Positions 1 through 25,277 of a stretch of 25,277 nucleotides of DNA are shown here, piece by piece (within the stretch, counting starts at the first letter, position 1; every line of letters begins with the position of its first letter). Source of the stretch: a virus. Taxonomy: Duplodnaviria > Caudoviricetes. Both the position numbers and the translations under genes were made by a program. The notes beneath the pieces are model-generated. The model was not told the DNA's origin, did not search any database, and was given only the letters and a program-made list of their open reading frames with translations. The stretch covers positions 1 through 25,277 of the IMG/VR virus record IMGVR_UViG_3300005916_000016; one strand, written 5' to 3'.

Positions 1-202
1 AGCCGAGTGTAATGACATGACGAATGAAGAGAAAAAAAAGTGGGGTGTCGGCGCAATATATATACTAATATACTAATATGCCTGAAATGCCTGATATGCA
101 TGATGTCTTGCTTTGTTTTGTTTGGTTTTGTTTTTCTAGAAGGAGTGACGGTTTCATCGTCACTTCCATGAAGTGCTCTTTTTTTTATTCCCGTAGCTCA
201 CA

Positions 203-237
203 TAAAAAAAGGCAGAGTGTGGCATTCACCCCGCCTA
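203..237 (-). terminator. Rho-independent terminator closing the leftward gene cassette
   Basis: Minus strand reads AGGCGGGGTG-aatgcca-CACTCTGCCT followed by a T run: 10-bp stem with two G-U pairs that work on the minus-strand RNA; lies downstream of the leftward genes. Confidence 0.8.
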
Positions 238-432
238 AATTTGTGCTAACTGCTCCTACTGAATATACTAGGATTTATACTGCCTTAGCTTTGGCAGATA
301 CCTGTTTTTGACTGAGATTTTGCAAGAATATCAATCCTTACCGAAGATATGTATGGCTAATCAATGTTGAGTTTGATTCTGATTAGTTTAATCATCTGGA
401 CGATGAAAGCGAATAACAATAAAGCTGGGATT

Positions 433-897
433 TTATTGCTGGTTTTCATGCTTTTTTTCAACTTTGTCTGCAACGTCCAAATCTATTTCCAGAACGTTTT
501 CTGCTTTCGGGTCAATACCCATTGGCTTGAGCCATTTTTTCATGAAGGCTCGTGCTGACGCCTGCGCTGGGGTATACTTGACTTGTTGCGATGACATGAG
601 GCTCTTGAGGTTTACGCCTTTCATTTTGCTCATGTCTATTGTGAACTCAACTTTTTCTGTGCCCGTGTTGAATAGGTACTTACCTACAACGGCACTGCCA
701 AGAGTGTTGAAGAAAGCAAGAAGGGGATTCTTGTCTTTTATGCAATAGTCAAATATTTGACATACTACGGCTTTCACTGATTCAGGGTATTCTCTGACTA
801 TGTCAAATAGCGACACCGTGATGTTCACGTTCGCAAGGGATTGGGTATCACCCGTGCAAACGGCTTTTTTTTGTTTATTTTGATGTTGGTTATCCAT
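433..897 (-). CDS. Hypothetical early protein, 154 aa (MDNQHQNKQKK...)
   Basis: Part of track ORF 433..1167. Start moved to ATG 897 because the cassette-type RBS GAAAGGAG lies just upstream (~905-912). The 5' extension overlaps a hairpin-dense region. Confidence 0.75.
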   Translation of the reverse strand: MDNQHQNKQKKAVCTGDTQSLANVNITVSLFDIVREYPESVKAVVCQIFDYCIKDKNPLLAFFNTLGSAVVGKYLFNTGTEKVEFTIDMSKMKGVNLKSLMSSQQVKYTPAQASARAFMKKWLKPMGIDPKAENVLEIDLDVADKVEKKHENQQ

Positions 898-1463
898 ATT
901 TGGTACTCCTTTCGTCTCATCCGAGACGTTGCGATTTACTTGAGTGTTACTAGACTTATCTTTTTGATAAGGTTCAGACTCACCTTGAGCCTGTTGCGCA
1001 TTTTCTCTGCGACTTCGCTTAACTTCTTCCTGCCTAATTGCACGTCTGCTCATCGAGTGGGGCGATTGACCCCGATTGTGGCGGTTAGGTTTCCTAACTC
1101 TTATAGGTGCGTTAAGCATGAACGGTACTTGGTTATTTGCACGTTTTGAACTCATTTTGGACTCCATTATCTTCGTGATATTGATGAAGCTTTGATAAAA
1201 TAACCTATGTCATAACCGTGCAATTTAGCAAAATTGGCGTGATGCAATGGAAATGCAAGAGCCTGCGATTGCCTATAATCTTATTGGGTATGGCATGGTT
1301 TACGGGATGTCGTCAACCTTAAGAGGCGTTTCCCGATTTGCAGGTTTGCTATACCTGCCTTATTCGATAGTCTGCGGTGTTTTATCAGCCTGAAGAGGCT
1401 TTGGTCGATGATGTTTTCGATGAAGTTGTGCTAATCTCGCTTGTCAGGCGCACTTAGTTGAAA

Positions 1464-1658
1464 CTAGCGCTGTGTGGCAGTTTTGCGAAAACTGCTTATC
1501 ATTCTGCGTGCGACTCTGATTCTTTGGTGGTACTGTTCTCTCACTCCTTTGGGTAAGACACCACTGGAGTTTAAGAGTAACTGATATTTACGAACTGAGT
1601 CGATGCAACCCTGAGCTTTGAGTTGTTCAGGCGTTGGCTTACTATTTACGAATGTCAT
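1464..1658 (-). CDS. Small basic hypothetical protein, 64 aa (MTFVNSKPTPEQ...)
   Basis: Track ORF 1464..1703; in-frame ATG at 1658 preceded by GAAAGTGAG, a variant of the cassette RBS. Confidence 0.6.
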   Translation of the reverse strand: MTFVNSKPTPEQLKAQGCIDSVRKYQLLLNSSGVLPKGVREQYHQRIRVARRMISSFRKTATQR

Positions 1659-1777
1659 AGTTATGCTCACTTTCTGCCAGATAGACTGGCAATTAACACG
1701 CACAAGCGATTGACGGGACTCCGCACTACGCTTTGTTTTTATGTGCGCTTACTGAGATGCGTTGCTGAATAAACCTT

Positions 1778-2020
1778 TTAGCTGGTGTAACGGATGGTTG
1801 ATTTTGCCCAACCGACACCTCTGCTTGGTATGTTGATAGAGGTGACTTCACTTATTACACCGTCTTTTTTAGCTAAAAGGGGATTGCTGATTAACTTTTG
1901 TTCGTCTAAGTCTTCAAGAGTCCCGCCTATTAAGGCTCGCACTTCATCAATGACCATTTCTGGTCTGACATTGAATCTGAAGGTTCTCCTGACAGTGACG
2001 AACACTGCGTCATTCTTCAT
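1778..2020 (-). CDS. Hypothetical protein, 80 aa
   Basis: ORF with strong RBS GAAAGGAGTTTATC-ATG, same orientation as its neighbours. Confidence 0.75.
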   Translation of the reverse strand: MKNDAVFVTVRRTFRFNVRPEMVIDEVRALIGGTLEDLDEQKLISNPLLAKKDGVISEVTSINIPSRGVGWAKSTIRYTS

Positions 2021-2075
2021 GATAAACTCCTTTCAAGTTTATGATGCTTTGATACGATATAAGATATGCTGGATT

Positions 2076-2183
2076 TCATTTGGAAGCTAGTAAGAGAAAT
2101 AACATTGTTATTACCCATACCAATCCGATTACAGATAGCATTGCAATTGTTATCTGTGATGCTATTGGAAGCATACTAATCAT
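2076..2183 (-). CDS. 35-aa single-pass membrane peptide (MISMLPIASQITIAMLSVIGLVWVITMLFLLLASK)
   Basis: Translated by hand, below the track cut-off; RBS GAAAGGAGTTTACC-ATG; almost entirely hydrophobic. Confidence 0.65.
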   Translation of the reverse strand: MISMLPIASQITIAMLSVIGLVWVITMLFLLLASK

Positions 2184-2516
2184 GGTAAACTCCTTTCGAG
2201 TTAGGATAGTTCTTTGGTATGACACTTACGGTGGTTAGCAAACTCATAATGGTTTGCCGATAGTTTGATTCTTATTCATGGCAAGACTCCTTTCATAGTG
2301 TGAGTTAACTGAAGCCGATTTACTCGGAACAGTAACATGGACAAATGGATACAATATACTCAAGCACACGGTTTGTTTCGCTTTTTCATCAGCACACGTA
2401 TGGATTTACGGGCTGTTGCGGTTTGTAACGGTGCTCAAGAACGACACGCCGAGTATTCTTACTGCGGGGGTGTCTATTTACTGAGTAGCACGCTGGCTCT
2501 TATTAGCCGAGGGTGT

Positions 2517-2876
2517 TTACGCAGAGAAGAGTTTCTCTAACCAGCGACATGCACTAAGCACAACTTGGGCGTTGCGCTTATTGTTGCATACAATGATTGG
2601 TTTCTTCGATGTGGTGATTTTCAATAGTGTCGGCACGACTTTTTTGTCGACTTTCTTTATCTTGTCGAATAACCATGACTTGTAAGACTCCGTCGAAAGT
2701 TTCTGCGAGCAGTCTTTACTAATCCCAAATGGATTCGCAAGAGGCGAATTACCGAGTTTCCAATCTTTGTTCTTTCCGCCAATGTAGAAAAAATCACCAC
2801 CTTTGTTAGCTGGTAGTGACTTCATAGCTTTTTTATCGGCGAAATGTTTCAGCAAGTACACTTTAATCTGTTTCAT
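2517..2876 (-). CDS. DUF4326-like protein (divergent), 119 aa
   Basis: Motifs YIGG...SPLANPF...Y.SWL...IIVC match the DUF4326 pattern (YIGR..S..NPF..Y..WL..L.C); RBS AAAGGAG before ATG 2876; ATGA overlap with the upstream gene. Confidence 0.7.
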   Translation of the reverse strand: MKQIKVYLLKHFADKKAMKSLPANKGGDFFYIGGKNKDWKLGNSPLANPFGISKDCSQKLSTESYKSWLFDKIKKVDKKVVPTLLKITTSKKPIIVCNNKRNAQVVLSACRWLEKLFSA

Positions 2877-3373
2877 GACAAACTCCTTTTTGATTTGTAA
2901 CAAACTACTAAATTGTCAAAACTGGATAGGAATTCAGATAGAGTTTCTCTGCATTCTTGCGGATTTAATCGTCCGAATCCAGCACCTGCCAGTGGCATAC
3001 GAATGTGGGTGGCAGGATTATTTTTTGCGTATTGGGCTAACATGTGGGCTGAGTATTTCAAGAGAAAAACCGAAGCTTTACTACTCCAGTTATACTTGAC
3101 TTGGAATAAGCCAATGCCTACCTTATTATCGGTAGGGTTTTGGAGAACTGTAAACCCGTATAGAAAAATATTAAGATTGTTGGTCGGCTTACTGCCCACT
3201 CTACGAATGTGGACGGCACTCCTTACCGCAATCCCGGGTATACGTTGAGTTAGCTCATATGCACAACCTCTACCCATGACTAATCCTTTCTTAGCAAGGA
3301 AGCCATTGGTGGAAACAATTATAAGTTGTGGGTGCGAGACTAGCTTAAATAACTCTTCACGTTTAAATAACAT
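2873..3373 (-). CDS. Macrodomain ADP-ribose-binding/hydrolase protein (DarG/TARG1-like), 166 aa
   Basis: Motifs STNG...VMGRGCA, FQVKYNW and MPLAGAGFGRL match macrodomain signatures (N..GvMG.G.A, FPTK.HW, P.lG.G.G.L); RBS GAAAGGAG before ATG 3373. Confidence 0.85.
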   Translation of the reverse strand: MLFKREELFKLVSHPQLIIVSTNGFLAKKGLVMGRGCAYELTQRIPGIAVRSAVHIRRVGSKPTNNLNIFLYGFTVLQNPTDNKVGIGLFQVKYNWSSKASVFLLKYSAHMLAQYAKNNPATHIRMPLAGAGFGRLNPQECRETLSEFLSSFDNLVVCYKSKRSLS

Positions 3374-3411
3374 AATCAAACTCCTTTCAAAATCTCAAAA
3401 CCATTAGTTAG

Positions 3412-3461
3412 CAAAAAAAAACAAACAAAAAACATAGAAGTAGCAAGTCCGTTGCCTACTC
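3412..3461 (-). terminator. Terminator/attenuator-like hairpin plus long T tract upstream of the macrodomain gene
   Basis: Minus strand AGTA(G)GCAA-cggac-TTGCTACT followed by TCTATGTTTTTTGTTTGTTTTTTTTT. Confidence 0.5.
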
Positions 3462-3720
3462 CAGCTTGTGTTAGGGTCTAATTCTGATTGAAGCTCCTAG
3501 TGTCCGTGACTTGTCCTACTCCCCTTGCACTGTTGAGACCCCCGTAGGGGTTATCTTTCAGCTACTCTTGCTCAGTTGATACGTCGCCTTTTGGTTTTGG
3601 ACTTCTGTGTTCGCAACGCACAGAACCCCCACTATCCGTTTGCGATTACTTAGAGGGGCTCTCTGTTCTTCGTCATTCGGGGCAAAGGCGCACCCACTCT
3701 GTTGTCAAAGTTCTGCATCG

Positions 3721-3750
3721 TATATAAGACACCATGTTTGAGATTGTCAA
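3721..3750 (-). promoter_or_regulatory. Putative sigma70-type leftward (early) promoter
   Basis: Minus strand perfect TTGACA (3750-3745), then TATATA after an 18-nt spacer; the -10 is imperfect. Confidence 0.45.
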
Positions 3751-3843
3751 GGTCGACAACTTTTTTGTTTCACGTCGTCCTTGATAACCCTAACAGGGCG
3801 ACTGTTCTTGTCGTCTCAACCCGTAGGGCGACTTGTCGACTGG

Positions 3844-3854
3844 TGTGTTATGAT
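3844..3854 (+). promoter_or_regulatory. Extended -10 element (TGTG-T-TATGAT)
   Basis: Matches TRTGnTATAAT with one mismatch; no good -35 at canonical spacing. Confidence 0.4.
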
Positions 3855-4209
3855 GCTCTCTGAACTTATACCTGACAACAGCGTCGGGGCGACACCCGCT
3901 TGACGTGCTAAGAACAGAGAGGGTTTTCCACTCAAGTAACAAGCGAACAGGTGCAGTGGGGTGTGTGTTGTGAACGGTTTATAAGAAGTTCAGTCCCTGC
4001 CAAAAGGTGAGCGTAAAACAACTGACCAGGAGAAGTGTTCTGAAAGTAACCCTCACTGGGGTTGAGACGGGTTTTGCAAGGGGATTAAGGCACTTAGAAC
4101 ACGGTCACGGAGCGGAAGTCTGAGTCAGACTGTCTCGAACACTTGAGCAGAGTAGGCAACGGACGTTTTTGCTACTTCGCACTTCAATTCCAACGTACCT
4201 TAGTCATCT

Positions 4210-4650
4210 CATTGTGCTGTTTGTGCTCACGGAGTGAGCCCGTAACAGTGGTGACAGTTTCATCGTCACGTCTGTTGCGGTTAGCGTGCTTGGTTTTATC
4301 AACGGTGTGTCTGTTCACTCTGTTGCGTGCTCTTATGGTGTAAGAGTGGCAGACTTTGCCATTCACTCTTTCTTACTGCCAGTAAGAGGTAAGCATAGAC
4401 AAGGGGACGAAGGCTTGGTTTACGGCTGTCTAGGGGACAACAGATGGCATTATAAGCGTGACCAGCGGTAGGTCTACATGCTAAAGTATGCTGAATTCCC
4501 TTTGCCGTCAATGGATTCAGGCTGACCTCTGCCACTTGTAGGTGACAACACGCGGTCTCGGCTTGTTCTTCCTGCCTGTTGTTCAGTACACGTGGGTAGG
4601 GGTGGTCGGTGAGGGACGAGCCGACATACAGCTCACTGTGCTCGCCTTGC
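4210..4650 (+). other. Hairpin-dense non-coding domain (structured RNA or ssDNA)
   Basis: Stems at 4225-4239, 4251-4269, 4269-4277/4438-4446, three adjacent hairpins at 4330-4387, and 4558-4569/4612-4624; no ORF with a credible RBS. Confidence 0.55.
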
Positions 4651-4820
4651 TCTCTGTAATTATATATATAAAAGATAATATATATCATCATCATGGTCTT
4701 CACCCCCCTCTTCATGCCCACCCTCCCTCCACCAACATACCAGTATAAACCGCAACACGAAATCTCAGTTTTCTAGATAACCTGTGACATCCTTTGTCAT
4801 CGGTACACCGAAAAGAACCC

Positions 4821-4849
4821 TTGCTAAATGAAGACAAATAGGATACAAT
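4821..4849 (+). promoter_or_regulatory. Sigma70-type promoter for the packaging operon
   Basis: TTGCTA-17 nt-TACAAT, about 40 nt upstream of the first rightward gene. Confidence 0.7.
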
Positions 4850-4887
4850 TTATCCTAATACTAATACGGCAGTAAAATAGAGGATTA

Positions 4888-5223
4888 ATGTTTGAATCAA
4901 CGACTTGTGGGATTACTAACATGATGGGATTGATAGGCGGTCTCGTTAGTGTTTTGACTGCCATTTATATGCTAACTGCGAATAAACGTAAAGTAGATTC
5001 GGAGTCACTATCGAATACATCGGAGGCATACGAGAAAATGGTGGACTCTTACGAAAAACGAGTAGACAGGCTCTTGAAGAGAATCATAGAACTAGAGGGA
5101 AGAGTCCTAAAGCTTGAAGATGAAGTAAAAGCAAAGCAAGGTATTATTGATAAGCTTGAAGCTATCGAAGCTATCGCCGCGAAAAAGTGCGCCCAAGAAC
5201 AAAAGATTACCCCAGAGAAATAA
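4888..5223 (+). CDS. Membrane-anchored coiled-coil protein (holin/XhlA-like architecture)
   Basis: N-terminal TM segment (MMGLIGGLVSVLTAIYML) followed by a heptad coiled coil; RBS AGAGG. Confidence 0.7.
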   Translation: MFESTTCGITNMMGLIGGLVSVLTAIYMLTANKRKVDSESLSNTSEAYEKMVDSYEKRVDRLLKRIIELEGRVLKLEDEVKAKQGIIDKLEAIEAIAAKKCAQEQKITPEK

Positions 5224-5642
5224 TGAATATAGTGTCTGACGTCACATTCCCAGCGATAATAAGCCACATAGCAACAGTACCAAATTCACCCCAAGCACGG
5301 GTGTATTTTACTATAAACTCGGGGTACGGATTGCAGGCTGGTCAACTCATGAAGTGGAGAGATGACAGAAGGAGAGTGGAAGTTATTATAGCGGGTGCTG
5401 AGGGATATGAGGATAGGATTGAGTTCTTTGCTAATATTTATAAAGTTGGCACTACTAGAGATAAAGGACAGCTGGTTGTACTTCAGTATCCTACTAAGAA
5501 ATTTGAAGACTTATACGAAACCCTGACAGGTATACATGAACACGGAAGCGGATTGCTTGTGGTCTCATGTTTCCCAGGGGAAAGCGAATATGATGATGGA
5601 GAAAAAAGACAAGGCTACAACAGAAAATCTCGTAGAAGGTAA
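5223..5642 (+). CDS. Hypothetical protein, 139 aa
   Basis: ATG overlaps the upstream stop (TAATG); part of track ORF 5187..5642. Confidence 0.65.
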   Translation: MNIVSDVTFPAIISHIATVPNSPQARVYFTINSGYGLQAGQLMKWRDDRRRVEVIIAGAEGYEDRIEFFANIYKVGTTRDKGQLVVLQYPTKKFEDLYETLTGIHEHGSGLLVVSCFPGESEYDDGEKRQGYNRKSRRR

Positions 5643-6039
5643 GAAAGGCGGAGCTCTACAGAAGAGAGCATTGATGACCGCTCTGATTAATAAGCTGAAG
5701 ACAATCCCTAAGGGGCAGTCTAAGTCAGCTGAAGAGCTTATTGCGGAAATGATTGTTGATGTTGCTCTCACTGGAGAGGTTCAGCTATTACCCTCTAAGA
5801 TAGAGAACAAAGCTCCTGTGATGTTGTTCTCACCTAGAGACTGGTATGAGTGCGTGAAGTGGTTATTTGACAGAGTTGAAGGTAAACCTGTACAGGCGGT
5901 TGATGCTTCCATAAGGTCATCAATCTTCTTTGATGGTTTAGATACTATGGAGGACGAGAATGACGGAAATTCTAAGATGGACGGAAATGACAAGCTTCCA
6001 TCCGAAACAGAAGGAATGTCTAAAGACGCTAAGGAGTAA
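5590..6039 (+). CDS. terS: Putative terminase small subunit
   Basis: Immediately upstream of TerL; helical protein with 'KWLFDRVEGKPVQAV' typical of small terminases; start chosen at the ATG run at 5590. Confidence 0.7.
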   Translation: MMMEKKDKATTENLVEGKKGGALQKRALMTALINKLKTIPKGQSKSAEELIAEMIVDVALTGEVQLLPSKIENKAPVMLFSPRDWYECVKWLFDRVEGKPVQAVDASIRSSIFFDGLDTMEDENDGNSKMDGNDKLPSETEGMSKDAKE

Positions 6040-7306
6040 ACGCTTCGTAATGTACGGAGGCGCTCGTGGCGGTGGTAAGTCATACCTATTAAGGTGGTGG
6101 CTTGTTCAGGTTATGCTAGAACTCTTTAAGAAGGGCATAAAGAAACCGCACGTGTTCTTAGGTTGTGAGTCTTATCCTGTTCTTGCTGATAGGCAGATAT
6201 CAAAGATAAACATTGAGATGCCTCGCTGGTTAGGCGAAGTGAAGAAGACACAATCTGATGGTCTTGCTTTTGTACTTAGGGATGAGTTTGGTGGTGGAGT
6301 CATGGTGCTCCGAAACTTAGACGACCCCTCCAAGTACCTTGGTGCTGAATATGCAGCTATTGGTATAGACCAGATTGAAAAGGTAAACAAAGAAGTGTTC
6401 GATATTCTTCGCGGAAACCTTCGTTACCCGGGAGTCACCAGCACTAAGTTCCTATGCACAGCTAACCCTGGAGGCAAAGGGCATCAGTGGGTGAAGAAAC
6501 TGTGGATTGATAGAGATTTCCCAGATGAGTTGAAAGCACTGGAAGACCAGTTTGCGTTTGTTCAGGCTCTCCCGCAAGATAATGAGAGCCTTGACCCGCA
6601 GTATTGGGAAGACTTGAAGACGTTACCAGAAAAACTGAGGAAGGCTTGGCTCGAAGGAGACTGGGAAGTATTCTCTGGGCAGGCATTCCCTGGATTTGGT
6701 GATGACCATATCATAAAGGGAAATTTGGTAATTCCGCCAAATTGGATAAAGATTGTCGGAATTGATAGTGGTTATACCAAGCCGTTCGGGGCTGTATGGC
6801 TTGCAAGAGACCCCGATGTTGGCAGGTACATAGTATATAAGGAAGTGAAGATAGCTAGATTATCCGATAGCCAGCAGGCTCGGTATATTCAGGAGATTAC
6901 AGCTCTCGAAAAAATCCATGTACGCTATGGAGACCCCTCTATGTGGAACACTAAGAGCGACGCAAAGAAAGGTCTCACGTCAACTGCCGATAACTTCGGA
7001 GATGAGGGCGTATACCTAACCCGTGCAGACAATAACAGAATCAGCGGGAAGAGGAAGATTGACAGACTCCTGATGAATCTCCCAGACTTTAAGCCAGGAT
7101 TACAGGTTCATGAATCGTGTAAAGGGCTTATAGCAGAACTAAAGTACCTTGTTTTGGACGAGAAGAAGGTGGAAGACGTCGATACAGACCAAGATGACCA
7201 CCTCTATGACGCCCTTAGGTATGCTCTGAGTTCTGCAAGAGGTAAGTTTCAGGATGATAATGTTGCTTTAAGGAGGTCTCCATGGGAGAGAATTACGACG
7301 ATTTAA
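5960..7306 (+). CDS. terL: Terminase large subunit
   Basis: Walker A YGGARGGGKS, Walker B-like AAIGIDQ, motif C TANPGG, nuclease motifs GIDSG and DHLYDALRY; RBS GGAGG. Confidence 0.95.
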   Translation: MTEILRWTEMTSFHPKQKECLKTLRSKRFVMYGGARGGGKSYLLRWWLVQVMLELFKKGIKKPHVFLGCESYPVLADRQISKINIEMPRWLGEVKKTQSDGLAFVLRDEFGGGVMVLRNLDDPSKYLGAEYAAIGIDQIEKVNKEVFDILRGNLRYPGVTSTKFLCTANPGGKGHQWVKKLWIDRDFPDELKALEDQFAFVQALPQDNESLDPQYWEDLKTLPEKLRKAWLEGDWEVFSGQAFPGFGDDHIIKGNLVIPPNWIKIVGIDSGYTKPFGAVWLARDPDVGRYIVYKEVKIARLSDSQQARYIQEITALEKIHVRYGDPSMWNTKSDAKKGLTSTADNFGDEGVYLTRADNNRISGKRKIDRLLMNLPDFKPGLQVHESCKGLIAELKYLVLDEKKVEDVDTDQDDHLYDALRYALSSARGKFQDDNVALRRSPWERITTI

Positions 7307-7602
7307 TAAATGATGTAAAATCACGGTGGATTCTCATAAGAAGTAAGCAGGAAGGGGCTACTAGCGCCCAGATTTTAGATTTTATACTAGCGGAGCTAGA
7401 AAGGAACGACCTAAAGACGAGAATTTTAGAAAAAAAAGTCGAGAAAATTATAGATTTTATAAAAAAATTTGGTAAAAACGATGCTAAAGTAACCAGAAAC
7501 CTAGAAAAATTACTAAAAAGAGCAAAGGTAATACCAACACTGCCAATAAAGAAGGGATTTAAAAAAAGAGGTGAAGAATGGGTACAGCAGGAAAGAAAAT
7601 AG
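7282..7602 (+). CDS. Lys-rich hypothetical protein between terL and portal
   Basis: RBS AAGGAGG; overlaps both neighbours; AT-rich. Confidence 0.65.
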   Translation: MGENYDDLINDVKSRWILIRSKQEGATSAQILDFILAELERNDLKTRILEKKVEKIIDFIKKFGKNDAKVTRNLEKLLKRAKVIPTLPIKKGFKKRGEEWVQQERK

Positions 7603-9440
7603 CAGATTCGGACTTCGACGATATAAAAGTTCACGCAAATAAGATTGCGGAGACTTACTCTGGGCGAGACGCACTATACACAGAGATGGAATCCATGTTT
7701 CTTCTAGAAGATTCAGGTCTTCCAGACGACTCATACATAAAGGAGACACTAGCTCCAGACCCACGAGTCACGCTCTTGGGTGCGGTTAGGTTATTGACTG
7801 CGGCTGACCCTGAATTCTCAGTACCAAACGAATTCAACTCAGCGGAAGTCAGAAAGCTATCTTCACCGCTAGAAAAAGCAGCGAAAGCTATATGGTATGC
7901 AAGTTCACGGATTCGCAAGAAACCGCTGCACTACGATTTAGCTCTATCTGGGCTTCTATATGGTGAAGAGCACATGTTTATAATGTCCACTAAGGATATG
8001 TATGACGCAGCTACTACACCTGCCGAGAAAGCTAGGGCAGAACGAGCCATGAAGATGACTCCGATACTATTTGACGTCATCAATCCTAAGCTAGGCTATG
8101 CGAGCTACGACAGACTCGGATTAGCTGCTTATGCGATGAAGCAAGAGATTGGGGTCTATGACGCGAAGACGCGTTATGGCGATGCCGTTTCAAAGATGTT
8201 GGACGACAGGAAAGATTACGATGTTGTCGAGCTAAATGAGTATTGGAACAATACAAATCATGCAGTATGGTTCACTGAGTACGCTGATGAACCAGTGGTT
8301 GCTGTAGAGCACGGTCTCGCGTTCATTCCTATTGTTGCCCAGATTACCGAGGGCTCTAACCTATTTGTTGAAAAAGACCAAGACAAGATACAACCGTTCT
8401 TGTACACTCTATATAAATCTAACCTTTGGAAGAGAAGGAATTTGTCGCTTACGGTTCTTTACTCCATGATGAATGCTATTGGTACAAACCCGCTGTTCTT
8501 ATATAAGCGGAAGAATCCAGAGAAGCACATTGAAGTTGACTGGACTAGACCAGGCGGAATCATCGAGATTGAATCAGACGAAGACTTTAGTTCTCTTGCC
8601 AAGCACGTTATTGATGATAGTATTCTACAGGGTCTGGAAATATCAGACAGGCTTACTGAAGAAGCGACGATATTCAAGCAGACACTAGGACAACCACTAG
8701 GAGCTAATGCTCCATTCTCAATGGTGTCCCTGCTTTCACAGGCTGGACGATTACCTCTTGTTCCTTATCAGAGGCTGACAAACTTCGCCATATCTGATGG
8801 TATGAGAATGGCGTTTGAGCTTATAAAACAAGAAGGCGGCTCAAAAGAAATCCTTGGTGAGGAAGGAATGGAAACACTTGTTGCTAAGGAAATCCCAGAG
8901 ACATTTGAGATATTTGCTAACTTAGATATTTCGATGCCGCAAGACGAACGACAGCAAGTTATCATGGCTACACAGGCTACATTCGGAGAAGACCCGCTTG
9001 TTTCAAAGAAATATGCGAGGGAACGCTGGATGAAGGTTGGGCAGTCCGATGAAATGCAGGAAGAAATCTGGGGCGAACGGTTCTCGAATCAGGAAGCTCA
9101 GATGGCTTACACGCAACAACAAATGATACTAGCACAACAACAGCAGATGATAGACCAACAGATGGAGATGCAGGCTCAGCAGCAGATGATGGCGCAACAA
9201 CAACAAGGTGCGCCTCCAATGACGCCTGGACAACCAATGACTCCTCAGCCACCTATGCCTGGAGACCCAAACCAGATGATGCCTGGTGAGATGCAAGGTA
9301 TGAACAATCAACTTGGCAATGTCACGGCTCAACCTGGAGTCCCTGGAGTTCCCCAGATGATGCCTGGTGACGGCGGTATGCCAATGCAGGGAGCTTCTGG
9401 TGTAGTCGAGTCTCCTATGGGAAATATAATGGAGAGATAA
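7578..9440 (+). CDS. Portal protein (podovirus-type head-tail connector)
   Basis: 620 aa, follows TerL, with Gln/Met/Pro-rich C-terminal tail as in P22-like portals; RBS GAGGTG. Confidence 0.85.
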   Translation: MGTAGKKIADSDFDDIKVHANKIAETYSGRDALYTEMESMFLLEDSGLPDDSYIKETLAPDPRVTLLGAVRLLTAADPEFSVPNEFNSAEVRKLSSPLEKAAKAIWYASSRIRKKPLHYDLALSGLLYGEEHMFIMSTKDMYDAATTPAEKARAERAMKMTPILFDVINPKLGYASYDRLGLAAYAMKQEIGVYDAKTRYGDAVSKMLDDRKDYDVVELNEYWNNTNHAVWFTEYADEPVVAVEHGLAFIPIVAQITEGSNLFVEKDQDKIQPFLYTLYKSNLWKRRNLSLTVLYSMMNAIGTNPLFLYKRKNPEKHIEVDWTRPGGIIEIESDEDFSSLAKHVIDDSILQGLEISDRLTEEATIFKQTLGQPLGANAPFSMVSLLSQAGRLPLVPYQRLTNFAISDGMRMAFELIKQEGGSKEILGEEGMETLVAKEIPETFEIFANLDISMPQDERQQVIMATQATFGEDPLVSKKYARERWMKVGQSDEMQEEIWGERFSNQEAQMAYTQQQMILAQQQQMIDQQMEMQAQQQMMAQQQQGAPPMTPGQPMTPQPPMPGDPNQMMPGEMQGMNNQLGNVTAQPGVPGVPQMMPGDGGMPMQGASGVVESPMGNIMER

Positions 9441-9441
9441 G

Positions 9442-9657
9442 ATGCTAGATATTGGTAATGCAAACGATTCTATTATGAAAGGGCAGGCAAGGTTTGCCAG
9501 ATGGGGCAAAAAATTCAAAGCAGCCTGGTATGCGCCTCGTATTGAGGCGACTAAGATGGGTATTTGGAACTCAATGCCTGCCGAGATAAAAGAAAACTTG
9601 AAGGCTCAGAAACCTAAACTATATAAAAGTATGAACGAAAAGTATGGAGGCAAATAA
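9442..9657 (+). CDS. Hypothetical protein, 71 aa
   Basis: Tightly coupled to the portal stop and the next start; RBS GGAG. Confidence 0.7.
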   Translation: MLDIGNANDSIMKGQARFARWGKKFKAAWYAPRIEATKMGIWNSMPAEIKENLKAQKPKLYKSMNEKYGGK

Positions 9658-10529
9658 TGAGTTATTATAGTACCTGGGGATTAGGTGGCGGTGGTTCAGT
9701 ACCAAAATCTAAGTCATCCTCTAACTATTATAGTTATGGAGCACCTAAACCTAAACCTAAACCTAAGCCTAGGCAAGTATACGACCCAGTGGCGAGTAAA
9801 TCACCTGCGTCAGGAAAACCACGTTACTCCCCAGAGTCAAGTGCGCCGCCACCAAGCGACAGCCAGTCTAATGTTCCGTCTAACGCGACTGGGACTTCTG
9901 GTAGTGGTAGCTATTGGGCTGAGTACTACAAGAAGAGGGTGCTCGATGCTTCTGGTCAGCAGGCTAAAACAAAACCCGCCGACCGTTACTCTCCTTGGAA
10001 CTTGTTTTCAAAGAGTACTGGGGTCTTTGCTATGGACAACCCAGTTAACCGTGGTCTTTGGAATGCTTGGAAGGGCGCTACGTACGACCCTACGAGGCAG
10101 GGTGGTTTTGGTAGAAACTCTCCCTTCAGTAACCCATTCTTAAACAAGAATTCTGGGGGCTTTGAGTATGGGCGTGGTATGGGGGCAAAGAGTGACTACT
10201 TCCTACAAGAACAGGCTGACGCAGTGTTCAGAAATCAGTGGAGAACTGGTATCGACCCCAATCAAAACAGCAGGTGGCGTGAGCTCGAAAACAGAATACT
10301 AGACCCAGAGCACGTTCTTTATTTTGAAAACGAATTCTTGCCAAGGGGAGACCCAAACCCATACTGGAATCCGTACGAAGAGACTGGTGGCGGTGGTGGA
10401 TATGGCGGTGGTGGATATGGCGGTGGGTATGGCGGTGGTGGGTACGGTGGTTATAGCCCCTACGATTCGTATAGCCCATCCAGCCCGTACTCTAGCTGGT
10501 ATAAACAGTTAATAAACTGGAGAATCTAA
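9657..10529 (+). CDS. Low-complexity Gly/Ser/Tyr-rich protein, putative ejection/internal virion protein
   Basis: RBS GGAGG, TAATG coupling at both ends; disordered composition; sits next to the giant protein. Confidence 0.65.
   Translation: MSYYSTWGLGGGGSVPKSKSSSNYYSYGAPKPKPKPKPRQVYDPVASKSPASGKPRYSPESSAPPPSDSQSNVPSNATGTSGSGSYWAEYYKKRVLDASGQQAKTKPADRYSPWNLFSKSTGVFAMDNPVNRGLWNAWKGATYDPTRQGGFGRNSPFSNPFLNKNSGGFEYGRGMGAKSDYFLQEQADAVFRNQWRTGIDPNQNSRWRELENRILDPEHVLYFENEFLPRGDPNPYWNPYEETGGGGGYGGGGYGGGYGGGGYGGYSPYDSYSPSSPYSSWYKQLINWRI
10386..10454 (+). repeat. Coding tandem repeat (GGCGGTGGTGGATAT)n encoding GGGGY units
   Basis: About 4-5 imperfect 12-15-nt units visible in the sequence. Confidence 0.8.
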
Positions 10530-13500
10530 TGAACGACGTGCGAAAACATCTAAGTGATGACGGAAAGATTAGGAGATACGGAGGGAGCAATCCCACAGCG
10601 CCCAGGGTAGGGAGCTGGACTAAATCCCCCCGATTCATGGCTGCCTGGAAAACTCAACAGCAACCTAAACGTAGCGGCGGAACTAAGCAGAAGCGGCTAA
10701 GGGATGGGATGGAGTTAGCTGCTGGTAGAGAGCCTCGTGGCATGGTTGGCGACCTACGCCATTTAGCTGGCTTACCACAGGATTCTTATAAAAGAGTCGT
10801 GGCGCGTGCTGGAATGAGCGATATTGATATATCTGGCATCAATCCAAAAGCATACGATACGTACCTCGATATGATTGGCGGGCAATACGCAGAATCTATC
10901 GTGCCAGGAAGAATGATAACTGGGAAGAAGGGAGAGCCAATAAACTACTACGCTGACCCCTTAACCCTTGACACCTATAACACAATCATAGAGAACAGTG
11001 AAGACCCAGACAGTCTTCCACCATGGCTTCCTAAAGAAGGTATCCAAGAAGCCTATAAATTCCTAGCTTATACAAACAAAGGGAAGAGCGTTGAAGATTG
11101 GTCAATCGACAAGACCAGTGATGTGTATAATTTCTTGTCTAATTTAGAATCGCCGCCTGCTAGTATGTTATTCCCTCACCAGTATATGAACGATTTAGCT
11201 GATGAGGAATATAGGAGAAAATATAACGCAGGCGGGATGGATAACCTGAGTAAATTGCAGAAACTTCTCATGTCTCCGTTCTACTCACAGCCTTGGATGG
11301 AACTACCCAAACAAGAGATGACGAGAGAGCAGAAGAATAAGATGTTAGGGAGGGATGTTGGTGGCAGTATTCTTGCCGCACTGACGACAGCGCCAATGGC
11401 TGCTATTGCGGTTGGTACTATTGCTGGTGTGAAAATAGGAACTCTAATGCTTCCGTTCATAGCTGTTATGGCGGCGGCGAACTTTGCTGACAGACAACTG
11501 GAACTAGATTCCCCAGGTCTGGCGTCAGTAAATGCGTTTGCTGGTAACGTGCTTAATGCTCTATCTAGAGGTTCGGAGCAGATATATGGAACTCTCGAAC
11601 TAGCTGCTACGGACGAAGAGTTTAAGGAAGTTCTGAATGGGGTTAGTGAGTACTCAATGAGTGAGTACGCGAAGTCTGCATGGCAGGCTAGTCAAATGCG
11701 CTGGGATGTCATGAGAGAGAGCACGATTCTCGACATAGCTGGCGGTCAAAGAACTGACCCAGATGAGATATGGAGAATCGAGCAAGGTGTTCCTAACCCA
11801 GTGAAAGTGGACAAAAGCTGGAAGTGGGGAAAGGAAGCCACGAACGCTATACAAGATGAACTATTAGCTGGTGCTGAAGTCGATGAAGTCATATCACACT
11901 GGGAAGAGGAGTTTGGATTCCAGGGCGTCTTGTCCGACTTGGTTATGCAAAACATAGTAGACCCGCTGAATGTCCTGCCAATGATGTCAAACAGAATACC
12001 ACGTGCTATAGCTAACGGTAAGGTTTCTAAGGTTATAAAGGCTATGGATGCTGCGGGTGACTTTGCCAAACTCGCGAAGGCTATGGATTATGCCGACGAT
12101 GCTTCCGATATAAACAAATTCATAGATGCTTTCAGCAAGGTAGACTCTGCGGAGCTTATAGCGAAGCTACAAGCTACCCCAGAAGGCGCTGATTTTCTGA
12201 AAATCTATGGGAAGATGGACGATATGCGTCTGGCGGGTAACATAGTGAAAGCTGCTGACAACGCTAGAGGTAATGCGTTTATCGACGCGATGCCGTTCCC
12301 AGTTAACATGGTTGCTGGGAGTATATATAAGTTAGTAAAAGGGGAATCTGGCTCTTACGGTGGGGCAGCGGCTGTATTTGAGAACCTGAAGAAAATCTAT
12401 ACAGACGGGTATGCACAGGACGCGGCGAGACAGATTGTTACAAAGGGTGGTAAGGTGAAGAACTTTTACGCGCCGCCTACGTGGTCTCCTATTGAGAGAT
12501 GGTTAGGCGGTATAGATAAGAGCGGTATGCCCAGTTGGGCTACCCCGACGATTCTGCCTGAAGGTAGCGGTTTACTAAAGAAGATTTCTATTTACCTTGG
12601 AAGCCAAACGAATAGCTCTAAGGCTATCAAGTTTGCCCAAAACATGATGACGCATGTATCTGGGATGATGACTGGTCTAAAAGCAGAAGACCAAGTTGGT
12701 ATCCTTTATAGGATGGGAATGCTAGAGGTTGGAGATGGGGCTATAAAAATTGAAGCCAAGCTGAACGGCTTGAGGAAACTGAAGGGGGAGTATATACCAC
12801 TAGACGCAGACCTCGGTGAAGTGTTCGGCACAGCTATGCAAAGAATAGAAATAGACCCAGCTGTCTACGGTTCACAAGCTTCATTTGTGTTTCGGGATGC
12901 TATCAGGAAGGCTATCTCTAAGGGTCTAATCGGTAACGAGTTCCAGAAATGGATTGGAACTACTGACTCCAGAGCTAAATTGAACCAGATGGCTAACGCT
13001 CTAGGGATAGAGCCTAATAAGGTTCTCGATTACGTTGAGAAAGGGGACACAGCTACTCTTTGGAAAAAATTCAAGGGCGCGACGGCGGAAGAACCTATAG
13101 CTGGGTTTGATAGATTCTACGCTATGGGGGACGGTGACGCTACATCTTCAATAGATACTTTGTTGAAGATATTTACGTGGGACGCAGAGAATTCTAGGAA
13201 GATGCCGTGGAATGATGAGTTATTTCACGTTAACCTGCTTAATAAGCTCTCTAAACACGTTGGCGAATACGCTACGAATAGGTACATGTTGACCGAAAAG
13301 AGCGCTATAACGAAATTAATCAGGTATACGAATATCCAAAGGCAGATTCAAGGTGCTCTTGTTCTTGGACTGAATCCAAGATACGCGATATATAACGCTA
13401 TAAACAACATTGTGACCCGTGTTGCCTCTGACAACTTTGGTTACATGAGGTTGACTGATATAGATAACTATAACAAAAGGATGGGATTTGCGAGTTGGAA

Positions 13501-16500
13501 CGACGCAATCGACTTTGGTGACTGGAAATTCGAGGGCGAGGGCATGGATATTCAGAAGACCAAGATAAAGATTGACGACATTAACTATAAATTCGAGCAC
13601 GAGTGGATGGAAAAACTCGCCAGAGGAGCTAACGCAGTTTCTATTTTCAAAAAACTGTCTAATAACATAGAGTCTGCGCATGCTAGAAAATCCTACATGA
13701 ACGGCTTGAAGAAGTATTGGGACAATACGTGGGCTGGTGCTATCCCAGGGATGGATAACATCAACCTGCCGTCTAATGTGAAGAAATCCATTATGGCTAA
13801 AGTGATAGGCTCTCTGAATATGGATGAAGTGAGAACTGGTATATTCAAAGGCAACCCTGAAGAGATAGATATTAATATCTACACAAGAAGAGTTGCTGAG
13901 AATATGGCTAAGGACACCATCCTCACGCCAGAAATTCTTTCAGAGATAATTGATGATAGTGTCCTGCGGGCTTTGAAGACAGAGTTAGCAGGAGCACGAA
14001 CGGAAGGCGACGTCGCTCGCGCTATTGAAAGGGTGCAAAGCGGTAATCTGGACTTCATAAGAAGGGCTATGGACGAAGATTTCAAGACAAGGGGAGCAGA
14101 TATTCAGGCACGCATGAAGGACTCTGGTGCTTACACTGCTGCGAAAGAGTACGTTGATATGCAAATGTATCACCAAATGGAACATATAGCTCACTTCAGA
14201 GCTATTGATGCTGCCATATCCTCTATGGAAGGAATGACCTACAAACAAAGGAGCAAGGTATGGGACGGGATAGAGTTATCTGAAAATAAGCGATTCAAGG
14301 TACTTAATAAATGGCTCAGGAATTCAGAGGAGAACATCTTCGGCGCTGTGGCAGAATTAGACCCAGGCTCAAAAGCAAGGTACGATACACACCTTACTTC
14401 AATGAGTATGCTAGAAGAAATGTGGAGGAGGTTTTATAAGAAGCGTGGCACTATATGGCGCAAAACCTTCACCGCAGAGTACGTAGACGTCGAAGCTAAG
14501 AACTTGGCTTTTGATGCGGCAAGGCTGGAAGTCGACGGGTTGGCTGATACTGCCTACGACTTCGAGATGAGGATGTATGATAGGTCCGCTAATGCTCTGT
14601 TTGGCGGCGGTACGAGACCACCTGTTGCTCCAGATGCTGTTGGAGAATCTACTGGAATCAAAGCTGTTGGCGGTGAGGCTCAACCAGAAATCCCAATCGG
14701 TTCGCCAGAATCTCCTTACACGTATGACGCAGGGACTCTTAAGCGTTTTAGGGCGGGCGTTCCTGTAAAACCAGCGTATAGGATTGGTGAAGACGTCTTT
14801 GTTGGTGTTTTGCACGTTGATGCGATAAACGCTGCTAAGCAAAGCGGAGGTTACGACCAACCTGATGTGGGTGTAATTCGTAGACTCAGCGATGGCAAAG
14901 AATTCGGTATTGTTGAAGACGGTGACCTTGGTTTTTACGAGACGTCTAGCGGAAAATTCTTGACGCCCGAAGAATCGCGAGCAAAGTATGATGTAGCGTC
15001 ATCAAAAGAATTCCTTGATAAGTACCCGCTCGAAGACATGCCCGTAGATAGCGGTCTTCCTAGAGGTATGACTATCCAAGAAGTTAACACTGTTCAACAA
15101 GCAAACAGATGGTTCAAGAAAGTAGGCGATAACGGTCTCGTTACGTCGGAAAAGGCATGGAAGAAAGGGACAGCAGGGGTTTTGACGGAAAAACTAGAAG
15201 CTATGGGTATCAAAACGAAGACAAAGTTTGCTGGTGGGGAAGAGGTCTACGTAGAGATAAGCGAAAACGACTGGGAAATGATAAAGGATTTAGCCTCGGA
15301 GTCTCAGAGGATAGCAGACGTCGAGGGCGTCGAGATACCATACACTAGGACAGATGGCAGTACTATGCCAGAATCGCACATTGATGCTGTAAAGACGTGG
15401 TTAGAGCACGTCAAGAACGCAAGAAAGGATATGATTGAAGCTGTAAGAGCGCACAGGAAGAAGATGATAGACGACCCGCCTACGAGTTATGGAGACCGTT
15501 TGGCTAGAAACAGTAAGTTCTATAACGAAGACTACACTAAGTTGATTATGGAGCTGCATAACGCTGAGATTGAGGGCGCTATGTTTGCAGTATCCTCAAA
15601 AGGGAGAGTTCCTAGCCAAATCAATAACGGCAGCATTACGAAGATGGAAGCATACATGAACCACCTGAAGCCGATGTTGGACGGTATAGGTACAGAGATT
15701 GCTAACGATATAAGAAGTGATGACCTTTACGACGGTAGTAAACTAACGACAGGACAAGCTAACGAAATAAACTCGTGGTTGAATCAGGTTGACCAGAACA
15801 TGAGGTCAAATAAATTTCAAGCCGTGAAGTACGGCGAAGCCATGAAGGACTACACGATGCTTGATTACACCCATAGAACTGGGTGGGACGAGGCTTACTC
15901 GGTACTCTTCCCGTACCAATTCTGGTATACGCACTCATTTAGAAACTGGGCAATGAGGACTCTCGATAACACGAGTATGTTCTCCTCATTCTACAGGCTC
16001 AGAGATGCCCAGAAACAGATGGGCAAGATTGGAGTTCCAAGTAGGATGGAGAATAAACTACGCCTTCCTTGGGCATTTTTACCAGAGTGGGCTGGAGGGT
16101 CAACATACTTTGACCCGTACTCGCAATTCTTCCCGCCTAGCTCTCTATTCTCAATGCTTGACGTATTTAATGACGATAAGAGCCAACTCTATAGGACTGC
16201 CTATTATCACCTATCAGATATGGCTAAGCTCGGAGAGATTACGGAAGAACAGGCTATGAAGGCTAGAGAAACAGGAGAGGGCGATGAGTGGGATATGGCT
16301 CTCGAATGGGCGAACACAAACACTGGTTTTTCTGACCCGTATACACTCGCTTCTCAGTTCATGCAGCCAGCTATGAATATAGATATTGGTATTAACCTTC
16401 TTAAAGGTACGCCAGAGGAGATACCGCCAACACCTATATTGAATCTGTCTAGGGAGATGAAGAGCATGGTAGGTGAAGATACCGCTGCTGGTACGATACT

Positions 16501-17710
16501 TGGTGCTCCTGCTTGGGCAGAAGGCAAAGTTCGCCAAGCTTACGGTATGACACCAGCGCAAGCACAGTTTGGCTCATTCGGCGATTATTACGTGAAGAGA
16601 CAGCTTGCTGGCATGATGACTATGAGCGAGATAAGCCCAGAGAATTATTCAAAGACACTACTGGATATGCAAAATGGGAAGTACGACTCTGAGTGGTACA
16701 AAATTGCTTATTCGAGAGCTTTAGAAGAGGTGAACATGAAGCAACCAGGGTATCTAGGCATGATGGCTGCAAAAGGAGGAGCTAGTTTGGCTGTTATAGG
16801 GGCTACAACTTTCGTATCTATGTTCCCACATGGCGTCATCACCCAAGGCGAACTCGAATACAGAGGACACCAGAGGCAAAACAACAGAGCGTGGGAGATT
16901 TATAATGCCACTGGAGATAAGACTGCTATGAATGAATTCTATGACGAGCACCCAGAGTATCGTTTGCGCTCTAATATTTTCATTGATGACCCGAAGTTGC
17001 AGGCTAAGAGTCTATTAATAACTAATATATGGGACTTATATACTGGCTTAGATAAAGCTAACCAAAAGATAGCTATAGAAGCATTCGGACAAGAGTTCCA
17101 GAGAGCTTTCTTTGATGACGCGACGAAGGACGAGTTCTCAGTAGAACTAGATACGCTTGCTAGATGGGCACAGATGCTGGGCTCTTCAATCCCAGAATCT
17201 ATCCCAGAAGTACAGGAAGCGTTCTTGGAAGAACCAGTACACGAACTAGATATGTGGGACGACCAACATGCCAAGGACTACGGAGATTTCATCAAGGAGA
17301 GGGAAAAGTTTTTCCCGACTTGGTACGTCCTACAATCAAAATACTATGACCTACCCGAAAACGAGAGGTATCAGTTTACAAGAGACTTCCCCCAATTCCA
17401 AGAATATCGAGACTGGAAAAAAGATTACCTGAAGAAAAAACCAGGTATCTCTTCGGTAGTAGAGTCTGGTTCTATAAACTACGGTACTAAAGATGGGCTG
17501 AAAGGGTTTTTGACGGCAGAGGAAGCGGAATCTATCCCTGCCTTGTTATCAAATAGCTTGATTGCTCACTTCACATTCGACCAACCTTTAGGGGCTGGTG
17601 CTCTAATGTTGTTAGAGGATATGTGGATAACAGCGGGTAAACCTGGAAAAGATTTCAAAAGATGGTTAAACTACGAAATCGCTCCAAATTACACGCTACT
17701 TGTAAAATAA
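10529..17710 (+). CDS. Giant (2393 aa) internal virion / DNA-ejection protein
   Basis: Mostly helical, within the virion module, with a hydrophobic segment (SILAALTTAPMAAIAVGTIAGVKIGTLMLPFIAVMAAA) and a 'LDY...LFPYQFW' region resembling C-terminal parts of large podophage injected proteins. Confidence 0.7.
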   Translation: MNDVRKHLSDDGKIRRYGGSNPTAPRVGSWTKSPRFMAAWKTQQQPKRSGGTKQKRLRDGMELAAGREPRGMVGDLRHLAGLPQDSYKRVVARAGMSDIDISGINPKAYDTYLDMIGGQYAESIVPGRMITGKKGEPINYYADPLTLDTYNTIIENSEDPDSLPPWLPKEGIQEAYKFLAYTNKGKSVEDWSIDKTSDVYNFLSNLESPPASMLFPHQYMNDLADEEYRRKYNAGGMDNLSKLQKLLMSPFYSQPWMELPKQEMTREQKNKMLGRDVGGSILAALTTAPMAAIAVGTIAGVKIGTLMLPFIAVMAAANFADRQLELDSPGLASVNAFAGNVLNALSRGSEQIYGTLELAATDEEFKEVLNGVSEYSMSEYAKSAWQASQMRWDVMRESTILDIAGGQRTDPDEIWRIEQGVPNPVKVDKSWKWGKEATNAIQDELLAGAEVDEVISHWEEEFGFQGVLSDLVMQNIVDPLNVLPMMSNRIPRAIANGKVSKVIKAMDAAGDFAKLAKAMDYADDASDINKFIDAFSKVDSAELIAKLQATPEGADFLKIYGKMDDMRLAGNIVKAADNARGNAFIDAMPFPVNMVAGSIYKLVKGESGSYGGAAAVFENLKKIYTDGYAQDAARQIVTKGGKVKNFYAPPTWSPIERWLGGIDKSGMPSWATPTILPEGSGLLKKISIYLGSQTNSSKAIKFAQNMMTHVSGMMTGLKAEDQVGILYRMGMLEVGDGAIKIEAKLNGLRKLKGEYIPLDADLGEVFGTAMQRIEIDPAVYGSQASFVFRDAIRKAISKGLIGNEFQKWIGTTDSRAKLNQMANALGIEPNKVLDYVEKGDTATLWKKFKGATAEEPIAGFDRFYAMGDGDATSSIDTLLKIFTWDAENSRKMPWNDELFHVNLLNKLSKHVGEYATNRYMLTEKSAITKLIRYTNIQRQIQGALVLGLNPRYAIYNAINNIVTRVASDNFGYMRLTDIDNYNKRMGFASWNDAIDFGDWKFEGEGMDIQKTKIKIDDINYKFEHEWMEKLARGANAVSIFKKLSNNIESAHARKSYMNGLKKYWDNTWAGAIPGMDNINLPSNVKKSIMAKVIGSLNMDEVRTGIFKGNPEEIDINIYTRRVAENMAKDTILTPEILSEIIDDSVLRALKTELAGARTEGDVARAIERVQSGNLDFIRRAMDEDFKTRGADIQARMKDSGAYTAAKEYVDMQMYHQMEHIAHFRAIDAAISSMEGMTYKQRSKVWDGIELSENKRFKVLNKWLRNSEENIFGAVAELDPGSKARYDTHLTSMSMLEEMWRRFYKKRGTIWRKTFTAEYVDVEAKNLAFDAARLEVDGLADTAYDFEMRMYDRSANALFGGGTRPPVAPDAVGESTGIKAVGGEAQPEIPIGSPESPYTYDAGTLKRFRAGVPVKPAYRIGEDVFVGVLHVDAINAAKQSGGYDQPDVGVIRRLSDGKEFGIVEDGDLGFYETSSGKFLTPEESRAKYDVASSKEFLDKYPLEDMPVDSGLPRGMTIQEVNTVQQANRWFKKVGDNGLVTSEKAWKKGTAGVLTEKLEAMGIKTKTKFAGGEEVYVEISENDWEMIKDLASESQRIADVEGVEIPYTRTDGSTMPESHIDAVKTWLEHVKNARKDMIEAVRAHRKKMIDDPPTSYGDRLARNSKFYNEDYTKLIMELHNAEIEGAMFAVSSKGRVPSQINNGSITKMEAYMNHLKPMLDGIGTEIANDIRSDDLYDGSKLTTGQANEINSWLNQVDQNMRSNKFQAVKYGEAMKDYTMLDYTHRTGWDEAYSVLFPYQFWYTHSFRNWAMRTLDNTSMFSSFYRLRDAQKQMGKIGVPSRMENKLRLPWAFLPEWAGGSTYFDPYSQFFPPSSLFSMLDVFNDDKSQLYRTAYYHLSDMAKLGEITEEQAMKARETGEGDEWDMALEWANTNTGFSDPYTLASQFMQPAMNIDIGINLLKGTPEEIPPTPILNLSREMKSMVGEDTAAGTILGAPAWAEGKVRQAYGMTPAQAQFGSFGDYYVKRQLAGMMTMSEISPENYSKTLLDMQNGKYDSEWYKIAYSRALEEVNMKQPGYLGMMAAKGGASLAVIGATTFVSMFPHGVITQGELEYRGHQRQNNRAWEIYNATGDKTAMNEFYDEHPEYRLRSNIFIDDPKLQAKSLLITNIWDLYTGLDKANQKIAIEAFGQEFQRAFFDDATKDEFSVELDTLARWAQMLGSSIPESIPEVQEAFLEEPVHELDMWDDQHAKDYGDFIKEREKFFPTWYVLQSKYYDLPENERYQFTRDFPQFQEYRDWKKDYLKKKPGISSVVESGSINYGTKDGLKGFLTAEEAESIPALLSNSLIAHFTFDQPLGAGALMLLEDMWITAGKPGKDFKRWLNYEIAPNYTLLVK

Positions 17711-17728
17711 GACAATTTGTACTATAAT
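17700..17728 (+). promoter_or_regulatory. Sigma70-type promoter for scaffold/capsid genes
   Basis: TTGTAA (17700-17705)-17 nt-TATAAT (17723-17728), overlapped by inverted repeat GACAATT/AATTGTC. Confidence 0.8.
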
Positions 17729-17752
17729 TGTCCTAATTATGGAGGTTTTGTA

Positions 17753-18514
17753 ATGACAGAAGATAATGTAAAAGCTAATTCTGGTGCAGCGGATGAGAAA
17801 ACCGTAGACCTTTCTAAGAAACTTGACGACATTTACACGCCACCTTCAGGCAAGGATGCTGAAAAGCAGACTTCTACTGAAGAGCAGGGTAAAGGTCAAG
17901 AATCTAAGGAAGACGTATCAGGAGAAGACAAAAAACAAGAAATTTTGACAGAAGCGAAGGTTTCGGAGATTGTTTCAAGAGAAGTAACAAAAGGCTTGCA
18001 ACGATTCCAGAGCATGAGCGACAAATCGGAAGCTAGGGTAAAAGAGCTGATAAAGGACAGTGAAGCTCGGACGAAGTTAACCATAGGGCGCGACTTGACC
18101 GACAAGGAAAAGACTGTGCTCGAAGGTAGCGTTCGAGAAGAGGTTCTTAACAGCCCGGAGGGAGATGTAGACGCTGAGAAGAGCGATACGTTTATCCCTT
18201 CAGATAAAGCCAAGCGTGAATTTGCTGCCAGAGTACAAGAGCTAGAGTTAGAGTATAGAACGCGGCTGTACGATGACGACGAAGAATTGAAAACAGTCAA
18301 TTTCAGTCAGCCCGACCATTTGAAAGTTTTGGAAGAAATAGAATCTGCTCTGAAAGCTAAGGCTGGAAAAGGACAATCCGATAAAGACTCCGTATCTGGC
18401 GCTAAAGGTAGATTACCTCTTTTACAGATTGGTAGTTCACCAGACGCCATGAAAAACATGACACCTGGGGATTTGCTCAGAAAAGCATTTCCAATACCAG
18501 GGCAAGACAAATAA
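17753..18514 (+). CDS. Capsid scaffolding protein
   Basis: Acidic, charged helical protein directly before the MCP; RBS GGAGG before ATG 17753. Confidence 0.75.
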   Translation: MTEDNVKANSGAADEKTVDLSKKLDDIYTPPSGKDAEKQTSTEEQGKGQESKEDVSGEDKKQEILTEAKVSEIVSREVTKGLQRFQSMSDKSEARVKELIKDSEARTKLTIGRDLTDKEKTVLEGSVREEVLNSPEGDVDAEKSDTFIPSDKAKREFAARVQELELEYRTRLYDDDEELKTVNFSQPDHLKVLEEIESALKAKAGKGQSDKDSVSGAKGRLPLLQIGSSPDAMKNMTPGDLLRKAFPIPGQDK

Positions 18515-18537
18515 AATATAATAAACGGAGATAAACT

Positions 18538-19515
18538 ATGAGTTACACACTCGCAGATTTCAGTCGCTTAGCGACTCAACCGCTTAAGAAAGCGGTTATC
18601 GACATTTTCCGACGTGAATCGTTCATGCTGGACACTCTCGCTTTTGAGACCCCAGGAACGCTGAATATCGAAATGTTGCGCACGAAATCACTACCTACGA
18701 TTACGGCACGCGAGATTGGTGAAGCTTACACAGAATCAAAAGGAATCACAGAGAACCTACAGGAGAGAGTATCCTTCCTCGGTGGTTACATCGACGTTCC
18801 CAAAGAATACATCAAAGCCAAAAACCAAGTAGTGAACCAACGAGCGTTACAGACAGAGATGTTTGTTACCTCAATGGCATACAAGTTCAACGACATGTTC
18901 ATTAACGGTAATCCTGAAACCAACCTGAAAGAAATGACTGGCATACACTATCGCCTCATAAACGATTTAGACGCTGCTCAATCTATCGACGCTGGTGGAG
19001 CGGACTTATCACATGGAACACCTGCTGATTTACTCGCAGCTCAGATAAAAATAGTTGACTTGCTTGAAGAATTAATACATACAGTAGACGGACATAAAGC
19101 AGACGTTTTGCTTATGAATTCCACGACCTACTTACGATTACTCTCAGCTCTAAGGGCTAGGGGTTACTGGGCGACGACCAAAGATTCATTTGGACGAAGC
19201 TTGCCGACATTCGGCGAAGGTGGACCAAAAATCGTAGACATCGGTGTAAAGAAAGACCAAAGCACGCTTATTATGCCTAACACCGAATTAGCTAACGGTA
19301 CAGCCATCACTGGCGCAACCTTTACCAGCATCTACGCCTTGAAACTCGGCGACCCATTCTTAAAGGGTTGGCAGTTTGACAGCGTGAACGCTGAGGACAT
19401 TGGGCTGCTAGAAAATGGCGTTTCGTACCGAAGTATCATAGATTGGGGTTGCGGTATTTATTTCTACAATCCTCGCTCTATGGCACGCATATACAATATT
19501 CAAGCTGCCGAATAA
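18538..19515 (+). CDS. Major capsid protein (HK97 fold, BPP-1-like)
   Basis: 325 aa; N-terminal pattern TLADF..L...KAVIDIF..ES..L..L.F, LGGYIDV, FING; follows the scaffold and precedes a cement-like gene. Confidence 0.9.
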   Translation: MSYTLADFSRLATQPLKKAVIDIFRRESFMLDTLAFETPGTLNIEMLRTKSLPTITAREIGEAYTESKGITENLQERVSFLGGYIDVPKEYIKAKNQVVNQRALQTEMFVTSMAYKFNDMFINGNPETNLKEMTGIHYRLINDLDAAQSIDAGGADLSHGTPADLLAAQIKIVDLLEELIHTVDGHKADVLLMNSTTYLRLLSALRARGYWATTKDSFGRSLPTFGEGGPKIVDIGVKKDQSTLIMPNTELANGTAITGATFTSIYALKLGDPFLKGWQFDSVNAEDIGLLENGVSYRSIIDWGCGIYFYNPRSMARIYNIQAAE

Positions 19516-19526
19516 GGAGGCATACA

Positions 19527-19877
19527 ATGGATGCAAATTTAAAACTATTAGCCTCTTCTACTAAGAACTCTACAGTGACTAACGCCACTGGAGTAGACTT
19601 TGGCGGCAGGGACTTACAACCGTTGACGTATCGCCTTACGGTGACTGCCTCAACTGGTGGTACAGAACTTTTGGACGTAAAAATCCAAGAATCTGATGAC
19701 AATTCAACTTGGAGAGACTTCCTCAACTTTGCACAGGTTACGGGAACTGGGATTTCATATGTTACAGGGAAATCCGATGCTCGTTACCGCAGATATTACG
19801 CTACTATTGCAGGAACAACCCCATCGTTTACGATGGCAATAGACGTAGTGCCCGCAGGCAGATACGACAAGTTCTAA
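19527..19877 (+). CDS. Capsid cement/decoration protein (Bbp16-like jelly roll)
   Basis: 116 aa beta-rich with LDVKIQESDDNSTW and RYRR motifs; RBS AAGGAGG before ATG 19527. Confidence 0.75.
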   Translation: MDANLKLLASSTKNSTVTNATGVDFGGRDLQPLTYRLTVTASTGGTELLDVKIQESDDNSTWRDFLNFAQVTGTGISYVTGKSDARYRRYYATIAGTTPSFTMAIDVVPAGRYDKF

Positions 19878-19891
19878 ACAAGTATTAGACT

Positions 19892-19926
19892 GATTAGGGG
19901 GAGCGTAACAGCTCCCCCAATCTTTA
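19892..19926 (+). terminator. Hairpin terminator after the capsid genes
   Basis: GGGGGAGC-gtaaca-GCTCCCCC 8-bp stem followed by AATCTTT (weak U tract, read-through likely). Confidence 0.75.
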
Positions 19927-19939
19927 TAACAGAGGAAAT

Positions 19940-20557
19940 ATGAAACTCAAAAGCCGATTAAAAATGAAGGGTAGACTAAAAGCGAAGCTGATAAAAGGCT
20001 ACGTGAAAGCTCCTTTCATATGGAAAATAAAAAATATACTCAGCCTCAGCTATCTGCGTAACGTGATTTCATACTACGTGATGCAGTTCTTTTCAAGGAA
20101 GACGAACGTTCTTTCAACTACTGGCAGACTGAGCGCCAAACTGAAGCATAGTGGGCAAGTGATTGACTATGGGGTAATATCTCATGGGGTAGTAACCACT
20201 GCGTTCGTAAACTTTCTGGTCGACCAGATGCAGACAGAAACTTCTGTATTTGGCGATTTCAAGTTTCACGACTCTGGCGTAGGTACGACTGCCGCTGTTG
20301 TCGGAGATACCGATATCGAAACGACTGATGGTGAATCAAGGGCGACTGGTACACAGATAGAAGGCGCAAGCGCCAATATCTACAAATCTGTAGCCACGAT
20401 TACCTACACAAGCGTAAAAGCAATCACTGAACACGGGTTGTTCAGTATTGTAACGGGTGGAACACTACTCGATAGGCATGTATTCTCTGCTATAAACGTA
20501 GAAAACACAGACCAAATCGAATTCAGTTACGAGTTTACAGTGTCAGTTGGCGGATAA
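19940..20557 (+). CDS. Virion structural protein (tail collar/fibre-attachment-like)
   Basis: Motifs GVGTTAAVVGDT, ITEHGLFS..TGGTLLDRHVFSAINV typical of beta-rich tail-associated proteins; RBS GAGG. Confidence 0.7.
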   Translation: MKLKSRLKMKGRLKAKLIKGYVKAPFIWKIKNILSLSYLRNVISYYVMQFFSRKTNVLSTTGRLSAKLKHSGQVIDYGVISHGVVTTAFVNFLVDQMQTETSVFGDFKFHDSGVGTTAAVVGDTDIETTDGESRATGTQIEGASANIYKSVATITYTSVKAITEHGLFSIVTGGTLLDRHVFSAINVENTDQIEFSYEFTVSVGG

Positions 20558-20826
20558 TGATAAAGGGTATTAAACGAACAGAAACGGGTGTTGAGGTTAG
20601 TTTTACTGACCTCCCAAAAGAGGCGCTGACTGATATAGAAATAACATCAGACTCGTCTATTGAAAAAGGTGGGCATGATGTTTATCTCTATAAGTATATT
20701 GATTTGAGTATGAAGAATCCTAAACGAGTAAAGGTTATGGTTGTTAAGAAGGGGGCGAAAGTAGAAAAGGATTGGTGGAATTATCCACCTGACATAACCG
20801 AACCTAAAGAGGTAATCCGTGGCTGA
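20557..20826 (+). CDS. Hypothetical protein, 89 aa
   Basis: TAATG coupling with the upstream gene, overlaps the downstream start. Confidence 0.65.
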   Translation: MIKGIKRTETGVEVSFTDLPKEALTDIEITSDSSIEKGGHDVYLYKYIDLSMKNPKRVKVMVVKKGAKVEKDWWNYPPDITEPKEVIRG

Positions 20827-21787
20827 GTTAATGTCTGATGATTTTGAAACCGGTGGCTTTTCTGTTGATTGGGACGAACAAGTAATAGATGGTGGTGATT
20901 TAGCAGTAACCGAAGCCGCCGCACTTCACGGCACATACGGTTTGAGTTTTGTAATTGATGACACAACGAGAATGTATACTGGTAGGTTCTCTGATTCAGA
21001 CCAGAGCGAGGTGAGTTTTCGCTTTTATATAGATATTAATTCGCTAACAATGGCTGATGGAGGCGAGTTTGTTATATTCAGCACTTATAACGAGGCGTGG
21101 GATGGCGTCCATTATTTATATATTCACCGCGAAGACCCTTATTATTATCTCGTAGTCAGAGACGCTGTAGATGGCGCATGGGATTTTGAGGAGTCATTTA
21201 TCATTACTGATGAACCCCATTGTATTGAGACTTATTGGAAGGCTTCAACAGGAGTCGGGCAAAATGATGGCATTATAAAATGTTGGTTAGATAATGTACT
21301 AGAAGTAGATGAAAGCACGGTAGATTCTGACCTAGAAGCTATCGCATATTACGCGATAGATTGTAATAATTTAGACGCAGGGACTTATGGTACTTATTAC
21401 GTTGATGATTTTGTTATTAGAAGAGACGATGACTCTAGGATAGGGTCTTGGTCAACGACGCTTTCACTTGCAGGTGTACTGACTAGCGCTGGAGCAATCA
21501 CGAAGAAGGCAAAGAAAAACCTTTCTGGTATATTGTCATTTGCTGGCGTAGTTGTAAAAAAGACATCAGTATCGTTATCTGGGGTTTTGACTTCGGCTGG
21601 CGCTATGAGCAGAAAGATATTTAAGTCGCTTGCTGGTACTATTACCAGCTCTGGCAGTATATCTAAGAAGATGTTCAAGTCGCTTGCTGGCACACTTACT
21701 AGCACAGGTAGTGTAGTAACCGACCATATACTGACTTATATCGCGAACAAAGTATACAAATACAGAGCGAAAAGGACAAAGAAATAA
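20819..21787 (+). CDS. Virion fibre/appendage protein with beta-sandwich (lectin/LamG-like) domain and C-terminal repeats
   Basis: GTG start after GAGGT; DDFETG N-terminus, 'H.IE.YW...DG.IKCWLD', 'YYVDDF'; five 18-aa repeats. Confidence 0.65.
   Translation: MAELMSDDFETGGFSVDWDEQVIDGGDLAVTEAAALHGTYGLSFVIDDTTRMYTGRFSDSDQSEVSFRFYIDINSLTMADGGEFVIFSTYNEAWDGVHYLYIHREDPYYYLVVRDAVDGAWDFEESFIITDEPHCIETYWKASTGVGQNDGIIKCWLDNVLEVDESTVDSDLEAIAYYAIDCNNLDAGTYGTYYVDDFVIRRDDDSRIGSWSTTLSLAGVLTSAGAITKKAKKNLSGILSFAGVVVKKTSVSLSGVLTSAGAMSRKIFKSLAGTITSSGSISKKMFKSLAGTLTSTGSVVTDHILTYIANKVYKYRAKRTKK
21464..21733 (+). repeat. Five 54-bp / 18-aa coding repeats (SLAG.LTS.G....K..K)
   Basis: SLAGVLTSAGAITKKAKK / NLSGILSFAGVVVKKTSV / SLSGVLTSAGAMSRKIFK / SLAGTITSSGSISKKMFK / SLAGTLTSTGSVVTDHIL. 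Confidence 0.85.
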
Positions 21788-22920
21788 TGATAACAATAAA
21801 ACAGAACACAGCTATAGACATTATAATAGGCGCTTTTCTCGATGAAACTGACGGTTATACGGCTGAGAATGGCTTAACAATAGCGTATACGGATGTCAAA
21901 CTATCGAAGAATGGTGGCGCTTTAGCTAGTAAACATGAGGGAACTGCCCCAGTAAACGACTCTTTGGGGTATTACACCTGTAGTTTGGATGTAACAGATA
22001 CAAATACCCCTGGTTTACTAAGGCTCGCGGTGCATGTGTCTGGTGCACTGCCAGTATTTGAGGATTTATACGTTCTTCAAGAGAACGAATCCGCGTCTGT
22101 TCCAGCTGACGCTACTCCTGGTAGTTCGAGAAGTCTCTCTGGTCTTGTTTTGCAAGTAGCAAAGATACTTGGCGGAGTACGAGAGGGGCTGGCTACTGCG
22201 GGCAGTACAACAACCCTTACAGACGCGAAGAGAAGATTAGAGCCAGCGGAAACATGGGATGGGGGGTTCATTATTATGCTCTCTGGTACTAATGTTGGGG
22301 AGATGAGAACTATAACTTCATACGCAGAGGGAGTATTCACGTTCGACGCGCTAACATACACTATTGCGGGAGCTGACAGATACGCAGCAGTCCCCCACTT
22401 ATTTAGCAAAGAAGATATTGTTTCTGCTATAAACACAGCTTTACTCGATTTTGGGGATTACCTACAACACGACGAAACCCTGGAAACGGATTCCGACGCG
22501 CAGATTTATACCCTGCCAGATGATGTTTTCAACGTAAGGAGGTTTGAAGTTGCTCAGTCCGATGATTCGCCTTATGATTATAAGGAGCAGTGGTATTGGG
22601 ACGAGCACAGCGGTTACATTTATTTCAAGGCTGGCAAAGAGCCCGCTACGGACGATATGAAGATAAGGCTTTGGTATATTGGAACTCACCCCGAATTAGT
22701 TGATGACGATGATGGGATTGATACAGAGATTGACGACAGATGGTTGAAGTGGGCTGCCACAGTGAATCTTTATCGGAGCTATTATTCTCAGTACGGTGAA
22801 GCTGACCCGCACAGGGTTCAACTTATGAACGAGGCAGTACAGAACGAGGCTATGGAGCGAATAAGGGTGCAAGGTAGAGTTACAAGGGATATGGCTAGGA
22901 CGCCTATGTTGAGGAGCTAA
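21787..22920 (+). CDS. Tail adaptor / head-tail joining protein with extra beta domains
   Basis: C-terminal 'FSKEDIVSAINTAL...QIYTLPDD' resembles podophage adaptor proteins; precedes the nozzle-like gene. Confidence 0.6.
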   Translation: MITIKQNTAIDIIIGAFLDETDGYTAENGLTIAYTDVKLSKNGGALASKHEGTAPVNDSLGYYTCSLDVTDTNTPGLLRLAVHVSGALPVFEDLYVLQENESASVPADATPGSSRSLSGLVLQVAKILGGVREGLATAGSTTTLTDAKRRLEPAETWDGGFIIMLSGTNVGEMRTITSYAEGVFTFDALTYTIAGADRYAAVPHLFSKEDIVSAINTALLDFGDYLQHDETLETDSDAQIYTLPDDVFNVRRFEVAQSDDSPYDYKEQWYWDEHSGYIYFKAGKEPATDDMKIRLWYIGTHPELVDDDDGIDTEIDDRWLKWAATVNLYRSYYSQYGEADPHRVQLMNEAVQNEAMERIRVQGRVTRDMARTPMLRS

Positions 22921-22922
22921 CG

Positions 22923-25277
22923 ATGGATGTACAGGTAGGGTTTGGTTTAGCAAGACCTTCGCATCATATGTCTCTGTCTGATGGCGAGACAACGATAGGA
23001 TTAAATCTGTGTAAGAGAGACGGAAACATAGATGCCAATGCTCTAAAACGAAACCCCGTGAACAGAACAGCTTTGAAAACTTCACAGGGTAGTTTGACGT
23101 ACTCTGACCTTGAAGAGCCTTGGTTCTCCATTGCTCAGAGCTCGTGGGCTAACGGCAGGGGCGAAGATGACCTTGATACAGATAGAGAAAGCTTCTTTGA
23201 TAATTTTAGGACGATAAACCTTGGAGATAAGTTTGTTCTTGGTGCTTTAGAGAGAATGCATTCTGGGATAAGAAAAGGGGACATACATCAGAATGAGGAT
23301 ACTGGGTTATCCTGGGTCGGGCTTCACGGAGGGAACGCGTATACGGCAGTGAAGTTTACGGCTGCTGAGAACTACGACGCTGTAAATATTTATCTCGAAA
23401 TAAAAAGGAGAGGAACTCCAGAGGGTGACCTATACGTGGGTCTGTTCAACGATAACGCTGGTGTGCCTGGAACGGAAATAGACTCAACCTCATTTGATAC
23501 GGACGACATTGACGATATTCTAGCAATCAAGTTAAGGGCAACGATAACCTCATCATCTCTTACTGCCACTACAGATTACTGGGTGAAGGTGTGGGCGGCA
23601 GACGGTGATGGTAATAATTGTTGGCTGGTTGGGATGGATAATAGTTATTCTGGCTCTACGACATATAGGTCGGAAAGCGAAAGCTCGTGGACTGTACTGA
23701 CAGACCAGATGTATTATTATGTAGCCGAGGTTATAACACAATATAGTCCGATATTCTTCAAGTATAGAAGAGCTGACTATGTGATTCTATCAAGTTCGTC
23801 TGGAGCTCCTGCTATTTATATAAACGGTGACAGGGGATTTGCCGACGCGAACACAGGCGCACTCTCGACATTAGTGGATGGGACAAAATCATGGGAAACA
23901 GACCAATTCGCAGGGGCAGTCGTCACTATTATATCTGGTCTTGGTATGAACGAGCCCCAAAGGTGGCGCACAATAGACTCAAACACAGGTACTGCGCTAA
24001 CTTTATCGGAAGCTTGGACAATAACACACGATACGACAACAGAGTACGTGATATTAGGCGCAGACACGTGGGAGGTAGTAGCTGGACATGGAATAACAGA
24101 CCCAATTAACAATGTTCTCGTCCACAACAACATAATGTATTTCGCAGTAGGCGATGCTGATAATATAAGGAGGGGGAAATACGACTCAGGTGGATACGCG
24201 TGGGCTGATGACGGAACTAATAAAGCAGACTATCTATGTGCTGTCTTCAACGGGACTGATGGATACTCAGTATGGAGAGGTGTGAATGGAAGCGTTCCGT
24301 ATGTTGACGAGTCAGACTCGAAGGCTTGGGGAACTGACCTCGTATTCGGTACAAACACCGAATTCAAAGATAATTACGGGCAGATAACAAATTTAGAGGA
24401 GTACGGTACAGAAAACACACTATGGGTTATGAGAGAGGGAATTGCTTTCTACTTAGATGACGATGTTCCTATAAAAATTCCTCTTGAAGAGATGGCTACT
24501 ATGATGGATGATAATAACGGCTCTGCTACTCTAATCCACAATGTGTTCTTATTCTTTACTCTTGGCAGTGGTATTGAGAGATACTACGAATCCTCTCTTG
24601 ATGATATTGGTATGAACAGAAACGAGGGTCTGCCAGCTAACAGGCAGGGCTTAGTTTCCTCAATGTTGGGTAGACCTGGAGAATTCTATGCTTCGGTTGA
24701 TGGAGGGAGCTCTAATTACAGCTCTATAATGGCTTGTGATGGCGGCGAGTCTTGGTACGAGGTGTTTAGGGGATACACGGAGGGCGAGCGCATATTAGAT
24801 ATGCACTTCCAAACAGTACCTGGCTCTGCCCCAGACAGGATGATGGCGTATGTGGGAGGAGACATACTAACCCTATGCTTCCCATCGGCTACAGTAGACC
24901 CGACCAAAGATTCGAGTCACATGTATACGCACGAGGGCGCTATTGAAAGCGGTTATGTGTACGCGAACTTGTTTGATGTTTACAAAATCTATAACTCTTT
25001 GAAGTTGTTCGCCGAGAACCTCGTAGAGGACGAGCAAGTAATAGAGTTTGATTATAAAATAGACGACGAAACAACGTGGACTACCCTGGATGAGAATACA
25101 TTCTACGAATCACCTTCTCAGGAATTGCTGTTTGGCGATATGTTTAGTGTTTCCGCGAAGAGACTTAGATACAGATTGAGATTGATGACGGAAGATTCTT
25201 ACATTACCCCTGCCGTGAAGGCAGCTGTTATTGAAGCCATAGCGAGAGTTGACGTGAAGTACAACTACACGACTAAC
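22923..25277 (+). CDS. Tail nozzle / stabilisation protein (P22 gp10 / T7 gp12-like), truncated by window end
   Basis: Missing from the track because it has no stop in the window; RBS GAGGAG then ATG 22923 (MDVQVGFGLARPSHH...AQSSWANGRG...); the last codons in the same frame read EAIARVDVKYNYTTN; beta-rich. Confidence 0.75.
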   Translation, partial: MDVQVGFGLARPSHHMSLSDGETTIGLNLCKRDGNIDANALKRNPVNRTALKTSQGSLTYSDLEEPWFSIAQSSWANGRGEDDLDTDRESFFDNFRTINLGDKFVLGALERMHSGIRKGDIHQNEDTGLSWVGLHGGNAYTAVKFTAAENYDAVNIYLEIKRRGTPEGDLYVGLFNDNAGVPGTEIDSTSFDTDDIDDILAIKLRATITSSSLTATTDYWVKVWAADGDGNNCWLVGMDNSYSGSTTYRSESESSWTVLTDQMYYYVAEVITQYSPIFFKYRRADYVILSSSSGAPAIYINGDRGFADANTGALSTLVDGTKSWETDQFAGAVVTIISGLGMNEPQRWRTIDSNTGTALTLSEAWTITHDTTTEYVILGADTWEVVAGHGITDPINNVLVHNNIMYFAVGDADNIRRGKYDSGGYAWADDGTNKADYLCAVFNGTDGYSVWRGVNGSVPYVDESDSKAWGTDLVFGTNTEFKDNYGQITNLEEYGTENTLWVMREGIAFYLDDDVPIKIPLEEMATMMDDNNGSATLIHNVFLFFTLGSGIERYYESSLDDIGMNRNEGLPANRQGLVSSMLGRPGEFYASVDGGSSNYSSIMACDGGESWYEVFRGYTEGERILDMHFQTVPGSAPDRMMAYVGGDILTLCFPSATVDPTKDSSHMYTHEGAIESGYVYANLFDVYKIYNSLKLFAENLVEDEQVIEFDYKIDDETTWTTLDENTFYESPSQELLFGDMFSVSAKRLRYRLRLMTEDSYITPAVKAAVIEAIARVDVKYNYTTN

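Follow-up and report, generated by a model that had tools for sequence, protein, structure and literature searches.

We show here that positions 3437-4178 of a 25,277-nt stretch of DNA from a salt-lake tailed phage (the window, that is, the whole stretch analysed) form a long imperfect inverted repeat that may serve as a single-strand promoter or priming site for host RNA polymerase, a reading to which we give a probability of roughly 0.4. If the + strand became transiently unpaired, the 742 bases would fold into a rod whose tip is predicted to set -35 and extended -10 boxes 17-18 bp apart. A host sigma-70-type RNA polymerase, presumably binding at the folded tip, would then read along the left arm and on into the macrodomain gene, the DUF4326 gene and the small genes beyond, and this transcript could also act as a primer for the complementary strand. 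The fuller proposal is more tentative and we regard it as doubtful: that a tailed dsDNA phage gates ADP-ribose counter-defence genes behind a promoter present only when one strand is unpaired, with two four-way junctions splicing the -35 to the extended -10 box, and with host RNA polymerase firing, perhaps also priming the second strand, upon exposure of single-stranded DNA by rolling-circle replication or end resection.

The fold of 3437-4178 is a single nested fold-back, stronger (z -10 to -17) than the initial annotation had stated. Its main axis comprises about 258 pairs, with a longest unbroken helix of 15 bp, largest loops of 7x3 and 2x8, and bulges located mostly in the 3' arm. The folding energies (RNA + -357, RNA - -315, DNA + -181 and DNA - -166 kcal/mol) were in each case matched by 0 of 20 shuffles, and the z-scores do not prefer the + strand, being slightly lower for the - strand in one run and the reverse in another. 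Local 120-nt windows do not detect the rod at all. The element is present as a single copy both in the window and in the relative G001, contigs of run X2 span it in pieces, and no variant lies inside it in the eight sequencing runs compared over the region. An assembly artefact could be ruled out, as the arms are only about 68% alike, the sequence is identical in G001, and contigs of other runs cover it.

Table 1. Features of the rod and of the leftward gene block, in window coordinates.
Feature	Position	Strand	Basis
Intrinsic terminator, end of leftward block	203..236	-	Folding
Small leftward ORFs with Shine-Dalgarno-like sites	2183-2076, 2020-1778, 1155 or 897-433	-	ORF scan
Small leftward ORF without clear Shine-Dalgarno site	1658-1464	-	ORF scan
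DUF4326-like protein	2517..2876	-	Own match E 0.022
Macrodomain protein, first gene below rod foot	2873..3373	-	PHROG 335 E 1e-13; atlas score 0.95
Imperfect rod-like fold-back, 742 nt	3437..4178	+	Folding with RNA and DNA energies; also in other assemblies
Perfect -35 hexamer TTGACA, preceded by CC as in the phage's duplex promoters	3745..3750	-	Sequence
T6 loop at rod tip	3761..3766	+	Sequence, fold prediction
-35-like hexamer (5/6), 3' arm, predicted partner of 3745-3750	3781..3786	+	Fold prediction
Two predicted side-hairpin pairs (3788-3813, 3820-3838)	3788..3838	+	DNA Mathews-2004 fold
Extended -10 box, TGTG then TATGAT, 3' arm	3844..3854	+	Sequence, folded-path scan
Hairpin, 6 bp, C(GGA)G triloop	4225..4239	+	Single example of its stem type
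Ordinary duplex promoter candidate for structural genes	4821..4849	+	Kept in relative L005

In duplex DNA the macrodomain and DUF4326 block has no consensus promoter. Neither the 17- nor the 18-nt register from the perfect -35 hexamer yields a -10 in which the second A and the last T are both present, and the phage's five CCC-TTGACA-17-TGG-TAnnnT duplex promoters are all located elsewhere. In the predicted fold this hexamer pairs with its partner on the 3' arm with a mean probability of 0.77-0.99 over three energy sets and two temperatures, and the distance from that partner to the extended -10 box, 62 nt in linear sequence, becomes 17-18 along the folded path, with the two side hairpins looping out 45 nt of spacer; RNA energies arrange these hairpins differently. 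A -35/-10 pair is thus reconstituted in prediction, with a spacer that runs through two junctions and varies between energy sets: a spacing of 17-18 occurs in 741-873 of 1000 sampled DNA structures with the Mathews 2004 parameters and in 356-582 with those of Mathews 1999, and a spacing of 17 in only 77-236 with RNA energies. The folded-path promoter score is 12.5; duplex sites in 1-4900, whichever strand is read, score no more than 10, and the fold of the - strand scores 7. The value of 12.5 was reached in 6 of 30,000 column shuffles, a null that leaves out the case of a genuine promoter duplicated long ago in inverted orientation, which would likewise put boxes in both arms. The T6 loop would place an A-tract upstream of the -35, at the spacing typical of UP elements, and may function as one. 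The extended -10 box could instead serve a plain rightward duplex promoter.

The strand call for the rod depends on the mismatches between its arms. A strand-neutral alignment holds 19 G-T against 5 A-C oppositions among 59 mismatches, which favours the + strand, from which the leftward genes are transcribed (P 0.003 for equal odds, 0.02 once genome skew is allowed for). Four scorings gave 20-21 against 5-6, and 7 against 0-1 for those isolated in helices. These same arms might, however, be a worn inverted duplication of a promoter with its leader of about 300 nt, or a relic acquired along with the macrodomain block from a different mobile element, in which folding is no longer selected and the arms are weak divergent duplex promoters. 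Indeed, they are near copies of each other through the promoter region, and the genome skew by itself favours G-T by about 1.3. Also in line with this reading, five near-complete relatives (52-57% terminase identity) have neither the gene block nor such a rod (best score 43 vs 135), and similarity to the closest relative, L005 (93% in the terminase), which starts right of the rod, ends at about 4345, with only 78 nt of L005 extending beyond. Yet A-C oppositions are rarer than decay predicts. In simulations of symmetric neutral decay, run at transition shares of 0.5-0.7, the A-C share and the G-T excess were each reproduced in 2 of 900 runs; four-fold sites show 57/83 transitions, and the neighbouring non-coding stretch compared with L005 only 38/114, below the simulated shares. 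Moreover, 16 of the 24 alignment gaps are insertions in one arm, 9 of the 24 being exactly 4 nt, and the insertions in the promoter copy self-fold, leaving the 17-18 bp spacing. We consider a worn duplication or relic unlikely, while giving it some weight.

The G-U bias suits + strand RNA and + strand DNA equally, and it is the RNA + fold that has the lowest energy. The rod could accordingly be part of a long antisense or late leader RNA complementary to the leftward genes, with a promoter-like tip that, like 6S RNA, might act as an RNA polymerase decoy or template. Among duplex sites in 1-4900, the top promoter score belongs to a rightward one, 1173-1201, and at 3534-3537 a tandem GA/GA loop stands between flanking U-G pairs, an RNA-like motif. 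This antisense explanation is nonetheless unlikely, given that the rod is without a large central bubble, that a consensus promoter was not found just left of 3437, that the promoter spacing is mostly lost under RNA energies, and that no Rfam family (6S, GOLLD, ROOL, ribozymes and others) reached its gathering score in the window; in 3300-4900 the covariance models matched only mir-101 (E 0.76). Transcription in the other direction, from a promoter near 4688-4659, would instead place the rod in the leftward messenger as an RNase III substrate or an attenuator, roles proposed because a U-rich tract (3436-3410) follows the rod foot. The - strand also folds (z -10 to -15), a TATAAT is present at 4664-4659, and relatives have leftward tRNA genes at a comparable place. 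However, 19-21 wobble positions turn into A-C mismatches on that strand and only 5-6 are G-U, and L005 does not retain the site at 4688-4659, making a messenger rod rather improbable.

The initial annotation had gone further, regarding every spacer of the block as a template-strand structure with stems mostly of + strand G-T pairs, perhaps exposed as single strands or cruciforms at genome entry. This cassette-wide version fails against shuffled sequences, the control that the annotation itself had named, and is largely refuted. Five of the six named spacers have no + strand preference, with folding z (+/-) of -1.2/-2.8 (RNA) and -3.0/-2.7 (DNA) for 913-1145, -1.7/-1.8 and -1.7/-1.6 for 1170-1426, -3.7/-3.6 and -6.0/-5.8 for 1675-1748, -2.6/-1.9 and 0.0/-1.1 for 2320-2490, and -0.7/-0.7 and -2.6/-4.4 for 4210-4650. 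In sliding 120-nt windows over 1-5280, z was at or below -3 in 3 of 87 on the + strand and 6 of 87 on the - strand. The G-U share of pairs in the + strand fold does not exceed that of the stretch's own shuffles in any of the six (0.18 vs 0.18, 0.16 vs 0.20, 0.00 vs 0.13, 0.06 vs 0.18 and 0.15 vs 0.19 in the above order, and 0.08 vs 0.14 for the rod), and the impression of G-T-rich stems arises from a + strand G+T content of 0.50-0.59. The hairpins of 1675-1748 are real but small, of equal quality on both strands and without a G-T pair on the + strand. Stretch 913-1145 falls within a stop-free frame, 433-1167, with a Shine-Dalgarno-like start at 1155; the alternative start at 897 would make it a leader. 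The spacers other than 3437-4178 are ordinary and have no part in the proposed single-strand promoter. The terminator at 203-237, offered as a - strand control, does behave as such, 210-236 folding better on the - strand (-15.3) than on the + strand (-8.4).

Exposure on entry is without support; ordinary duplex promoters serve the second leftward block, the one that includes ArdC. Nor is the analogy to N4 supported: a virion polymerase was not recognised, and cruciform extrusion from duplex DNA would not be plausible for a rod with a longest helix of 15 bp. The every-spacer version does hold for 3437-4178, and 3437-4650 has three C(GNA)G mini-hairpins on the + strand (matched by 4/3000 shuffles), two of them, C(GTA)G at 3540-3550 and 3820-3828, similar to 4225-4239, and none on the - strand, for a motif that was picked after sighting. 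Even so, we judge that version very improbable. Genome-wide, C(GNA)G mini-hairpins number 23 on the + strand vs 8.8 in dinucleotide shuffles; under codon shuffles the count is 13 vs 7.3 (3/200), where a control pattern reached 8-9/200 among 28 tests.

The first gene that the proposed promoter would serve has its start codon 64 nt from the rod foot. Its product compares structurally to Macro-type clusters (TM 0.78-0.83) and has a weak match to DarG (E 2e-4) far below cut-off; for the neighbouring protein, seven of its eight best relatives pass the Pfam cut-off for DUF4326. In viruses, the Macro and DUF4326 domains process ADP-ribose (PMC9503650), and the two genes are, judging by sequence, likely counter-defence genes. 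Profile searches assigned no family to the small leftward ORFs in 433-2183. Terminase and capsid genes identify the element's genome as that of a tailed phage, which also encodes a lambda-O-like initiator (Phage_rep_O), a DnaB-type helicase (DnaB_C) and, as judged by eye and with no Pfam match, a primase-like ORF (L088:8201-9232). Neither a relaxase nor a rolling-circle Rep is present among the ORFs scanned. The 2393-aa ORF at 10529-17710 has no Pfam, PHROG, NCBIfam or PDB match and carries none of five polymerase motif patterns.

Tailed phages inject duplex DNA. The single-stranded DNA would most likely be the G-rich + strand, displaced in a rolling-circle mode of replication driven by the lambda-O-like initiator and the DnaB-type helicase; resection of ends, or transit through conjugation, would be less likely sources. 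Because a primase-like ORF is encoded, the phage may not need priming by RNA polymerase.

No homolog of the rod was found among 80+80 viral loci, 80 metagenome loci (from 31/64 parts) and 80 genome loci (from 19/64 parts) chosen by terminase, with blastn applied to the viral and metagenome loci and a rod detector to 223 loci and to 88 stretches. Phage collections likewise gave none, and 3400-4700 has no blastn match at E <= 1 among 72,556 plasmids. Queries with the macrodomain and DUF4326 proteins returned only G001 and two distant phages, and the relatives recovered by DNA pattern searches were G001 and L005's record only, the other matches not each being aligned. In the relatives, long gaps show only modest folding (DNA z -2 to -5; one gap-folding run covered 14/18 gaps), with many small hairpins or tRNAs and no rods. 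A match of 16-19 nt to 4343-4363 in three relatives proved to be a chance palindrome in coding DNA.

If the element works as predicted, single-stranded DNA would be a regulatory state in tailed phages too, with a timing that would match defences directed at single strands. One such defence protein, DarT, modifies single-stranded DNA. It is described as ADP-ribosylating viral DNA (PMC9503650). In the titles and abstracts of the open literature, the only single-strand promoter of a tailed phage that we found is that of N4, which uses its own polymerase. The folded-path promoter scan of this analysis could be applied to phage genomes in general.

Several known systems resemble the rod in part. 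The single-strand origins of rolling-circle plasmids (ssoA/ssoU, spanning 150-300 nt) and the M13 minus origin are imperfect fold-backs of a displaced strand on which host RNA polymerase makes a primer. The phage rod is likewise an imperfect fold-back, although it is much longer, and its genome has a lambda-O-like initiator and DnaB-type helicase with no rolling-circle Rep seen. PeSL cassettes of T4-type phages are small units, present in repeated copies, that combine a duplex promoter with a terminator stem-loop (PMC2839356); they share the combination of promoter and stem-loop in a variable genome region, whereas the phage element is one long rod, present once in the window and without repeated units. 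In N4, a short template-strand hairpin extruded by supercoiling serves as promoter for the phage's own virion RNA polymerase (PMC13492108), and the C(GGA)G hairpin at 4225-4239 resembles that of P2 but is missing the adjacent A-run; in contrast to N4, the boxes here are of host sigma-70 type and no polymerase is recognised in the 2393-aa protein.

The closest parallel is to the single-strand promoters Frpo/ssi/ssp, used by host RNA polymerase in the leading regions of F and ColIb-P9, conjugative plasmids whose DNA arrives single-stranded (PMC11541004, PMC9849209, bioRxiv 10.64898/2026.01.09.698686). When folded as controls, F-plasmid Frpo1/2 yield rods of 317-318 nt whose foot is 46-47 nt away from the start codon and whose tip is A/T; close to that tip, the 3' arm carries CCC-TGGAC(A/T). 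The phage rod differs in its length (742 vs about 320 nt), its single copy, its boxes nearer consensus, its spacer broken by two predicted multi-way junctions (one in Frpo1, none in Frpo2), and its lack of a sequence match to plasmids; it lies in a tailed phage and not beside an oriT, with no relaxase among the ORFs scanned. Nevertheless, the likeness to Frpo that the initial annotation had drawn, untenable for the cassette as a whole, stands for 3437-4178: one bulged template-strand rod that heads the gene block and lies immediately upstream of the first gene, with an A/T-rich tip, boxes in the 3' arm of which the -35-like one lies near the tip and reads towards the foot, and likely counter-defence genes downstream.

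The initial annotation held that six named spacers of the leftward cassette fold on the template strand with G-T-rich stems. In comparison with shuffles, the + strand was not preferred in five of them, and their G-U share did not exceed that of the shuffles. One of these ordinary spacers sits within an open frame, and database copies of the encoded protein are near-identical or truncated, hence uninformative on translation of the first 86 codons. The terminator at 203-237 had been correctly chosen as internal control. The cassette-wide claim fails, and a version making every spacer a template-strand structure is very improbable; what is left is one striking element, the spacer at 3437-4178, which is predicted to fold on the template strand and is different in kind. 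Here four nested inverted repeats form a single fold-back (the rod; z -10 to -17), which 120-nt windows miss entirely. Contigs of metagenome run X2 span 3398-3790 and 3788-4362, so the rod is not peculiar to one assembly.

The rod belongs to a tailed phage whose fuller record, G001 (46,591 bp, linear, completeness rating 100%), is identical with the window over its first 6,000 bases and codes in its remainder for a lambda-O-like initiator, a DnaB-type helicase, an endolysin and ArdC. Every one of the 21 runs listed for this region comes from a salt-lake metagenome; four contain at least half of its words, and one may be the source. Across the 19 of 64 genome parts scanned, the terminase finds its best match, at 52%, in a bin of Chloroflexota, so the host is no more than a guess. 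Five near-complete relatives (52-57% terminase identity) have the capsid and the 2393-aa protein in common with this phage. Since both the rod and all five leftward ORFs are missing from these five, rod and gene block together resemble a module specific to this lineage, which may have been acquired. A rod detector gave 135 for the rod, at best 43 in the five relatives and 55-61 for F-plasmid rods. A search for homologs of the rod, which could show covariation of its arms, found none. The first gene below the rod encodes a macrodomain and the second a DUF4326-like protein, both among viral ADP-ribose-processing domains according to PMC9503650; no family was assigned to the remaining genes of the block.

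Table. Coordinates of features in the window, in G001 (prefix L088) and in other loci.
Feature	Position	Strand	Remark
Terminase large subunit	5960-7306
Major capsid	18538-19515
2393-aa protein	10529-17710		Probably an ejection protein; C-terminal 700 residues ~33% conserved in five relatives; no family or PDB match, and no RNA polymerase recognised in it
ArdC-type antirestriction protein fused to DUF7695	L088:863-1891		First large gene behind consensus promoter, opposite genome end
Two tRNA genes	L088:4477-4563, L088:4642-4726		Beyond window
-35, perfect	3750-3745	-	Rod tip; lacks proper -10
-35, 5/6	3781-3786	+	Rod tip
Extended -10	3844-3854	+	62 nt from 3781-3786 in linear sequence
Weaker duplex promoter	4821-4849		Kept in L005, the closest relative
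Palindrome TGACA-N5-TGTCA	L088 ~250-265, ~2220-2245		Over -35 box of several phage promoters; likely operator for one regulator
Same palindrome shape	4783-4797		25-40 nt upstream of late promoter; mostly kept in L005
Repeated motif	1181-1202, 2038-2059		Just upstream of two ribosome-binding sites; + strand reading is an extended -10; first copy scores highest as a duplex promoter within 1-4900 and would yield antisense RNA
Near-identical 19-nt palindromes GTGAC-N9-GTCAC	145-163, 4251-4269		Flank leftward block (beyond terminator, beyond rod); candidate operator, boxB-like hairpin or module boundary
Non-coding stretch	4345-4760		~74% kept in L005; no overall folding signal
Small hairpin	4344-4364		Changes G-T to A-T
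Leftward tRNA/tRNA-like elements with long inserts	L098:5140-5250, 5250-5760; L176:4398-4469 and neighbours		Distant relatives; located between the early genes and the structural ones; a near-perfect 110-nt palindrome, not seen in the G004 stretches, is a further feature of L098
Nested intergenic palindrome, 627 nt	L315:3632-4258		Gut Ruminococcus bin; detector score 264; context unrelated; resembles clostridial palindromic repeat

Folding z does not separate the two strands. A leader acting on the - strand is an improbable alternative. Aligned without wobble bonus, one arm and the reverse-complemented other arm form 232 Watson-Crick pairs, 19 G-T, 5 A-C and 35 other mismatches (20-21 G-T vs 5-6 A-C under alternative scorings). 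Judged from four-fold sites, the + strand skew would favour G-T by ~1.3, and P is still ~0.02 after allowing for it. The arm gaps are lopsided, 16 of 24 being insertions in the right arm and 9 of 24 being 4 nt long; simulated symmetric decay of a perfect palindrome left A-C so low in 2 of 900 runs, although these assumed transition shares of 0.5-0.7 and the share in the non-coding neighbour is only 38/114. Together we take this as moderate evidence for selection on the + strand, which templates the leftward genes, to pair. Alternatively, the rod may be a worn or captured inverted duplication, which we consider unlikely.

The duplex promoter CCC-TTGACA-17-TGG-TAnnnT is readily recognised in five copies, all of them in G001 and beyond the window. 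None was found above the block 433-3373, the scan's only - strand match in 1-5000 overlapping the macrodomain start. In the predicted DNA fold of the + strand, the two + strand boxes at the tip pair with the left arm and 45 nt are looped out as side hairpins, placing the boxes 17 bp apart and pointing down the left arm toward the genes. Scored along this folded path the site reaches 12.5, vs at most 10 for any duplex site in 1-4900, 9 for the 4821 site and 7 for the - strand fold, and 6 of 30,000 column shuffles reached 12.5; this scoring was devised after the boxes were noticed, with three energy sets and two strands examined. Among 1000 sampled structures, a spacing of 17-18 occurred in 873 (25 C) and 741 (37 C) with Mathews 2004 energies and in 582 and 356 with Mathews 1999. 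A + strand RNA of the rod is a further alternative, slightly less likely than the worn duplication. With RNA energies spacing 17 appeared in just 236 and 77 of 1000 samples, 21 being commonest, and the template-side spacing of 18 nt was found in 875-969 DNA samples and 593-683 RNA samples (of 1000). The most likely reading, at a probability of roughly 0.4, is that the rod works like the Frpo/ssp single-strand promoters of conjugative plasmids.

Mini-hairpins of the type C(GNA)G number three on the + strand of 3437-4650 and none on the - strand (4 of 3000 shuffles; the choice of motif was post hoc); at 3540-3550 the mini-hairpin is in competition with the rod. Loops of this kind have unusually high stability in DNA. 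For one example, PMC10527192 gives 88.5 C.

As to the source of single strands, the + strand is G-rich across nearly the whole genome, and the strand displaced in rolling-circle replication is expected to be G-rich; displacement of the + strand in this way is the source we prefer. G-rich tracts divide leftward from structural genes in three relatives and resemble tracts at the G001 ends. If these tracts mark the terminus, the leftward block would sit at one end and the ArdC block, with promoters that face inward, at the other, and a first-to-enter role would therefore be disfavoured.

With the same tools, the F leading region yielded two rods (317-318 nt), one upstream of ssb and the other upstream of the gene at 64032, with template z of -6.6 and -7.3 vs coding-strand z of -5.5 and -4.3, 46-47 nt between foot and start codon, and an A/T-rich tip. 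Their 3' arm bears a CCC-TGGAC(A/T) box that scores lower (6.5-7.5, the rule applied being looser), the boxes being those assigned in this analysis and not the mapped ones. The same features and functions are reported in the Frpo papers (PMC11541004, PMC9849209, bioRxiv 10.64898/2026.01.09.698686), the last of which also states that RNA started at such promoters can act as primer for the second strand. N4 hairpin promoters (PMC13492108) and PeSL (PMC2839356) served as further comparisons. The rod is not a member of Frpo/ssp by sequence or context; it is in its predicted mode of action that we liken it to them.

What the first reader, a model, noticed from the sequence alone, without database searches (positions are those of the whole stretch)
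3437..4178. ~740-nt rod-like fold-back with strand-specific G-T wobbles at the divergence point of the phage genome
Seen: more than a dozen nested complementary blocks pair 3437-3759 with 3833-4178, interrupted by bulges, giving a viroid/6S-like rod. By manual alignment most transition differences between the arms (roughly ten versus two) give G-T pairs on the + strand, e.g. GTTCGCAACGCAC/GTGTGTTGTGAAC, GCATCGTA/TATGATGC, CGCCTTTTGG/CCAAAAGGTG. A neutrally decaying duplication would not favour one strand. Inference: the + strand folds as a single strand (RNA or ssDNA). I recognise no known ncRNA family, and such an element is not a standard part of a podophage.
Basis: partly seen in the sequence, partly recalled or inferred. 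Interest (0 to 1): 0.92.

Follow-up and report, generated by a model that had tools for sequence, protein, structure and literature searches.

The report
Fold-activated DNA promoter in tailed phage
A salt-lake tailed phage carries a 742-base fold-back whose folded form is predicted to assemble a complete bacterial promoter that is broken in the normal double helix, so it likely switches on the neighbouring macrodomain gene (a probable counter-defence gene) only when that DNA strand is single-stranded, a trick known from conjugative plasmids.

Summary
The rod is real: 3437-4178, z -15 to -25, 47 short helices, present in a second assembly and another run, no Rfam match. G-T pairs favour the + strand (14-22 vs 4-6) and 4-nt bulges are in excess. 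The new result is at the apex. Folded as DNA, the + strand extrudes two twin mini-hairpins at four-way junctions, bringing together a -35 box, a 17-nt spacer and a TRTG-extended -10 box that point down the stem into the leftward macrodomain gene. This reading scores like the phage's own strong promoters (22.8 vs 20-25); the best double-stranded reading scores 14.3. The F-plasmid single-strand promoters Frpo1/2 share strand polarity and T-rich loops but no sequence. Best reading (0.55): an Frpo-like single-stranded-DNA promoter or primer site in a tailed dsDNA phage, rather than a viroid- or 6S-like RNA. An unrelated T7-like phage has a 793-nt rod in the same terminase-to-macrodomain position with the same polarity, but without the promoter. 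Against: no homologue for covariation, no expression data, promoter found post hoc, six family relatives lack a rod, and no single-stranded stage is shown.

The parts
3437..4178 (+). Whole fold-back rod; + strand is the better-folding strand and the template of the leftward genes
3437..3752 (+). 5' arm; predicted template for leftward transcription
   Evidence: orientation of ORFs
3745..3750 (-). -35 box, perfect TTGACA read on the - strand; paired in the fold with 3781-3786
   Evidence: pair probabilities 0.80-0.97 at 37 C, DNA parameters
3751..3780 (+). Apical hairpin with a T run, at the place of an UP element (inferred; F Frpo also has an A/T-rich apex)
3781..3786 (+). Non-template partner of the -35 box (TTGATA); 62 nt from the -10 box in duplex DNA
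3788..3813 (+). Twin mini-hairpin insertion 1 (26 nt), extruded at a four-way junction
   Evidence: pair probabilities 0.95-0.98; 57 of 20000 shuffles form two abutting hairpins
3814..3819 (+). Spacer helix, pairs with 3738-3743
   Evidence: pair probabilities 0.86-0.96
3820..3838 (+). Twin mini-hairpin insertion 2 (19 nt, paralogue of insertion 1, C-GTA-G triloop), second four-way junction
   Evidence: pair probabilities 0.64-0.89; 26 of 20000 shuffles
3844..3854 (+). TRTG-extended -10 box (TATGAT at 3849-3854), non-template strand in the fold; also an orphan rightward extended -10 in duplex DNA
3720..3723 (+). 4-nt template bulge inside the -10 region; the same 4 nt break the -10 of the leftward duplex reading
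3856..3861 (+). Unpaired bubble just downstream of the -10 box; predicted start opposite about 3712-3715
   Evidence: unpaired probability 0.72-0.99 at 5 of 6 positions
3839..4178 (+). 3' arm with most of the 3-6-nt T-rich bulges (GTTT-type in 4 of them)
   Evidence: 2 A among 43 bulged letters, p 2e-4
3381..3436 (-). U-rich tract then AGGAG ribosome site between the rod base and the first gene
   Evidence: sequence
2873..3373 (-). First leftward gene, macrodomain (ADP-ribose-processing fold), 63 nt from the rod base
   Evidence: profile A5 vs PDB 5m3i E 4.9e-10, 5m31 1.2e-8; phrog_335; weak DarG model hit below cut-off
2517..2876 (-). Second leftward gene; weak fold likeness to DUF488/DUF4326, under the naming bar
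4821..4849 (+). Ordinary rightward promoter for the terminase/structural operon, conserved in relatives

Best explanation
The rod is likely a single-stranded-DNA promoter: when the + strand is unpaired it is predicted to fold so that two twin mini-hairpins loop out, a -35 box, a 17-nt spacer and an extended -10 box line up over a pre-opened bubble, and host RNA polymerase would then transcribe leftwards down the stem into the macrodomain operon and/or lay an RNA primer for second-strand synthesis. Shown: the fold-back, its strand bias, the box positions, and their disruption in duplex DNA (left copy's -10 interrupted by 4 nt, right copy's -35 displaced by 45 nt). Inferred: polymerase use, the start site near 3712, and the source of single-stranded DNA (most simply 5'-to-3' resection of a genome end lying to the right, or exposure of the + strand during replication). 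The many bulges would keep the duplex form from extruding while leaving the single strand able to fold.
For: Fold-read promoter scores 14, equal to the three best duplex promoters of G001; - strand folded 7; duplex readings 9-10; 0 of 5000 structure-preserving shuffles reach 14. With a matrix from the phage's own promoters: leave-one-out 20.1-25.0, fold-read 22.8, best duplex reading in the window 14.3 against a background near 13. Junction helices stable at 15-37 C. Four signals name the same strand: G-T excess, promoter direction, T-rich loops (T 0.41 on +, A 0.43 on -) as in F Frpo at ssb (T 0.37 template, A 0.43 sense), and + being template of the adjacent genes. Rod base 63 nt from the start codon; 45-46 nt in F. 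The first gene is a macrodomain; G001 also encodes ArdC. A second, unrelated phage (L370) has a 793-nt rod between terminase and a macrodomain gene with G-T 18:3 or 30:11 on the template strand, z -18.
Against: The promoter was spotted by eye and the 14-point scorer was written afterwards; its shuffles do not model duplication of an ancestral promoter, in which each copy could lose a different box. The matrix used 5 of the 7 duplex promoters scoring 12 or more. The same scorers give F Frpo only 5-9, not above their nulls. The L370 rod has no fold-built promoter (best 9), mostly 1-nt bulges and an ORF in one arm. Orphan extended -10 boxes are common in this phage family, so 3844-3854 may act rightwards in duplex DNA. 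No relaxase or rolling-circle Rep among 58 ORFs scanned, and no single-stranded stage is shown. Six complete or near-complete family relatives have no rod (best 46-82 vs 236). No homologue, so no covariation. G-T excess falls to p 0.016-0.096 after allowing for skew.
Confidence: 0.55

Rival explanations
1. Inverted duplication of a promoter plus leader, now two back-to-back copies that decay or work as weak divergent duplex promoters; the folded promoter is a by-product of complementary decay.
For: Both arms carry remnants of the same promoter; the best duplex score in the window is the leftward copy (14.3); the right copy keeps an extended -10; relatives lack the rod; the relative L005 stops aligning 78 bases from its contig start, near 4345.
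Against: 4-nt gaps are 7-11 of 24-30; 0 of 300 simulated decays reach the observed count in each of 4 settings. The spacer insertions fold end to end into twin hairpins (57 and 26 of 20000 shuffles; the two are paralogues, so count once). No + strand deamination bias in 13 polarised transitions (5 vs 8).
Confidence: 0.15
2. A transcribed rod RNA: either a + strand non-coding RNA (decoy or nuclease precursor) or a - strand leader of the leftward operon.
For: G-U pairs and tandem/triple G-A loops on +; no helix over 15 bp. On the - strand, loops are A-rich as in many RNAs, two C-UACG-G loops are possible and a U tract follows the base; - strand promoter-like sites at 4476 and 4688.
Against: No promoter-like site just upstream of 3437 on +; no Rfam match; exact promoter boxes with correct spacing have no evident use in A-form RNA (established knowledge); a - strand RNA would carry 14-22 A-C mismatches; F Frpo shows the same T-rich template / A-rich sense pattern.
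Confidence: 0.15
3. A single-stranded DNA signal for genome-end processing, packaging or concatemer joining, bound by phage proteins at its bulges and junctions; the promoter is secondary.
For: Both rods found lie between terminase genes and the first oppositely or co-directed early-type gene; the L370 rod has the polarity but no promoter; G001 encodes an exonuclease and a VRR-NUC protein.
Against: Does not explain the matched boxes and 17-nt spacer; relatives with the same terminase family have no rod; genome ends are not mapped.
Confidence: 0.13
4. Assembly or amplification artefact.
For: Fold-back artefacts occur in such data (L177).
Against: Arms diverged with 24-31 gaps; same sequence in G001 and in contigs of runs X2, X4, X8, X9, X12 over parts of the rod.
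Confidence: 0.02

Closest known systems
Frpo1/Frpo2 (ssiD) of plasmid F and ssi1-3 of ColIb-P9/pESBL: class 1 single-stranded-DNA promoters (passages of PMC9849209, PMC11541004, PMC12672017)
   Same: Non-coding bulged rod just upstream of anti-defence-type genes; folds best on their template strand; T-rich loops; A/T-rich apex, then -35, bulge-corrected 17-nt spacer, TGTG element, pointing to the gene.
   Different: 742 vs 317 nt; no sequence similarity; near-consensus boxes; spacer interrupted by two four-way junctions; excess 4-nt bulges (F: 0-2); sits in a tailed dsDNA phage with no relaxase found.
RNA-polymerase-dependent single-strand origins (sso) of rolling-circle plasmids, ICEBs1 and ssDNA phages (passages of PMC4595007)
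   Same: Folded single strand recognised as a promoter; orientation-specific.
   Different: Genome has a lambda-O-like initiator and DnaB-like helicase, no rolling-circle Rep found; one long rod rather than several stem-loops.
Coliphage N4 virion RNA polymerase hairpin promoters (recalled; search listing only)
   Same: Hairpin promoter on the template strand of a tailed phage; C-GNA-G mini-hairpins present at 3540, 3820, 4225.
   Different: Host-type boxes here; the 2393-aa virion-module protein has no Pfam, PHROG or PDB match.
Obelisks/viroids, 6S RNA, ROOL/GOLLD
   Same: Rod shape (Obelisks, viroids, 6S) or large non-coding stretch in a phage (ROOL, GOLLD).
   Different: DNA-encoded, no ORF over 53 codons, no ribozyme or other Rfam match, no large central bubble.
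T5 injection-stop region (passages of 10.1101/866236)
   Same: Long non-coding, palindrome-rich stretch in a tailed phage.
   Different: iss is many short repeats with DnaA boxes, conserved across T5-like phages; this is one rod absent from family relatives.

Membership tests
Frpo/ssi single-stranded-DNA promoters | Long imperfect stem-loop in an intergenic region, on the template strand of the adjacent genes | tested here: met
Frpo/ssi single-stranded-DNA promoters | Folding rebuilds -35 and -10 boxes pointing to the genes | tested here: met
   (prediction only)
Frpo/ssi single-stranded-DNA promoters | Inactive in duplex form | tested here: inconclusive
   duplex 14.3 vs fold 22.8, but an orphan rightward extended -10 and a weak leftward reading remain
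Frpo/ssi single-stranded-DNA promoters | In the leading region of a conjugative element (oriT, relaxase) | tested here: not met
   terminase, capsid, O-like initiator; no relaxase hit among 58 ORFs
Frpo/ssi single-stranded-DNA promoters | Sequence homology to class 1 elements | tested here: not met
   local scores 18-20 vs shuffles 19; no match in 72,556 plasmids
Frpo/ssi single-stranded-DNA promoters | Transcription from single-stranded DNA shown | not testable with these tools
   needs in vitro transcription or 5' RACE
RNAP-dependent single-strand origin | On a replicon with a rolling-circle initiator | tested here: not met
RNAP-dependent single-strand origin | Raises second-strand synthesis in an orientation-specific assay | not testable with these tools
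   bench assay
Obelisk/viroid-like RNA | Circular RNA without DNA form, with Oblin ORF or ribozyme | tested here: not met
   in DNA runs and a phage contig; longest ORF 53 codons; 0 Rfam hits
6S RNA | About 190-nt rod with central bubble (recalled), Rfam 6S model | tested here: not met
   742 nt, largest stem loops 2x8 and 7x3
ROOL/GOLLD | Match to the Rfam models; multi-domain fold | tested here: not met
N4-type virion RNAP promoter | Phage encodes a virion RNA polymerase | tested here: inconclusive
   2393-aa protein without match; Atlas gives unnamed viral clusters and LPD38 on 20% of one cluster at 0.88; not folded

The most novel reading that the evidence does not exclude
Some tailed dsDNA phages expose the template strand of their first genes as single-stranded DNA next to the terminase region and use a long fold-back there as a strand-state sensor; in this phage it builds a split promoter through four-way junctions and makes an ADP-ribose-removing macrodomain exactly when phage DNA is single-stranded and open to DarT-type attack. 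The unrelated L370 rod would be a second, independent origin of the same arrangement.
Probability: 0.25. Interest if true: 0.9.

Novelty: new variant of a known kind. Interest (0 to 1): 0.77.

Why it matters
Single-strand promoters are described for conjugative elements and rolling-circle replicons; nine literature searches showed none for host polymerase in a tailed dsDNA phage. If this one works, a dsDNA phage reads the single-stranded state of its own genome as a timing signal, which implies an unrecognised single-stranded step at entry, end processing or replication. The split design (boxes held 62 nt apart until two hairpin pairs loop out) is a clean natural switch that can be tested with one synthetic strand and purified polymerase.

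Tried and rejected
Homologues of the rod: none in 50,697 phage records, 72,556 plasmids, the first 83 loci, 10 relative genomes or exact-motif scans of viral contigs (followed up in 58, 87: chance hits only). The closest relative (terminase 93%) begins about 90 nt right of the rod. Eight run layings gave no variant listed inside the rod (tables partly cut), so covariation could not be tested. No RNA holder listed. Fold-back scan of 250 loci: four scored 156-184 at maximal span and were not inspected; 25 genome loci scored at most 130 and were not inspected. First scan parameters were uninformative and replaced. Helical phasing of bulges: not significant, P 0.14. Ribozyme, REP/REPIN, MITE (no flanking duplication by eye) and hairpin-telomere ideas: no support. 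Two-sequence consensus fold of 4335-4830 did not pick a strand. The 4179-4800 flank is not more stable than shuffles. Host not identified. Of 46 other viral loci with a macrodomain relative, 45 have no rod (best 64). Supplement figure S6 of PMC9849209 and file 5 of PMC11541004 could not be seen; they may mark Frpo boxes differently from my reading.

Full report
Setting. The window is a viral record estimated 57% complete and lies whole in a 46.6-kb record, G001. It holds terminase, capsid and an SU10-type adaptor; G001 adds a lambda-O-like initiator, DnaB-like helicase, exonuclease, GH25 endolysin and ArdC. All 22 runs listed as holding the stretch are salt-lake DNA metagenomes; no RNA holder was listed. 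The host was not identified. The finding lies in the gap between leftward genes (first start codon 3373) and the rightward terminase operon (4888).

A strand-neutral scan returns exactly 3437-4178. Folding is far beyond shuffles on both strands as RNA (z -19.5, -24.7) and DNA (z -14.65, -14.62), so z-scores do not choose a strand, though + gains more energy. There are 47 helices, none over 15 bp. In 10 of 10 neutral alignments G-T on + exceeds A-C (14-22 vs 4-6). Strand-biased mutation could do this; 13 polarised third-position transitions in the terminase gene gave 5 for and 8 against, and allowing for compositional skew leaves p 0.016-0.096. New features: 7-11 of 24-30 gaps are exactly 4 nt, reached by 0 of 300 simulated decays in each of four settings, and the 3-6-nt extras of the 3' arm hold 2 A in 43 letters. 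The rod is not an artefact. Rfam gives nothing.

A control changed the reading. [quoted passage not shown] Both fold better on the template strand of those genes, and the one at ssb has T-rich loops on that strand and A-rich loops on the other, as here. The plain promoter scan finds nothing in that Frpo, so its silence on the window rod excludes nothing. In the window, + is the template of the leftward genes and the rod base is 63 nt from the start codon.

The apex. With DNA parameters the 5' arm stays paired from 3724 to 3752 apart from single unpaired bases, while the 3' side loops out two twin mini-hairpins (3788-3813, 3820-3838) at four-way junctions. That leaves a -35 duplex (TTGACA on the - reading at 3750-3745, partner TTGATA at 3781-3786), 17 non-template spacer nucleotides, and TGTG plus TATGAT at 3844-3854, with a 4-nt template bulge in the -10 region and an open bubble at 3856-3861. 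It points down the stem to the leftward gene. In duplex DNA the left copy's -10 is interrupted and the right copy's -35 is 62 nt away. Scores: folded + 14, folded - 7, duplex 9-10, top three G001 promoters 14, 0 of 5000 structure-preserving shuffles. A matrix from 5 of the 7 best G001 promoters (the two without TTGACA left out) gives leave-one-out 20.1-25.0, fold-read 22.8, best duplex reading in the window 14.3. With RNA parameters the -35 helix forms but the junctions differ. These tests were designed after seeing the boxes, and do not model a duplicated ancestral promoter. F Frpo shows the same layout but scores 8-9, within its null.

The genes. A profile of 40 of the 150 listed relatives of the first gene matches macrodomains in the PDB (5m3i E 4.9e-10; that these entries are DarG domains is recalled); the DarG model hit is weak. 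A counter-defence role is inferred.

Distribution. No homologue of the rod was found, and six complete or near-complete relatives (terminase 44-57%) have no rod anywhere. Of 46 other viral loci with a macrodomain relative, one, L370, has a 793-nt rod (z -18) between T7-type terminase genes and that gene, again G-T-biased on the gene's template strand (18:3 or 30:11). It shares no sequence, has mostly 1-nt bulges, no fold-built promoter and an ORF in one arm; no Rfam match reaches threshold. It supports the context and polarity, not the promoter.

Mechanism. Most likely (0.55) host polymerase uses the folded + strand as a promoter and/or primer site, as described for Frpo and single-strand origins (passages of PMC9849209, PMC12672017, PMC4595007; Masai and Arai 1997 not read). 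The source of single-stranded DNA is inferred: resection of an end lying to the right would expose +, as would replication with + as lagging template; ArdC-N is described as single-strand binding and mostly in conjugative elements (passages of PMC5512222). Rivals: duplicated promoter-leader (0.15), rod RNA (0.15), end-processing signal (0.13), artefact (0.02).

Comparison and novelty. It works like an Frpo but fails membership on context and homology. It is not an Obelisk (abstract start of PMC10827157 seen), 6S, ROOL or GOLLD RNA (passages of PMC5737381, PMC9241854), nor like the T5 stop region (passages of 10.1101/866236). Nine searches showed no report of such an element in a tailed dsDNA phage; subscription papers were not searchable. 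Earlier notes of this scan describe similar template-strand hairpins in phages and conjugative elements; they are unchecked leads. Verdict: real, new variant of a known kind, interest 0.77.

Noticed in passing
window 4347-4361; G003-G007: Palindrome TGGCA-N5-TGCCA (inner letters usually AAGTT or AACTT) recurs 4-10 times per genome in five family relatives and 3 times in G001, spread along the genomes; none in G010. Probable protein-binding site.
   Followed up: partly
L088 263-292, 2221-2250, 7147-7171, 9361-9385; window 4785-4799: The strongest G001 promoters share a TGACA-N5-TG(T/G)CA palindrome over the -35 box; the same palindrome lies upstream of the terminase-operon promoter and is conserved in relatives. 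The fold-built promoter lacks the second half-site.
   Followed up: partly
window 146-163 and 4253-4270: Near-identical 18-nt hairpin in both intergenic regions, same strand; a run contig matches 4234-4284 with unlike flanks.
   Followed up: partly
window 4592-4735; L005 320-475: G-rich and C-rich tracts flanking an AT-rich stretch can pair; one compensatory change against L005; L174's contig starts just right of it. Possible packaging-start region.
   Followed up: partly
L370 2629-3421 and 3782-3870: 793-nt rod in a T7-like phage with a 167-codon ORF of no family in one arm and ribosome sites sequestered at the apex; downstream a TTGACA and a TATAAT are separated by a long hairpin.
   Followed up: partly
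window 10529-17710: 2393-aa protein between portal-position and capsid genes with no Pfam, PHROG or PDB match; C-terminal part conserved in the family.
   Followed up: partly
L177 6139-6251: Perfect fold-back absent from the same place in L099: an assembly or amplification artefact.
   Followed up: yes
L004 1-54; L088 1-120: Both ends of G001 break in G/C-run low-complexity sequence, next to a consensus early promoter.
   Followed up: no
L227, L168, L220, L016: Fold-back scores 156-184 at maximal span; not inspected, may be compositional.
   Followed up: no
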